Assembly: GCA_035279405.1 (NCBI GenBank)
Contig: DATEHU010000059.1
Span: 26,552-90,551, forward strand
Origin: Gammaproteobacteria bacterium
GTDB taxonomy: Bacteria; Pseudomonadota; Gammaproteobacteria; Natronospirales; REEB76
Length of the DNA: 64,000 nt
Reading direction: 5' to 3'
Position 1 is the stretch's first letter; every line of letters starts with the position of its first letter. Below the pieces are notes generated by a model. The model was not told the DNA's origin, did no database searches, and saw only the letters and a list, made by a program, of their open reading frames with translations. The position numbers and the translations under genes are program-made. Shown here piece after piece: positions 1-64,000 of this stretch.

Positions 1-992
1 GCACGCAGTTGTGCCTCCGCGGCGCGAATATCGGGCCGCTCGCGCACCAGCGTCGAAGGCAGGCTCACCGGCAAGGTCGCTGGCAGGTGCAGATCGCCCA
101 GCGCCAGCGCATGCAAGTCGCCGGACTCCGACGGGAATTCTCCGAGATACGTCGCGAGCAGGTGCCGCGCCGCGTCGCGCGCCTGTTCAAGCTGCGACAG
201 GCGCGCTTCGCTCGCGGCGAGCTGGCTATCCTGGGTAAGCACATCGAACTGCGACGCCGCGCCCAGGCGGTACTGGGTGCGTGCGAGATCCAGAATCTGG
301 CGTTGATCGCTGATGGTCTGTTCGGTGGCCGCGACTTCTTCATTGAGCGCCGCCAGATCCAGCGCGGTATTCACCACGTTGCCTTCGATGGTCAGACGCG
401 CCGCCGCGAGTTGATCGCGGGCCACATCCACCTGCGCCTGCTCACCGCGCGTCACCAAGCGGTTCAGCCCGAATACATCCGGGTAATAGCTGACGGACAC
501 CTGACCGGTATAAAGGTTGTACAGCTGGGAGCCGGCGGCGCCGCCGCTGGCGGCGCCTGATGTCCGGGTGCGCTCGCCGGCCAAGCCCAGCGACACTTGT
601 GGATAGAACACGCCCTGGGCGGCCTTGAGGTTGTATCGAGCTTGTTCCAGCGTTGCCTGCGCAGCGGCCAGATCAGGGTTGTGCCGGAGCGCCTGCGCCA
701 CGAGCTGATCGAGATCGGATGAGCCAAAATCTTTCCACCACTCCGCATCGACCGCGCCGCCGTATTCGAGGTGCTGGCCACCCGCCACCGCACCGGATGC
801 CGCCGCAGCCGGCGCAAGCGTGGTGGCAACCGGCGTGGCGGTGTAAGCCTTGGTCGCAGGCGGCGGCGGTGACCTGTAGGTCGGACCAACCGCACATCCC
901 GTCAACGCCAGCACCAGCACGGCACCCAGCATTCTGCGTGCCGCACGCGCGACACGTACGCCGCAAACCGCACACAGGAACCGGTTTTTCAT
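1..992 (-). CDS. Efflux outer-membrane factor lipoprotein, NodT family (3' end lies left of the window)
   Basis: Absent from the ORF track because its stop is outside the window. Hand translation from ATG 992-990 gives MKNRFLCAVCGVRVARAARRMLGAVLVLALTGCAVGPTYRSPPPP (lipobox LTGC). The frame stays open to the window edge, ending ...LPSTLVRERPDIRAAEAQLR, a typical NodT/OprM-family motif. Confidence 0.85.
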   Translation of the reverse strand, partial: MKNRFLCAVCGVRVARAARRMLGAVLVLALTGCAVGPTYRSPPPPATKAYTATPVATTLAPAAAASGAVAGGQHLEYGGAVDAEWWKDFGSSDLDQLVAQALRHNPDLAAAQATLEQARYNLKAAQGVFYPQVSLGLAGERTRTSGAASGGAAGSQLYNLYTGQVSVSYYPDVFGLNRLVTRGEQAQVDVARDQLAAARLTIEGNVVNTALDLAALNEEVAATEQTISDQRQILDLARTQYRLGAASQFDVLTQDSQLAASEARLSQLEQARDAARHLLATYLGEFPSESGDLHALALGDLHLPATLPVSLPSTLVRERPDIRAAEAQLR

Positions 993-1041
993 TTTTTGGC
1001 TAGTGTCCGGAAAAATCGCGCACCCACGCGCCATCGCCGAT

Positions 1042-1653
1042 TCAGGGCGCGCAGGCACGCATGATCAGGGATACGGCATTGCTGATGTATTGCTCGCGGG
1101 TTTCCGCATTGGGTATCGGTTCTACCCCGAGTTCGGAACGCAGACGGCAACTGGTGACCATGCTGATGAACTGTTCGGCCGTGACCTGGGGATTGTCCAC
1201 CTTGAGCGTGCCACGCCGGTTTTGTTCCCTGAAATAGTCGGCGAGGAACTGGCGGATGACCGCCGGGCCGGATTGATAGAAGCTGCGGCCCAGCTCCGGA
1301 AAACGCGACACTTCCGCCATGAGTATGCGATGCAACGCGAGCTTGTCCTCGTCAAACACCATATCCATGAACCGCCGTGCAATGGAGCGCAGGGTTTTCT
1401 CCGGGTTCCCGTCTTTTGCCGCTTCAGCGAAGGCCAGGGTCATGGTGTCGCAGGTCTCGCGCACCATGGCGGCAAACAGCTCCTCCTTGGAGCCGAAATG
1501 GTTGTACACCGTCTGCTTGGATACTTTGGCCGCGTCGGCGATGGCATCCATGCTGGCCGCGCCAAAGCCCACCTCCAGAAACAGCTTTCTCGCAGCTTCC
1601 AGAATCGTTTCCCGTTTGCCGGGGTTATCGGCTGCCGCAGTCATGCCCATCAC
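1042..1653 (-). CDS. TetR/AcrR family transcriptional regulator
   Basis: 203-aa ORF. N-terminal HTH KRETILEAARKLFLEVGFGAASMDAIADAAKVSKQTVYNHFGSKEELF is a textbook TetR_N domain. It sits inside an efflux locus. Confidence 0.9.
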   Translation of the reverse strand: MMGMTAAADNPGKRETILEAARKLFLEVGFGAASMDAIADAAKVSKQTVYNHFGSKEELFAAMVRETCDTMTLAFAEAAKDGNPEKTLRSIARRFMDMVFDEDKLALHRILMAEVSRFPELGRSFYQSGPAVIRQFLADYFREQNRRGTLKVDNPQVTAEQFISMVTSCRLRSELGVEPIPNAETREQYISNAVSLIMRACAP

Positions 1654-1659
1654 TCCCGG

Positions 1660-3009
1660 TCAGCCGCGCGGCTGGCCATTGTTCAGCTCCTGCAGATTCA
1701 AGGCATTGGCGGTCAGCTTGCCGGTCGCCGCCTGCAGGGCATAGGCGGCCACCAGCTGGTCGCGTTGCGCACGAATCTGATCCACGCGCGCATTCAGCAA
1801 CTCCTGATCGGCATTCAGCACATCAATGGTGGTGCGCTCGCCTACGGCCTGCTCATCGCGCACGCCACGCGCAGCGATCTCCTCGGCTTGCACCTGGCTT
1901 TGGATCGCGGTCAGCCGGGCGTTGGCGGTCTGGTACGCCTGCCAGGCATTGATCGCCTCAAGCTGCGCCTGACGCTGTGCGTCAACGAGATCGTCCCGGC
2001 TGGCTTGGGCGCGTTGTTCGGCGGCGTGCTTTTGTGCGCTCAGTGCGCCGCCGGAATAAATGGGTACCGACAGCGTGAGCATGATGGAGCGGGTGTCTAT
2101 GCGGCTGAAACCGATTTGCGGATCGCGGGCTTCGAGCAACTGGCCAGTGAGCGCGATTTGCGGGCGCTGTTGGCCAGCCGCCGCCTGTACCTGCTGGTCG
2201 GCGGCGTTCTGGGCAAAGCGCGCCGCCAGCACGGAAAAGTTCTGCGCGGAAAGTTGCACCGCTTGGGTCTCGCTTTCGGGGAGTGGTACCGGCAACGGCG
2301 GCTGCTCGAGTCCCTGTGGTTCGATGCCCACCACGCGCAGATACGCGGCGCGCGATTCGGTCAGCGAACCCCGCGCCTGGATGAGCGCGGCCTGCGCGCC
2401 TGCCACACGCGCCTCGGCCTGCGCGACATCGGTGTGCGTGACCTCGCCATTCTGGAATTCCGCCTGTGCGGCCTGCAGTTGCTGGTTGAGGACCACGAGA
2501 TTGTTCTGATCAAGCTTGACGACCGCCTGATCGCGCAGCACGCCGCTGTAGGACTGCACGACCTGCATGAAGACCTGCTCTTCGGTGGCGCTCAGTTTCG
2601 CCTGCTGCGCGGACTGCGCTGCGCTCGCGGCGTTTACCTGCGCTGAAGTCTGCCCGCCGGTGTAAAGCGGTTGCGTGATAACCAGTCCGGCGGTGCGGGT
2701 GTTCTGCGGGTAGGTGCTGATCGGGAAAAACGGCGATGCCAAATCGGTATGGGCGGTGCCGACACCCGCCTCGAAATTGATCTGTGGCTTGTACCCGGCC
2801 TGGGCCGACTCCACGCCGAATCCCGCGGCACGCAGCTCGGCCTCGCCGGCCCGGATGGAAGCATTGCTGGCGTAAGCCTGGGCAAACGCCTGGCGCAACG
2901 TGCCGGCCAATGCGGATGGCATGAGTATCATGCTGGCCAATAGCACGGCGGCGGCATTCCATCTCAGCAAAGCGCGGGTCGGCCCTCTCTGACAGCTCAG
3001 GTTTGACAT
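1660..3009 (-). CDS. TolC family outer-membrane efflux protein
   Basis: 449-aa ORF with a signal peptide (AAVLLASMILMPSALAG). The two-repeat OEP architecture is present (LRQAFAQAYASNASIRAGEAELRAAGFGVESAQAGYKPQI...). It is 6 nt upstream of tetR on the same strand. Confidence 0.85.
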   Translation of the reverse strand: MSNLSCQRGPTRALLRWNAAAVLLASMILMPSALAGTLRQAFAQAYASNASIRAGEAELRAAGFGVESAQAGYKPQINFEAGVGTAHTDLASPFFPISTYPQNTRTAGLVITQPLYTGGQTSAQVNAASAAQSAQQAKLSATEEQVFMQVVQSYSGVLRDQAVVKLDQNNLVVLNQQLQAAQAEFQNGEVTHTDVAQAEARVAGAQAALIQARGSLTESRAAYLRVVGIEPQGLEQPPLPVPLPESETQAVQLSAQNFSVLAARFAQNAADQQVQAAAGQQRPQIALTGQLLEARDPQIGFSRIDTRSIMLTLSVPIYSGGALSAQKHAAEQRAQASRDDLVDAQRQAQLEAINAWQAYQTANARLTAIQSQVQAEEIAARGVRDEQAVGERTTIDVLNADQELLNARVDQIRAQRDQLVAAYALQAATGKLTANALNLQELNNGQPRG

Positions 3010-3028
3010 GAAATTCTCAAGTAATTAG

Positions 3029-3043
3029 ACTAGACCGTCCAGT
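3029..3043. promoter_or_regulatory. Candidate operator palindrome in the divergent tolC / MFP promoter region
   Basis: ACTAGAC-C-GTCCAGT (6 of 7 half-site positions complementary) lies in the 70-bp gap between divergently transcribed efflux operons next to a TetR gene. No binding data. Confidence 0.2.
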
Positions 3044-3079
3044 CCATTCTGCCAGCCTCCACCCGGGAAGTCAAAACAC

Positions 3080-4147
3080 ATGGTCAATTTCAAGAATCTT
3101 TTGGGCAATTCGCGCCTGCGCCGCCTGCTGCTCATGGTGGCGCTGCCGGTGATCATTATTCTTCTCGGCCTCTGGTACTGGGCACACACCTCACGTTACG
3201 TAAGCACGGACAACGCCTATGTGTACGCCAACCAGGTCAGCGTCACGCCACAGGTTTCGGGGCGCGTGATAACGGTGCCCGTGGTCCAGAACGAGGCCGT
3301 CATCCCCGGCCAAGTGCTGATCGAGATAGACCCGGCGCCGTTCAAGCTGGCGCTGGACGGCGACAATGCAAAACTGAAAACCGTGGGCGATCAGATCCGC
3401 GCCCAGACCCAGGCGCTGCGCGCCGCGCAAGCCGAACTGCAGGGTGCGCAAGCCAACGTCGCATTCCTGCAGCGCGAGGTGCAGCGCAAGACCAACCTCG
3501 CCAAAAGAGATGTGGTGCCTGCCGCGCAACTGGATGATATCAAGACCAATCTGACGATGGCGGAACAGAAAGCCGTGGCGGTCAAGGCACAGATTGCCCA
3601 GATCGAAGCCAACCTCGGCGGCAATGCAAGCCAGCCGATCACGCAACAGCCTGCTTACCAGCAGGCACTCGCAACGCGCGATAAGGCCGCGCTGGAACTT
3701 TCCTATACCACCATCAAGGCGGCCGCCGCGGGCGTGGTCACACAGGTCAGCGTCAAGCCCGGCGACGTGGTCACCGCGGGGCGCCCGGTGTTCGCGCTGG
3801 TCATGAGCGGCGACCGCTGGGTGGATGCCAACTTCAAAGAAACGCAGTTGACTCACGTGAAGGTCGGCGACCGCGCGGACATCAGCGTGGACACTTACCC
3901 GCACCACGAATGGCAAGGCACGGTGGTGAGCATCTCACCGGGCACCGGCTCGGTGTTTTCGGTGCTGCCACCGCAGAATGCCACCGGCAACTGGGTGAAA
4001 GTGGTACAGCGCATCCCGGTGCGCATTCTGATCGATACTCGTGCGGACGGTCCGGACCTGCGCGCCGGTATGAGCGCGGAAGTCACCATTGACACGCACT
4101 ACAGCCTGTTCGGTGGCGCGCCCAAAGCCGGGATGGCACGCAATTAG
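3080..4147 (+). CDS. HlyD/EmrA-family membrane fusion (periplasmic adaptor) protein
   Basis: 355-aa ORF with a single N-terminal TM (LLLMVALPVIIILLGLWYW), a long coiled-coil middle and a C-terminal beta-barrel region (NWVKVVQRIPVRI). It lies upstream of DHA2 pumps. Confidence 0.88.
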   Translation: MVNFKNLLGNSRLRRLLLMVALPVIIILLGLWYWAHTSRYVSTDNAYVYANQVSVTPQVSGRVITVPVVQNEAVIPGQVLIEIDPAPFKLALDGDNAKLKTVGDQIRAQTQALRAAQAELQGAQANVAFLQREVQRKTNLAKRDVVPAAQLDDIKTNLTMAEQKAVAVKAQIAQIEANLGGNASQPITQQPAYQQALATRDKAALELSYTTIKAAAAGVVTQVSVKPGDVVTAGRPVFALVMSGDRWVDANFKETQLTHVKVGDRADISVDTYPHHEWQGTVVSISPGTGSVFSVLPPQNATGNWVKVVQRIPVRILIDTRADGPDLRAGMSAEVTIDTHYSLFGGAPKAGMARN

Positions 4148-4178
4148 TGAGCGCGCGCCGCACCTGCGCGGGCACCCA

Positions 4179-5006
4179 ATGAGCCCCACTGCAATCCGCC
4201 TGATGCTTGCCGATGTCGACGGTACGCTGGTCACGAGCACGAAGGCTCTGACTCCGCGCGCCATCGCCGCGGTGCGCGCGCTGCGCAAGGCCGGGATCCT
4301 CTTCAGCGTCACCAGCGGACGGCCGCCGCGTGGCATGGCGATGCTCATCAAGCCCCTGCAACTGGACATGCCCATCGCGGCGTTCAACGGTGGCGCCCTC
4401 GTGGCGCCCGACATGACGGTGATTGAACGGCGCGTAGTCCCCGAACATCTGGTCCGGCCCATCGTCGAACTCATGAGTGGATTCAAGCTCGACATCTGGA
4501 TATACCAGGGCACCGATTGGTTCGTGCGCAACGCAGACGGGCCACACGTGGCGCGTGAAGCCGCGACCGTGCAATTCCAGCCCAAGGTCATGCACGACAT
4601 TGACCGGCTGACCGACGACGTGTTGAAAATCGTCGGCGTCAGCGATGATCATGACGCGGTGGCACGCGCGGCCGCTGACGCGCACGACCGCTTCGGCGAT
4701 CATGTGGCCGCGTCCGCGTCCCAGCCCTATTACCTCGACGTGACCCATCCCGACGCCAACAAGGGCGCGGTGGCAAAGTACCTTGCAGCCCGCTACCAGC
4801 TTTCCGTTGACGAAATTGCCACCATTGGCGACATGCCCAATGACGTACTGATGTTCGCGCATTCGGGACTTTCCATCGCGATGGGCAACGCCGACCCGCA
4901 GGTGAAGCGTGCCGCGCGGCGCATCACCGCGGACAACAACCACGACGGTTTCGCCGAGGCCGTGGAGCGCTTCGTGCTTGGGCGCGCTTCCCCCGCCAAG
5001 ACCTGA
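4179..5006 (+). CDS. Cof-type HAD-IIB family hydrolase/phosphatase
   Basis: HAD motifs are present: LADVDGTLV (I), VTSGRP (II), GDMPNDVLMF (IV). Start moved to ATG 4179 (MSPTAIRLMLADVDGT), because the track ORF start 4089 overlaps the MFP gene. Confidence 0.85.
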   Translation: MSPTAIRLMLADVDGTLVTSTKALTPRAIAAVRALRKAGILFSVTSGRPPRGMAMLIKPLQLDMPIAAFNGGALVAPDMTVIERRVVPEHLVRPIVELMSGFKLDIWIYQGTDWFVRNADGPHVAREAATVQFQPKVMHDIDRLTDDVLKIVGVSDDHDAVARAAADAHDRFGDHVAASASQPYYLDVTHPDANKGAVAKYLAARYQLSVDEIATIGDMPNDVLMFAHSGLSIAMGNADPQVKRAARRITADNNHDGFAEAVERFVLGRASPAKT

Positions 5007-5010
5007 AGTC

Positions 5011-6561
5011 ATGAATCTCAGTCTGCCCGGCTCCGCAAGCGGCAAGCCGCACACCGCGATGATCACGCTCGCGGTGATGCTCGGCACCTTCATGCAGGTG
5101 CTCGACACCACCATCGCCAACGTGGCGCTGCCCAACATGCAGGGCAGCCTGAACGCCACTCAAGACCAGATTGCCTGGGTGCTGACCTCCTATATAGTGG
5201 GTTCGGCCATCATGACGCCGCCCACCGGCTGGCTCGCCGGCCGCTTTGGCCGGAAGCGCGTTTATCTGATTAGCATGCTCGGATTCATGGCGGCGTCGTT
5301 TCTGTGCGGCACCGCGACCACGCTCACGGAAATGGTGCTGCTGCGTACCCTCCAAGGCCTGTTCGGCGCCGCCATGGTGCCGATCTCGCAGGCCATCCTG
5401 CTCGACACCTGGCCGCGCGAAAAACACACCCAGGCCATGGCGATTTTCGGCGTGGGTGTGGTGCTGGGACCGGTCATCGGCCCGGTGCTGGGCGCGTATC
5501 TCACTGAATACTATTCCTGGCGCTGGGTGTTCTTCATCAACATTCCCGTCGGCATCGTGGCGGTACTTATGACACTCGCCTACGTGCGAGAAACCGCGAT
5601 CAACAAAATCCGCACTTTTGATGCGTGGGGTTTCCTGTTCATGAGCGTCGCCATCGGCGCGCTGCAACTGATGCTGGACCGCGGCGAGCGCCAGGATTGG
5701 TTCAATGCAGCCAGTACCCTCATTGAGCTGGCGTTGGTACTCATTGGCCTGTGGTTGTTCTTCGTGTACACCTACAGAAAAAAGAACTCCTACATAGACT
5801 TGAGCCTGTTCAAGGACCGGAATTTCGTGCTCAACAACGTGCTGGGATTCCTGCTGTTCCTGTGCATGTACGCCATCATGGCGCTTATTCCCCCGTTCGT
5901 GCAGAACCTGCTGGACTATCCGGTCATCATCGCCGGATTGGTGCTCATGCCGCGCGGCGTCGGTACCATGATTTCATTCGTGCTGGTGGGCAAGTTCTCG
6001 AACAAATTCAGCCCGCGTGTGGTCATGCTCACGGGTCTGGTGATCCTGGCGTTCTCGCTTTACGAGATGTACCACTTCAACACCCAGGTGGATACCTGGT
6101 TCATCACCTGGACCAGTTTCGTGCAGGGCATCGGCATCGGCCTGGTGATGGTGCCGATGTTCACCGCGGCGTTTGCCACGCTGCCGGCCGCGCAGCGCAC
6201 CGAGGGCACTGGTGTGTTCAACCTGATCCGCAACATCGGCGGGAGTTTCGGCATTTCCATCGCCTTTACGCTGCTGTCGCGCAGCACCCAGATCAGCCAT
6301 CAGGTGCTTGCTACCCACATCACGCCCTACAGTCAGGCTCTGCAGCTCTCGCCGCTGAGCGCCAGCATGAGCCTGCACAACACCCGTGACCTGGCCATGC
6401 TTAACGGCGTGGTCACGCGCCAGGCCGCCATGATCGGTTTCAACAACGACTTCATGCTGATGATGATCGTGAGCCTCGCCGCCATTCCGCTGGTGCTGCT
6501 GATGCGTCCGCCCAAACCAGTGCCGGGCGGGGCGCCGCATCACCCGGTAGTGGCCGACTGA
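5011..6561 (+). CDS. DHA2-family MFS efflux permease (EmrB/QacA-like), copy 1
   Basis: Start moved to ATG 5011 (MNLSLPGSASGKPHTAMITLAVMLGTFMQVLDTTIANVALPNMQGSL). Multi-TM profile and EmrB-type motifs (GRFGRKR, LQGLFGAAMVP). Confidence 0.9.
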   Translation: MNLSLPGSASGKPHTAMITLAVMLGTFMQVLDTTIANVALPNMQGSLNATQDQIAWVLTSYIVGSAIMTPPTGWLAGRFGRKRVYLISMLGFMAASFLCGTATTLTEMVLLRTLQGLFGAAMVPISQAILLDTWPREKHTQAMAIFGVGVVLGPVIGPVLGAYLTEYYSWRWVFFINIPVGIVAVLMTLAYVRETAINKIRTFDAWGFLFMSVAIGALQLMLDRGERQDWFNAASTLIELALVLIGLWLFFVYTYRKKNSYIDLSLFKDRNFVLNNVLGFLLFLCMYAIMALIPPFVQNLLDYPVIIAGLVLMPRGVGTMISFVLVGKFSNKFSPRVVMLTGLVILAFSLYEMYHFNTQVDTWFITWTSFVQGIGIGLVMVPMFTAAFATLPAAQRTEGTGVFNLIRNIGGSFGISIAFTLLSRSTQISHQVLATHITPYSQALQLSPLSASMSLHNTRDLAMLNGVVTRQAAMIGFNNDFMLMMIVSLAAIPLVLLMRPPKPVPGGAPHHPVVAD

Positions 6562-6571
6562 GCGGGTTCAC

Positions 6572-8173
6572 GTGATATTCCGCGCCGCCGCCAACAAGAC
6601 CCATACCGGCATGATCACCCTCGCGGTGATGCTCGGCACCCTGCTGCAGGTGCTGGACACCACCATCGTCAACGTGTCGCTGCCGGAGATGCAGGGCTCG
6701 CTGTCCGCGGATCAGGACCAGATTTCCTGGGTGCTCACGTCCTACATCATCGGCGCGGCCATCATGACGCCGCCCACCGGCTGGCTCGCCGGCCGCTTCG
6801 GCCGCCGCCGCGTGTTTCTGGTGAGCATGATCGGATTCTTGTGTGCCTCGTTTCTGTGCGGCACGGCCACCTCGCTCGCCGAAATCGTGGTGTTGCGCGT
6901 GATCCAGGGCCTGTTCGGCGCCGCCATGGTGCCGATTTCGCAGGCCATCATGCTGGACACCTGGCCGCGCGAAAAACACGGCATGGCCATGGCGATATTC
7001 GGCATCGGCCTGATGCTCGGCCCGATCATCGGGCCGGTGCTCGGCGCCTACCTCACCGAGGATTATTCCTGGCGCTGGGTGTTCTTCATCAACATCCCGA
7101 TCGGCGCGCTGGCCATCCTGCTCACGCTCACCTATGTGAAGAAGACCGCCATCAATCTTGCGCGCAAATTCGATGGCTGGGGCTTCCTGTTCCTGAGCGT
7201 CGCCATCGGTGCGCTGCAGATGATGCTCGACCGCGGTGAACAGAAAGACTGGTTCACCTCCGCGGAAATCCTCATCGAGTTCGGACTGGTGGTCATCGGC
7301 ACGTGGCTGTTCTTCACCCACAGCTACAAGAGGGACCACCCCTACATTGACCTGACCCTGTTCCGTGACCGCAACTACGTAGTCGGCAACATAATCGGTT
7401 TCATCGTGTTCGTGACGCTGTTTTCCACGCTGTCGCTGCTGCCGCAGCTCATGCAGGAGGTGCTGGCTTACCCCGTGATTCTCACCGGCTTGATCCTCGC
7501 ACCCCGCGGCATCGGCACCATGATTTCCATGATGGTCGTCGGCCGCATGTCAACCAAAATCGATCCGCGCTTCAATATGGCCGCCGGCATCGTCATCATG
7601 GCGCTGGGCACGTATTTCATGAGCGGATTCGACACCCAGATCGGGATCTGGCCGCTCGTGTGGACAGGCTTCTTGCAGGGCGTCGGCATGGGCCAGGTGT
7701 TCGTGCCGCTCACCACCGTGATGTTCTCCACGTTGCCGCCTCAGCAGCGCACCGAGGGCACCGGGGTTTACAACCTGATCCGCAACATCGGCGGCAGCTT
7801 GGGGATTTCCATCGGATTCACTCTTCTGGCCCGTTACATTCAGGTCAACCATGCGGTCATCGGCGGCCACATTACCCCCTACAGTCAGGCGCTGCAGGCG
7901 CTCCCGGCCCAGATGAATCTCGGCAGTGCGCACAGCCTTGCCGCCCTCAACGACATCATCAATCAGCAGGCCGCCATGATCAGTTTCAACAACGATTTTC
8001 TGCTCATGAGCGTGCTTTCCGTCATTGCCCTGCCGCTGGTATTTCTGATGAAGCGGCCGATTTATTCCAAGCCCCCGGGTGGCCCGGGAGCGGCAGCCGA
8101 CAGCACCGCTCCCGCGCGTGCGCCGCTGCCCGGGCGTGAAAACGTACCGGCCACCGCGAATGTTAGCGATTAG
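6572..8173 (+). CDS. DHA2-family MFS efflux permease (EmrB/QacA-like), copy 2 (tandem paralog)
   Basis: 533-aa ORF with a GTG start, 10 nt after copy 1. It is collinear with copy 1 over nearly the full length, with long identical runs such as IMTPPTGWLAGRFGR, LQGLFGAAMVPISQAI and SWRWVFFINIP. Confidence 0.9.
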   Translation: MIFRAAANKTHTGMITLAVMLGTLLQVLDTTIVNVSLPEMQGSLSADQDQISWVLTSYIIGAAIMTPPTGWLAGRFGRRRVFLVSMIGFLCASFLCGTATSLAEIVVLRVIQGLFGAAMVPISQAIMLDTWPREKHGMAMAIFGIGLMLGPIIGPVLGAYLTEDYSWRWVFFINIPIGALAILLTLTYVKKTAINLARKFDGWGFLFLSVAIGALQMMLDRGEQKDWFTSAEILIEFGLVVIGTWLFFTHSYKRDHPYIDLTLFRDRNYVVGNIIGFIVFVTLFSTLSLLPQLMQEVLAYPVILTGLILAPRGIGTMISMMVVGRMSTKIDPRFNMAAGIVIMALGTYFMSGFDTQIGIWPLVWTGFLQGVGMGQVFVPLTTVMFSTLPPQQRTEGTGVYNLIRNIGGSLGISIGFTLLARYIQVNHAVIGGHITPYSQALQALPAQMNLGSAHSLAALNDIINQQAAMISFNNDFLLMSVLSVIALPLVFLMKRPIYSKPPGGPGAAADSTAPARAPLPGRENVPATANVSD

Positions 8174-8258
8174 CTTGCACACGGCGACCAGAAAATCCGG
8201 CAGACCGCAACCGCGAACTTATATGCCAATGGAATAGCGGTGTACGCGCGTGCCGGTT

Positions 8259-8972
8259 TCAGCGGCCGTTATCATCTCCCGGACCGCGCGGTGCCTTCAG
8301 GGCCGGATGACGTGCCGAGGGCAGATGCCAGCCGTAGCGAATCGCCATGAAGCGCAGCGCGAAACACAGGAGTCCGCCGATCACCGCTGGCCCTAGCGGA
8401 TGCAGGCCCAGCAGATGGCCCGCTACCACCACGACGGCACCGGCCAGCGCCGCGAGCGCATAGAGATCGGCGCGCAGCACGGCGGGAATTTCATTGACCA
8501 ACACATCACGCAGCATGCCGCCGCCGATACCAGTCAGCATGCCAAGCAGCGCCGCCATCACCGGATTGAGCTGAAACATCAGGGCTTTCTCCGTACCGGC
8601 GACCGCGAAAAACGCCAGACCCACGGCATCGAACCACAACACCGGGTTATTCAGGCGCGCAATCAGCGGATACCAGAAATACACTACAAAACCGGCGAGG
8701 ATGGATACGCCGAGGTAACTCCAGTTGGCAATGGCTGCCGGTGGCACGGCGCCGATCAGGAGATCGCGGGTGATGCCGCCGGCGTTGCCCGCGGCGAACG
8801 CCAACACCATGACGCCGAAAATATCCAGCCGGTGCTTGACCGCGGCCGCCGCACCGCTGATGGCAAACACGAACGTGCCGCCCAGGTCCAGTACTGTCAA
8901 CAGAATGTGAATCACGGGTACCCCTGTCAAATAACCGGCGAACTGCGAAAGCGTGCGGCTTGTTATTGTCAT
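8259..8972 (-). CDS. Trimeric intracellular cation channel family / UPF0126 (YadS-like) membrane protein
   Basis: 237-aa ORF with two internal UPF0126 repeats (FAISGAAAAVKHRLDIFGV...GGITRDLL and FAVAGTEKAL...GGGMLRDVL). Confidence 0.8.
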   Translation of the reverse strand: MTITSRTLSQFAGYLTGVPVIHILLTVLDLGGTFVFAISGAAAAVKHRLDIFGVMVLAFAAGNAGGITRDLLIGAVPPAAIANWSYLGVSILAGFVVYFWYPLIARLNNPVLWFDAVGLAFFAVAGTEKALMFQLNPVMAALLGMLTGIGGGMLRDVLVNEIPAVLRADLYALAALAGAVVVVAGHLLGLHPLGPAVIGGLLCFALRFMAIRYGWHLPSARHPALKAPRGPGDDNGR

Positions 8973-9106
8973 TCCCGCGACAGCAGGAATTCAGTGATTC
9001 AAGACCTGGACCCCTGCCTCCGCGGGGTGACAGATAAATCCCCCCTTCATAGTACCCAAATTCCAAATCCTGCGGACTTGAACCCGTCGCCGCCAAGTCC
9101 CACAGT

Positions 9107-9874
9107 ATGTCCATGCCCGCACTGCCCACCCTGTTCATTTCCCACGGCTCGCCCATGCTGGCGGTGGATGAGAGCCAGCCCGCGCACGGTTTCCTGCGTA
9201 ATCTTGGCGGCACGCTGCCGCGCCCCGAGGCCATCCTGGTGATTTCGGCGCATTGGGAGACCGCGGCTCCCCGCGTTAATGGAGCTGTGCACCTCGACAC
9301 TATCCACGATTTTTACGGCTTTCCCGAGCCCCTCTATGAGTTGCGATATCCGGCGCCGGGCAATCACGCGCTCGCCAAGGACGTGGCGCGCCAGCTCGGC
9401 CCGCCGGCGGGTGTGGATTTGGTGCGCGGGTTGGATCACGGCGCCTGGGTACCGCTGCTGCTCATGTATCCCAAGCATGACATTCCCGTATTGCAACTCT
9501 CACTGCAAACCCCGCTCGGCCCGGCGCATCATCTGAAAATCGGCGAAGCGCTCAAACCCCTGCGAGAACAGGGCGTGCTGATTCTCGCCAGTGGCGGCGC
9601 TACCCACAATCTGCGCGAGTATTTTCATGCCAGCGACGACCACAAGCCTTACGAAGATTTTGCGGACTGGCTGCACGATACGCTGACGCGCGGCGACCAC
9701 GAAGCATTGTTAAATTACCGTCAACGCGCCCCGCAGGCGGCACACTGCCATCCGACCGAAGAACATTTCCTGCCGCTGTTCGCGGCCCTCGGCGCCGGTG
9801 GACCCAAAGTGCGGCGTCTGCACCACAGCTTCGACCGCACACTCTGTATGGACGCCTACATCTTCGAGGACTAG
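9107..9874 (+). CDS. ygiD: Class III extradiol dioxygenase, 4,5-DOPA dioxygenase extradiol (YgiD family)
   Basis: 255-aa ORF. LFISHGSPM, LVISAHWET, TIHDFYGFPEPLYELRYPAPG and ASGGATHNL match my recollection of E. coli YgiD motifs. Confidence 0.85.
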   Translation: MSMPALPTLFISHGSPMLAVDESQPAHGFLRNLGGTLPRPEAILVISAHWETAAPRVNGAVHLDTIHDFYGFPEPLYELRYPAPGNHALAKDVARQLGPPAGVDLVRGLDHGAWVPLLLMYPKHDIPVLQLSLQTPLGPAHHLKIGEALKPLREQGVLILASGGATHNLREYFHASDDHKPYEDFADWLHDTLTRGDHEALLNYRQRAPQAAHCHPTEEHFLPLFAALGAGGPKVRRLHHSFDRTLCMDAYIFED

Positions 9875-9911
9875 GATTGTTCGGTCGCATGTAGAACATC
9901 GGAGGGGGACT

Positions 9912-10853
9912 ATGCGAGCAAGAATCCTGACGATGCTATCGATTGCAGGTCTTTTGGCCGGCTGTGCCATCGCGCCTGCAGTCCCCTATTGGCAAAACCC
10001 GGACTGGGTCAATTCGCTGGCCGCCGCCGTGAAGCACAACGTGAAATATCCACATTCCGCAGCTGCGCAGGATTTCCCTTCCGGCACGGCCATCGTCACG
10101 TTCATCTACTACAAAGGCAATTTACTCGAACCCCACGTTGTGCAATCCACCGGCTCGTCGGTATTGGACGAGGCCATTACCGAGCAGATACCCAAAATCA
10201 AACCACCGCAGGCCGCAGGATTGAACGCGGATACACCACACGCCTTCCAAATGACAATTACCATGTCGCCATACGTCGCCAGCTTACGCCTAGCCTTACG
10301 TCAGGCCCTCGCCGCGCACATTCGATATCCAATTCTGGCGGAACGCAATGGATCCGGTGGCTTGCTAATAGCGTATTTTGAATACAGGGACGGAGAAATT
10401 CTGAATCCGAAAATCCAGAAGTCCAGCGGCAACATTGGATTGGATCAGGCCGTGCTCCGGGAATTGCAGACTGCAACTCTCCCCAAACCCCCGGACTGGC
10501 TCAAGGACAAGACCTTCAGTTTCACGGTTCCTTACTGCTTCGCCAGCGGCTTCAGCGCTTGTGCCTACACCGAGACGCGGATCCGCTATGTACCTGTCGG
10601 CGAATCTAGTTCGCCGTCCAAACCGCCCTGCGCTGTAGTCGGGTATGAATACAAGAATGGGACCATTTCCAACGTACACCTCATCAAATCGAGCGGCGAG
10701 GCTGACTTTGACAAGCGTACCTTGGCCGAAGCAGCTGAAGGCAAGCTACCCGATCCGTCGAAGCGATTTGATCGTGCGGTCACTGACTACACCGTGCCGG
10801 TATGCGGCCACAGCAGCTCCGCGCCGGCGCCATCAAACTCCAATCCAGGCTGA
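9912..10853 (+). CDS. Lipoprotein with three TonB C-terminal-like repeats
   Basis: ATG 9912 is preceded by GGAGGGGG. Signal plus lipobox MRARILTMLSIAGLLAGC. Three repeats follow the pattern [Y/R]P...G.[AIV]...F.....G.[IL]....[IV]..S[ST]G...[LF]D (VKYPHSA...VVQSTGSSVLDEA; IRYPILA...IQKSSGNIGLDQA; ...HLIKSSGEADFDKR). The track ORF start at 9798 overlaps ygiD and was rejected. Confidence 0.65.
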   Translation: MRARILTMLSIAGLLAGCAIAPAVPYWQNPDWVNSLAAAVKHNVKYPHSAAAQDFPSGTAIVTFIYYKGNLLEPHVVQSTGSSVLDEAITEQIPKIKPPQAAGLNADTPHAFQMTITMSPYVASLRLALRQALAAHIRYPILAERNGSGGLLIAYFEYRDGEILNPKIQKSSGNIGLDQAVLRELQTATLPKPPDWLKDKTFSFTVPYCFASGFSACAYTETRIRYVPVGESSSPSKPPCAVVGYEYKNGTISNVHLIKSSGEADFDKRTLAEAAEGKLPDPSKRFDRAVTDYTVPVCGHSSSAPAPSNSNPG

Positions 10854-10854
10854 A

Positions 10855-11718
10855 TCACGGCAGAAGCGTGGCGGGTATTGTCTTGGCGCGGTGGCCAAGC
10901 GGCTTCAGAACGTAAAAATCCTCCAGTGTGCGCAGCAGGCTGTAGTGATCCACGAACTGCCCGCTGTGGGCAGGTTTGAGTCCTGCGCCAACGACAATCA
11001 GCGGTATCTGGTTGGTCATACTGCGGGCATCGCTTTCGTCCCAGGTAACGACCAGCAGGCTGTTATGTGATTTGGCCCATTCTGCGTAACGACTCAGATG
11101 CACTTTCAGCCAGCGATCACCTTCGGCGATGGTGCCGTCGTGCATGTCGTTCATCATGTTGGGAACCACGAAAGCCACGGTCGGTAACTTGGCATAGTCA
11201 CTCGGGAACGCGCTGAACGTCAGATTTACCGACGCCGGCAAGGCAGCCTGAAAATCCGCCACCGGATTGTGCTTGCGGCGATAGAGTCCTTTGTCGGCGC
11301 TGCAGCCGGTAAATCCGGAGTTGGGCATGCTTTCCGAATAAATGGCAAAGCTCAGCTTTTTCGCCAGGAGTTCGCTCGCCAGCGTGGGCCCGGTCAGATC
11401 ATGCGGACAGGAGTCGTCCGTCAGACCATAAGTCGAACCGGCAAACAGTGCCACGTAGTTCGGCTGGCTGGGATGCACGATTCCGTGTGCGTCCGTGAAC
11501 AACAGCCCCTGTTTCGCCAGTTGATTGAGATAGGGTGCTTCCGGATTACCGATGATGGTGGAAAAGGATTTGTTTTCCTCAATCACCACCACGACATGCG
11601 CGGGCCGCCAGTGTAAGGCAGCGTCCGCCTGTGCGGCTTGCGCCCAGGCGGCGATAATCAGGCCGAAAAGCATCAACGCGGCCAGCAGCGCTCTGTGAAA
11701 ATCACGACGGCTGGACAT
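10855..11718 (-). CDS. Secreted phosphoesterase-family protein (acid phosphatase / PLC-like, PF04185-type)
   Basis: Start at ATG 11718 (MSSRRDFHRALLAALMLFGLIIAAWAQA, signal/TAT-like). Motifs VVVIEENKSF, HPSQPNY, PNMMNDMHDG and VVTWDESD. Confidence 0.75.
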   Translation of the reverse strand: MSSRRDFHRALLAALMLFGLIIAAWAQAAQADAALHWRPAHVVVVIEENKSFSTIIGNPEAPYLNQLAKQGLLFTDAHGIVHPSQPNYVALFAGSTYGLTDDSCPHDLTGPTLASELLAKKLSFAIYSESMPNSGFTGCSADKGLYRRKHNPVADFQAALPASVNLTFSAFPSDYAKLPTVAFVVPNMMNDMHDGTIAEGDRWLKVHLSRYAEWAKSHNSLLVVTWDESDARSMTNQIPLIVVGAGLKPAHSGQFVDHYSLLRTLEDFYVLKPLGHRAKTIPATLLP

Positions 11719-11830
11719 GCGATCTCCTTGCATGAAGTCACGGCGGAATTTGGGACTAATCATACAACCGCCCGCCCGCGCCCACGGGAGATTTTGGCGA
11801 CAGCGGTCTCATGATCCCATGCCGGCCACA

Positions 11831-12391
11831 TTATTTGGCGTTTGTCGAGATCCAGGCGGCGAACGACTGCATGAACCCCTGCAAAAACTTGCGCGTTCCA
11901 TCATTGACAAGCTTGTCGTTGGCATCAAACAGTTTGTCTGCGCCGCCGATATAGGCTTCCGGCTGCTGCATCACCGGCACATTCAGAAATACCAGTGACT
12001 GCCGTAAGTGATGGTTCGCGCCGAAGCCGCCGATGGCGCCGGGCGAGACACTGACCACGGCACCGGGCTTACCGTTCCAGACACTATGGCCGTAGGGCCG
12101 CGAGCCCACATCAATGGCGTTCTTCAAAGGCGCGGGAATCCCGCGGTTGTACTCAGGCGTGACGAACAGCACCGCCTCGGCGCGTCCGACGCGCTCACGG
12201 AAACTCTTCCAGGCGGCGGGAGGATCAGCGGTATCCAAATCTTGGTTGTACAGCGGTAATAGGCCAATCGCCACGATCTCCAGTTTCAGCTCCGGCGGCG
12301 CAAGTTCTGCAAGCGCATTCGCTACCTTGCGGTTAAAGGATTCTTTGCGCAGGCTGCCGACCAACACTGCGACATCGCATGGTTTATGCAC
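11831..12391 (-). CDS. NADPH-dependent FMN reductase family oxidoreductase (ChrR/YieF-like)
   Basis: VAVLVGSLRKESFNRKVANAL...FVTPEYNRGIPAPLKNAID. Start set to GTG 12391, which is preceded by GAGGAG at about 6 nt. The track start is 12427. Confidence 0.85.
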   Translation of the reverse strand: MHKPCDVAVLVGSLRKESFNRKVANALAELAPPELKLEIVAIGLLPLYNQDLDTADPPAAWKSFRERVGRAEAVLFVTPEYNRGIPAPLKNAIDVGSRPYGHSVWNGKPGAVVSVSPGAIGGFGANHHLRQSLVFLNVPVMQQPEAYIGGADKLFDANDKLVNDGTRKFLQGFMQSFAAWISTNAK

Positions 12392-12448
12392 GTTGTTCTC
12401 CTCTGATTGAAAAACCCGTAAGCCCATGCAGCCAAACCATGAGCTTGG

Positions 12449-12694
12449 TTACTGCTTGTATTTTTCCACGACCTCGGCCGCGCGCACTTGCGCCTTGTCC
12501 GGGTCACGCCCGAATTCCCGCAGCGCGCGGCGCTGGCGCAGCAGATCCCAACAACGATCCAGCGACACGCCGATTTCCTTCAAGCGCTGCTGGCTGGCGG
12601 ACGCCTGCTCCGGCGTGGCATTGAGCCGCTCCTCCTCTGCCACCAAGCGCTCGATGTGCTGAAGCACGCTCTGATCGGTTATTTCTTTGTGCAT
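12449..12694 (-). CDS. DUF2630 family protein
   Basis: 81-aa ORF. VLQHIERLVAEEERL...LDRCWDLLRQRRALREFGRDPD matches my memory of the DUF2630 pattern. Confidence 0.7.
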   Translation of the reverse strand: MHKEITDQSVLQHIERLVAEEERLNATPEQASASQQRLKEIGVSLDRCWDLLRQRRALREFGRDPDKAQVRAAEVVEKYKQ

Positions 12695-12747
12695 ACGGTT
12701 TCCTCCAGTCTGCTATTCATGAAGATTGCGATTGATCAGATACGCCG

Positions 12748-13161
12748 CTATCTGCCGCCTCGGCGTGCGCGAGTCCTCAGCCGCCGGCGTTGCAATTGCC
12801 GCGTGACCGTGCTTCCGGCGCGCTCCAGTGCACCGTCAATCGCTGCTTGCAATGCCGAATGCTGTTCTTCCACCACTACGCTCAGCATGCCACGCAACGT
12901 GATCTTTATGCGGCAGCGCTTGTCGCGGCCGCCGCGCGGCCCATTGACGTCTTCAATGCGCACGCTGACGCGCTCGACCTCGCTGCCAAACTTGCCCAAT
13001 TTGCGGCCAAGTTTGCGGCGGATGTAATCACGATCGGCATCGTCCACCGCTACTTTCACGCTGCGAATGTACGCAGGCAGCGGGGCACGCTTGGAGCTGT
13101 CCGGCTTGCGCACCCGGCGGCGGCCGAGGCTCGAGGTGTTACGCCCGATAATCCTGCTCAT
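12748..13161 (-). CDS. HPF/RaiA (sigma-54 modulation / S30EA) family ribosome-associated protein, with Arg-rich extensions
   Basis: 137-aa ORF. The core (VKVAVDDADRDYIRRKLGRKLGKFGSEVERVSVRIEDVNGPRGGRDKRCRIKITLRG...ALQAAIDGALERA) has the HPF beta-alpha-beta-beta-beta-alpha pattern. N- and C-termini are strongly basic. Confidence 0.6.
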   Translation of the reverse strand: MSRIIGRNTSSLGRRRVRKPDSSKRAPLPAYIRSVKVAVDDADRDYIRRKLGRKLGKFGSEVERVSVRIEDVNGPRGGRDKRCRIKITLRGMLSVVVEEQHSALQAAIDGALERAGSTVTRQLQRRRLRTRARRGGR

Positions 13162-13320
13162 GAATGGATCCTTGGGAAGACTTGTCCGTGCCTCAGCATG
13201 CCGCTTTCTGTGCCCGATTGTCTACCCCGGAGGCTGTTGAATGGTAAACGCAGTGTGCGAAAAACCGGAGATAAATCAGCAACAAGCTGAATTTATATAA
13301 GCGGCGAGTTCCGTGGCATA

Positions 13321-14106
13321 TCAAAAGCGTAACGACTGGCCGCCGTCCACGACGATTGTCTGACCGGTGATCCAGCCGGCCAGAGGCGACGCAAGAAACA
13401 GCGCAACCCGCGCCACTTCCTCCGGCGTGCCGTAACGGCCGAACGGAATGGTGGTGAGGATTTCGGCGTACTGTTCCGGCTTCTCGTGCTTGAGGCGCTC
13501 CCACACACCGCCGGGGAATTCGATGGAGCCCGGCGCGATCGCATTCACGCGAATCCTATGCTCGGCCAGCATCAGCGCCTGGCTGGTGGTGTAGTGGCTC
13601 AATGCCGCCTTCATGGCGGCGTACGGCGGGCCCATCACGCGCGGGCGCAGCGCGCCGATCGAGCTGGTGTGCAGAATCGAGCCGTGTGACGACTGCTTGA
13701 GGTACGGCAGCGCCTCGCGCGAAGCGCGCACCGCGGCCATGAGATCAACGTTGAAGTCAGCTTCCCAGTCCGCGTCCTGCTCGCGGAATCCGTAGCCGGT
13801 GGCATTGTTGATGAGCACGTCAATGCCGCCCAGCTCTTGGGCCGCAGCGGCCACCCAGGATTTGATTTCACCGCTGTGCGCGAGATCGCACCGTTGCGTG
13901 TGCAACCGGTCCGCATGCGCGCCGGCATCAGGCCGCAGTGCTTCCAGTCCCTCGGCGCCGCGCGCACAGGCGGCAACCCGGGCGCCGGTCTCGAGAAACC
14001 CCAGCACGATGGCGCGCCCGATCCCGCGGCTGCCGCCGGCAATAACGACTCGATAGTTATTGAAGTCGAATGGGATCTTCACAGCCTGCCTTTTGCTGCC
14101 ATTCAT
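13321..14106 (-). CDS. SDR family NAD(P)-dependent oxidoreductase
   Basis: 261-aa ORF with VIAGGSRGIGRAI (TGxxxGIG), NNATG, the catalytic S...YAAMKAA motif, and PG...T. Confidence 0.88.
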   Translation of the reverse strand: MNGSKRQAVKIPFDFNNYRVVIAGGSRGIGRAIVLGFLETGARVAACARGAEGLEALRPDAGAHADRLHTQRCDLAHSGEIKSWVAAAAQELGGIDVLINNATGYGFREQDADWEADFNVDLMAAVRASREALPYLKQSSHGSILHTSSIGALRPRVMGPPYAAMKAALSHYTTSQALMLAEHRIRVNAIAPGSIEFPGGVWERLKHEKPEQYAEILTTIPFGRYGTPEEVARVALFLASPLAGWITGQTIVVDGGQSLRF

Positions 14107-14137
14107 AATATTGGAAGCCTTGGTTTGTCCCGGTTCC

Positions 14138-14208
14138 CGTCACACCGGAGAACGCCGGTATCCAATATGAAATTGGCTTTTCTGGATAGCGGCGTTTGCG
14201 GGAATGAC
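14138..14208. repeat. Inverted pair of REP-like hairpin elements (family B, CTGGATNCCGGC...GCCGGAATGAC type)
   Basis: cgtcacaccggagaacgccggtatcca (14138-14164) and ctggatagcggcgtttgcgggaatgac (14182-14208) are inverted variants of the element found at 30792-30819 and 35936-35963. Confidence 0.6.
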
Positions 14209-14336
14209 AATGTTCAAACAGACACGCATTGCTCACAGGTTTCATTTGATTCTACATTAGCAGTGGCCGCGCAGTCGCCGCATGCCTTGCATTTCAGCAC
14301 TTGCGGTTTTCCTGACGCCTACCGGCATGTCGCCGG

Positions 14337-16268
14337 TCAAATGCCGATTTGCAATCCGACCGCCAGCGTCTGGGCGCTGGGAATCTGGTAGGCGGCGGTG
14401 GCGTCTTCGGTGTTGCGCGCCATCCAGGCAAACAGGCGCCCGCGCCAGCGCGCCAGGCCGCGGCGTTTGCGCCCGGCGAGCATGTCCACCTGCCCGATCA
14501 GGTAATGCACCTCGCTGAGATCGAGCTTGAGCCCGTGCTCGGCGCAGTTCGCGAGATCCGAAGGCACGTTGGGCGTCTGCATGAACCCATAGTGCAGAAT
14601 GAGCCGCCAGAAACCCTGTTGCAACTCGTTGATCTCCATGCGTTCCTCTGCTTCCACTTTGGACACCTGCTCGATGATGACCGTCAGCAGGATGACGCGC
14701 TCGTAGAGCACGCCGGTATGCCGGATCAGTTGCAGCAGCGCCGGCGGCGTCTGCTCCAGACGGCCGGTGAAGAACACCGCGGTGCCGGACACGCGCGGAA
14801 CATTGTCCGCGGTGAGACGGCCGAAAAAAGTCTCCAGCGAGGTGGTACCGGCGGCGATCTGGCGCGCCAGCAGCTCGCTGCCGCGCCGCCACGTGGTCAT
14901 GATTGTGACCAGCACCAAGCCCACGGCCAGAGGCAGCCAGCCGCCATAGGGGATTTTGAGAACGTTCGAAGCCAGAAAGCCCAGATCAATCGCGAGGAAC
15001 CCCAGCAACGCCGGCACCGCGGCGTGCAGTTTCCAGCCGGCCCATTCGCGCGCCACGTTGAAAGCCAGTATCGTGGTCGTAGCCATGGTGAAATTGATGG
15101 CCACGCCGTAGGCCGCGGCCAGATTGTTCGAGGTGCGGAACACCAGCACCAGAACGATGGCGGCAATCATCATCAGCCAGTTCACCGTCGGCATGTAGAT
15201 CTGGCCGCGCGCTTCGGCCGAAGTCTGGCGGACCATGAGGCGCGGCAACAGACCAAGCTGGATGGCCTGCCGGGTCATGGAATAGGCGCCGGTGATGGTC
15301 GCCTGCGAGGCAATGCAGGTAGCGGCGGTTGCAACCACCACCAGCGGGTACAGAGCCCAGGTCGGCGCCAGATTGAAGAACGGCTGCACCATGTGGGCCT
15401 GCGTACCGATCAGCATCGCGCCCTGACCGAAATAATTGATGAGCAGCGCCGGCAGCACCAGCATGAACCATACTTTGCGGATCGGCGCGCGCCCGAAATG
15501 TCCCAGGTCCGCGTACAAGGCTTCCCCGCCGGTGGTCACCAGAAACACCGCGAACAGCAGCATAAATCCGGTGAAGCCGTCATGGTGGAAAAACTCCACC
15601 GCGTACCAGGGATTCACCGCCAGCAGCACCGCGGGGTTGGAGACGATGCCATGGATGCCGAGCGCCGCCAGCACCAGGAACCACAATACCATCACCGGTC
15701 CGAACAGCGTGCCGACTCTGGCGGTGCCAAAACGCTGCACCGCGAACAGCAACACCAGAATCACCACCGTAATCGGGATTACCCAGCTGTGCAGCGAGGG
15801 CGCCGCCACCTTGAGACCTTCGGTGGCGCTCAGCACCGATATCGCCGGCGTGATCATGGCACCGCCGTAAAGCGTCGCCGCGCCGGCGATGCCGAGCAGA
15901 ATCAGGGCGCGGCGGCGCAAGCGCTGCTGATCCTGGTCCGGGCGCAACAACGCGAGCAGCGCAAAGGTGCCGCCTTCGCCGCGGTTGTCGGCACGCAGCA
16001 CAAACACCATGTATTTCAATGATATGACCAGAATCAGGGTCCAGAATACCAGCGACAAAACGCCGAGAACATTGGCGGCGGTCGCCGGTACCGCACTGAC
16101 GCCGGCAAAACATTCGTGCAGCGCGTAAATCGGGCTGGTGCCGATGTCGCCGTACACCACGCCCAGCACTCCCAGCGCGAGCGTGGCAAACGGCTGGCCC
16201 TCAGGCGCCGCCGACGGTGCACGTTCCATGGCCTCGTGTTGTGCATTGCGGCCGATTTCCGGCGTCAT
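14337..16268 (-). CDS. kup: KUP/HAK/KT family potassium uptake transporter
   Basis: LGVLGVVYGDIGTSPIYAL near the N-terminus, a 12-TM body and a C-terminal cytosolic domain. Start set to ATG 16268 (GGGAGA upstream); the track start 16316 is an alternative. Confidence 0.92.
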   Translation of the reverse strand: MTPEIGRNAQHEAMERAPSAAPEGQPFATLALGVLGVVYGDIGTSPIYALHECFAGVSAVPATAANVLGVLSLVFWTLILVISLKYMVFVLRADNRGEGGTFALLALLRPDQDQQRLRRRALILLGIAGAATLYGGAMITPAISVLSATEGLKVAAPSLHSWVIPITVVILVLLFAVQRFGTARVGTLFGPVMVLWFLVLAALGIHGIVSNPAVLLAVNPWYAVEFFHHDGFTGFMLLFAVFLVTTGGEALYADLGHFGRAPIRKVWFMLVLPALLINYFGQGAMLIGTQAHMVQPFFNLAPTWALYPLVVVATAATCIASQATITGAYSMTRQAIQLGLLPRLMVRQTSAEARGQIYMPTVNWLMMIAAIVLVLVFRTSNNLAAAYGVAINFTMATTTILAFNVAREWAGWKLHAAVPALLGFLAIDLGFLASNVLKIPYGGWLPLAVGLVLVTIMTTWRRGSELLARQIAAGTTSLETFFGRLTADNVPRVSGTAVFFTGRLEQTPPALLQLIRHTGVLYERVILLTVIIEQVSKVEAEERMEINELQQGFWRLILHYGFMQTPNVPSDLANCAEHGLKLDLSEVHYLIGQVDMLAGRKRRGLARWRGRLFAWMARNTEDATAAYQIPSAQTLAVGLQIGI

Positions 16269-16480
16269 GCTGGTCTCCCGCTTTCGCCCGCGGCGGCTAA
16301 GGTTCCGGGCCGGCACCCTCGGCCGATTTTATATCACAGGCTGACCGGCCGGATATGAATGAGAACGAGGAGTATGCGGGCACGATCAGCCCGATGCGCT
16401 GCCGGCACCGGCTCGCCGGATTGTCGGGGCATGCCCGATTCGACTGATGCGGATAGACCGACGCGCGGAAATTCACCGGC

Positions 16481-17881
16481 CTATTGCGTGCGATGCTTGT
16501 GGATGCGTCGCTGACGACGCGCGATCCTGGCTTTCTTGGGTGTGAGTTTCTTGCGCTGACGTGCGTACGGATTCTCGCCGCTGCGGAATTCGATACGCAC
16601 CGGTGTGCCGAAGAGTTCGAAACGCTTGCGGAACGTGTTTTCCAGATAACGCCGGTAATCGCCCGGTACTTCATCGGTCTGGCTGCCGTGGATGACGATG
16701 ACCGGCGGATTGCGCCCGCCCTGGTGAGCGTAACGCAGCTTGATGCGCCGGCCGCGAATCAGCGGCGGCTGGTGTTGGGCCACGGCCGCCTGCAGTGCAC
16801 GCGTGAGTTCCGGCGTATCCAGTTCCCGCATCGCGGCGGCCGCGGCTTCGTCCACGGAACCCAGCATTCCGCCGATACCGCTGCCGTGCAGCGCTGAGAT
16901 GAAATGCAGGCGCGCGAATTCCAGGAACGGCAGTTTGATATCTATCGTCCGGCGCACGCTGTCGCGCTGATCCGTGCTCAGGCCATCCCATTTGTTGACC
17001 GCCATGACCAGCGCGCGGCCGCGCTCCACGGCGAGCCCGAGCAAGGAGGCGTCCTGCTCGGTGATACCTTCCTGACCATCGAGCAACGCGATCACCACCT
17101 GCGCACGCTCAATCGCCTGCAGCGTCTTGACGATGCTGAATTTCTCGACTTTGTCCGCGACGCGCGCGCGCCGGCGCACGCCGGCGGTATCTATCAGCGT
17201 GTAAGCGCGGTCCTCACGTTCGAAGGGCACGTAAATGCTGTCGCGCGTGGTACCGGGCCGGTCGCCCGCCAGCATTCGCTCTTCGCCCAACAGCCGGTTG
17301 ATGAGCGTGGACTTGCCGACGTTCGGCCGGCCGATGACCGCCACGATGACGCGCGCGTCGTACTCCGCGGGCAGGTCCGCATCGGAATCCGCCGGCAACC
17401 CGGCCAGGATGGAATCAATGAGTTCCTCGACCCCGATCCCGTGCGCCGAGGCGATGGCGTGCGGCGCCCCCAGGCCCAGCGCCTGGAATTCCGCGGTCAC
17501 GAGTTCCGCGGCCATGCCTTCCGTCTTGTTGACGGCCACGTGAACCGGCTTGCCGCTGCTGCGTAGTTGCGCTGCCACGTTGTAGTCGGCGGTGGTCAGG
17601 CCCGCACGGCCGTCCACCAGAAAAATCACCGCGTCGCTTTCCGCGATGGCCTTCTGCGTCTGGCGGTTCATCCGCTCCTTGAGTTCGTCCGCCTCGCCTT
17701 CCAGTCCGCCGGTATCCACCACCACGCAGGAGCGCGCCCCCACTTTGCCGTAGCCGTACTGCCGGTCGCGCGTCAGGCCCGGCACGTCCGCCACCAGCGC
17801 GTCGCGCGTACGCGTGAGGTAATTGAAGAGCGTGGATTTGCCGACATTGGGACGGCCGACGATGGCAATGACGGGAAGCAT
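16481..17881 (-). CDS. der: Ribosome-associated GTPase Der (EngA)
   Basis: Two tandem GTPase domains ([12 protein letters not shown] and [12 protein letters not shown]; DTGG/DTAG; NKTE/NKWD) plus a KH-like C-terminus. Start at ATG 17881 ([16 protein letters not shown]). Confidence 0.95.
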
Positions 17882-17898
17882 GCAAGACCCAATGATGC

Positions 17899-18051
17899 AT
17901 CGCGGCGGAGACCGCCGCTCCCACAATATACAGGCATCGCGGCCAGAAGCCACATCTGCACAGTGCACGTCTGCAGGCGCACAAGTCGCTCACCGATCCG
18001 ACCGCCGCTCCCACAATCATCTTACCTTGTAGGAGCGGCTTTAGCCGCGAT
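17899..18051. repeat. REP-like palindromic elements (family E, TGTGGGAGCGGC / GCCGCGAT type), three copies
   Basis: atcgcggcggagaccgccgctcccacaat (17899-17927); accgccgctcccacaat (18001-18017), followed 9 nt later by its inverted partner ttgtaggagcggctttagccgcgat (18027-18051). All lie in the der-bamB intergenic region. Confidence 0.7.
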
Positions 18052-18070
18052 TTATATTTCTGCTTCCTTA

Positions 18071-19213
18071 TTATTGCTTGAGCGGCACGAGCTTGTAGGC
18101 AGCGAGATCGCCGTTGGTGGACAGCACCACCAGGGTGTCGTTGACCACGATGGGCGGTGCCAGGATGGGATCGCCGCCGAGACTCTCACGCGCCACGATG
18201 CTGCCGTCTTTCTTGGACAGGAAAAACAGGTAGCCGTCCAGATCCCCGGCCACCACGGTGTTGCCGAACGGCACCGGCACCGTAAGATCGCGTGCGCGCA
18301 TCGCGGGCTGTGTCCATGCCGGCACGCCCGTGGTCTTGTCGAGCGCCCACACGGCGCTGTGCACGTCAGTCACGTACACGTGCGCCGCATCCGCGCTCAC
18401 CCCGGTGTAGCTCGACATGTCGCGCGCCCACAGAATCTGGCCGGTGTCGAGCGCCACGTCCGCGACCCGCCCCTGGTAATTCACGGCGAATACATTGCTG
18501 TCATCCGCGGCCAGCACCCCATCCATGTCCACAAGCCGCGTCAGTTCGTTGCTGCCCGTGGCTGCGGAAATGGTGGCAAGCCAGCGCTGGCTGCCGTCAC
18601 TCAGGTTCAGCGCCAGCAACTGGCCGGTCGCCATACCCTGCAGCACGGTGCCGCCCACAATCAGCGGTGCGCCGGAACCGCGCAAGGTCAGATTCGGCAC
18701 GTCGCGCGATACGCTCCACAGCGGCTGCCCCGCGGCCACCGACAGCGCCACGATGTGGCCGTCACTGGTGTGCACGATCACGGCTTGCGTGCTGACCGCG
18801 GGACTCGCAAGCACCGCGCCGTTGACCGTGGCCTTCCATGCCTGACTGCCATTCGCGGCGTCCAGCGCCACGACCGTGCCGTCGCTTGCACCGACCACTA
18901 CCAGTCCGCCGCCCACTCCGGGACCGCCGGACAACGGCAATTTGGTCTCGGTGCGCCACAGACGCTTCCCGGACTTGAGGGAAAATGCGTATACGTCGCC
19001 GCCGCGATCCGCGGCATACACGTTGACACCGTCGCTCGCGGCGACGATGCCCAGGCGCAATATCGCATCGGCGGATCCGACCGAAGCGCTCCATAGACGC
19101 TCGACTTTCACGCCGGGCGTGAACGCCACCAGCGGAGCTGGTGGTTCCACGTTGTTGCTGACACAAGCCGCCAGCGGCATCACCAGTAATACGAACCAGA
19201 ATATTTTTTTCAC
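18071..19213 (-). CDS. bamB: Outer membrane protein assembly factor BamB
   Basis: Lipoprotein signal MKKIFWFVLLVMPLAAC. PQQ-like beta-propeller repeats run throughout. Conserved position between yfgM and der. GTG start overlaps the yfgM stop (GTGA). Confidence 0.92.
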   Translation of the reverse strand: MKKIFWFVLLVMPLAACVSNNVEPPAPLVAFTPGVKVERLWSASVGSADAILRLGIVAASDGVNVYAADRGGDVYAFSLKSGKRLWRTETKLPLSGGPGVGGGLVVVGASDGTVVALDAANGSQAWKATVNGAVLASPAVSTQAVIVHTSDGHIVALSVAAGQPLWSVSRDVPNLTLRGSGAPLIVGGTVLQGMATGQLLALNLSDGSQRWLATISAATGSNELTRLVDMDGVLAADDSNVFAVNYQGRVADVALDTGQILWARDMSSYTGVSADAAHVYVTDVHSAVWALDKTTGVPAWTQPAMRARDLTVPVPFGNTVVAGDLDGYLFFLSKKDGSIVARESLGGDPILAPPIVVNDTLVVLSTNGDLAAYKLVPLKQ

Positions 19214-19902
19214 GGTTGTTTGGCTCCGGATTGAGCGGCCGGTGCTTGCGCGGCGCTCGCGGCGGCCGGCGCGGTGCCGCCGAGCGCATCGAGTTTCATC
19301 TGCAGCAGCGATTTGTCTCCAAGCTGCGGAGTCCAGGCCTGCAGGGCGCTTTGATAAGCCGTGCGCGCCTGCGAGGTTTCGCCCAGTTTCACATAGGCGT
19401 CACCGCGCGCTTCGTCATACAGCGGGGTAAATCCGGCGGCCGCAACGCCCGCGAGCGCCGCCAGCGCCGCATTCGGATCGCCCACCGAGAGTTTGACGCG
19501 CGCCATGCGCAGACGCGCCAGCAACTTCAAGCCGTCATCCTTGCTGTGGTTGATGACCCAGTCGAGCATCTGCATGGCGTCGTCGGGTTTGTTGGTGCCG
19601 ACGTCGTACTGGGCCATGGCCAGCGCCGCCTGCGCCGCATACGGCGTATCGGCGTAGTTGTTCACCAGTTGATTGGCAAGCTCCAGCGCCTGCGGCCCCT
19701 GCGCCTCGGTCAGCAACGCACCCATCTGGTTGTACATGGCGGACGCGGTCAGGCTGCGCACCTGGGTGCGATGCTGCCAGTAACGCCAGCCAAAGATGAT
19801 GATGAGCGCGATGATGATGCCCGCGAGGATGGACTTCCAGTTGTCCAGCCACCATTTCTTGATGCGCTCAACCTGCTCCTGATCCGAAAGAAATTCGTCC
19901 AC
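19210..19902 (-). CDS. yfgM: YfgM family (ancillary SecYEG translocon subunit, TPR-like)
   Basis: EQVERIKKWWLDNWKSILAGIIIALIIIFGWRYWQ is an N-terminal TM anchor followed by a TPR-like domain. Conserved hisS-yfgM-bamB order. Confidence 0.88.
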   Translation of the reverse strand: MDEFLSDQEQVERIKKWWLDNWKSILAGIIIALIIIFGWRYWQHRTQVRSLTASAMYNQMGALLTEAQGPQALELANQLVNNYADTPYAAQAALAMAQYDVGTNKPDDAMQMLDWVINHSKDDGLKLLARLRMARVKLSVGDPNAALAALAGVAAAGFTPLYDEARGDAYVKLGETSQARTAYQSALQAWTPQLGDKSLLQMKLDALGGTAPAAASAAQAPAAQSGAKQP

Positions 19903-19949
19903 ACGCTGCTCCCGCTGTCAATTCAAGGTATTCACGCTGTCGAAGTCGT

Positions 19950-21221
19950 TCACTGCACCCACGCCGCCAGACGCGCCGCCGCCAGCTCCCAGGAAATGCT
20001 CATCTGCTCGGTCGTATTGCGCAGCGGCTTGAACCCGACCTCGTGCTTGCGGGCTTCATTGTCGCCCAGCACCAGCGCCACGCGCGCGCCGCTCTTGTCG
20101 GCACGCTTCAACTGTTTGCCGAAATCGCCACCGCTGCAATCCATGAGCAGGCGCAGTCCCGGCAGTGCCGAGCGCAACTGTTCCGCGAGCTGCAGCCCGG
20201 CGCGTTCGGCCTCCACACCCACGCGCACCAGATAAGCGTGCGGCGCGGCATCCGGTGCGGATACACCCTCCGCTTCCATCAACGCGACCATGCGCTCCAT
20301 GCCCATGGCGAAACCGATGGCGGGCGTGGGCTTCCCGCCAAGGTGTTCCACCAGGCCGTCGTAACGGCCACCGGAACACACCGCGTCCTGGGCACCGAGC
20401 CGCGTGGTCACCCACTCGAACACCGTGCGCGTGTAGTAATCCAGGCCGCGCACCAGCCGCGGGTTGATGCGGTAGCGGATGCCGGCGCCATCCAGCAGCC
20501 GCTGGAACTCCGCAAAATGCGCCTGCGACTCCGCGTCCAGATGATCCAGGAGACTCGGCGCGCCCTGCACCACTGCGCGCGTTTCCGCCACCTTGCTGTC
20601 CAGCACGCGCAGCGGGTTGGTATCGAGGCGGCGGCGGCTGTCCTCGTCGAGCGCGTCCAGATGCTGCCGGAAATAATCCACCAGCAGTTTGCGGTAGCGC
20701 TGACGCGTGTCCGGAGTCCCCAGCGTGTTGATCTGCAGCTCCAGCGCGCTCACGCCCAACGCCTTCCACAGGCGTGCCAGCATGATGTTGAGTTCCGCGT
20801 CTATGTCCGGGCCGCTCAGACCGTAGGCCTCGACGTCCACCTGATGAAACTGCCGGTAGCGGCCCTTCTGCGGGCGCTCGTGCCGGAACATCGGTCCGTG
20901 GCACCACAAGCGCTGCACCTGGTTGTAAAGCAGGCCATTGCTGAGGCCGGCACGCACCATCCCGGCGGTAGCTTCGGGGCGCAGCGTGAGATGCTCGCCA
21001 TTGCGATCCTCGAAGCTGTACATCTCCTTTTCAACGATATCGGTGACTGCGCCGATGGAGCGCGCAAACAACTCGGTCTTCTCCACGATGGGCACGCGCA
21101 TCTCGCGGTAGCCATACGCACCCAGCACCTTGCGCGTCACGCTTTCCAGCTGATGCCAGCGCGGCGTGGCGTCCGGCAGGATGTCGTTCATGCCGCGGAT
21201 GGGCGGAATCAGCTCGCTCAA
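19950..21221 (-). CDS. hisS: Histidine--tRNA ligase
   Basis: IRGMNDILP, class II aaRS motifs and a C-terminal anticodon-binding domain. The 517-aa track ORF has an implausible N-extension. Start set to TTG 21221 ([16 protein letters not shown]), giving 423 aa, comparable with E. coli HisS. Confidence 0.93.
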
Positions 21222-21255
21222 GGGAAACCCCGAAAAATCAGCAACGCATGCGCGG

Positions 21256-22218
21256 TCAGCCGCCGGGCTTGCCGGTACCCGCGCCACTCCCGAGAGTGAA
21301 GCGCGCGGTATTGGTGTTCGGCTGGATAAATGGATCCTGGTTGAACGCCTTGCCGTCGAATTCAATGCTGACACCCGGAGCATTGCCGAGAAACACCTGC
21401 AGAGGACCCAAGCCGCTGATCTCGATGTTGTCGCCGGCAGGCACCAGGCTGTAGTACAGGCGTTTGCCGGCCGCATCATACACCTCGATCCAGGAAGCCT
21501 CATGCACGCTGAACTTTACGTGCGCCAGCATCGCGGGCGCCACTCCCGGCTCGGTCAACGAAACGTTGCCCGCCGCGCGTTCGCCGACCGCGGATTTCAG
21601 CGGCGCCCGTTGCACGCGTGCGCTACCCGCCGCGTTCACGTTCTGCCCGGCGGGACGGACGATTTCACTCTCGCGCGATGCTGTGCTGCGCGCTTCCTCA
21701 GCGGCGGCGCTCGGCCGCAGCGCAGGCACGCTGGCCGTGGAGCCGGCGCCCGGCGACAACTGCACACTGGCCGGCGTGGCGCTCTGTGCGACGGCAGGCA
21801 GCGCGGGGTTCGGCGCTTGATGCCGCCACCACACCACTGCCAGCACCACCAGCACCACGATCACCGCGATGGAGGAAGCCGGCAGGCCGACGCCGCGCCA
21901 CATCCTGCCCATGTGATCGGTGCGCTGGGTAACCAGCGGAGGCGGCGCCAGTCTGCCTGAGGCCTGATCGTATTTGGCCAGAACCTCGTCGGGCGGCAGA
22001 CCCAGCAGACGCGCGTAATTGCGCAGGTGTCCGTGCACGAAAATCGGCGCACCGAGCGCAGCGTAATCGTCCGCTTCCAGTCGCTGGAGGATCTCGTCGC
22101 CCACGTGCATTTCCTGGGCGGCCTTGTGCAGCGTGAGGTGCCGCGCCTCACGCGCGGTGCGCAATTCTTCGCCGAGACTGCCGCCGCCGGCAGGCCGGTC
22201 AGCCGGATCCTGTGCCAT
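21256..22218 (-). CDS. rodZ: Cytoskeleton protein RodZ (HTH + TM + DUF4115)
   Basis: [38 protein letters not shown] is the [21 protein letters not shown] follows, then a TM ([17 protein letters not shown]) and a C-terminal DUF4115-like segment ([14 protein letters not shown]). ATG at 22218; the track GTG 22227 is an alternative. Confidence 0.88.
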
Positions 22219-22984
22219 TGAGATCACTCTGAGTGAGCTGCTGCGCTTCGGGAGATTCGGGGAATTGCCTGATCAGTTGCCTGGCGTACTTGACGGCGGC
22301 CTGCTGGTTGCCGAGGGCGCGCTCCGTGCGCGCGCCGAGCAGCAACACTTCCGGCCGCGGCCTGGGGGAAGCCGAAGTGAAACGTTCGATGAAAGCGCGC
22401 GCCTCCAGATAGTGTTTCTGCTCGTAACTCATGCGCGCCATCTGGTAGAGCGCGTCAGGAAAATTCGGATTGATGGCCAGCGCGCGGCGAAAATACTGTG
22501 CAGCTGCGGCCTGGTCGGGAATCTTGTTGGCGCACACGCCGGCGTTGGTATAGGCCGCCTCCGGCGTGGGATACAGCGGATTCTCCGCGGCCTTGAGGAA
22601 ATACTGTTCGGATTCCTGCGGCTTGCCGTGCTGGCACAGGAACACCGCGTAGTTGTTCTGGGTTTGCGGATTATCCGGCGCCTTGCGCAAGGCGGTGCGG
22701 AAATTCTCGTCCGCGCGTTGCGTGTCGCCGGTGCTGTTGTACAACAGCCCGAGCGCCATGTAGGCATTGGCATTGTCGGAATCCTGCTTGAGTGCCAGCT
22801 GCAGCTTCTCCATCGCCAGATCGCGCCGGCCCTGCTGCAGATAGGCAACCCCCAGCTCCACGTTGAATTGTGAGGCCTGCTGCAATGACACCTTGTCGCC
22901 CGGCGCCGAGGACGAACTGACGCACGCCGCCAGCAATCCAGCCGCAAGCAACACCGCAACTCCGCCTGCAATCCGTATATTCAT
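22199..22984 (-). CDS. pilW: Type IV pilus biogenesis/stability lipoprotein PilW (PilF), TPR
   Basis: Lipobox LLAAC and TPR repeats ([36 protein letters not shown]). Conserved rlmN-pilW-rodZ order. Confidence 0.88.
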
Positions 22985-24351
22985 GCCAGCGCCTCCATTG
23001 AGCTTGGCCGCCGTTCGGCACGGCGAATCCGGTCCTGCACCTGCCCGGCCAGCTGGCCGCAGGCGGCATCAATATCCTCGCCGCGCGTACGGCGCGTGAT
23101 GGTGACGATGCCTTGACGCCACAGGTACTCGCCGAAGCGGTCAATCACCGCCTGCGGCGAGCGCCGGTAGTTCGTTCCGGGGAAAGAATTGAACGGAATC
23201 AGATTGACCTTGCAGGGAATGTCGCGCACCAGCGCCGCCAGTGCGCGCGCCTGCTCCGGGTTGTCATTGACGCCTTCCAGCATCACGTATTCGAAGGTGA
23301 CGTGTACATGGCTGCGATCCTTGTTGGCCACGTAGCGCCGGCACGCGGCCATGAGCTCGGCAAGCGGGTGCACCTGGTTGATGGGCACGAGTTCATCGCG
23401 TAAGGCATCGTCGGGCGCATGCAGCGACACCGCCAATGCCACGTCGCAGTCGCGCGCGAGCTTGTCGAGATTTGGCACCAGACCCGACGTGCTCACGGTC
23501 ACGCGCCGCTTGGACAGGCCGTAGCCGAAGTCGTCCAGCAGGATGCGCAACACCGGCAGCACGTTGCGGTAATTCGCCAGCGGCTCGCCCATGCCCATGA
23601 ACACCACGTTGGTGATCGGACGCTCCGCGCCGAGCGCGCGCTGTGCGACCAGCACCTGCGCGATGATTTCCGCGCTCGTGAGGTTGCGGTTGAATCCCTG
23701 TTTGCCGGTGGCGCAGAAGCTGCAGTTCATGGCGCAGCCGACCTGCGAAGAGATGCACAAGGTACCGCGGTAGCGACCCGAGGCGTTGGCCGAGGGGCCC
23801 CCTTTGGGGGATCGGCCCGCCGGTGGGGCGCATGCGGCCGCAGTCGCAGGAGTTGCGAGTGCAGCCAGTTCAATTTCCGCTATTGCTTCATCGCCAACAG
23901 CGCGGTCGCGACCCGAGGCGCTGGCCGAGGAGCCCCTTTCAGGGGATCGGACCGCCGGTGGGTCGCTTGCGACCGCAGTCGCGGCATCCGGGAAATCAGT
24001 CGGCGCAACATCCGCTATTGCATCATCATTGCTCGTGCGGTCGCCTTCGGGGATGAAGACAGTTTCAATGCTGTTGAACGCGTCCACGCCCAGCAGCCAC
24101 TTGCGCGTGCCGTCCGCGGAAAGCTGGTCGGCAAACACCGGCGGCAGACTAATTGCGGCACACTCCTTGAGGCGGGTGCGCAACGACTTGCCGAGGTCGG
24201 TCATGGCCTCGAAATCGGCGACGCCGCGCTGGTACATCCACTGCATCACCTGGCGCGCGTGAAACGGCTTGGCGCCCAATGCAGAGAAAAACTTTTCCAG
24301 CTCCGGACGTTCCAGCCCGAGCAGATTGGTTTTGGATGGGGTGGCCGCCAT
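22981..24351 (-). CDS. rlmN: 23S rRNA/tRNA (adenine-C2)-methyltransferase RlmN (radical SAM) carrying a 90-codon in-frame insertion
   Basis: N-terminus [17 protein letters not shown], radical-SAM motif [16 protein letters not shown], and [18 protein letters not shown] and INLIPFN. It is about 90 aa longer than expected because of an insertion between IPEGDR and GTLCISS. Confidence 0.93.
23767..24036. repeat. Two tandem 135-bp units (REP/MITE-like, family A) inside the rlmN coding sequence
   Basis: Unit 1 (23767-23901) and unit 2 (23902-24036) share an ~84-bp core (gcggtagcgacccgaggcgttggccgagg... vs gcggtcgcgacccgaggcgctggccgagg...). They also share a tail (tccgctattgcttcatc vs tccgctattgcatcatc). 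The core is the reverse complement of the intergenic copy at 28912-28978. Confidence 0.85.
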
Positions 24352-24357
24352 GTGTCC

Positions 24358-24789
24358 TCAGCGAGTCCGCGGACAGAGATCCAGATCGGCAAAAAAGAAG
24401 CTGATTTCATGGCGCGCGGTTTCCGCCCCATCGGAACCGTGCACCACGTTTTCATCTACGCTGCGGGCAAAGTCGCGTCGAATGGTGCCGGGCACGGCCT
24501 TCTGGGGATCGGTGGCCCCCATGACCTCGCGATGCTTGAGGATGGCGTTCTCGCCTTCCAGCACCTGCACCATCACCGGCCCGGAAATCATGAATTCCAC
24601 CAGCGGCTTGAAGAACGGTCGCGCGCGGTGCACCGCATAGAAAGCCTCGGCCTGGGTGCGGCTCAGATGCAGCATGCGCGCCGCGACGATGCGCAGCCCG
24701 GCCTTTTCGAAGCGGGTGTAGATTTCACCGATGATGTTCTTGGCCACGCCATCCGGCTTGACGATGGACAGGGTGCGCTCGATAGCCAC
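24358..24789 (-). CDS. ndk: Nucleoside-diphosphate kinase
   Basis: [17 protein letters not shown]...NVVHGSDG. Start set to GTG 24789 (GGAG 8 nt upstream), giving 143 aa. The track ORF has a spurious N-extension. Confidence 0.95.
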
Positions 24790-24936
24790 AAACACGACTC
24801 CAGACGGGGGGTGAGAGGATGCCGACCGCGCCCGAACTGCGCTGCGAAAATCCGGCACGTTCAAGCGCGTAAGTTTACCGGCTGCGGACCGGTTCAGGCA
24901 ACGAAAAGGCGGGGTAAATCGCTGAAAAACCGGGGG

Positions 24937-25257
24937 TTAAACCGTGAAGCTCTCGCCGCAGCCGCAGGCATCCTTGACGTTGGGGTTGTCGAACTGGAAC
25001 GACTCGTTCAGCCCCTTGCGGATGAAATCCACGCACGTGCCGTCGAGCAGCGGCAGGTTCTCGCGGCTCACCAGCACCTTCACGCCGTGCTGCTCGAACA
25101 CGACATCTTCGGGACCGGCGGTGTCGGCGTAGTCCACCACGTAGGCAAAACCCGAGCAGCCGGTTTTCTTCACCCCCAGGCGCAGGCCGAAACCGCCGCG
25201 CTTCTCGAGGTAGCTTTGCACCCGGCGGGCGGCGGAATCGGTCAAAGTAATGGCCAT
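24937..25257 (-). CDS. iscA: Iron-sulfur cluster insertion/assembly protein IscA/ErpA family
   Basis: [17 protein letters not shown]...[12 protein letters not shown]...CGCGESFTV carries the A-type carrier Cys motif. Start at ATG 25257. Confidence 0.92.
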
Positions 25258-25259
25258 GT

Positions 25260-25685
25260 TCAAGCCTGTATTTGCGGAACCGACAGCGGTATTACCGACG
25301 CACCATTGTAGCGCCCCACGGCATTGCGCACAGCGTCTTCCACGGTAACGGCCGCAGCGCGCTTCTCCGCCGGCAGGCCAAGCTGCTCCGCCAACGTCAC
25401 CACGCTGAAGCCCGCAGCTTCGGCCGGTGTGCCGCCCTTGAGCGCTTCGCTGGTGAGCGAGCACAACGCGATCGTCGCAGGACAGCCGTACACGCGATAG
25501 CGGCAATCGCTGATCCTGCCTTCGGCTGTGAGTTGCAACTGGAACTCCACTTCCCGGCCGTGACGGCGCTGGCCAGCGCTGCCCGCGAGAATCCGTTCAT
25601 CGCCGGCTGCAAACCGTCCGGCATTGCGCGGCGTGCGGAAATGCGCCCGCACCGCGTCGCTGTAGGAGGCAAATGGATCTGGCAT
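25260..25685 (-). CDS. IscU/NifU-N-like protein lacking two of the three canonical cluster-ligand cysteines
   Basis: 141-aa ORF collinear with IscU ([18 protein letters not shown]; [12 protein letters not shown]; [20 protein letters not shown]). Where I recall GAPACGD and HCS in E. coli IscU, it reads SAGQRRHGR and AAA. Confidence 0.7.
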
Positions 25686-25688
25686 GGC

Positions 25689-26858
25689 TCAACCGGCCGC
25701 GGGCGCGAGTTCCCGCAGGCGATGGTATTCCTCACTCACGATGTGCGCGGCCGTCTGCACTTCTTCGCTGGTAGTGAAGCGCCCGACGCTGAAGCGGATG
25801 CTGCTGCCGGCAAGCTGGTCATCGCGGCCCAGTGCGCGCAGCACGAACGAGGGTACCTTGTCGGCCGAGGTGCAGGCCGAACCGCTGGACACCGCGAGGC
25901 CATGACAGGCGAACAGCAGACTTTCGCCCTCGATGTCGGGGAAGCCCACGTTGAGGATGCCGCACACTCGCTGGTTCGGATGCCCGTTCAACAATGCTTC
26001 CGGCACCGCGGCATGCAGTGCCTGCCACAATTGCTGACGCAGCGCGCTGCAATGCGCTACATCCTTCTGCATTTCTTCGCGCGCGATGCGATAGGCCTCG
26101 CCCATGCCCACGATCTGGTGCGTGGCCAGCGTGCCGGAACGCAAACCGTGTTCATGTCCGCCGCCGTGGATCAGCGGATCGAGATTGATGTGCGGCTGGC
26201 TGCGTACATACAGCGCGCCGATGCCCTTCGGCCCGTAAACCTTGTGTCCCGAAAACGACATCAGGTCCACCGGCATTTGCTTGAGGTCGATGGGCAGCTT
26301 GCCGGCACTCTGCGCCGCATCCACGTGAAACCAGACGCCATGCGCACGCGCGATGGCACCGATAGCGGCGATGTCATTTGCCGTGCCGATTTCATTGTTG
26401 ACGTGCATGATCGAGACTAGCACGGTATCCGGGCGCAGAGCCTGAGCCACCGCCTGCGGCTCGATCAGCCCGTCGGCATTCGGCTTTATATAAGTGACTT
26501 CAAAACCGTCGCGCTCCAGCTGTTTGCAGGTGTCCAGCACCGCCTTGTGTTCGATCCGCGAAGTCACCATGTGCCGGCCCTTGTCGCGATAGAAATGCGC
26601 CGCGCCCTTGATCGCCAGATTGTCGGACTCGGTGGCGCCGGACGTAAAAATGATTTCGCCGGGCTCGGCGTTCACCAGCACCGCCACCTGCACGCGCGCC
26701 TGCTCAACCGCGCCGCGCGCCTTGCGGCCGGGAGCGTGGGCCGAAGCGGGATTGGCAAACAGGCCCTCGCAGGTCAGAAAGCCGGCCATTTTCTGCGCCA
26801 CGCGCGCATCCACCGGCGTGGTGGCCGCGTAATCGAGATATATGGTTTTTTCGATCAT
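25689..26858 (-). CDS. iscS: Cysteine desulfurase IscS (class I)
   Basis: Near-collinear with E. coli IscS as I recall it: [58 protein letters not shown] (PLP Lys), SSGSACTS (active-site Cys). Start at ATG 26858 ([10 protein letters not shown]). The C-terminus ends early, at LRELAPAAG. Confidence 0.9.
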
Positions 26859-26875
26859 GTTTCCCCCAAAGTAGT

Positions 26876-28018
26876 TCACGCCAGCGCTACGGCCCCGCGG
26901 CGTCGGGCCGTGATCGCGCCAAGCGCCGCCAGCAGCGCGTCAATGTCGTCTGCACTGTTCTCCGCGCCCAGGCTCACGCGCACCGCACCGCGCGCTGCGA
27001 TCTCATTGCAGCCCATGGCGAGCAGCACATGGCTGGGGCGGCCGCTGGCGCTATGACAGGCGGACCCGCTTGAGACTGCGAAGCCGCGCCGGTCCAGTTC
27101 CATCACCAGCCATTCGCCGACGTAACCCTCGATGCCGAATTGCACGGTATTCGGCAGGCGCTCCGCGTGTGCGGCGAAAATCCGCACGCCGGGTAGTCGA
27201 TTCAATCCCGCTTCCAGCTGTTCGCGCAGCGTTTGCATTTGCCGGATGCGCGCGTCCAATTCCTGGCGCGCCAGCTCCGCCGCCGCACCGAAGCCGACGA
27301 TGCCAGCGAGGTCCTCGGTGCCGCCGCGCAATCCCTGTTCCTGGCCGCCGCCGGTTATCTGCGGAGCAAGATCCACGCGCCGGTTGCGGATCAGCGCGCC
27401 CACGCCGCGCGGGCCGTTCAACTTGTGCGCCGAGAGCACCATCAGGTCAGCTCCCAGCGCCGCAAAATCCACCGCCATCTTGCCGGCCGCCTGAATTGCA
27501 TCGGTGTGCAACAGCGCAGCGCGGGCGTGCGCGAATCCGGCCGCGGCATGCACGTCCTGAATTGCGCCGGTCTCGTTGTTGGCCAGCATGACGGACACCA
27601 GACGTGTGCCGCCTTCGAGCGCTTTTTCGAGGGCGCGCAGATCCAGGCGGCACTCGTTGTCCACCGGAATGCGCTCCACCTGCCAGCCCTGCTTGGCCAG
27701 CGTGTCGGCCGTTTCCTGAATCGCCGCGTGCTCAATCGCGCTCACCAGCAGGCACCCGCGCGGTGTGCCATGGCATACACCGCGCAGCGCGAGATTGTCG
27801 GCCTCGGTGCCGCCGCCGGTGAAAACCACCTGCGGCGGCTCGGCATTGACCAGCGCCGCCACCTGGGCACGCGCCCGGTCCAGTGCCACGCGCGCATCGC
27901 GCCCGAAGCGGTGCACGCTCGCGGGATTACCGTGCGTACCACGCAACAGCGGCAGCATGGCGTCCAGCACGCGCGGATCAAGCGGTGTGGTGGCGTTATG
28001 GTCGAGAAAAATGCTCAT
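26876..28018 (-). CDS. Second cysteine desulfurase, NifS-like (class V aminotransferase fold)
   Basis: 380-aa ORF: [45 protein letters not shown] (PLP Lys), SSGSACHS (active-site Cys). Confidence 0.85.
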
Positions 28019-28050
28019 GATTCAGCGGCCATTATACCTGCCCCCGACAT

Positions 28051-28767
28051 TCACCCGCGCTTCGCGTGCTGCAGCGCGGTGAGCAAACCGCGCAGGATGT
28101 TGATTTCGGTCCGGTCGGGCTGTGCGCGATTGTACAGATGACGCAGCCGGCGCATGAGTTGCTTGGGTTGCTGCGGATCGAGAAAGCCGCTTGCGATCGC
28201 GGCGGACTCCAGATGCGTGTACAGGCCCTCCATCTCCTCGGCGCTAGCGGGCGATGCCGTGTCATCCGTGGTCGCCGGCGCACTTCCGCGCGCCAGCAGC
28301 AGTTCATAGGCCAGGATCTGCACCGCCGCGGCCAGATTGAGCGAACTGTATTCGGGGTTCGCGGGAATGTGCACCAGGAAATGGCAACGCTCAAGTTCCT
28401 CGTTCGTCAGGCCGGTGCGCTCGCGGCCGAACAGCAGCGCAACGTCGGTGTCGGGTGGGGTTTCGCATAACTTGGCCGCGCACGCGCGCGGAGTGATCGC
28501 CGGCGGACCGAGGTCACGCCGCCGCGCACTCGTGCCCGCGACCAGCGCGCAGCCCTGCAGCGCGTCGTCCAGCGTATCCACCACGCGCGCCTGGCGCAAA
28601 ACATCGAGCGCACCTGAAGCGCGCGCGTTGGCTTCGGCATCCGGAAAGCGTGTAGGACGCACCAGCACCAGCGCATCCAGGCACATGGTTTTCATGGCAC
28701 GCGCTGCGGCGCCGATGTTGCCCGGATGGCTGGGTTCCACCAGTACGATACGGATATGACGCGGCAT
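28051..28767 (-). CDS. trmJ: tRNA (cytidine/uridine-2'-O-)-methyltransferase TrmJ (SpoU family)
   Basis: IRIVLVEPSHPGNIGAAARAMKTMCLDALVLVRP closely matches my recollection of the E. coli TrmJ N-terminus. Conserved divergent pairing with suhB. Confidence 0.9.
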   Translation of the reverse strand: MPRHIRIVLVEPSHPGNIGAAARAMKTMCLDALVLVRPTRFPDAEANARASGALDVLRQARVVDTLDDALQGCALVAGTSARRRDLGPPAITPRACAAKLCETPPDTDVALLFGRERTGLTNEELERCHFLVHIPANPEYSSLNLAAAVQILAYELLLARGSAPATTDDTASPASAEEMEGLYTHLESAAIASGFLDPQQPKQLMRRLRHLYNRAQPDRTEINILRGLLTALQHAKRG

Positions 28768-28911
28768 GTTTATGGAGAGGCGTGTGGGCTTCTGTTATTC
28801 TACGCGCCCTGCCGCGCCCGCGCGGCCCGCGGCGAGATGGATCATCGCTCGTCGCAGTGCCTGCATAACACTTGTGTGGATGATTGCACGAAGCGATTTG
28901 ATGCGCTCGCC

Positions 28912-28978
28912 GGCGTCCCACCGGCGGGCCGATCCCCCAAATTAAGCAGGGGGCCCCTCGGCCTGCGCCTCGGGCCGC
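28912..28978. repeat. REP/MITE-like imperfect palindrome (family A), intergenic copy
   Basis: ggcgtcccaccggcgggccgatcccccaaattaagcagggggcccctcggcctgcgcctcgggccgc is the reverse complement of the cores of both units inside rlmN. Confidence 0.8.
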
Positions 28979-29022
28979 TTCTTAACCAGAATCCGGCCGC
29001 TGTGCCGCCTGCGGAGTTTGTC

Positions 29023-29814
29023 ATGCATCCCTTGTTGAACATCGCGGTCACCGCCGCGCGTAAAGCCGGTGACATCATCGTGCGCCATCTCGGCCGCGTG
29101 GACCGGCTGGTCGTCAAGGCCAAGGAACACAACGACTTCGTCAGCCAAGTGGACAGACTGGCCGAAGACGAAATTATCTACACCATCCGCAAGGCCCATC
29201 CGGATCACGCGATTCTCGCCGAGGAAAGCGGCACGCACTCCGGCAACAGCGAATTCCAGTGGATCATTGATCCGCTCGACGGTACCACCAATTTCCTGCA
29301 TGGCTTTCCGGTATTCTCGGTCTCCGTTGCGGTCAAACACCGCGGCCGGCTGGAACACGCCGTGGTGTACGATCCCATGCGCCAGGAACTGTTCACCGCC
29401 AGCCGCGGCGGCGGTGCGCAGCTCGACGACAAGCGCATCCGCGTAAGTCAGCAGAAAACCCTCGAAGGTGCGCTCATCGGCACCGGTTTTCCCTTCCGTG
29501 AAAACCAGAATCTCGAACTGTATATGCGCATGTTCGAAGTCATGGCGCGCCAGACCGCGGGCCTGCGCCGTGCCGGCTCGGCCGCGCAGGACCTCGCCTA
29601 CGTCGCCGCCGGCCGCCTCGATGGATTCTGGGAAATGGACCTGAAACCCTGGGATATCGCTGCCGGCGTCTTGTTAATTCAGGAAGCTGGCGGGCTGGTG
29701 GGCCATTTCGACGGCACCCTGGGCGTGCCGGAAGACGGCGACATCCTGGTCGGCGGAGAAAAACTCTTCAAGGCAATGGCGGAAGAATTCAAACAGTTAC
29801 TGACTACTCGCTAG
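29023..29814 (+). CDS. suhB: Inositol-1-monophosphatase SuhB
   Basis: MHPLLNIAVTAARKAGDII...EESG...WIIDPLDGTTNF...WDIAAG. Start at ATG 29023 (GCGGAG upstream). The track ORF N-extension runs through the repeat and was rejected. Confidence 0.93.
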   Translation: MHPLLNIAVTAARKAGDIIVRHLGRVDRLVVKAKEHNDFVSQVDRLAEDEIIYTIRKAHPDHAILAEESGTHSGNSEFQWIIDPLDGTTNFLHGFPVFSVSVAVKHRGRLEHAVVYDPMRQELFTASRGGGAQLDDKRIRVSQQKTLEGALIGTGFPFRENQNLELYMRMFEVMARQTAGLRRAGSAAQDLAYVAAGRLDGFWEMDLKPWDIAAGVLLIQEAGGLVGHFDGTLGVPEDGDILVGGEKLFKAMAEEFKQLLTTR

Positions 29815-29878
29815 CGACAAGATCCGAAAATCCCGTCTGGACATCCAGCGAAAAGCGGCATTACCGGGAGCTCTGCCT

Positions 29879-30067
29879 TCAAGTACCGCTGCGACGGATC
29901 AATTTGGCATCCGCTGTTTTGGAATTGATCACGTCTGCAATATCCAGCCGGATGGCCTCAAGGGTATCGGCAATCAACTCCAGCGCCACGACTTTGCGCA
30001 TCTCCATATGCAGGTCATTGCGCTTTGACGCTCTGGCTGCGGCAATTTGTTCGGGTTTAATGTCCAT
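29879..30067 (-). CDS. Hypothetical small protein (62 aa)
   Basis: ATG 30067 is preceded by GAGGAGG at about 7 nt (MDIKPEQIAAARASKRNDLHMEMRKVVALELIADTLEAIRLDIADV...). It lies in a visibly more A/T-rich patch. No family recognised. Confidence 0.4.
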   Translation of the reverse strand: MDIKPEQIAAARASKRNDLHMEMRKVVALELIADTLEAIRLDIADVINSKTADAKLIRRSGT

Positions 30068-30354
30068 ACTGCGATCCTCCTCATGACTGTTCGAGGCTAC
30101 GCCGCAGCCAGCCACAGCTGACTTGACTAAAAGATGGAGACAAGTTGCAGCACGGTGAATGCGGCTTCCAGTTATTAGAGGCACGGCAGACCAGCAAGTT
30201 CCAAATTTTCAATGTGTGCACGAAATTGACTGGAGCTCCTAGTGATTTTTTGTCGATCTATGCGGCCACAAAGAGGAAGAGGCTAGCCATTTCTGATCAG
30301 ATATCAATTGCGCACGGGTTAATTTGTCGATCTTGTAAATACCCCTTGGATGCC

Positions 30355-30819
30355 GCCGAGCACTGGACTGAGCGAGGGCGAGATGCGAAGCATCGAGCGG
30401 GCATGCCAGGGATGGCGTGCCCAGTTTCCAAGCGAAGCAGGAGCGGAGCGCAGGAAAGAGGCCGTGCGCAGCACGGGCGAAGCCAGGATGGCGAGATTTC
30501 GCAGCGGCACAGGGATGTGCCGTCTGCGAAGCCCCGAGCGAGGGGTGAGGCGGAAGAAAGCGAAGCACTGCTTCGCTCCGCCGAACGCTGGGCTGCTTGC
30601 AGCCCGGCCGGCAGCACGCACAGGGCAGCCCGAAGGGTCGGCATCCGGGGGCGTCCTTTCTTTTCGCCTATTTTATTTGGACGAGCAAAGAAAATAGGCT
30701 CGTCGTGCGGGGGCGAAACCCCGCTTTCTATTCACGCGGCGAAGCCGCACAAAAAGTGAAGGCGCCGCCAGGGCGCCTTCCCATTCAAGATCTGGATTCC
30801 GGCATTCGCCGGAATGACG
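30355..30819. repeat. Hairpin-dense mosaic repeat region downstream of secF
   Basis: It begins with gccgagcactggactgagc (also at 35683-35701). It contains GCGAAGC five times at 45-49-bp spacing (last interval 34 bp), each followed by a different short hairpin. It ends with ctggattccggcattcgccggaatgacg (family B, also at 35936-35963). Confidence 0.7.
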
Positions 30820-30920
30820 CAAGCCCACTTACCTTAACCGCTCCCCCAAGAGAAAGGACGCCAAGAAAGCCCCCTCACCCTAACCTCTCCCACAAGGGAG
30901 AGAGCGGACAATGGGTATTT

Positions 30921-30960
30921 CAAAAACAGAAAAGGCGCCAACAGCGCCTTTTGTATTTTT
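30921..30960 (-). terminator. Rho-independent terminator after secF (bidirectional-looking)
   Basis: aaaaggcgc-caaca-gcgcctttt is flanked by A-run and T-run on both sides, 18 nt downstream of the secF stop. Confidence 0.7.
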
Positions 30961-30977
30961 GGAATACAAAACCTTGC

Positions 30978-31913
30978 TTACGGCATGTCATCCACGTGTT
31001 TTTCTTCCTTAACCCTGACCATCAGATCCTTCTTGCTCACACCCAATACCAGCGCGATGGCGCTCGCGATGTAGATCGAGGAATAGGTACCGACGATGAT
31101 GCCGACCAGCAGCGCCACGGAGAAACCGTGCAGCACCGGGCCGCCGAGGATCAGCAGCGCGATCACCACCAGCAGCGTGGTGCCCGAGGTGATGATGGTA
31201 CGCGACAGCGTCTGGTTGACGGCGAGGTTGATGATCTCGATGGGCGTGCCCTTGCGCATGATGCGGAAGTCCTCGCGGATGCGGTCGAAGACCACCACGG
31301 TATCGTTCACCGAATAGCCCATGACGGCGAGCACCGCGGCCAGCACGTTCAGATCGAATTCCAGATGAAACACCGAGAAAAACCCCACCACGAACACCAC
31401 GTCGTGCAGCGTGGCGAGCACGCCGCCGACGGCGAGCCGCCATTCGAACCGGAAGATGATGTAAAGCAGGATACCGACGAGCGTGAGGACGAACGCCAGC
31501 GTGCCCTTGGTGGCCAGATCGCGTCCCACTTCGGGGCCGACGAAGTTCACCTGCTCCAGACGCACCTGCGGTACGTCCTTCTGCAGCAGCGCCATGACCG
31601 CGTTGCCGGTGTCCTTGCCGGATACGCCCTTCTTGGGTTGCAGGCGGATCAGAACCTCGCGCGGCGTGCCGTAGCTCTGCGCGATGGCGTCCTTGTAGCC
31701 GGCCGCGGAGAGCGTGCCGCGGATCTGCTGCAGATTGGCGGTCTGCGGATAGCTGACCTGCACGGTGACGCCGCCGGTGAAATCCACCGCGAAATTCAGG
31801 CCGTGGATGGACAGCGACACCACCGCGATGATGAGCACGATGATGGAATACGCAAACGTGAACTTGCGCAGCCCCAGGAAGTTGATGTGCGGAACGTTGT
31901 GGAAAAATTCCAT
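30978..31913 (-). CDS. secF: Protein translocase subunit SecF
   Basis: 311-aa ORF: FLGLRKFTFAYSIIVLI...DFTGG...VVFDRIRE. It immediately follows secD. Confidence 0.95.
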   Translation of the reverse strand: MEFFHNVPHINFLGLRKFTFAYSIIVLIIAVVSLSIHGLNFAVDFTGGVTVQVSYPQTANLQQIRGTLSAAGYKDAIAQSYGTPREVLIRLQPKKGVSGKDTGNAVMALLQKDVPQVRLEQVNFVGPEVGRDLATKGTLAFVLTLVGILLYIIFRFEWRLAVGGVLATLHDVVFVVGFFSVFHLEFDLNVLAAVLAVMGYSVNDTVVVFDRIREDFRIMRKGTPIEIINLAVNQTLSRTIITSGTTLLVVIALLILGGPVLHGFSVALLVGIIVGTYSSIYIASAIALVLGVSKKDLMVRVKEEKHVDDMP

Positions 31914-31922
31914 GGCGCGCCC

Positions 31923-33770
31923 CTACACCGGCAGCTTGCTGAGGTTGCGGCCGCCGTAAATCCAGTTGACGATGGAACGCGTGCCCATGATGGCGGTGAA
32001 CAGCGAGGTGAGAATGCCGAGCGACAGGGTCACGGCAAAGCCCTTGACCGGACCGGCGCCGAACAGGAACAGCATGACCGCGGCGGTGAGCGTAGTGACG
32101 TGCGCGTCCACGATGGTGGCGAAGGCGCGCTTGTAACCGGCATGAATCGCGGCCTGCGGCGTGTTGCCCGCGCGCACCTCTTCACGGATGTGCTCGTTGA
32201 TCAGCACGTTGGCGTCCACGCCCATGCCGAGCGTCAAGGCGATGCCGGCGATGCCGGGCAATGTCAGGGTTGCCTGAATCAGCGATAACAGTGCCACAGT
32301 CAGCACCAGATTCATGATCACCGCGAGGTCGGCGATCACGCCGAAAGTCTTGTAGTACAGGCCGATGAAGATCACCACCAGCAGGAAGCCCAGCAGCGCG
32401 GCATGGAAACCCTGGCGGATGTTTTCCTGACCGAGACTCGGGCCGACCGTGCGCTCCTGCACAATGTCCATGGGCGCCGCGAGCGAACCCGCACGCAGCA
32501 GCAAGGCCAGGTTCTGCGCTTCCTGCTGCTGCAGGCCGGTGATCTGGAAACGCCCGCTGAAGATGCCCTGGATGGTGGCCACGTTGATGACCGTGTAGGT
32601 CTTCTTGTGTACCGGCACGGTCTTGCCGTTGACAGTGGTGCTCTCGGTCTTGGTTTCGATGTACAGCACCGCCATGGGTTTGCCGAGGTTCTCGCGCGTC
32701 ACATCGCCCATCTTGCTGGCGCCGGCGGAATTCAGCGACACGTTGACGTCCGGCAAACCATTCTGTTGATCAAAACCTGACGAGGCATCCACCAGCTGGT
32801 CGCCGGTGACGATCACGTCGCGCCGCAACAGCACCGGATTGCCGGCCTTGTCCTTGAACAGTTGATCGTCAAGTGGAACGTGGCCGGTCTGCTGCGCCAA
32901 CATCGGATTGGCCGTCGGATCCACCAGCCGGAATTCGATAGTGGCGATAGCGCCGAGGATTTCCTTGGCGCGCGCGGTGTCCTGCACGCCGGGCAGTTCC
33001 ACCACGATGCTGTTGCCGCCCTGCTGCTGCACCACCGGATCGGCCACACCCAACTGGTTCACGCGGTTGCGCAGCACGGTCATGTTCTGCTCGACCGCGG
33101 TCTGGCGCAGCGCCTGCAACTGCTTGGGATCAATGACCGCTACCAACGTGTTCGGCTGGCTGCCGGTGGTGACGGCGAGTTCCTGGAATTGGCTGCTCAG
33201 CAATTGTTTGGCACGCGTCACGTCGTCCGGCGTGCGCAACTGCATGTTGATGTTTTCCCCGGTAAGCGCCACGTCCTCATAGCGAATCAACTGTTGGCGC
33301 ATGGTACTGCGGATGTCGGCGGCGTCACGCTGCAGCTTGGTCTGAATCGCGGCATTCAAATCCACCAGCATCTGAAAGTGCACGCCGCCTTGCAGGTCCA
33401 GGCCCTTGGCCATGGGTCTCAAACCCAGCACGCGCATCCATGCCGGTGTGCGCGGCGCCAGATTCAGGGCTACCGAGTACTGATTGCCCAGCGCCTTGGT
33501 AATCGTGTCCAGTGCCTGCAATTGGGTGTCGGGGGTATCGAAACGCACCAGCAGCCGGTTGTCGTCGAGCACCGCCGACGTGTACGGCAGCTTGGCCGCG
33601 TCCAGTGCCTGCTCCACTTGGGTGGTCGTGGCCTCGGTGACCGTTCCGTTGTTCTGCGAAACCTGCACCGCCGGATCGTCGCCGTAAAGATTCGGCAGCG
33701 CGATCAGGATGCCCGCCACGGTCACCAGAATGACAAGGATGTTTTTCCAGACTGGATAGCGGTTAAGCAT
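31923..33770 (-). CDS. secD: Protein translocase subunit SecD
   Basis: 615-aa ORF: MLNRYPVWKNILVILV...LGLDLQGGVHF...VELPGVQD...a C-terminal 6-TM SecD/F domain. Confidence 0.95.
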   Translation of the reverse strand: MLNRYPVWKNILVILVTVAGILIALPNLYGDDPAVQVSQNNGTVTEATTTQVEQALDAAKLPYTSAVLDDNRLLVRFDTPDTQLQALDTITKALGNQYSVALNLAPRTPAWMRVLGLRPMAKGLDLQGGVHFQMLVDLNAAIQTKLQRDAADIRSTMRQQLIRYEDVALTGENINMQLRTPDDVTRAKQLLSSQFQELAVTTGSQPNTLVAVIDPKQLQALRQTAVEQNMTVLRNRVNQLGVADPVVQQQGGNSIVVELPGVQDTARAKEILGAIATIEFRLVDPTANPMLAQQTGHVPLDDQLFKDKAGNPVLLRRDVIVTGDQLVDASSGFDQQNGLPDVNVSLNSAGASKMGDVTRENLGKPMAVLYIETKTESTTVNGKTVPVHKKTYTVINVATIQGIFSGRFQITGLQQQEAQNLALLLRAGSLAAPMDIVQERTVGPSLGQENIRQGFHAALLGFLLVVIFIGLYYKTFGVIADLAVIMNLVLTVALLSLIQATLTLPGIAGIALTLGMGVDANVLINEHIREEVRAGNTPQAAIHAGYKRAFATIVDAHVTTLTAAVMLFLFGAGPVKGFAVTLSLGILTSLFTAIMGTRSIVNWIYGGRNLSKLPV

Positions 33771-33788
33771 GTGCGAATCGGCCGCAGT

Positions 33789-34124
33789 TTAGAAATTCTT
33801 GAGTGTGCCCTTGGGCATGACCGCGGTCACGGATTGGCGCTGGATGCGCAATTCCACGCCCTTGGCGACTTGCAGCGTCATGAACTGATCGCCGAGTTCC
33901 GTAACCCGCCCGAGCACTCCCCCGCTGGTTATCACCTCGTCACCCTTGCCGATGGCGGACAGCATCTTCTGATGGTCCTTCTGGCGCTTTTGCTGCGGTC
34001 GGATCAGGAAAAACCAGAAGAACGCGATCAGCACGACAAAGATGATGATGGTGATGTATTCGCCGCCACCCTGCTGCGGCGCCGGTGCGCCGGCGGCGTA
34101 GGCGTTTGATATGAAGAAGCTCAT
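33789..34124 (-). CDS. yajC: Preprotein translocase subunit YajC
   Basis: Start at ATG 34124. IIIFVVLIAFFWFFLIRPQQKRQKDHQKMLSAIGKGDEVITSGGVLGRV is the YajC signature. Confidence 0.92.
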   Translation of the reverse strand: MSFFISNAYAAGAPAPQQGGGEYITIIIFVVLIAFFWFFLIRPQQKRQKDHQKMLSAIGKGDEVITSGGVLGRVTELGDQFMTLQVAKGVELRIQRQSVTAVMPKGTLKNF

Positions 34125-34206
34125 GGGCAATCCTGGATTCGGGTTTTGAAACAGCGGGTAAATCCGCCGGGCGGCCGCCCAGTGGGGTCCGCCGCGGCGG
34201 CGCGCA

Positions 34207-35331
<1,125 letters not shown>

Positions 35332-35339
35332 TTAAATTA

Positions 35340-35963
35340 GGCGGGGCTTTCGCGCCCCTACTACGAGGTACTTTCCTTGTACGAACAAGGAAAGTACCCA
35401 AAGGAAGTCGCCCCGGGGATTCCGCGCTTGTCTGAAACCGAATGGACGACCATTCGGTTTCAGCCGCGTGCCCTCGTTTCTCGCCCGGCTCGGGGCGGTG
35501 CAGACGGGCCACCTGGCCCGCTGCACCGGTTCGTCATCCTGACTTCACCCCGCCCAAAGGGCGGGCGCTCGAAGCTGCGCTTCTCGCCCTCACAGGGCTG
35601 CGAGACTCGGCGGACTCCACGGGTTTACGAAGAGCAAAAAGCGCCTGGTGCCGGTGTCTTGCTCTAAATACCCGTAGCGCGAGCCGAGCACTGGACTGAG
35701 CAAGGTTAGCCCGAAGGGGCACGAACAGGATGTTCGCGCTCCCGCCGTCAGGCCATGGATGGCCTGTCGGCGGGACTCCACAGCGAAGGAAGCGCACAGG
35801 GCAGTCGCGGTTTCCGCGACCCGCGCTCCGGGGGAATGGGTTTGGGCACTTTCGCCGAAACGAAAGTGCCCCGCCCGCGGGTGCGGGAACCCGCTCTTAA
35901 AAAATACATGCGGCCGTAGGCCGCTCGATATAAGACTGGATTTCGGCCTTCGCCGGAATGACG
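35340..35963. repeat. Hairpin-dense mosaic repeat region between queA and tgt
   Basis: A chain of 8-13-bp-stem hairpins: ggtactttccttgt/acaaggaaagtacc, gaaaccgaatgg/ccattcggtttc, ggcactttcg/cgaaagtgcc, gtcgcgg/ccgcgac. It also carries modules shared with 30355-30819 and 39725-39750 (gctcgaagctKcgcttctcgccc). It ends with the family B element at 35936-35963. Confidence 0.7.
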
Positions 35964-35984
35964 AGAAATAGTGCCACAGGCCGC

Positions 35985-37031
<1,047 letters not shown>

Positions 37032-37088
37032 AGGCGGCACAGCGTAGCAAACCCGGAGATTTCGTTCCCGATCCGGCCGGTGTACGGT

Positions 37089-38246
37089 TTAGCGCAAGTA
37101 AAAATGCATCGGCCGATAGACGCCGATCTGGCCCGGGGCTTTGGGTGCGATAACGTCGAGCGTCAACGGTTTGCCCTTGCGCAGGATGCCCAGCTTGAGC
37201 GGCTCTCCGGGTGCGTAGGAGTAGAGAATACGCATGGCTTCCGCAGGGGTGGCAGGCGTGCGATCGCCGATCTTCAGAATCACATCGCCATCCTTGAGCT
37301 TGAGCGCTGCATCGCGCGGCGCACGCACCACCAGCAAACCCTTGTCGGTGCCGAAATACTGGCCAAGGCCGGGGGTGAGTTGCGTCAGTTGCATGTCGCC
37401 CCACGCGCCCCACACGCCCGGCGGGAACAGCGCACGCAGATTCTCCGGCTGCAGGGGTGGAACCGGGGGCACCGGCGGGACCGGGGGCACGGGCGGCGGC
37501 GAAGGCACGGCAAAAGCAAAACTGTAATCGGACAATTTGCCGGCCTTCAGGCTAACGCTGTGCGCCTTGCCATTGCGCATGAAGCCGAGCTTGAGTGCGT
37601 CGCCGGGTTTAACCTTGTCCATGAAATCCATGAGTTCATCGGCCGCGGATTGCTTGGCACCCGCGCGCAACGCCGTGCCATTGATTACGGTGAGGGTGTC
37701 GCCGGCCTGCAGACCGGCCTGGTCGGCCGGCCCGCCGGGTGTGACGGCGAGCACGCGCACGCCCCGGGCGTCTTTCGCATCGCGATTCTCCGCGATGCTG
37801 ACCCCCAGGACCGCGCGATTAGGATCAAACATGCGCGACATGCGCGACATCATCGGCCCCTGCATCTGCAGGCTCAACTGCGCCATGCGTTGCGCCGCCT
37901 GCTCCATCTCGTGGCGCGCCTGCTGCATCTGCTTTTCCAACTGCTGCTGGCCGAGTTCCGCGGATTGCTGGTTTTGCTCGGCCATCCGTTGATCGTGCTC
38001 CGCCATGCGCTGATCCTGTTCCAGCCATTGCAGATCCTGATCGATGACCGACTGGTTATGCGGTAACGCCTGCTGATCCCGTCTGAGTTTCTCCTGATCC
38101 TGCTGCAGCTTCTGCTGGTCGCGCTGTCGCTGCGCCGCCTGCGTAGGTGCGGCCGTTTGCGCTTGCGGTGCAGCGCTCGTCTGCGCATACACGGAGAAAG
38201 CCGGGGCGAATGCCAGCGCACAACCAATGGTTAACAGGATTTTCAT
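37089..38246 (-). CDS. Periplasmic double-PDZ protein with Gln-rich coiled-coil N-region
   Basis: Signal peptide MKILLTIGCALAFAPAFSVYA, then ~100 aa of Q/R/E-rich sequence. PDZ 1 is GVRVLAVTPGGPADQAGLQAGDTLTVING, the linker is PPPVPPVPPVPPVPP, and PDZ 2 is LLVVRAPRDAALKLKDGDVILKIGD. No protease motif seen. Confidence 0.75.
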   Translation of the reverse strand: MKILLTIGCALAFAPAFSVYAQTSAAPQAQTAAPTQAAQRQRDQQKLQQDQEKLRRDQQALPHNQSVIDQDLQWLEQDQRMAEHDQRMAEQNQQSAELGQQQLEKQMQQARHEMEQAAQRMAQLSLQMQGPMMSRMSRMFDPNRAVLGVSIAENRDAKDARGVRVLAVTPGGPADQAGLQAGDTLTVINGTALRAGAKQSAADELMDFMDKVKPGDALKLGFMRNGKAHSVSLKAGKLSDYSFAFAVPSPPPVPPVPPVPPVPPLQPENLRALFPPGVWGAWGDMQLTQLTPGLGQYFGTDKGLLVVRAPRDAALKLKDGDVILKIGDRTPATPAEAMRILYSYAPGEPLKLGILRKGKPLTLDVIAPKAPGQIGVYRPMHFYLR

Positions 38247-38265
38247 GGAACACCTCGATATGAGT

Positions 38266-38898
38266 TCATTGATTCCAGGTCACCGCCGAGGCCTGTGCGT
38301 AGCGCACCGCCACCAGCGACTGCATCAAATCCACGCGTTGCTGCCAGAGTTGCGTCAACTGCCCTCCGGTCTGCGGCCGGGCTGCCGTGCTGTTGATCGC
38401 GTAATCCACCAGCGCGATGCGGTCTTCGAGCGCGGCCACGGTGGCGGCGCTGCCGACATTCACGATGCTCGGATGGCGGTCCGCATTCATGAACTGCACC
38501 GCGTTTTCGAGATAGCGCGACTGCGCCTGAAGTTGCGCCAGACGTGCCGCATCCACAACGGCGCCGGCAGTCACCGCGGCGCTGCGGTTCTCCGCGGGCC
38601 ACGGATGCCAGGCCACCAGGACCACTGCCGCGGCCAGTGAGGCCGCGAGGCCGATCCCGGCCACCGGCAACCAGCGTGCCCGGTTTGTGCCGGCAGGCTG
38701 GTCGAGACGTTCAGCTACCCGAGCCCAGCCGTTTTCCGGCGCCTCAAACGCCGGCAGTGTGCGCAAGCGTTGCCGCCAGTCCGACAAGCGCAGCAGCGCC
38801 TGCCCGCACTCGGCACAGCCACGCACGTGCGCCACCGCTTCGGCGGCGAGCGGTTGGCCGTCGCGCAGCGCAATCAGTTGTTCAGCACTGGCGTGCAT
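38266..38898 (-). CDS. Anti-sigma factor (zinc-binding ZAS type, single TM)
   Basis: Start at ATG 38898 (MHASAEQLIALRDG...). HVRGCAEC matches H-x3-C-x2-C. TM WLPVAGIGLAASLAAAVVLVAW. It follows the ECF sigma gene directly, overlapping it by 25 nt. Confidence 0.8.
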   Translation of the reverse strand: MHASAEQLIALRDGQPLAAEAVAHVRGCAECGQALLRLSDWRQRLRTLPAFEAPENGWARVAERLDQPAGTNRARWLPVAGIGLAASLAAAVVLVAWHPWPAENRSAAVTAGAVVDAARLAQLQAQSRYLENAVQFMNADRHPSIVNVGSAATVAALEDRIALVDYAINSTAARPQTGGQLTQLWQQRVDLMQSLVAVRYAQASAVTWNQ

Positions 38899-39449
38899 AG
38901 CTTTGCATCCGTCTCCAGGTCGGCCCAGCGCCGCATGCGCGCATAGGCGCGCGCGAGCTGGGATTTCGAAAAACTCGGTGTGGCGCGCATGCACTGGGCG
39001 ATCTCGTCGTGGGTGTAGCCTTCGACGTCATGCAGCCATACCACCGCGCGCGCGGCCTGCGGCAATTCTTCCAGCGCGCGTTCCATATCCAGCACGTCCT
39101 GCCAGCGGCCGCTGTCGTCCTGGCGCAGCGCTTCGGCTTCCTGCGGCATCGCCGCGCGGTAGCGCAGCCAGGGCGAGCGCAACTGCATGAGACAGCGGTT
39201 CACCGCGATGCGCCGGATCCACATGCCCACCGGCGCCTCGCCGCGGAAGGCCGGCAGACCGCGCATCACTTCCACGAACGTATCCTGCATTGCATCCTCG
39301 GCCAGTTCGGGCTTTACCAGCAGCCGGCTGGCGAGCGTGTACACCGCCGTGGCGAATTGCTCATAAAGGCGCGCTTGGGCGGCGCGCTCACCGGCGCAGG
39401 CACGCGCCAGGATTCCGGCCTCCACCGCCTGATTAAACGAGCCGCTCAT
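38874..39449 (-). CDS. ECF-type RNA polymerase sigma-70 family factor
   Basis: Start at ATG 39449. Region 2 (LYEQFATAVYTLASRLL...AEDAMQDTFVEVMRGLPAFRGEAPVGMWIRRIAVNRCL) and region 4 (LPQAARAVVWLHDVEGYTHDEIAQCM...SKSQLARA). Confidence 0.9.
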   Translation of the reverse strand: MSGSFNQAVEAGILARACAGERAAQARLYEQFATAVYTLASRLLVKPELAEDAMQDTFVEVMRGLPAFRGEAPVGMWIRRIAVNRCLMQLRSPWLRYRAAMPQEAEALRQDDSGRWQDVLDMERALEELPQAARAVVWLHDVEGYTHDEIAQCMRATPSFSKSQLARAYARMRRWADLETDAKLCTPVLNN

Positions 39450-39479
39450 GGATACTAGGATGCGCGGGCGGGCCAATAA

Positions 39480-39506
39480 GTCGCAACTCATGCAGAAAAA
39501 TGTTCC
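39480..39506 (-). promoter_or_regulatory. Candidate ECF-type autoregulated promoter (GGAAC-N18-CGAC)
   Basis: The minus strand reads GGAACatttttctgcatgagttgCGAC, ending about 30 nt upstream of the sigma ATG. It resembles the generic ECF -35 GGAAC / -10 CGxC pattern. No experimental support. Confidence 0.3.
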
Positions 39507-39566
39507 GGCCCCGGGAAGATTTCCCTATACTGTGCGCCTTTGCGCGGCCCGTGCCGCGCGCCCCTG

Positions 39567-39654
39567 GCCCGGATGGCGGAACTGGTAGACGCGCGGGACT
39601 CAAAATCCCGTATCCCTTAAAGATGTGTGGGTTCGACTCCCTCTCCGGGCACCA
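39567..39654 (+). tRNA. tRNA-Leu (anticodon CAA)
   Basis: Hand fold: acceptor GCCCGGA/TCCGGGC, anticodon stem CGGGA/TCCCG with loop CTCAAAA, a long variable arm, T-loop TTCGACT (T-stem has one mismatch), and an encoded CCA. Confidence 0.85.
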
Positions 39655-39776
39655 ATTGATCATATCGACGCCGCGTACGACCAAGCCCTCCCTGGCACGC
39701 CAGCCAGCCCGCACTTCCTGTGCGGGCGCTCGAAGCTTCGCTTCTCGCCCCTGGCGCGAAGTCCAGCCCCGACATC

Positions 39777-39816
39777 CATGTCGGGGCGTTCGGGCCGATG
39801 CGAGCGGTGCTCGCAT
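39777..39816. repeat. 40-bp direct repeat, copy 1 (family D)
   Basis: catgtcggggcgttcgggccgatgcgagcggtgctcgcat is 39/40 identical to 40654-40693. It overlaps the perfect hairpin ccccgacat/atgtcgggg. Confidence 0.85.
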
Positions 39817-39832
39817 CAAAACACGGCCCTCA

Positions 39833-39849
39833 CCCTCTCCGGGCACCAA
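39833..39849. repeat. 17-nt direct duplication of the tRNA-Leu 3' end (att-like)
   Basis: ccctctccgggcaccaa at 39833-39849 is identical to 39639-39655, which is the tRNA T-stem/acceptor 3' half plus CCA plus 1 nt. Confidence 0.7.
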
Positions 39850-40071
39850 ATAAACTAAACGCGTCATGCTCACTGAACCATCCTTGGTAGGCTGACCTGC
39901 CGCCGCTTCCCTGCGGCGGCGCTCGGGCGGAAGCAACCTGTGTTTGCGCAGAACCTCGTGCTCACCCTTATTCTGGCGCCATTTACGGGAAGTTGCTGTT
40001 ATGTACCAGGATTCCCGCTTTCATCACGCCCTGGGGTAAGCGATAATCCGCTAACTGCAGAGGACAGAGAC

Positions 40072-40287
40072 ATGTTTCAAATAGATTTCGAACGCGAAAC
40101 CGATGGCCGCTGGCTGGCGGAGATTCCACCGCTGCCCGGCGTGATGGCTTATGGGAGCGACCGCGACGAGGCCCGCCGCAAAGCGGAAGCTTTGGCCTTG
40201 CACGTTCTAGCGGAACGGCTGGAACACGGTGAACGTCTGCCGCAGGCTGCCGATGAAACGGTTGCGAAGCTCTTTGCAACGGCATGA
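40072..40287 (+). CDS. hicB: HicB-family antitoxin (UPF0150-like N-domain)
   Basis: ATG 40072 follows AGGACAGAGA. MFQIDFERETDGRWLAEIPPLPGVMAYGSDRDEARRKAEALALHVL. Its stop overlaps the ATG of the hicA-like frame (ATGA). Confidence 0.7.
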   Translation: MFQIDFERETDGRWLAEIPPLPGVMAYGSDRDEARRKAEALALHVLAERLEHGERLPQAADETVAKLFATA

Positions 40288-40496
40288 GCGTATAGCCGGC
40301 CACGCGGGCTAACCAGGTATTGGCCGCCTTGCTGCGTATCGGTTGGCAGATCAAACGGCAGCGTGGTTCTCATCGCACGCTCAAACGCGAGGGCTGGCCG
40401 GATTACGTTTTCCCATTTCACAACCGCGACGAAATCGGACCACGCATGTTGGCGAGAATCTCAAAGCACACCGGCCTGAAACCCGAACACCTCTGA
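40284..40496 (+). pseudogene. hicA: HicA-family mRNA interferase toxin with in-frame TAG at codon 4
   Basis: Hand translation: ATG AGC GTA TAG then PATRANQVLAALLRIGWQIKRQRGSHRTLKREGWPDYVFPFHNRDEIGPRMLARISKHTGLKPEHL-stop. The G-S-H core and ...GLKP tail are HicA-like. A TTG at 40320 could restart a 58-aa product, which is below the ORF-track cutoff. Confidence 0.6.
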
Positions 40497-40653
40497 ACCA
40501 AATCACCAATCTCGACGCAGACGCCCGAGCAAGCATTGCGGCCTGGAGTACGCCGTTTTCGCTTCTGGTTCTCGTTTGGCAGCTTAAGGGGAATTCTTAT
40601 GCTATCCGGGGCCCACATCCCTGATGCACCCGCGTAAAGCTCCGCTTCCCGCC

Positions 40654-40693
40654 CATGTCGGGGCGTTCGGGCCGATGCGAGCGGTGCCCGCAT
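40654..40693. repeat. 40-bp direct repeat, copy 2 (family D)
   Basis: catgtcggggcgttcgggccgatgcgagcggtgcccgcat. See copy 1. Confidence 0.85.
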
Positions 40694-40777
40694 GAAAGTA
40701 CGGCGGTAGCGCAACAGCTTATCGGCGCCTTATGATGCCGCACCGCACGTGCCCGCGTGCGCACTGGTCGAAAGCCC

Positions 40778-42175
40778 ATGAACAACACCAATAAATCATC
40801 GGGCATGGATGCAACGCTGCCCTCCTCCGGCGTGATGACCGCAGCGCAAGTGCTTGCGCGCCAGGACCGCATCCCCGTATGGACGCTACCGCGCTGGTAT
40901 CTGGTGGTCATCGGCATCGGATATTTTTTCACCTTCTTCGACATCGCCGACATCGGCTATGCGATGCCGGCCATCGCGGAGCAGTTCGAACTCACCGGTT
41001 CGGAAACGCTGTTCGTCGCGCTCGCGCTTGGCCTGGTCGGCTACGTGATCGGTTCGATCGTGATCGGCGCAATTGCCGATCGCGTGGGCCGCTACCGCAC
41101 GCTGATTGTGACGCTCACGATCACCGCCATCGGCTCGTTCCTGGATGCCACCGCGACCGGCATCGTGACGCTCTCCATCTGGCGCTTCGTGACCGGCATC
41201 GGCGTGGGCGCCGATCTGAATCTCGTGTCCACCTACATCGGCGAGCTGGCGCCGGCAAGCAAGCGCGGTCGCATTTCCACACTCACGTTTCTCGTCGGCA
41301 TCCTCGGCCAGGCGGTGACGCCGTTCGTGGCGCTTGCGCTGGTGCCGAATTTCAGTTTCGGCTGGCGGCTCATGTTCATCATCGGCGGCCTGATCGCATC
41401 CATCGGCGTGATTGCGCGCGCTCAATTGCCGGAATCCCCGCGCTGGCTGGCGCTGCACGGGCGCGTGGCCGAGGCCGACGCGGTGGTGCGCCGCATGGAA
41501 GCCGGCGCTGCCGCGAAAGGCATTACGCTTCCCGAGCCGCGCCTCACGGAAGTGTCCGACACGCGCCACGCCTTCCCGTTCCGCGCGCTGTTCGCTCCGC
41601 CCTACGGCTCACGGCTCGCGCTGCTCGCCGCGATGTGGTTCTTCTGGTACATCGGCAACTACGGATTTCTGGGTGACGCCGCGTCGCTCATCGCGGCGCA
41701 CGGCTTCGCGGTCGGGAGTTCCATCCTGTTCCTCGGCGTCGGCGCCATCGGCTACCCGGTGGGCGCGCTCATCATGGCGTTCATCGCCGACCGCGTGGAG
41801 CGGCGCCTGCTGATCTTCGGCTCCACCATCGTGTGGCTGATCGGCATGCTGCTGATCGGCACCAAAGCCGGCGAGGTGGTGTTGATTGTCGGCTCGTTTG
41901 TGGCCTCGCTCGCGCTCGGCCTGTATCTGCAGGTGGCCTACACCTACACCGCGGAACTCTTCCCGACGCGCGCACGCGCGAGCGGCTTCTCGCTCTCCGA
42001 CGGCATCGGCCACTGCGGCGGCGCGGTGGGCGCACTGCTGTTGCCAACGGCGGTGGGCGCGCTGTCGTTTTTCACCGGATTCCTCGGCATCGGCGTGACC
42101 GGCCTGATCGCCGGATTGATCGCGCTCGCCGGTCCGCGCACCAGCGGAAGGCGGCTCGAAGAGGTTTCGCACTGA
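40778..42175 (+). CDS. MFS transporter (sugar-porter/metabolite:H+ symporter-like)
   Basis: 12-TM profile. Motif A-like GAIADRVGRYRT and ADRVERRLL, and PESPRWL between TM6 and TM7. Start at ATG 40778. Confidence 0.85.
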   Translation: MNNTNKSSGMDATLPSSGVMTAAQVLARQDRIPVWTLPRWYLVVIGIGYFFTFFDIADIGYAMPAIAEQFELTGSETLFVALALGLVGYVIGSIVIGAIADRVGRYRTLIVTLTITAIGSFLDATATGIVTLSIWRFVTGIGVGADLNLVSTYIGELAPASKRGRISTLTFLVGILGQAVTPFVALALVPNFSFGWRLMFIIGGLIASIGVIARAQLPESPRWLALHGRVAEADAVVRRMEAGAAAKGITLPEPRLTEVSDTRHAFPFRALFAPPYGSRLALLAAMWFFWYIGNYGFLGDAASLIAAHGFAVGSSILFLGVGAIGYPVGALIMAFIADRVERRLLIFGSTIVWLIGMLLIGTKAGEVVLIVGSFVASLALGLYLQVAYTYTAELFPTRARASGFSLSDGIGHCGGAVGALLLPTAVGALSFFTGFLGIGVTGLIAGLIALAGPRTSGRRLEEVSH

Positions 42176-42412
42176 GCTGCGTCGGTCGCGGAACTGAGGC
42201 GCACGGTCTCTGCGGATGACGCAGACTTGAATACACGCAGCGCAAGTTTCATAATTGTCGTGGTCATTGGATTGTTCCGGCATTCACCACACTGGGTATC
42301 CGCCTTCTTTTATCAGTCTCACGATTAACTCTGCTCAAATTGCTCGCCACATCCTCAAACAAGCTCACCGGCGCGGCCCGCAACCGTTCCCTAAAGGTCC
42401 CCGGGCCAGGCT

Positions 42413-44959
42413 GTGCCTGAAAACCGCCACACGATCGAAGTCATCCCCGCCCTGCCAGCCCCACTGGCGCGTCTCGCGGACCTGGCCGAAAACCTCATGT
42501 TCAGCTGGGACCGCCGCATCCGCGACCTGTTCTATTTCATGGATGCCGAGCTGTGGGACAGTTGCAACCACAACCCCAAGGTATTCCTGCGGCGCCTGTC
42601 GCAGGTACGCCTCGACCAACTGGCCCGTGACCCGGCGTTCCTGCACCAGTACGCCGAGGTGCTGGCACGCTTTGACCGCTACCTGAAACAAAAAGGTGAC
42701 TTCCCCGACGCCGAAGTACGGCCCATGGACCAGCAAACCGTGGCGTACTTCTGCATGGAGTATGGCTTGCACGAGAGTCTGCCTTTGTATTCCGGGGGGC
42801 TCGGCGTGCTGGCCGGCGACTACTGCAAGGCGGCCAGCGATTCCGGCCTGCCGTTCGTTGCCATCGGCTTGATGTATCGGCTCGGCTATTTCACCCAGAC
42901 CATCAACGCCGCCGGTGAGCAGCAGGCGCATTACCATCCGGTTCCCATTGAAGACCTGCCGGTGCGGCCGGCACTGGATGCCGCCGGCTCCCAAATCAAG
43001 GTGCAGGTCGCGATCGCGGACCGGCGCGTGGCGCTGCTGGTGTGGGAACTGGCGATCGGCAACGTGCGCCTGTTCCTGCTCGACTCGGACCTGCCGGAAA
43101 ACACCGCGCAGGACCGGTCCATCACCTACCAGCTGTATGGCGGTGACGCCAGTACGCGCATCACGCAGGAAATCGTGCTCGGCATCGGCGGAGTGCGGGC
43201 GCTGGGCGCTCTCAACATCCATCCGGCGGTTTGGCATATCAACGAGGGACACGCGGCATTTTCGGTGCTGGAGCGCTGTCGCGAGCACTTGCAGTCCGCC
43301 GGCCTGGATTTCGCCACGGCACTCGAGCTCACGGCTTCCGCCACGCTGTTCACCACGCACACGCCGGTAGCCGCGGGGCATGACGTGTTCAATCGCGAGT
43401 TGATGCTGACGCATTTCAAGGCTTACGCCGGTGAACTGCGCATTTCCTTCGACGAACTCATGGCCCTGGGTGCTACACCCTCCCGCCCGGACAACTTCAA
43501 CATGACCGCGTTGGCACTACGTGGCTCGCGCTGGCACAACGGCGTAAGCCGCGTGCATCGCAAGGTGGCCGCACACATGGAGGGTCATGTCTGGCCGCAG
43601 GTGCCACCGCAAGACAATCCCATGGATTACGTCACCAACGGCGTGCATGCGCGCACCTTTCTGGCGCGCCGCTGGGCATCATTTTTCGATGAACAACACC
43701 CCGACTGGCGCGAACACATCGCCGATGCCGAATACTGGCAACAGGTGTTGGCTAAAATCCCCGATGCGCGCTTCTGGAAACTGCGCCAGACGCTCAAACG
43801 CGAACTGCTGGCGAGTGCCCGCGGGATCCTGCAACGTCAGTTGCAGCGCAACAGCGTGGGCCGCCTGCGCGCCGAGCAGATGCTGGAGGGCCTGGATGAC
43901 AGCCGCGTGGACGCCCTGGTGATCGGTTTCGCACGCCGCTTCGCCACCTACAAGCGCGCACTGCTCCTGTTCCACGACCCACAGCGCCTGGCCAAGCTGC
44001 TGAACAACCGCGAACAGCCGGTCATCGTGCTGTTCTCCGGCAAGGCACACCCGCAGGACCAGCCCGGGCAGCAGATTATCCGGGAAATCAACCGTTACAC
44101 GCAGCAGCCGGAATTCGCGGGCAAAGTGTTTTTCCTCGAAGGCCACGATATCGCGCTCGAGCGCAAGCTGGTCACGGGCGTGGACCTGTGGCTCAACACT
44201 CCCGCGTACCAGCAGGAAGCCAGCGGTACCTCCGGCCAGAAGGTCGCCATCAACGGCGGCATCAACCTGAGCATGCTGGACGGCTGGTGGGAAGAAGGCT
44301 ACGACGGCGCCAACGGCTGGGCCATCCCGATGCACGACCCGGCGCTCGACGCGGAGCAGCGCAACCGCGTGGAAGCCGAGGATCTGCTCGATCTGCTGGA
44401 ACAGGAAGTGCTGCCGCTGTATTTCCGGCGCGACGCCGACGGCTTGCCGACCAAATGGATCAAGATTTCCAAACACTCGATGGAAAGCGTGCTGCCGCAT
44501 TACAGCATGCGGCGAATGCTGCTGGACTACCTGCAGCGCTTTTACCTGCCGGCCTTGCGCCACGGACGCAAGCTCGCGGACCAGAACGCCAATGCGGCGC
44601 GCACACTCGCCGCCTGGAAACAAACGATTCGCGCTCGCTGGCCGCAGGTGAACGCACACTGGCAGCAGCCGCCACCGGCGCGGCTGCATCTGGGCGAACA
44701 CCTGACCCTGTCGGTCATGGCAAACCTGGGCGAGCTCACTACCGCCGACGTGTACATGGACTGCCGCGTGGAAAATTCCGACAACGGCAGCGCATCAACA
44801 CTCGCCTTCACGCCGACGGCCACTGAAGGGCAAGCCACGCTCTACACGCTGGAGCTGACACCCGAGACCAGCGGGCTGATGCATCTCTCCGTGCGCCTGT
44901 ATCCGACGCATCCGCTGCTTGTGCATCGTTTCGAAATGGGCTGCCTGCTGGCGTTATAG
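42413..44959 (+). CDS. glgP: Alpha-glucan family phosphorylase (GT35 with DUF3417 N-domain)
   Basis: 848-aa ORF: LARLADLAENLMFSWD, YFCMEYGLHESLPLYSGGLGVLAGDYCKAASDSGLPFVAIGLMYRLGYFTQ, and the PLP site EASGTSGQKVAINGG. Confidence 0.9.
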   Translation: MPENRHTIEVIPALPAPLARLADLAENLMFSWDRRIRDLFYFMDAELWDSCNHNPKVFLRRLSQVRLDQLARDPAFLHQYAEVLARFDRYLKQKGDFPDAEVRPMDQQTVAYFCMEYGLHESLPLYSGGLGVLAGDYCKAASDSGLPFVAIGLMYRLGYFTQTINAAGEQQAHYHPVPIEDLPVRPALDAAGSQIKVQVAIADRRVALLVWELAIGNVRLFLLDSDLPENTAQDRSITYQLYGGDASTRITQEIVLGIGGVRALGALNIHPAVWHINEGHAAFSVLERCREHLQSAGLDFATALELTASATLFTTHTPVAAGHDVFNRELMLTHFKAYAGELRISFDELMALGATPSRPDNFNMTALALRGSRWHNGVSRVHRKVAAHMEGHVWPQVPPQDNPMDYVTNGVHARTFLARRWASFFDEQHPDWREHIADAEYWQQVLAKIPDARFWKLRQTLKRELLASARGILQRQLQRNSVGRLRAEQMLEGLDDSRVDALVIGFARRFATYKRALLLFHDPQRLAKLLNNREQPVIVLFSGKAHPQDQPGQQIIREINRYTQQPEFAGKVFFLEGHDIALERKLVTGVDLWLNTPAYQQEASGTSGQKVAINGGINLSMLDGWWEEGYDGANGWAIPMHDPALDAEQRNRVEAEDLLDLLEQEVLPLYFRRDADGLPTKWIKISKHSMESVLPHYSMRRMLLDYLQRFYLPALRHGRKLADQNANAARTLAAWKQTIRARWPQVNAHWQQPPPARLHLGEHLTLSVMANLGELTTADVYMDCRVENSDNGSASTLAFTPTATEGQATLYTLELTPETSGLMHLSVRLYPTHPLLVHRFEMGCLLAL

Positions 44960-44963
44960 GCCT

Positions 44964-46343
44964 TCAGTCACTGCGGCTGTAACGGCCGGCCAGTTCCCTG
45001 AGGTGCGACTGCAATTCCGTATTCAGGGCGTACGGCGCACACCGCCACGCCCAGTTCCCCTCGACCCGGCCCGGCGTGTTCATGCGCGCCTCTGATCCCA
45101 GAGCCAGACAATCCTGCAGTGGCAGCATGGCGAGCGCGCACACCGAGGCCATGGCCGCATGCACCAGGGGCCAGGGCATGGGCTCCGTGGGGCACCCCAA
45201 CTCGTTGAGCACGCGTTCGCGAACGCCGGTGTTGAGCGCCCGCCACCAGCCAAGCGTAGTGTCGGTATCGTGCGTGCCGGTGTATACCACATCCCTGGCC
45301 GCGTGATTTTTCGGCAGATGTGGATTGTGCGCGCCGTCCGAAAACGCAAACTGCAGCACACGCATGCCCGGCAGGCCGAACTCGGCACGCAACCGCTCGA
45401 CGGCGGGAGTGATATTGCCAAGGTTTTCGGCCACCAGTTGCAACGGCGCCAGTTCGCGTTGCAGCGCCGTGAACAGCGCCCGGCCAGGCACCTCCATCCA
45501 CGCGCCCTCGGCGGCGGATTGCGCTTGCACGGGAATACACCAGCTTGCCTCGAAGCCGCGGAAATGATCGAGACGCAGAATGTCGAAGAGCGAGGCCTGC
45601 ATCGCCAGCCGCGCGCGCCACCAGCGGAATCCGTCCTGCGCGAGCGGATCCCAGCGGTATTCGGGACAACCCCAGTTCTGTCCGTGCGCGGCAAAGTCAT
45701 CCGGCGGAGCTCCGGCCATTTGCGTCAACCGCCCGCTGGCGTCCACGGAAAAAAATTCTCGCCGGCTCCAGACATCCGCGCTGTCGTGCGCCACGAACAT
45801 CGGCAAATCGCCGAACAGGTACACGCCGGCACGCTGCGCATAGTGCCGCAACTGCCGCCAGGCGCTGAAGAACGCGTATTGCGCCCGACAGGTTCTCTCC
45901 ATGGCGCGCCGGCAACGTACGCGCGCCTGCACAAGCGCGTTGGGCTCCCGGTCGCGCGAAGCCCGCGGCCAGAGATACCAAGGTTGTCCGCCTTGCTCCT
46001 CCCGCAACGCGCAATACAGCGCATAGTCATCGAGCCAATGAGCCTGCGCGGAGCGGAATTCCTCGTACTCCGCATGCGGCGGAGACTGCGTGTATCCGTC
46101 CGGCAGCAATGCCGTGTTGCCGGCAAATACGGAGCTTGCTTGATAAGGTGACCCCGATGCATTCACCGGATTGAGCGGCAGCACCTGCCAGACACGGCAA
46201 CCCGCTGCGGCCAGAAAATCCACGAACCGGTATGCCTCGGTTCCCAGGCGGCCATGCGCTCCCGGACCCGGAAGCGAGGTGATATGCGCCGTGATTCCGA
46301 AACGGCGGCGACCAAGAATGGGCGGGAGCGGTGCCATGCTCAT
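44964..46343 (-). CDS. malQ: 4-alpha-glucanotransferase (amylomaltase, GH77)
   Basis: 459-aa ORF: GITAHITSLPG, WQVLPLNP, LRLDHFRGF, ENLGNITP, YTGTHDTDT. Confidence 0.9.
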   Translation of the reverse strand: MSMAPLPPILGRRRFGITAHITSLPGPGAHGRLGTEAYRFVDFLAAAGCRVWQVLPLNPVNASGSPYQASSVFAGNTALLPDGYTQSPPHAEYEEFRSAQAHWLDDYALYCALREEQGGQPWYLWPRASRDREPNALVQARVRCRRAMERTCRAQYAFFSAWRQLRHYAQRAGVYLFGDLPMFVAHDSADVWSRREFFSVDASGRLTQMAGAPPDDFAAHGQNWGCPEYRWDPLAQDGFRWWRARLAMQASLFDILRLDHFRGFEASWCIPVQAQSAAEGAWMEVPGRALFTALQRELAPLQLVAENLGNITPAVERLRAEFGLPGMRVLQFAFSDGAHNPHLPKNHAARDVVYTGTHDTDTTLGWWRALNTGVRERVLNELGCPTEPMPWPLVHAAMASVCALAMLPLQDCLALGSEARMNTPGRVEGNWAWRCAPYALNTELQSHLRELAGRYSRSD

Positions 46344-48028
46344 TGCGCGGGACGCATCGTGCCGCCACTGCCCTGCACGCTGCCGCGGCTGAACGGCTGC
46401 GAGAGTTCGTCGGACGGCGTCTCACGCATGAGACGATACAAGCCGGTCAACTGCATGCGGTACAGGCACTCCATGCGCGCCACGCTCGCGGCCTGATTCT
46501 CGTCGCCCGGCCACCAGAACCAGTCCGAGCCTTCGCACACCGCCAATTGCAACTCCAGACGTTCACGTTGCACGGCGTCCAGCCGGCCCGCGGCCAGCGC
46601 CGCATCACAATGCCGTCGCGCCTCCACCAGCAGATCCCAGGCACGGTTCTTGTCGGGGTGACCGATCCAGGTATCCAGGTTGCCTTTTACCCAGCTGCCG
46701 GCCACGAGCTTAGTCAACGGGCGCACCGGGACGCCGGCATCGTTTACGCATTGACTGAAGGTAGTCAGACGAAACCGGTCGTCTTGAACCAGCGCGCGAT
46801 ACACCGCGCTGAGGAAGTGATAGCCATTGTCCGGATAATGCTCCCAGGCGTTCTCGCCATCGAGCACGATGCTCACCACCCGGCCTGGATCGGTATGCGA
46901 CTCCGCGGCGATAGCCGCCAGCCGCGTAATCAAGTCCGCGACAGCGTCGTCCGCCTTCCAGGTCTTGTACTCGAAGCCGATCAGGTCCGACAGTTTGTCG
47001 TCGCGGAAAAACACCACGACCTTGTGCTCGCCCAATCGGTACGGACGATGTACCACGTCGGAAGATGCACCCGTTACTCCGAGGCTGTGCATCAATACCT
47101 GCTGGCCGCTGGCCACCCACGCGAATCCGGATGCGTCGAGCAGCGTAAGCGCCGCAGCGGACAGCGCGCCCTCTGACGGCCAACAGCCGGCTGGAGGCGC
47201 CGCGAAGCGTTGAGCATGAGAGCGGCGAGCTTGTTCGATGTGCCAGCGGGCACGGGCGGCTCCTTCCGGATAACTTGCCGCCACCGGCAGGGGCAAATCC
47301 GGATGCGCTTCGCGCGCCGCGTTGAAATCCAGCAGCAACGGCAGGATTGGATGCGCCCAGGGACTCATGCTGAGTTCTATCCGTCCGCCTTTAGCGAGTG
47401 CGCGATAGCGCGGCACGATGCCGCGCAACAGCTCGTGCATGACCAGCAGCAACTCGCGACGGTCGTCAGCGCTGTAGTGCTGCGTCTTTTGCACCAGACG
47501 CTGCACCCGGGGATCCGTGCGCCGCACCGTCTCGCCGAGCCACGCCAGGTGGCACCACACGAGGAGATCGCCCATGAAGTCCGCCTCCACGGAGGCGCTC
47601 GCATCCGGATGCGCCAGAATCCATTCGGCATGCTGCACAAGCGGGTGCAAGGCGTCAAAGCGCTCCAGCATGCGTGGGCGCGCCAATTCGCGGCAGACGC
47701 GCATCAGGTTGTCGCGGGACTCTCCGGCCTGGATCAGTTCCGGCTTGGCCAGCGCCGCGAGCAGCGGATCGCGCAAATTCCCGCGGCCGGCGAAAAAGTC
47801 CTCCAACTGGGCGCAGTAGTCCTCGATCTGCTCCAGCAGCACGGGCGAGAAATTGACCACCGCCACCGCACCCGGCTGGTTTTCCAGGTGCGCGGCCATG
47901 TCGGTGTAATCCTTGAGTCCGTGCAGATAACTCCAGGGCGCCAGGTATTCGCCGGACACCGGCTCACGATATTGCGGCTGGTGCATGTGCCAGCACAACA
48001 CCACGCGCAATTTGTGGTCAGCGGACAT
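46340..48028 (-). CDS. Glycoside hydrolase family 57 protein (long form)
   Basis: LRVVLCWHMHQPQYR is GH57 region 1. ELSMSPWAHPILPLL, GCWPSEGALS (catalytic Glu region) and VLDGENAWE follow. Start at ATG 48028 or 48052. The stop overlaps the malQ start. Confidence 0.85.
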   Translation of the reverse strand: MSADHKLRVVLCWHMHQPQYREPVSGEYLAPWSYLHGLKDYTDMAAHLENQPGAVAVVNFSPVLLEQIEDYCAQLEDFFAGRGNLRDPLLAALAKPELIQAGESRDNLMRVCRELARPRMLERFDALHPLVQHAEWILAHPDASASVEADFMGDLLVWCHLAWLGETVRRTDPRVQRLVQKTQHYSADDRRELLLVMHELLRGIVPRYRALAKGGRIELSMSPWAHPILPLLLDFNAAREAHPDLPLPVAASYPEGAARARWHIEQARRSHAQRFAAPPAGCWPSEGALSAAALTLLDASGFAWVASGQQVLMHSLGVTGASSDVVHRPYRLGEHKVVVFFRDDKLSDLIGFEYKTWKADDAVADLITRLAAIAAESHTDPGRVVSIVLDGENAWEHYPDNGYHFLSAVYRALVQDDRFRLTTFSQCVNDAGVPVRPLTKLVAGSWVKGNLDTWIGHPDKNRAWDLLVEARRHCDAALAAGRLDAVQRERLELQLAVCEGSDWFWWPGDENQAASVARMECLYRMQLTGLYRLMRETPSDELSQPFSRGSVQGSGGTMRPAQ

Positions 48029-48076
48029 CGCGAGGCACGCCTGGCCCGGCATTCACCGCTTTTCCGCGCGCCGGCA

Positions 48077-48826
48077 TTACGGTTTGCGCGTCCGGCGCAC
48101 GGGCAACCACGGCTTGAGTGCACGCTCGGCCAGCACGGGCCAGTGGCGGTTGGCGGCCGGACTTGCGGGACTCGGATGCGGCAAATAGGCGAGCGGCAAC
48201 CGTTCCCCCAGCAGCAGCTGCGCACGTTGTTCCGCGTATCGTCCGATGCCGATGACCGCCACGGGTTCCAGCAACTGCACTACCCGCGCCAGGGCACGGT
48301 CGCACACGGCCGTGAGCGCCCGCGCTTCACGCCGGTTCAGATGCTGGGGCGTGAGATTGTGATTTGCATGCAGAAACAACAACGGGCAGTAATTCCACAC
48401 GAAGAAGCGCTCGAAGAACTGCTCGGGTGCACCGAAACGGCGCTGCGCCCACCCCCACAAGCGCGAGCCGCTGCCCTCGTAGCGGTGACAGGCCATCCCG
48501 AGTATCGGATATTTGGGATGCTGTGCGGGCAAGGTGCGCGCGAGCCGGGTCTCAATCCTGAACCAGGTGCGCACCATCACGGGGTCGCCAAACGGCACGC
48601 CGGTCTGCGCCATGCCCCAGGGTCCGGGGTTTATCCCGAGCAGCAGTACGCGCCCGCAGCGGCCGCCAAAACGTTCCAGATACTCACGCTGCCCGCTCCA
48701 GGCGTAGCGCAGCGGGTTGTAGACGTGGCTCGGCGTGCTCCACTTGAGCGCCTCCGCTTCGCGCCTCAGCCGGCGTACGGTATTCAGTAACGCGGGCCGC
48801 GCTGCCACAGTTCTGTGCGTTGACAT
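48077..48826 (-). CDS. Uracil-DNA glycosylase family 3 (SMUG1-like)
   Basis: LLLGINPGPWGMAQTGVPFGDP matches the SMUG1 motif GMNPGPxGMAQTGVPFG as I recall it, and the C-terminal HPSPAS matches the HPSPxx motif. ATG at 48826; GTG 48847 is an alternative. Confidence 0.75.
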   Translation of the reverse strand: MSTHRTVAARPALLNTVRRLRREAEALKWSTPSHVYNPLRYAWSGQREYLERFGGRCGRVLLLGINPGPWGMAQTGVPFGDPVMVRTWFRIETRLARTLPAQHPKYPILGMACHRYEGSGSRLWGWAQRRFGAPEQFFERFFVWNYCPLLFLHANHNLTPQHLNRREARALTAVCDRALARVVQLLEPVAVIGIGRYAEQRAQLLLGERLPLAYLPHPSPASPAANRHWPVLAERALKPWLPVRRTRKP

Positions 48827-48897
48827 TCGATTGTTGTTCCCGATCACCTGGATGCACGCCTCGCCCCGCGCAGGGGGCGAAGCCCAGATGCACGTCT

Positions 48898-50121
48898 TCA
48901 GGCCGCCACCATGCCGGCACGCTGCGCGCAGCGTTGCGCAAGGTCGGCGAGCACATTCATGTAGTTGATGTAGGCTTCGTAAGGCGAATCGTAATGGCTG
49001 AAGTATTTGTGCACGTCGCCGTCTGCCCAGTACTTGGTGGACATGTAGTAAAAGTGATCGCTCGTCAGCAGCCGGCGCCAGTCTTCCAGCAGGCCCGCGT
49101 CAATCGCCGCCGCGGCGTGCACCTTCGATTCCAAGTCATACACGGCACGCTGCGCAGCACGCTGAATGCGGTTGCCGGTCCAAGCCGACGTATCGCGCTC
49201 GAGATCCGCCCACGACCCCGGGTCGGGGAGCGCCACGGCCGCAGCGCCCGGAGGTACGCGCTCCAGTGCCTCGCTCGGCGTCACAAACCGCAACCCGCGC
49301 CGCGCCAACACCGCCCCCGGCAGCGCGCGCATGAAATCGAAGATCCCGGTGCTTTCCCATTGATGTTCGCCGAAGGTCTCGTAGTCCATGAACAACCCCA
49401 GCAGGCGCTCGCCGCTTCCGTAGGCCGCCGTGTTCTCCAGCCACTGCACATAGCGCTCCGCCGTGAGCGGCCACTCGCGCCAGCCGCGGTTTGAAAACCG
49501 GAACGCAATATCGTCGCTCAAGCGGTAATGGCGCGCCAACGCCAACAGCGTGGGTGCCGCGGAATACCGGCAGGGGTGCAGGACATCGGATTCGCGCAGT
49601 ACGCGATCCGCGCCTTCCATGCACATTCCAGCATAACCGAGCGCGGCGACCTGCCGGGCAATGGCATCGCTGACGATGAGCTCGGTGTTGCGGAATATCC
49701 TGCCGGGTACGCCGAGCAGCCGTTGACAGACACCCCGGTGCAGCGCGATCTGCGCCTTGAATTCCTGCGGACTGTAAAGCCCTGCGAGGCTGTGATGTGA
49801 TGTCTCGGACAGCAGTTCGGCCGCGCCGGTCGCCGCCAGCCGGCGGAAAGATGCCAGGGCATCCGGTGCATACGCCTGCATCTGCTGCAGCGCCGTCGCG
49901 GTAATCGAAAAGCTCACGCGGAAATCCGGCTGATAACGGCGGATCAGCTCTTCGAGCAGCGCGTTCATCGGCAGATAACACTTGTCCGCCACGCGCCGCA
50001 TGATGCGGCTGTTGACCGCCGCGTCGAAGTAATCATGCTGATGGCCCACTTCCGCGTAACGGTAGGTGCGCAAGCGCCAGGGTTGATGTACCTGAAAGTA
50101 AAAGCACAGATTGAGCGACAT
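48898..50121 (-). CDS. Glycoside hydrolase family 57 protein (short, alpha-amylase-like)
   Basis: Start at ATG 50121 with GAGGAG upstream: MSLNLCFYFQVHQPWRLR. Also FRNTELIVSD and MDYETFGEH. The 594-aa track ORF N-extension overlaps the GT4 gene and was rejected. Confidence 0.85.
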   Translation of the reverse strand: MSLNLCFYFQVHQPWRLRTYRYAEVGHQHDYFDAAVNSRIMRRVADKCYLPMNALLEELIRRYQPDFRVSFSITATALQQMQAYAPDALASFRRLAATGAAELLSETSHHSLAGLYSPQEFKAQIALHRGVCQRLLGVPGRIFRNTELIVSDAIARQVAALGYAGMCMEGADRVLRESDVLHPCRYSAAPTLLALARHYRLSDDIAFRFSNRGWREWPLTAERYVQWLENTAAYGSGERLLGLFMDYETFGEHQWESTGIFDFMRALPGAVLARRGLRFVTPSEALERVPPGAAAVALPDPGSWADLERDTSAWTGNRIQRAAQRAVYDLESKVHAAAAIDAGLLEDWRRLLTSDHFYYMSTKYWADGDVHKYFSHYDSPYEAYINYMNVLADLAQRCAQRAGMVAA

Positions 50122-50132
50122 TGAATGACTCC

Positions 50133-51476
50133 TCAGGCGGCGGCCGCCGGCAGCGGCAGGCCGCACACGCGTGTGTAGGTTTGCAGAACCTTGCGCGCCG
50201 AGGATTCCCACGACAGTTGCGCCAGTTGCTCGCGCCCCGATTCCACCAGTTGCTGGCCGAGCACCGGCAGGCGCAGCAGCGCGAGAATCTGGTCGGCAAG
50301 CTTCTCGTGATCCCAGAAATCCACCTGCAGGCTGTGGCCGAGCACCTCGCGCACGCCGGATTGTTTGGACAGAATCACCGGTGTGCCGTTGCGCAGCGCT
50401 TCGAGCGCCACCAGTCCGAAGGGCTCGGACACGCTGGACATGACCAGTACCCGTGAGCGCGCCAGCAGCCGATCCACGGCGGCCGGTTGCAGAAAACCGC
50501 GGAATTCGACGCGCCGCGCAATACCCAGAGAACGCGCAAGCGCATGCAGCCCGTCGGACATGTCGCCGCTGCCGCACACCAAAAAGCGCGCTTCGCGATT
50601 GAACTCGGCGACGCGCGCTGCAGCACGCAAAAAATGATCCGGACCTTTCTGAAACGTCAGCCGGCCAAGAAACACCACCCACGGTACACGCCCGGGGCCG
50701 GCCGGGCTTTCATCCAGAGCATCCGCGGGCTCATCCGGCGCGTTGTACACCACGGTGATCTTCCTGCGGGGCACGCCATAACGGCTGACCAGTACGTTCG
50801 CGGTATAGCGGCTGACGGCAAACACGTGCGTGGCGCGCGCGCACGCCTGCTGTTCGATGCCGGCGATATATGGATTGACAGCCTCGCCGCTGCGGTCATA
50901 TTCGGTGGAATGCACGTGCAGAAACACCGGCAAACGGAGCGGCGCGGCTGCGGCGAAGGCCGCCGGGAAACTCATCCAGTCGTTGGCATGCACCACGTCG
51001 GCTTCGATACCAGGAGCAAGGCGTGCGACCCGTATGGCAAAACGTGCGACCTGCCGTCCGAGATCGTGACTGTAAAGCTGCACGGCGGGATCACCGGGGT
51101 CACCGGCATCAACCGGGTCACGCGCATCGTCTGCCGTCCGGGTCGCTGGTACCCGTATTCCGATGGGTCGCTGATACGGGTACAAACGTGCGGGCACAGC
51201 CAGAAATTTCAAGCCGGGTATGGCCTTTTTCCGCGGCAAGGTCCACGGCGATCCGCCCCGGTGTCTGCCGAGCGCCAGCCACGCGCTTACGCCGCCCACC
51301 GTCAGAAACGATGCTTCCTGGCTCAGCGGGTAGCGCGGCAGCACGAACCGGACCTCTGCGCCGCACTCCGCCAGGCCACGCGCCAGCCCCTGGCTTGCCT
51401 TGCCCAAACCACCCGCAAATAGCGGCGGGTATTCCCAGCCGAGCATCAGGACCCGTGGACGTCTTGTACCAAGCAC
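50133..51476 (-). CDS. Glycosyltransferase family 4 (glycogen-synthase-like, GT-B)
   Basis: Start at GTG 51476 (AAGGAG 5 nt upstream): M-LGTRRPRVLMLGWEYPPLFAGGLGKASQGLARGL. C-terminal motif SVSEPFGLVALEALRNGTPVI (E-x7-E). Confidence 0.85.
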   Translation of the reverse strand: MLGTRRPRVLMLGWEYPPLFAGGLGKASQGLARGLAECGAEVRFVLPRYPLSQEASFLTVGGVSAWLALGRHRGGSPWTLPRKKAIPGLKFLAVPARLYPYQRPIGIRVPATRTADDARDPVDAGDPGDPAVQLYSHDLGRQVARFAIRVARLAPGIEADVVHANDWMSFPAAFAAAAPLRLPVFLHVHSTEYDRSGEAVNPYIAGIEQQACARATHVFAVSRYTANVLVSRYGVPRRKITVVYNAPDEPADALDESPAGPGRVPWVVFLGRLTFQKGPDHFLRAAARVAEFNREARFLVCGSGDMSDGLHALARSLGIARRVEFRGFLQPAAVDRLLARSRVLVMSSVSEPFGLVALEALRNGTPVILSKQSGVREVLGHSLQVDFWDHEKLADQILALLRLPVLGQQLVESGREQLAQLSWESSARKVLQTYTRVCGLPLPAAAA

Positions 51477-51649
51477 ACATTCTCCTTGAAAAGCATTACA
51501 TTCCAGGCGCCGGACTGTGCACAAATCACAGCCAACAGAACACCTGCCGCGATGCCGTGGTGAGCCCAACACACCAAGCATCGGCGGGCATCCCTTCGTC
51601 CTGATCACAAACGCAGCCGATGCGGTGCGACGGTATCGGCAACCTATGA

Positions 51650-52399
51650 TTAGGCAGTCGTCACAGACTCAAGCCGCGATGCCGCGGCGTCATCAAACCA
51701 CCAGACCAGTTGTCCGGTTATCGGGGTAAGGTATTGCGCCGGCAGCACTTCCGGCTCGAACCGCCCTTCCAGTACCCGCTGCGCAATGTCGGCCTTGCCC
51801 GCTCCGCGGGCAAGTACCCAGACCTGGGCCGCATTGTTCAGGATGGGTCGCGTGAAGGTGAGCCGCCATTCTCCCGGCGCCTCTATATATTGGGGCACAA
51901 CCACGTTCCACAATGCCCGCAAGGCGCCGGTACCGGGAAACAGCGATGCGGTGTGGCCATTCTCGCCCAGCCCGAGCAAAATCAAATCGAAGCGCGGCAC
52001 GCCCGCCGTCCGAAACACGGACGCGAGCTCCTGCCGGTAACGCAAGGCCGCGAGCGCCGGGTCATCCTCGCCGCGCATGCGGTGCAGCTGCTCCGCGGGC
52101 AGTGGTACGTGCTTGAGCAGCGCATCCGCGGCCATGCGGAAATTGCTGCGCGCGTCATCCGGCGGCACGCAGCGCTCATCTCCAAAAAACACTTCGGTGC
52201 GCGCCCAATCCACGTGGGTATTGAACTCCTTGGTGGCCAGAAGTTCATACAAGGGCTTGGGCGTGGAGCCGCCGGCAAGCGCCACGCAGAACCGGCCGTG
52301 CTGCCGGATGGCATCCGCCGCAAGCTCAACGAATTGCTGCGCGACGGCGCGGTAAAAGTCCGCGCTATCCACGACACGGCGATGCGACTCGGCCTGCAT
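51650..52399 (-). CDS. pgl: 6-phosphogluconolactonase
   Basis: Start at ATG 52399. ALAGGSTPKPLYELL, FFGDERCVPPDD, LLGLGENGHTASLFPG. The track ORF N-extension was rejected. Confidence 0.9.
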   Translation of the reverse strand: MQAESHRRVVDSADFYRAVAQQFVELAADAIRQHGRFCVALAGGSTPKPLYELLATKEFNTHVDWARTEVFFGDERCVPPDDARSNFRMAADALLKHVPLPAEQLHRMRGEDDPALAALRYRQELASVFRTAGVPRFDLILLGLGENGHTASLFPGTGALRALWNVVVPQYIEAPGEWRLTFTRPILNNAAQVWVLARGAGKADIAQRVLEGRFEPEVLPAQYLTPITGQLVWWFDDAAASRLESVTTA

Positions 52400-52407
52400 C
52401 ACGCCAC

Positions 52408-52770
52408 TCACAACTTGTCGTGGCCCGGTGTTGCGCGCTCGATCCGCACCTGCCAGTCGTGATGTTCCCAGCCCCGCGGTCCGATAAACCGCCGCGTGAA
52501 TTCCAGGCTCTGGCTCACGCCCAGGCGCCTGAGATCCAGCGCAGCCGCGTGCCCGCCCGCAGCGAGCGGCTGGCTGCCGAGATCCGTGACCTCCTGCCAA
52601 CCGTCGTGGCCGAAATGCAGGACGAATGGCTCGCGCGATTCCACGGACAGCCGCGCAGCCGGACTTACCCGCTCGCAAGGAGCCTCGTCGCGCCAATGCA
52701 CCACAGGCGCTGGCTCAACAGTTGCCTTGCGCCGGGCCGGAGATTTTCGATTCGCTGAAGTCGTACTCAT
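52408..52770 (-). CDS. Small protein paralogous to the C-terminal domain of the adjacent GH15 glucoamylase
   Basis: 120-aa ORF with ATG 52770 preceded by GAGGAGG. VVHWRDEAPC...EPFVLHFGHDGWQE...LEFTRRFIGPRGWEHHDWQVRI aligns with the GH15 C-terminus VVHWRDDSPC...DPFELHYGHDAWQD...IEFTRRFFGPRGWEQQNWQVHI. Confidence 0.75.
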   Translation of the reverse strand: MSTTSANRKSPARRKATVEPAPVVHWRDEAPCERVSPAARLSVESREPFVLHFGHDGWQEVTDLGSQPLAAGGHAAALDLRRLGVSQSLEFTRRFIGPRGWEHHDWQVRIERATPGHDKL

Positions 52771-52782
52771 GTCGCGTCCTCC

Positions 52783-55089
52783 TCATGCCTTGCTCGTAGA
52801 GCCAATGTGTACCTGCCAGTTCTGCTGTTCCCAGCCGCGCGGTCCGAAAAAGCGGCGCGTAAATTCAATGCTCTGCCTGGCGGCGAGGCTCTTGGGATCG
52901 AGCAGCACCGCGTGCATGCCGAACGCCAGCGGCGTGCTCGGCACATCCGCCGCGTCCTGCCAGGCGTCGTGTCCGTAATGTAGCTCGAAGGGATCGCGCG
53001 CCTCAATGGAAATTCGTGTGCCTGTGGCCAGCTCCAAGCACGGCGAATCATCCCGCCAGTGCACCACAGACGGGCGCGGCGCGTGACGATAACGCTCCGC
53101 CACCGCCTGCAGGCGTTCGATGGGCGCACCGCGCTTCGCAGCCAGCGCGAGCTTCAGGAACTCCGCGTGCGCCCACACCAGCGGCATGGCGCTGCCACTC
53201 GGCCGGCCGGGCGTGAGAAACCGTTCGGGAATGGGCGCGGTATCCCAGACCTGTTCGGGAATCATGCCGCCTGCGCTCGCCGCGCCGAGCATGGATTTGA
53301 GATACGGCAACGGGTCTTCGCCGGCATCCAGCGCGTAATGGCCGCGTTCGCCGCTCAGCAGCGGCCAGGCACGGCCGATGCCGCTGCCGTCAAACGGCCG
53401 GCCGTCCGCGTGCTCGCCGTAACCGTCTTCGTTGTAACGGTGGTAGAAAATCCCGGTGGGCGTGGTCACGCGCAGCAGAGCGTCCACGAGCTTCAGCGTG
53501 TCACGAATGCGCCGGTCGTCGGGCGCGCGCAAGCCGAGCCGCACCAGATACAGAAACTCCATGCCCAGCAAATCCCGCGCCCGCAAGCTCTCGCCGGCGC
53601 GGTTCTTGAGGACGACGCGGCCGCGCTCCGCAGTTTCGCAGGGCGGCGTGATGCGCACATAATGGCCGCGCGTGCCGTGCTCGTGATCGAGGTCGGTATC
53701 CTCGGCGTATACCCAGCTCTCCACGCGCGCGTTCCAATCGTCGGCCAGCGACAACGCGTAATCCTGTTCGGCGGCATCCAGGAATCGGTGCGCGGAGCCC
53801 GCCACCAGCGCAGCAATCGCGGCCGCAAGCGTGAAGGGGTTGGCGCCTGCGTTTTCTTCCCAGCGGTCCTGCGGACTGAAGGGACCGGTCGCAGCGACGA
53901 AGCTGAGCGCCGCGCGCACCATGCGCAAGGCCTCGGGACGCATCTCACCCAGTTCGCCTACTTCGTCCAGCTTGGCCGCCAGCAGCACCGGCAACGCGGC
54001 TTCATCGAGTTGAATGCCGGTCCAGAACGGCCGGCCGTCGCCGAAATTGTTCTGCAGCCAGTGGCCGTCCGGCTGCTGCGTGGCAATCAGGTAGGCGAGC
54101 ATGGCGCGCGCTTCCTGGTGCTGCCCGCAGGCGAGAAACGCAAACCCCGCCTCCACGGCGTCGCGCGGCCACACCAGATGATAGCCGCCGGGGTCGTCAC
54201 GACTTGCGCCCCAGGGTGTGCTCAGGCTCGCGACCACGGCGCCCTGATAAGTGCGATCGCCGTGCACCTTGAGCACCATCGCCGAGCGGCGCGCTTCGCG
54301 CGATAACGCCGGCGTCAGGGACGGCGTCTTGAGGCCGCGTGCCCAACGCCGCCAGCCGGCGATGAACCGGCTGCGCGCCACCTTGTAGCCGGAAGCCAGC
54401 GCGGATTGTGCGAGCGTGTGCGCACCCTCTGGCGTCTTGGCAAATGCGAGCGCCAGCGTGCCGCTGGTCGCGGTCAGTTCACCGGTGAGCGCCACGTTGC
54501 CGGCACCCGCGGAAGCGTACTGCCAGGTCATCGCAGAGTGTTGATGGAAATCCTGCCAGCCGTCGGACGCACCGACATAGCCGGCGCTGCCGCGCGTGAT
54601 GCCGCCATCCGCCATAAGCGCGAGTGCCGTCTCCCCGTGCGCGGCCATGAGCGCCTGCGGCGCGACCCAGGCCGTGTTGTCGTGGCCGGAACTGCCAAGA
54701 TGCGGCGCGAGCAACACGAACAGTTTCAGGCCTGCGCCCTGCAGGCGGTAATGGATCAGCGCTGTATCACGCAGCGGATCGGTCAGAAACTCGAGTTGCA
54801 ACTTGTAACGCGGGTGTTCATGCAGCACGCGCGGCAGCGGTATCTCGGGCATGGGCGTACTCAGCCGGTAGCGATGTTCGCGCTTGACCTCGGCCCAGAA
54901 GTCCTCGCCCGCGACGATGAAGCCCAGATCCCGGATCTGCGGCAGGCTGCATGTCGGCCAGAACACTTCATTCAAAATGCCGTAACCGACCGTGAACCAC
55001 ACGCGGCTCGATCCCAACGCGGTGCCGACCAAGTCCTTGGCGCTGCTCGCCCAAGTGGGCGCATTGCCGGGCTGGCCCGGAGCGTTCAT
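52783..55089 (-). CDS. Glucoamylase / glucan 1,4-alpha-glucosidase (GH15) with extra C-terminal domain
   Basis: Start at ATG 55089, overlapping the zwf stop (ATGA). APTWASSAKD...GYGILNEVFWP is the N-domain. HLVWPRDAVEAGFA and EQVWD lie in the (alpha/alpha)6 catalytic domain. An ~100-aa C-terminal domain is duplicated in the next gene. Confidence 0.88.
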   Translation of the reverse strand: MNAPGQPGNAPTWASSAKDLVGTALGSSRVWFTVGYGILNEVFWPTCSLPQIRDLGFIVAGEDFWAEVKREHRYRLSTPMPEIPLPRVLHEHPRYKLQLEFLTDPLRDTALIHYRLQGAGLKLFVLLAPHLGSSGHDNTAWVAPQALMAAHGETALALMADGGITRGSAGYVGASDGWQDFHQHSAMTWQYASAGAGNVALTGELTATSGTLALAFAKTPEGAHTLAQSALASGYKVARSRFIAGWRRWARGLKTPSLTPALSREARRSAMVLKVHGDRTYQGAVVASLSTPWGASRDDPGGYHLVWPRDAVEAGFAFLACGQHQEARAMLAYLIATQQPDGHWLQNNFGDGRPFWTGIQLDEAALPVLLAAKLDEVGELGEMRPEALRMVRAALSFVAATGPFSPQDRWEENAGANPFTLAAAIAALVAGSAHRFLDAAEQDYALSLADDWNARVESWVYAEDTDLDHEHGTRGHYVRITPPCETAERGRVVLKNRAGESLRARDLLGMEFLYLVRLGLRAPDDRRIRDTLKLVDALLRVTTPTGIFYHRYNEDGYGEHADGRPFDGSGIGRAWPLLSGERGHYALDAGEDPLPYLKSMLGAASAGGMIPEQVWDTAPIPERFLTPGRPSGSAMPLVWAHAEFLKLALAAKRGAPIERLQAVAERYRHAPRPSVVHWRDDSPCLELATGTRISIEARDPFELHYGHDAWQDAADVPSTPLAFGMHAVLLDPKSLAARQSIEFTRRFFGPRGWEQQNWQVHIGSTSKA

Positions 55090-56528
55090 GGCAGGTCGCC
55101 CGCAGAAACTTTCACCGGGCGCCAGCGGTGCCCCGGTGCGAGCAGCCGGTTCTGCGAGGCCGGCCCCTCGGAACCCGACGCGTACGGCTCCGGTTCCCCG
55201 TGTTGCCAAGCGCGCAACACCGGATCCAGCAGGCGCCAGGCCCACTCGACCTCGTCGAAGCGCAGGAAATGCGAGCGGTCACCCTCGAGCGCGTCCATGA
55301 GCAACTGCTCATAAGCGGAGAATTCCTTGTCCGGATCATGCGCATAGGGCGCGGTGAGCACCACGTTGTGCGTCGCCAGTTTGGCGCCCGGCAACTTGGC
55401 GGTCGCCACCAGGTTCAGGCTTTCCTGCGGCTTGAGGCGGAACACCATCCAGTTGTTGGCGATAGTGTTGGCGCCCGGCAGCACGTCCGGCACCTGCTTG
55501 AACTCGACGGCGATCTCCCAGCGATTGCTCGCCATGCGTTTGCCGCTGCGTAGATAGAAGGGCACGCCGCGCCAGCGCCAGTTGTTGACCTCGAAACGCA
55601 AGGCGGCGAAGGTTTCGGTACGCGAGTTGCGGGGAATGCCCGGCTCCCGGCGGTAGGCGGGCACGCGCTTGCGGCCGATGCGGCCGGCCGTGTACTGGCC
55701 GCGCGCGCTGTAGCGGCGCACGCTGCCCGCGGTGAACGGCACCACGGCGCGCAGCACCTCGACCTTGTGATCGCGCAGCACGTCGGCATCCCAACTCGCG
55801 GGTGGCTCCATGGCGGTGAGACAGAAGAGCTGCATCAGGTGATTCTGCAGCATGTCGCGCAGCGCGCCCGCGTGGTCGTAGTAGGCGGCGCGATGCTCGA
55901 CGCCCAGCATTTCCGGGCAGTTGATCTGCACCTGGGAGATGTGCGCGCAGTTCCACAGCGGTTCGAGAAAGCGGTTCGCGAAGCGGAACACCATCAGGTT
56001 CTGCGTGGTTTCCTTGCCGAGGAAGTGGTCAATGCGCAGCACATTGTCTTCGGCCCATTGACTGTGTATCTGCTTGCGCAGCGCTTCGGCGCTGGCGAGA
56101 TCCGTACCGAAGGGTTTTTCGACTACCAGACGCCGCCAGCCCCTGGCCGTTTTTGCGAGACCCGCTTTGCCGAGCGCCACAGCCGCGGTGCCGAACAGCG
56201 GCGGCGGCAGCGCGAGATAAAACAATGCGGAGCCCTGGATGCGCCGCACCAAGGGGTCCATCTGCTTGGCATCGAGACCGCCGCTGATGTAATCCAGGCC
56301 GGCGGCAAACCGCCGCGCCTGCGCCGCCTGGTAATCCGGCGCGAAGGCACGCAAGGCCTTGTGGATGTGAGCGCGGAAACGCTCGCGGCTCCAGCCCTCG
56401 ATCGAGTAACCCGTGATCTTGAGGCCGCGCGCATAACCCAGGCGGTAGAGCCGGTAAAGCGCCGGCATCAGCAGGCGCTGGGTCAGATCGCCGGTGGCGC
56501 CGAGGATCACGAGGTTCGCACCCGGCAT
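55086..56528 (-). CDS. zwf: Glucose-6-phosphate dehydrogenase
   Basis: VILGATGDLTQRLLMPALY, RIDHFLGKE, and a C-terminal domain. Start at ATG 56528 with AAGGAG upstream. Confidence 0.94.
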   Translation of the reverse strand: MPGANLVILGATGDLTQRLLMPALYRLYRLGYARGLKITGYSIEGWSRERFRAHIHKALRAFAPDYQAAQARRFAAGLDYISGGLDAKQMDPLVRRIQGSALFYLALPPPLFGTAAVALGKAGLAKTARGWRRLVVEKPFGTDLASAEALRKQIHSQWAEDNVLRIDHFLGKETTQNLMVFRFANRFLEPLWNCAHISQVQINCPEMLGVEHRAAYYDHAGALRDMLQNHLMQLFCLTAMEPPASWDADVLRDHKVEVLRAVVPFTAGSVRRYSARGQYTAGRIGRKRVPAYRREPGIPRNSRTETFAALRFEVNNWRWRGVPFYLRSGKRMASNRWEIAVEFKQVPDVLPGANTIANNWMVFRLKPQESLNLVATAKLPGAKLATHNVVLTAPYAHDPDKEFSAYEQLLMDALEGDRSHFLRFDEVEWAWRLLDPVLRAWQHGEPEPYASGSEGPASQNRLLAPGHRWRPVKVSAGDLP

Positions 56529-56532
56529 GGCC

Positions 56533-57588
56533 TTACTCCTTGTCCGCCGCGGGTTTTTCATCGTGACCGCCGAACGCGTGGCGCATCGCGGACATCACCT
56601 TGCCGGCAAACTCATCGTGACCGCGCGAGGCAAAGCGCGCGAACAGCGCAGCGGTCAATACCGGCGCGGGCACGCCTTCTTCGATGGCGGCGAGCGCCGT
56701 CCAGCGGCCTTCGCCCGAATCCGACACGCGCCCGGCGTAATGCGCGAGCGTGGCATCCCGGCTCATCTCGATAGCCGTCAGATCGAGCAGCCAGGAACCG
56801 ATGACGCTGCCGCGCCGCCACACTTCCACGACATCGTCCAGCGGGAACTCGTATTGATACCGGTCGGGATGTTCGAGCGGACTGGTTTCGGCATCCGCCT
56901 CCTGAGTGCTCTTGCCGATGTTGGCTTGATGCAGGATGTTCAGGCCCTCGGCGTACGCGGCCATGAGCCCGTATTCGATGCCGTTGTGCACCATCTTGAC
57001 GAAATGGCCGGCGCCGTTCGGTCCGCAGTACAGATAGCCCTGCTCGGCCGGCGTCGGAGCGCCGCTGCGGCCCGGAGAGCGCGGCGCGGCATTTGCGCCG
57101 GGCGCCAGCGCGCGAAACGCGGGTTCGAGATGGCGGAAGGCCGCCTCAGGTCCACCGATCATCTGGCAGTAACCCCGTTCGCGTCCCCACACGCCGCCGC
57201 TCACGCCCACGTCCACGTATTGAATTTGCCGGGCCGCGAGCGACTTGGCGCGGCGCAAATCCTCGACGTAATGGGAATTGCCGCCGTCAATCACCATGTC
57301 GTCTGCGTGCAGCAGCGGCGTGAGCACATCCAGCACCTTGTCCACGACCGCGGTCGGCAGCATCAGCCACACCGCACGCGGACTCGAAAGCTTCGCAACC
57401 AGCTCCGGCAGCGAGGCAACGGTTTGCGCACCGGTTTTGGCCGCGGTGTTGCGCGCCGGCACATTGGTGTCAAACGCCACACAGCGCACACCGGCGTTCT
57501 CGAGCCGCTCCACCATGTTCAGCCCCATGCGCCCGAGACCAACGAAGCCGAGCTGCAGGGCCGCACCGGAATTTTTTTGAGCACTCAC
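56533..57588 (-). CDS. gnd: 6-phosphogluconate dehydrogenase, decarboxylating (short Gnd-like form)
   Basis: [42 protein letters not shown] 57588 (GGGAGA upstream) overlaps the upstream stop (GTGA). Confidence 0.9.
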
Positions 57589-59888
57589 GTTTCGTTCTCC
57601 CACAGGCGGAATCCGCCGATGAACGCATGGGCGTTGTTGCCGCGGTGCACGCCTCGGGGCAGTTGTTTCAACAGACGCAGGTTGCCGCCGCCGAGCGTCA
57701 CGTAATCGGGCTCAAGCGCCTTGCGCAGCATTTCAATCTCGGCAAACACGTTGGCCTGCCAACGCTGCTTGCCGAGACGTTTCAGGGCCGCATCGCTCAC
57801 GTAATACTCGTAGGTCTTGTTGCGATACGGCATGTGCGCGAGTTCCATGGCCTGCACCACGCCGTCCACGATCACCGCCGACCCGAGTCCGGTGCCGAGT
57901 CCCAGGAACAGCATGTGACCGCCCGCATAGCTGCCGAGCGCCTGCATCGCAGCGTCGTTCGCGAGTTTCACCGGGCAGCCGAAGGCCGCCTCAAAATCAA
58001 ATCCGATCCAGCCCGCTCCGAGATTCACCGGCTGGCTCACGATGCGCCCGCGCACCACCGGCGCGGGAAAGCCGATGCTCACCACGTCGTAGCTCCAGCC
58101 GCGCAACGCCTTGCGCACGTTTGCGAGCATGGAGGCCGGCGTCATCGTCGGGCCGGAGAGGATTTTCACTTCGCGTGTGCTGCCGCTGCGGCGCGCCTTC
58201 ACGTGGCTGCCGCCCACGTCCAGCACCAGCACGCGCGGGCGCTTTTGCACCGCGCGCGCATGCGGACGTTTGCGTGCCTCGCGGTACCAGCGAATCGCCG
58301 CGTTGGTTGAAGCATCGTGCGCCAGCGCCCTGGAAGGCGTTTCGATTTCTTCCGCCACGCTCAGCGCGAGCTTCTTGCCAAGCTCCACGCCCCATTGGTC
58401 AAAGGGATTGGTGTCCCAGATCGCCGCCTGCGTGAACACGCTGTGTTCGTACAGTGCCACCAGCGCGCCCAGGCTCGCGGGCGTGAGACGCTCGGCCAAC
58501 AGCAGGCTCGACGGCCGGTTGCCTTCCATCACCTTGTGCGGTGCGAGCTGCGGATCGGTGCCTTCGGCGCGCACCTCCTCCAGTGTCCTGCCGATGGCCA
58601 GCGCCTCGGTCTGTGCAATCACGTTGGCGAGCAGCAGATCCTGGTGATTCCCGAGCGGGTTGAGCGCGGTGCCGAACGCGATGAAATCGCATGGAATCAG
58701 GCGCGTGCCCTGATGGATCAACTGATAGAACGAGTGCTGGCCGTTGGTGCCGGGCTCGCCCCAGAACACCGGGCCGGTGGCGTAGTCCACGTGCTGGCCG
58801 GCGAGCGTCACGTGCTTGCCGTTGGACTCCATGGTGAGTTGCTGCAGGTACGCGGGAAAACGCTTGAGGTAGTGCGCGTACGGGAATACCCCGACCGTCG
58901 CGGTATCGAAGAAATCCGCGTACCAGACGTTGAGCAGGCCCATGATCGCCGGCAGATTCTGCTCGAGCGGCGCGCTCCGAAAATGCACGTCCATGGCGTG
59001 AAATCCGCCGAGCATTTCACCAAAGGCCTCGGCACCGATTGCGATCATGGTGGACAGGCCGATGGCGGAGTCCATCGAGTAGCGCCCGCCCACCCAGTCC
59101 CAGAAGCCGAACATCTGTTCGCTGGGGATGCCGAAGGCATTTACGGCCTGCTCGTTGGTGGAGAGCGCCACGAAGTGCGGAGCTACGGCCTGCTTGCCGC
59201 GGCCCGCGGCCGCCAGCAACCAGTCGCGCGCCGTGCGCGCGTTGGTCATGGTTTCGAGCGTGGTAAAGGTTTTGGATGCGACGATGAACAGCGTTTCATC
59301 CGGGCGCAGACCGCGCACCGCTTCGGCAAAATCCGTGCCGTCCACGTTCGACACGAAGCGCAACTGCAAGCGGCGGTCGCTGTAATAGCGCAGCGCTTCG
59401 TGGGCCATCACCGGGCCGAGATCGGAACCGCCGATGCCGATATTGACGATGTTGCGGATCGGCCGGCCGCTGTAGCCGCGCCAAGCCCCCGCGCGGATCG
59501 CGCCGGCGCATGCCGCCATGCGCTTGAGCACCGCCTGTACTTCGGGCACGACGTTCACGCCGTCCACCCGGATCACGGCATCGGCCGGTGCGCGCAGCGC
59601 AATGTGCAGGGCGGCGCGCTTTTCCGTGGTGTTGACTTTCTCGCCCGCGAACATCGCGTCGCGGCGCGCTTCCAGGCCGCGCGTACGCGCCAGATCGAAC
59701 AGCAGTTTCAGGGTTGCCTCGTTGACGCGATGCTTGGAATAATCCAGCCGCCAGCCGGCGGCTTCGACCGTATAGCGTGCGGCGCGCGCTTCATCCTGCG
59801 CGAACAGTTCGCGCAGCTGCACCGCCTGCATCGTGCGGTAATGGCTGTCCAGCTTCTTCCACGCGACTGAATCGCGCAACGCGCTCAT
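57585..59888 (-). CDS. pgi: Fusion protein: glucose-6-phosphate isomerase (N, ~549 aa) + ROK/PPGK-like sugar kinase (C, ~218 aa)
   Basis: 767-aa uninterrupted ORF. The N-part is collinear with Pgi ([51 protein letters not shown]). The C-part has [37 protein letters not shown] and ELAHM, which are ROK phosphate-1, phosphate-2 and adenosine motifs. No CxCGxxGC zinc motif. Confidence 0.85.
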
Positions 59889-60961
59889 GCGGCGCGCTCC
59901 GCACGCTGGTGCACGGTGGCCAGCAAATCTTTCCAGGACGCGTCGAATTTCTGCGCACCTTCGGCCTGCAATTCCGCCGCCAGCGCATCCACCTCGAGCC
60001 CGCGCGCCGCGAAACGCGCGAGCACGGCGCGCGCCGCACTGTCGTCAACCGGGAGCGATACCGCGGCTTTGCCGTGATCCGCAAACGCATGCAGGGTTTT
60101 GTCGGGCACCGTGTTGATGGTGAGCGGCGCAATCAGTCCCTCCACGTAGAGCACGTCGCTGGCGGCGGGATCCTTGGTACCGGTGCTGGCCCACAACAGC
60201 CGCTGCGGACGCGCGCCTGCGTTCATGAGCGCCTGCAGCCGCGCCGAATCCAGCACGCGGCGATAGTTTGCATACGCGCACGCGGCCACGGCCAATCCAA
60301 TCTGGTTGTGCATGGCGGGCGGCACCTTGTCGGCAACCAATACATCCCAGCGGCTGATGAATACCGAGGCCACCGAACTCACGTCCAGCGTCAGCCCCTC
60401 CGCTTGCCGCCGCTCCAGCCCGCGCAGGTACGCATCGGCCGCCACCTGGTACTGCTTGGGAGAAAACAGCAAGGTGACGTTAACCGGGACACCGCGATAG
60501 GTGAGTTCCTCGATGGCGCCGGCTCCGGCGGCGGTGCCGGGCACTTTTATATACAGATTCGGCACCGCGGCACGCCGGTGCAGCGCCAGCGCCTGCTCCA
60601 CGGTACGCGCAGTGTCGTCCGCCAGCAGCGGCGACACTTCCAGCGACACCCAGCCGTCCACGCCCTGCGTACGCCGATGCACCGGCGCGAACAACTGGGC
60701 TGCGCGCCGCAGGTCATCGAGCGCCAGATCAAAAAACAACTGCTCGGGATCCTTGCCGCCCTGATCGCGCAAGGCCCGGTCATAGGCGCTGCTCTTGCCG
60801 ATGGCATGATCGAAGATGGTGGGATTGGACGTGAGGCCGGTGACGTGACTATTGTCGCGATAGGCCTGCAGCGTGCCGTCATCCAGCATGCTGCGCGTGA
60901 TGTTGTCGAGCCACAGGCTCTGGCCGAGCCCCTGGACCGCCGAAGTTGAATCTGGGTTCAT
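59885..60961 (-). CDS. tal: Transaldolase
   Basis: 358-aa ORF: [44 protein letters not shown]. Confidence 0.9.
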
Positions 60962-61126
60962 GATTGTCTGCCTGGCGTGTTATGGACAATGCAGCGCACC
61001 GGCGGCGCGCACGCGATGGCCAACCGGCCTACCGGTCGCGGGGTCGGTATGCTGAAACGAAAATCACTCCTGTGACGGGACTGGCGCAATCCACGCGCAT
61101 ACCCGCAGGCTGCGGGAATTCACGTA

Positions 61127-61141
61127 TATCGCGACGCGATA
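61127..61141. promoter_or_regulatory. Perfect 15-bp palindrome upstream of the tal operon / divergent NUDIX gene
   Basis: TATCGCG-A-CGCGATA lies about 165 nt upstream of the tal ATG. A second hairpin, cccgcag-gc-tgcggg, is at 61102-61116. Function unknown. Confidence 0.2.
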
Positions 61142-61306
61142 CATTGTACTCGCCGCGGATTTGCGCGGCAAACGTGCGGTGTCCGGCGGTGTTTGCACCG
61201 CGATTCTTACACCCCGTATGATGCAAACCCGCATGCGGACGCTCGCCGGGGAAGATTGGCCCGACTATTACGCTTGCGGAACGCGCGCTCCCCGAAATAC
61301 GCCCCG

Positions 61307-61867
61307 ATGCCCATGTCGCCGACGACAAGATATTGCGAGGCCTGCGGCCGCCCCACCGTGGAAAAAATTCCCCCCGGCGATCACCTGCCGCGCCGGGTTT
61401 GCGGGCATTGCGGCCGCATCCATTACCAGAACCCGCGCATGGTGGTGGGCTGTGTGGCGGAATGGCAGGGCAAGGTACTGCTGTGCAAGCGCGCCATCGA
61501 GCCGCGTGCGGGCCTGTGGACGCTGCCGGCGGGGTTCCTGGAAAATGACGAGAGCGTCGAAGAGGGGGCGCTGCGCGAGACCCGTGAGGAAGCCCTGGCG
61601 ATCGTGAAGGATCCAGTGCCGTTCGCGCTGGTCAACGTGCCGCACGTGCATCAGGTCCACCTGTTCTTCCGGGCGCAACTTCAGCATGGCAAGCATGGCG
61701 TGGGCGCGGAGACGCTGGAGACCGGACTGTTCGATGCCGCCGGCATTCCCTGGGCTGAAATCGCGTTCCCGAGCGTGCGCTACGCGCTCGAATGCTATCT
61801 GGCCGATCGCAACCGGGGAAAATTCGAGTTTCACATCAGCACCTGGCGCCAGCCCCTGCCCGCCTGA
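61307..61867 (+). CDS. NUDIX hydrolase with N-terminal zinc-ribbon
   Basis: Start at ATG 61307. CEACG...CGHCG forms the zinc ribbon. NUDIX box GLWTLPAGFLENDESVEEGALRETREEA. Confidence 0.85.
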   Translation: MPMSPTTRYCEACGRPTVEKIPPGDHLPRRVCGHCGRIHYQNPRMVVGCVAEWQGKVLLCKRAIEPRAGLWTLPAGFLENDESVEEGALRETREEALAIVKDPVPFALVNVPHVHQVHLFFRAQLQHGKHGVGAETLETGLFDAAGIPWAEIAFPSVRYALECYLADRNRGKFEFHISTWRQPLPA

Positions 61868-61932
61868 AACCGCCGCGCACTGCGGCTTATGGCAGAATTG
61901 GCATTCCGTTGAGGGCATTCCGAGGTTGATAC

Positions 61933-62256
61933 ATGGCTTTTGTCGTCACTGAAAACTGCATCAAGTGCAAGTACACCGATTGCGTCGAGGTCTGTCCCGT
62001 GGACTGTTTCCACGAAGGCCCCAACATGCTGGCCATAGACCCGGACGAGTGCATTGATTGCACGCTCTGCGAGCCGGAGTGTCCCATCAACGCGATCTAC
62101 TCCGAAGATGACCTGCCGGAAGACCAGCGACAGTTCAAGGCCCTGAATGCGGAACTGTGCAAGAGCTGGCCTGTGCTCACGCAGCAGAAGCCCGGCCCCG
62201 ATGACGCCAAAAGCTGGGAAGGCCGGTCCGGCAAGCTCGCGCTGCTGGAGCGGTAA
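61933..62256 (+). CDS. fdxA: 7Fe ferredoxin (Azotobacter FdI type)
   Basis: [51 protein letters not shown] is nearly identical in pattern to Azotobacter ferredoxin I as I recall it. Confidence 0.93.
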
Positions 62257-62274
62257 GCGCTGTGGCTTAAAACA

Positions 62275-62300
62275 AAACGCCCGTCTGAGACGGGCGTTTT
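62275..62300. terminator. Bidirectional rho-independent terminator between convergent fdxA and pseudoazurin genes
   Basis: aaaacgcccgtc-tgag-gacgggcgtttt is a perfect 8-bp GC-rich stem flanked by A- and T-runs. Confidence 0.8.
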
Positions 62301-62327
62301 GCGTGTCAGGTTCTCAGCTCGGTCGGT

Positions 62328-62777
62328 TCATTTCACCCTGTCCATGAGCTTGTCCAGCCGATCCTTGTTCATGATCTGCTTGGCTTCCATGGCCTTCGCG
62401 GCCTTTTCGGCCGCCTCCTTGTTGGTGGCCTTGCCCACCACGATGACCCCCAGCATGCCGAACATGTGATGCGGCGAGCACTCAAACAGATACACTCCAT
62501 CCTTGCTGAGTTTGACGGTGATGGGCTTGCTGATTTCGCTCTTCCAACCCTGGGCCCCGTCAGGCACCAGGTAGGACTGCGAGTCATGGCCGGCGTCCGC
62601 GGGCACGAACTGCACCGAGTCGCCCGGCTGGATATGCAGAAAATCCGGCTCAAACACGAAGGTTCCGCCGGCGCCGCTGTTCAGCTCCTTCACCGTATAG
62701 GTCTTGGCGTAGGCATTGGCGGCAATCAGGGACGCTGCTGCGAGCGCGAGTGCGCCCAATGCAAGTTTCTTGTGCAT
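62328..62777 (-). CDS. Pseudoazurin (type 1 blue copper protein)
   Basis: Start at ATG 62777 with signal peptide MHKKLALGALALAAASLIAANAYA. Copper ligands fit the pattern H...C-x2-H-x4-M (ADAGHD; ECSPHHMFGM). Confidence 0.85.
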   Translation of the reverse strand: MHKKLALGALALAAASLIAANAYAKTYTVKELNSGAGGTFVFEPDFLHIQPGDSVQFVPADAGHDSQSYLVPDGAQGWKSEISKPITVKLSKDGVYLFECSPHHMFGMLGVIVVGKATNKEAAEKAAKAMEAKQIMNKDRLDKLMDRVK

Positions 62778-62925
62778 GATATTTCTCCAAAAAATATTGT
62801 TCAAAACCAGGGCAGATAGGTACCGCGAACAATTCGTCGGTACGTACTTGACAGGCAATGGTCTGCTTGCAGTGGCGCCATTATCTCACGAATGTGCCCA
62901 CAGCGCAGATTGACTCGGGGAACTT

Positions 62926-63666
62926 TCAGGGTTCGTCCGTTGGAGCGGACTTTGATTCTTGCGCGAGTACCGCGGCAAGTGCCGGTGGCGGAAGATAACC
63001 GTCAATCAGTCTGCCGGTATCGGTAAGCATCACCGGCGTGCCATCCAGCCCGAGCATCTGGCCGAAGGTGTAACCCGCGGCCACCGCGGCCGCATCGCAG
63101 TGTGCGGGTTTCGGCGTGGCCCCGTTCATCGCGGCTTCAAACGCGGCCTTGCGGTCCGCTGCGCACCACACATCCACGGCTTTCTGCCACGCGGGCGAAT
63201 CGCGGCCGTCGCGCGGGAAAAACAGATACTGCACCGCAATGCCCATGGCATTGAGCCTGGGCCGGTCGTGCTCCAGCACCCGGCAATAATGACACTCGAT
63301 ATCGGTAAACACGGTCAGGGTCTGCTTGGGATGCCGCGGTGCGAACACCAGCATGCTGGATGGCGGGAGTTGCCTGAGGTAGGCGAGCCGCGCGGCGTCG
63401 CGTTGCACGCTGGTGAGGTTGTTGCCGCTTTGCAGGTTGATGATGTCGCCGCGCACCAAATAGCGGCCGTCCGCGCTCACATACGCGATCTGCGGGCCGA
63501 TGGTGATGCGGTACAGGCCCGGGATGGGCGAAACCACGACGTCGGTCGAATTGATTCCAAGCTGCTTGGCAAGACGCGCCTGCGCAGTCGAATTACCGTC
63601 CGCCAGGGCGGCCGCGGCCATGGTCAGCGTGACCATCGCGAGCAGCAATGCGTCGATGCCTTTCAT
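62926..63666 (-). CDS. dsbC: Thiol:disulfide interchange protein DsbC/DsbG family
   Basis: Start at ATG 63666 with a signal peptide. An N-terminal dimerisation domain is followed by a thioredoxin fold with TDIECHYC (CxxC). Conserved xerD-dsbC adjacency. Confidence 0.85.
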   Translation of the reverse strand: MKGIDALLLAMVTLTMAAAALADGNSTAQARLAKQLGINSTDVVVSPIPGLYRITIGPQIAYVSADGRYLVRGDIINLQSGNNLTSVQRDAARLAYLRQLPPSSMLVFAPRHPKQTLTVFTDIECHYCRVLEHDRPRLNAMGIAVQYLFFPRDGRDSPAWQKAVDVWCAADRKAAFEAAMNGATPKPAHCDAAAVAAGYTFGQMLGLDGTPVMLTDTGRLIDGYLPPPALAAVLAQESKSAPTDEP

Positions 63667-63739
63667 GATTTCCTCTGCCTGTACATGCTGCCTGAGACAG
63701 CGGCGCATGTCCGGAGTTGCGGCGCAGCGCTGCCGCGCC

Positions 63740-64000
63740 TCAACCCCGCGGGTGGTGCTGGGCGTGAAGTTCCTTCAGGCGTTCGCGCGCCACATGCGTG
63801 TAGATCTGGGTGGTGGACACGTCGCTGTGTCCGAGCAGCATCTGCACCACGCGCAGATCCGCACCGTGGTTGAGCAGATGCGTGGCAAATGCGTGTCGCA
63901 GCGTGTGCGGCGAGAGCGCGACGCGGATGCAGGCCTTCTGGGCATAGCGTTTGATGATGTGCCAGAACGCCTGGCGCGTCATGTGGTCGCTGCGGTGCGT
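63740..64000 (-). CDS. xerD: Tyrosine recombinase XerD (C-terminal part; 5' end beyond window)
   Basis: [50 protein letters not shown] carries the R-H-R-Y catalytic signature. The frame is open to the window edge. Confidence 0.88.

Follow-up and report, generated by a model that had tools for sequence, protein, structure and literature searches.

An in-frame insert in rlmN that probably consists of two tandem copies of a hairpin-forming REP/RPE-like element

In the 64-kb stretch of DNA analysed here (64,000 nucleotides, hereafter the window), we found that rlmN carries an in-frame insert of 270 bp, and we read this insert as two tandem copies of a hairpin-forming, ~135-141-bp REP/RPE-like element (probability about 0.8). 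The case is a well-documented instance of a hairpin repeat that would be read as protein in a radical-SAM enzyme, three residues from a catalytic cysteine. The coordinates of all features are collected in Table 1.

The rlmN product is a dual-specificity 23S rRNA/tRNA adenine-C2 methyltransferase of the radical-SAM type with Pfam matches to RlmN_N at residues 8-67 (E = 8e-27) and to Radical_SAM at residues 201-367 (E = 1e-17), and the gene lies in the order iscS-iscU-iscA-ndk-rlmN-pilW-rodZ-hisS that is common to the window and its relatives. E. coli RlmN (PDB 3RF9) aligns with the product at E = 1e-121 in two stretches, query residues 5-106 and 195-454, which flank the insert and place it between R114 and A115 of the E. 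coli protein. Like E. coli RlmN (PDB 3RF9/3RFA; 5HR6/5HR7 with tRNA), the window protein is an ordinary RlmN with an N-terminal domain, a C-AMN-C-SF-C cluster motif and the cysteine of a C-terminal DIDAACGQL; both mechanistic cysteines (E. coli C118 and C355) and the CxxxCxxC [4Fe-4S] motif are present and are invariant across the RlmN alignment. Unlike E. coli RlmN, which has a plain EDDR-ATLC linker at this position, the window protein has 90 extra residues there. The first-pass annotation had put the gene ~90 codons over its expected length, and empty-site orthologs bear this out, as they are 359-372 aa long and have a 5-residue linker. In the window protein, the flank on the 5' side of the insert reads IPEGDR, and the insert ends three residues ahead of the catalytic, C118-equivalent cysteine, which precedes the CxxxCxxC loop; the earlier placement of the insert just N-terminal to the cluster loop was thus correct.

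Tandem Repeats Finder returned a single array at 23766-24027 (period 135, 1.9 copies, 79% matches, no indels, score 342), and the two 135-bp units align without gaps at ~80% identity. The two tandem units that had been proposed from the first reading are recovered at the same coordinates, and the conserved tail described for them, tccgctattgcWtcatc, is present in the unit-unit alignment. At the codon level, the sequence reads GAA GGC GAC CGC, followed by the 90 codons of the insert and then by GGT ACC TTG TGC; there is no stop and the frame is kept, as claimed. Almost every filled allele has the G-D-R codons at the left junction; these codons agree with the conserved 5' end (GCGACCGCG) of the dispersed copies described below and are therefore probably part of the element. 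Nested stem-loops are predicted in all three window copies; the one in the core of the 3' unit has a predicted energy of -22.5 kcal/mol as DNA (z = -1.9), and z-scores of single-copy hairpins are modest (-1.6 to -2.1).

Mis-joins commonly arise at repeats, and the window probably stems from a metagenome-assembled genome; in principle, mis-assembly of repeats in a metagenome bin could have produced the duplication or even all of the insert. We consider this extremely improbable. The units differ at ~20% of positions, which therefore excludes collapse or expansion of identical repeats as their source, and the frame is intact. Records from 2 contigs contain the identical protein, a related two-unit allele is present in two independent assemblies (L058 from NCBI and L059 from ENA), and one- and two-unit alleles at the same site are found in many independent assemblies (NCBI, ENA, JGI and Logan).

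Table 1. Features of the rlmN insert and of the related intergenic copy (positions in the window)
Feature	Coordinates	Strand	Basis
rlmN CDS, 456 aa	22981-24351	minus	ORF list; intact, stop-free
In-frame insert, 270 bp, 90 codons, residues 106-195, two tandem 135-bp units	23767-24036	minus	TRF; codon view against empty-site orthologs; AlphaFold2
Unit nearer the rlmN 5' end, encodes 45 residues	23902-24036	minus	pairwise alignment; codon view
Unit nearer the rlmN 3' end, encodes 45 residues	23767-23901	minus	pairwise alignment; codon view
Hairpin core (domain II) of the 3' unit, GCGCCCCACCGGCGGGCCGATCCCCC-AAA-GGGGGCCCCTCGGCCAACGCCTCGGGTCGC	23772-23842	minus	inverted-repeat pairs with the intergenic copy; predicted stem-loop
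Hairpin core (domain II) of the 5' unit, slightly diverged variant ..GGTCCGATCCCCTGAAAGGGGCTCCTCGGCC..	23907-23977	minus	sub-patterns; fold prediction
Left junction codons GGC GAC CGC (G-D-R)	24037-24045	minus	codon view; comparison of filled alleles and dispersed copies
Dispersed intergenic copy, domain II alone recognisable	28896-28980	plus, opposite to the rlmN units	pattern matches; nhmmer

Beyond the rlmN units, a single further copy of the element lies within the 64-kb window, between a divergent trmJ-like gene (28051-28767, minus strand) and suhB (~29024-29814, plus strand). A gapped pattern, GGCCGAGGGGCCCCC..GGGGGATCGGCCCGCCGGTGGG (40-47 nt), matches at 23788-23827 (+) and at 28917-28963 (-) and gave 0 matches in 100 shuffles, and two more sub-patterns each match exactly both rlmN units and the intergenic copy (<=0.02 expected). 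A repeat finder paired the rlmN and intergenic sites through arms of 40 nt (88% complementary) and 32 nt (91% complementary). The first-pass annotation had described an ~84-bp core as the reverse complement of an intergenic element at 28912-28978; the core and the match are real, but the intergenic copy spans ~28896-28980 and what it shares with the core is ~70-80 bp. At the same trmJ-like/suhB site, relatives L058 and L068 have a ~110-bp spacer that is element-free. The window spacer is ~148 bp longer than that of L058, and ~80 bp of it align convincingly with the rlmN units; we do not claim a full-length element at this site, since the convincing alignment covers those ~80 bp alone.

When contigs were scanned with the core pattern, we found 55 loci, ~45 of which have common flanks over ~140 bp; three fragmentary MAGs contained 13, 12 and 9 loci by this one exact pattern. 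The copies are scattered and mostly intergenic in genomes of uncultured Burkholderiales, Betaproteobacteria, Hydrogenophilales and 'Gammaproteobacteria', and Nitrosovibrio genomes contain tandem intergenic arrays of the element. We built an unbiased family profile from 24 intergenic copies of other genomes alone. The profile has full-length matches in rlmN of L007 (E = 1e-29), rlmN of L070 (E = 1e-22) and mutS of L030 (E = 4e-30). In the window, it matches the 3' unit (23770-23842, profile 83-153, E = 7e-6), the 5' unit (23907-23988, profile 71-151, E = 3e-5) and, by nhmmer, the intergenic copy (profile 77-151, E = 3e-6). With this profile, the homology of the window units is recognisable in their right half alone; their left half is probably homologous to the element as well, judging by its position, length, residual motifs and closing stem. 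The earlier claim that the insert derives from an interspersed palindromic repeat and was tandemly duplicated, which called for other copies of the unit, thus agrees with the dispersed-family profile, with Tandem Repeats Finder and with the further genomic copies.

The same matches bear on a quite different origin, a lineage-specific expansion of the linker or of low-complexity sequence that owes nothing to a mobile element and resembles the intergenic site by coincidence. The insert is rich in Ala, Ser, Pro, Gly, Asp and Arg and is predicted to be disordered, and GC-rich genomes yield such tracts. This origin is very improbable and is effectively refuted by the pattern matches and the profile search: there are exact 40-47-nt gapped matches to the intergenic copy where 0 are expected by chance, the units significantly match a profile built from other genomes' intergenic copies alone, and the rlmN inserts of L007 and L070 are homologous to the family over their full length.

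Folded as a consensus, 18 copies give two domains with 38 pairs in all, 14 of which show compensatory changes. Each full-length copy comprises two stem-loops: GCGACCGCG/CGCGGTCGC closes domain I, and domain II is a GGCCGA-CCCC-loop-GGGG-TCGGCC hairpin with an outer stem. The conserved unit is ~135-145 bp long (domain II alone is ~60-80 bp), and a 135-141-bp rlmN insert, taken whole, is equivalent to one full element. The mobile unit had been taken at first for a ~65-84-bp palindrome; it is instead a two-hairpin element of ~140 bp. This defines a ~140-bp repeat family that is absent from Rfam: the Rfam 15 covariance models gave nothing at gathering score for the window and 10 loci, nothing at E <= 1 for a fresh copy of the element, and just a chance-level snoRNA match for the window insert (13 bits, E = 0.83).

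The ends of the window unit (GCGACC../..GGTCGC) are complementary over 6 nt, with CGC on both sides, and the dispersed copies end in ..GGCGCC, with no consistent duplication among 30 aligned copies. No terminal inverted repeats, target-site duplication or transposase were identified for the element, and we therefore infer its mobility from its distribution alone. Metagenome scans for window-type copies gave 0 matches with a first pattern and 6 chance matches without the hairpin core with a second. Many Burkholderiales copies are followed on the 3' side by ..CCTCCTTAAAAACAGGAGGGGAAAA-ATG, which has the look of a sequestered RBS, and we therefore considered a riboswitch, a leader RNA or an insertion-sequence end. 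We rejected all three: across all loci, the ORFs downstream are short, have nothing in common and are for the most part spurious, the CCTCCTTAAAAACAGGAGGGGAAAA-bearing 'platform' on the 3' side of Burkholderiales copies is another repeated module, and Rfam was blank.

To place the insert among its relatives, we compared 120 RlmN proteins. The same site is filled in ~30 of them, with one unit, two units or decayed remnants, and filled alleles are interleaved with empty ones. The linker is 5 aa long in ~80 of the 120, is longer by 45 or 47 aa in ~20 and holds remnants of 12-29 extra aa in ~10; the insert is doubled in P0001 and P0002. The relatives therefore do not all carry a conserved, non-repetitive domain at this position, and the site is polymorphic. 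Fully syntenic orthologs at 94% identity (L056/57 and L060/61) have an empty site, and a homologous insert occupies the same site in RlmN proteins just 53-87% identical to the window RlmN. The non-core (left) half of the window units aligns without gaps with the insert of L041, whose RlmN is 76% identical. The first-pass annotation had allowed for a recent event; because the site is filled in proteins this divergent and the left half aligns with that of L041, sequence comparison indicates that the insertion is not recent and that the doubling alone is specific to the window lineage.

A recurrent, site-specific (homing-like) insertion, in which a strong preference for the rlmN linker led to independent entry in many lineages, is possible but somewhat unlikely. 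Filled alleles stand at at least 8 separate places in the RlmN tree among empty ones, but the junctions and frame are identical in all filled alleles and fit one event equally well. The inserts of L007 and L070 are near-consensus and full-length (E = 1e-29 and 1e-22) and those of the window, L041, L068 and L069 keep the right half alone, which suggests different ages; however, gene conversion from dispersed copies could also keep inserts looking 'fresh'. The outer stem of the rlmN insert follows the type of the dispersed copies, as the window type CCCACCGGCGG..CGCCTCGGG is found both in rlmN and in the intergenic copy of the window and the Burkholderiales type CCTCTGCGCTGG..GCTCCGAGG in L007 and L069. 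In contrast, the window-type left halves of P0001 and P0011 are homologous and already decayed and are therefore not independent fresh insertions. The flanking genes give the relationship (window,(L058,(L056,L060))) with the filled L068 outside, so that the empty L056 and L060 look derived, which implies loss or allele replacement and not gain. Within the window, which is the part of the source genome that was covered, neither a transposase nor a target motif was found.

Under the reading that we prefer, two tandem copies of a REP/RPE-like element, one copy would have entered the short linker between the RNA-binding N-terminal domain of RlmN and the first strand of the radical-SAM barrel, and rlmN would have stayed open because the length of the insert is a multiple of three and the insert is stop-free. 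The insert would then have been inherited over a long time. In the window lineage, domain I may have drifted into an acidic, Ala-rich stretch, with domain II almost unchanged, and the whole 135-bp unit would later have been duplicated head to tail, probably through slippage or unequal recombination between the end repeats GAC CGC / GGT CGC. The insert would be translated as a 90-residue disordered surface loop that the enzyme appears to tolerate.

In the AlphaFold2 model, residues 105-191 have pLDDT <50 and no secondary structure, and the remainder is confident (pTM 0.73). The model thus answers the earlier question about the nature of the insert with a predicted disordered surface loop between the N-terminal domain and the radical-SAM core. 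Inteins begin with Cys or Ser, end with His-Asn followed by Cys, Ser or Thr, and have conserved splicing blocks. We rejected an intein, as the insert has 90 aa compared to at least ~130 aa, starts with Thr-Ser-Asn, ends in GRYR/G, has no Pfam match and is predicted to be disordered. We also rejected an intron or programmed bypass, for which there was no sequence support in the codon view or Pfam.

The element is found in the same frame in mutS (L030), where it lies between Pfam MutS_II and MutS_III, and in the DUF2249 protein P0127. An exhaustive profile search of cluster representatives gave 9 short matches, including P0127, which is a real DUF2249 protein; representatives at 50% identity hide insert-bearing members, and this tally of host genes is a partial one. 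A word-indexed protein search with the insert-peptide alignment missed the RlmN positives, yielding just 6 hypothetical ORFs, all short, and is therefore no guide to other host proteins. The element has few stop codons in any of its six frames, so they are not what forces the common reading frame.

Between the window and L041, identity is 98% in the core, as compared to 79% in the flanking rlmN, 59% at third codon positions and 69% in the left half, and the 3' unit shares 57 consecutive identical bases with the L041 insert. The core is more conserved than the surrounding gene at the DNA level, which points to gene conversion or to selection on nucleic acid; gene conversion from family copies, or selection that acts on the hairpin as DNA or RNA, accounts for its near-identity across lineages better than a function of the protein does. 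Sliding identity (window versus L041 and L058 versus L056) gave no clear recombination tract around the insert. Strong conservation of the core DNA could also mean that a function is missed when the insert is read as a tolerated passenger.

That the segment has been domesticated, with the hairpin core or the peptide AGRSPxGGPSAxASGRYRG being useful to rlmN and kept by selection, is in our view unlikely. It might then modulate translation or decay as a structure in the mRNA, or serve as an Arg/Gly/Ser-rich flexible arm that helps to bind rRNA or tRNA. A core that is conserved beyond its essential enzyme, with its run of identical bases where synonymous sites have diverged so far, would fit such a role, as would the persistence of the insert across RlmN proteins of the low identities given above, a motif and GRYRG junction that are kept even in shortened alleles, and an insert site that adjoins the RNA-binding N-terminal domain. 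However, very close relatives are without the insert, it decays by in-frame deletions in P0008, P0028, P0029, P0045-48, P0087, P0094 and P0095, the region is predicted to be disordered, and the element is also present in mutS and in a DUF2249 gene. Substitutions in the stem compensate for each other in the DNA and change the peptide, as when CCCCC-AAA-GGGGG (PKGG) is swapped for CCCGC-GAAGAC-GCGGG (REDAG) in L058, which argues against constraint on the peptide.

We also consider it unlikely that the element, rather than being a passive passenger, is an undescribed, in-frame-compatible one that is mobile or driven by conversion, prefers the rlmN site and has a hairpin core whose nucleotides are kept unchanged through recognition, whether a recombinase or transposase recognises the DNA or the translation or decay machinery recognises the RNA. 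Such an element would explain why the site is filled in distant lineages and empty in close kin, why 57 consecutive bases are identical amid saturated synonymous sites, and why orientation and frame are the same in rlmN, mutS and the DUF2249 gene.

Taken as tandem copies of a REP/RPE-like element, the insert is one member of a series of natural alleles (empty, with one or two units, or decayed) that is a ready experiment on how RlmN tolerates insertion at a domain junction. The series also displays the fate of such an insert over time, as one half drifts to an acidic, Ala-rich linker and the hairpin half stays frozen. For annotation, it accounts for RlmN proteins that are 40-90 residues too long in many uncultured Beta- and Gammaproteobacteria. 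The excess DNA conservation of the core is the sole feature that could open something new, either gene conversion or a nucleic-acid function.

Rickettsia palindromic elements (RPEs), which Ogata and colleagues are said to have described in 2000 and which PMC3733652 also cites, are reportedly ~100-150 bp long, lie in frame in housekeeping genes and are translated as surface segments. Their presence or absence varies among related species, and degraded copies are found in close relatives. The element described here is like an RPE in its size, its in-frame insertion, its predicted translated loop and its patchy presence, a resemblance in behaviour alone, and kinship in sequence is not expected. 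Unlike RPEs, whose hosts are AT-rich obligate intracellular Alphaproteobacteria, it is found in free-living GC-rich Beta- and Gammaproteobacteria, and in rlmN it stands as a tandem duplicate. Bacterial MITEs, such as the Coxiella QMITEs, are non-autonomous 100-400-bp repeats that are inter- or intragenic and sometimes add peptide segments (PMC5896051; reviewed in PMC2229807 and PMC10969869). The element is like a MITE in that it is a small repeat both between and inside genes and adds a peptide segment, but the terminal inverted repeats and target-site duplications that define MITEs were not identified in it.

Many copies of the GTAG- and CGTC-tagged REPs lie in frame inside genes, and where such copies are grouped, in Thauera and R. 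conorii, they account for 43-82 aa (Di Nocera, De Gregorio and Rocco, 2013, BMC Genomics 14:522, PMC3733652). The first-pass annotation had called tolerated intragenic REP insertions rare, which was overstated: many are listed in that paper, and the Rickettsia RPEs are a classic case. Hosts of intragenic REPs often act on nucleic acids (uvrA, recB, dnaE2, truB and tRNA synthetases), rlmN and mutS are absent from the list of host genes, same-site insertion is reported just for recB of two Xanthomonas species, and a dedicated transposase for CGTC REPs is not known (PMC3733652). The element described here is like the tagged REPs in being a short, GC-rich, palindromic intergenic repeat with some copies in frame within genes, and unlike them in that its rlmN site is occupied across many lineages. 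A REP is 20-40 bp long; the element, at ~140 bp (unit ~135-145 bp) with two hairpin domains, is larger, and domain II alone approaches REP size. It shares the stem-loop of REPs, with the nested stem-loops of the three window copies and the 14 compensatory pairs of the 38.

Members of the CGTC superfamily have CGTC flanking the stem, a stem of 8-9 bp and a loop of 4-5 nt (Di Nocera et al., 2013). Burkholderiales-type copies of the element resemble them in part, with CGTC directly beside the stem on the opposite strand (AGCGTCGGCCGAGGGGCCCC..); they read ..AGCGTC-GGCCGAGGGGCCCC-NNNN-GGGGATCGGCC.. and so have the tag and a 4-nt loop, with a bulged stem. The window copies differ from CGTC REPs in having CGTT, CGCT or CGCA instead of CGTC, and their loops are of 3 or 10 nt. 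REPs that are mobilised by RAYT (REPtrons) have a GTAG tag and an associated gene for a Y1 (IS200/IS605-like) transposase, which the repeats flank. As for GTAG, one window unit begins GCGGTAGCG, but neither its partner (GCGGTCGCG) nor the intergenic copy keeps the tag. Elements of the REP/RPE kind that lie in frame within genes are known from earlier work, and the rlmN case adds another.

We found that the window's rlmN, an intact open reading frame, carries two tandem 135-bp units, as the first-pass annotation had described: Tandem Repeats Finder gave a single array with a period of 135, 1.9 copies, 79% matches and zero indels, and the pairwise alignment of the two units has no gaps and includes their conserved tail. 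Because the codons read across both coding-strand junctions (..ATC CCC GAA GGC GAC CGC / 90 codons / GGT ACC TTG TGC ATC TCT TCG..), the segment is exactly in frame and free of stops, which had also been claimed. The insert's 3' end lies one codon before G-T-L-C and therefore three residues ahead of the cysteine equivalent to E. coli C118. When the window RlmN was aligned to E. coli RlmN (3RF9) with HMMER, the match fell into two blocks (query 5-106/chain 15-115 and query 195-454/chain 114-378), and the insert thus maps between E. coli R114 and A115. At the level of the aligned sequence, the catalytic motifs are intact. In an AlphaFold2 model made with a 30-sequence alignment as input, the N-terminal domain and the radical-SAM barrel are modelled with confidence (pTM 0.73), and residues 105-191 have pLDDT <50 and no secondary structure; the insert is therefore predicted to be a floppy loop where both domains join, a possibility that the first reading had raised as a check.

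To locate related sequence in the window, we used a gapped pattern of 40-47 nt, which matches only one rlmN position and one intergenic position on the other strand and has no match in 100 shuffles. Two further sub-patterns each match exactly three copies, namely both rlmN units and the copy between a trmJ-like gene and suhB. The kinship of the insert with the intergenic sequence, described earlier as reverse complementarity, is real; the common stretch is ~70-80 bp, not ~84 bp. Compared with the related loci L058 and L068, the window's trmJ-suhB spacer has ~148 bp more; only ~80 bp of this surplus can be aligned to the element, leaving ~65 bp unaccounted for by it.

Coordinates of features, in the window unless another locus (L-number) is named
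Feature	Position	Strand	Remarks
Long direct repeats	5030-8009		spacing 1552 bp, identity 74-80%; probably two tandem paralogous genes
Inverted partner of CTGGATTCCGGCATTCGCCGGAATGACG	8965-8994
Short palindromic repeat CTGGATTCCGGCATTCGCCGGAATGACG	14182-14209, 30792-30819, 35936-35963		unrelated to the element
rlmN	22981-24351	minus	456 aa (ORF list)
Tandem array in rlmN	23766-24027
Insert units	23767-23901, 23902-24036
Gapped-pattern match, rlmN	23788-23827	+
Gapped-pattern match, intergenic	28917-28963	-
Stretch of the trmJ-suhB spacer compared with L058 and L068	28831-28978
Intergenic element copy	28896-28980		orientation opposite to rlmN insert
tRNA	39567-39651
52-nt repeat, just downstream of the tRNA	39776-39827, 39909-39960, 40653-40704		two copies 92% identical, third 62%
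Nitrosovibrio sp. Nv4 array	L040 542-775
Nitrosovibrio sp. Nv6 array	L052 6319-6645
Element in mutS, Hydrogenophilaceae MAG JBAZLW010000092	L030 7368-7518
Domain-II copy, Hydrogenophilus MAG DYFL01000001	L039 ~6290-6560
Guanidine-II (mini-ykkC) riboswitch match, Burkholderiales MAG	L048 4782-4828		Rfam, 34.7 bits, above gathering score; unrelated to the element

Scanning one genome per species with the hairpin-core pattern, we found 55 loci, and ~45 of them share far more than the scan pattern, aligning across ~140 bp from GCGACCGCGAAGGGCGGAGCAGG.. to ..GCTCCGAGGCGCC. These belong to uncultured Burkholderiales, Betaproteobacteria, Hydrogenophilales and 'Gammaproteobacteria' bins, with 13, 12 and 9 loci in three fragmentary bins. 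In the two Nitrosovibrio strains, a shortened element forms head-to-tail intergenic arrays (3 copies in Nv4, 4 or more in Nv6; period 99-102 bp) upstream of the same gene, so tandem amplification is a trait of the family and not confined to the rlmN copy. The consensus fold computed from 18 full-length copies has two domains and 38 pairs, 14 of which keep pairing through two-sided changes. Domain I, the left half, has a 9-bp closing stem GCGACCGCG/CGCGGTCGC around smaller hairpins; domain II, the right half, has a GGCCGA/UCGGCC + CCCC/GGGG hairpin with an outer stem. No Rfam family matches the element, neither at gathering score nor at E<=1. A riboswitch or an insertion-sequence end was suspected because many copies precede an AGGAGG-containing hairpin and then an ATG; both were dropped, since the ORFs that follow have nothing in common and are for the most part spurious, and the AGGAGG module is just another repeat. 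On each side of the domain-II copy at L039 lies a ~75-bp copy of a glyoxalase-like gene's 3' end (..VIAFVEDPDGYKIEFIQKG..), and insertion of the element therefore came with duplication of that gene's end.

As a guard against circularity, our nhmmer profile drew solely on 24 intergenic copies from other genomes. At full length it matches the rlmN inserts of L007 (E 1e-29) and L070 (E 1e-22) and the L030 mutS copy (E 4e-30). Over its right half (domain II), the profile matches both units of the window (E 7e-6 and 3e-5), the intergenic copy there (E 3e-6) and the rlmN inserts of L069, L058, L068 and L041. One 135-141-bp insert is therefore one whole element. In the window lineage, domain I has diverged past profile detection, with its closing stem GCGACCGC..GCGGTCGC still discernible. 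The proposal that a palindromic repeat landed and duplicated in the gene is right in its essentials; the mobile unit is the whole ~140-bp element.

When the 120 best RlmN relatives were sorted by linker class, ~80 had the ancestral 5-residue linker as in E. coli (DDERG, EDERG, DDGRG and similar), and ~20 had +45 or +47 residues with conserved ends GDR.. and ..AGRSPxxGPSAxAxGRYRG (for example proteins P0004, P0006, P0011, P0016, P0073). Another ~10 carry in-frame remnants of +12-29 residues that keep GDR..GRYRG (P0008, P0028, P0029, P0045-48, P0087, P0094, P0095), two have a doubled insert (P0001, from the window, and P0002), and two have a second, unrelated 45-residue segment nested within the first. 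In this last pair, P0099 (453 aa) and P0117 (463 aa), a different element may have landed inside the first insert (135 bp, RRNEEQGPHFNGDGTVEPAVGASQPAHCASPGSDPKGSLFRPTT..). In P0034 (509 aa), ~140 radical-SAM core residues are duplicated internally (alignment columns 326-468), which could be a real event or an assembly or gene-calling artefact. On a tree made without the insert, filled alleles occupy at least 8 separate positions.

Close relatives without the 90 residues do exist, as the first-pass annotation had allowed: L056/57 and L060/61 have gene order identical to the window, 94% protein identity and an empty site (..CCG GAT GAC GGC AGA GGC ACC TTG TGC). L058/59 has a two-unit insert of different make-up, with the loop variant CGC-GAAGAC-GCG in both hairpins. 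Flanking-gene identities give (window,(L058,(L056,L060))) with filled L068 outside, which makes the empty alleles look derived within this small clade. In the empty alleles the linker Arg codon is AGA, rare in such GC-rich DNA; in all filled alleles examined, CGC flanks the insert left and right. By this codon, the empty allele may have been imported rather than made by deletion. An identity scan of L058 against L056 found no divergent tract around the empty rlmN site, which may have arisen by clean loss or by allele replacement.

L041 has a single insert, in an RlmN with 76% identity to that of the window, and the left half of each window unit aligns gaplessly to this insert; the window-type insert is therefore old and the doubling came later. 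With same-site inserts widespread among RlmN relatives, the suggestion of a recent event falls: the insertion is ancient and widespread. Between window and L041, DNA identity is 69% in the left half of the unit, 79% in flanking rlmN, 59% at third codon positions of the flank and 98% in the 62-nt core; on these comparisons, left half and core evolve very differently. The core contains 57 consecutive identical bases, and all 19 third positions are identical against a background of 0.59 (chance ~4e-5 by simple arithmetic). Core variation is compensatory and alters the peptide, from CCCCC-AAA-GGGGG (P-K-G-G) to CCCGC-GAAGAC-GCGGG (R-E-D-A-G), indicating that constraint or homogenisation acts on nucleic acid, not protein. 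The rlmN core may have been homogenised by gene conversion from other element copies. Its outer-stem type is that of the window's own intergenic copy, and domain II is both the 'fresh' part in the window and the sole part recognisable in that dispersed copy; gene conversion fits both observations, on the evidence of a single dispersed copy.

Two other genes contain full-length, in-frame elements: mutS, where the copy separates the Pfam domains MutS_II and MutS_III, and a gene for a DUF2249 protein (P0127), picked up by exhaustive profile search. Both copies have orientation and reading frame identical to the rlmN copy. All six frames of the element contain few stop codons, so a common frame in three genes is not forced; at n=3 host genes, it is only suggestive.

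Taken together, the repeat family, the repeated occupation of one rlmN site with a natural allele series, the tandem duplication inside a gene and the hairpin core's excess conservation at the DNA level are new. Intragenic REP insertions are not the rarity first supposed, as GTAG- and CGTC-tagged REPs are described with copies lying in frame inside genes of many species (Di Nocera et al., 2013, PMC3733652). DNA repair and RNA modification account for many of the host genes, and copies in groups encode 43-82 aa (PMC3733652); rlmN and mutS are absent from the host genes in its supplement. Rickettsia RPEs end in CGTC (PMC3733652). Burkholderiales-type element copies have CGTC beside the stem, on the opposite strand, whereas the window copies do not; the description of CGTC-tagged REPs fits the window's CTGGATTCCGGCATTCGCCGGAATGACG repeat better than the rlmN element; that repeat reads on the other strand as CGTCATTCCGGCGAATGCCGGAATCCAG, a CGTC tag and then a 9-bp stem. 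The terminal inverted repeats, target duplications and transposase that define MITEs and REPtrons are not demonstrated for the element, and membership of any named family is not established. By size and behaviour, RPEs and intragenic MITEs are closest, and by analogy the element would work like an RPE.
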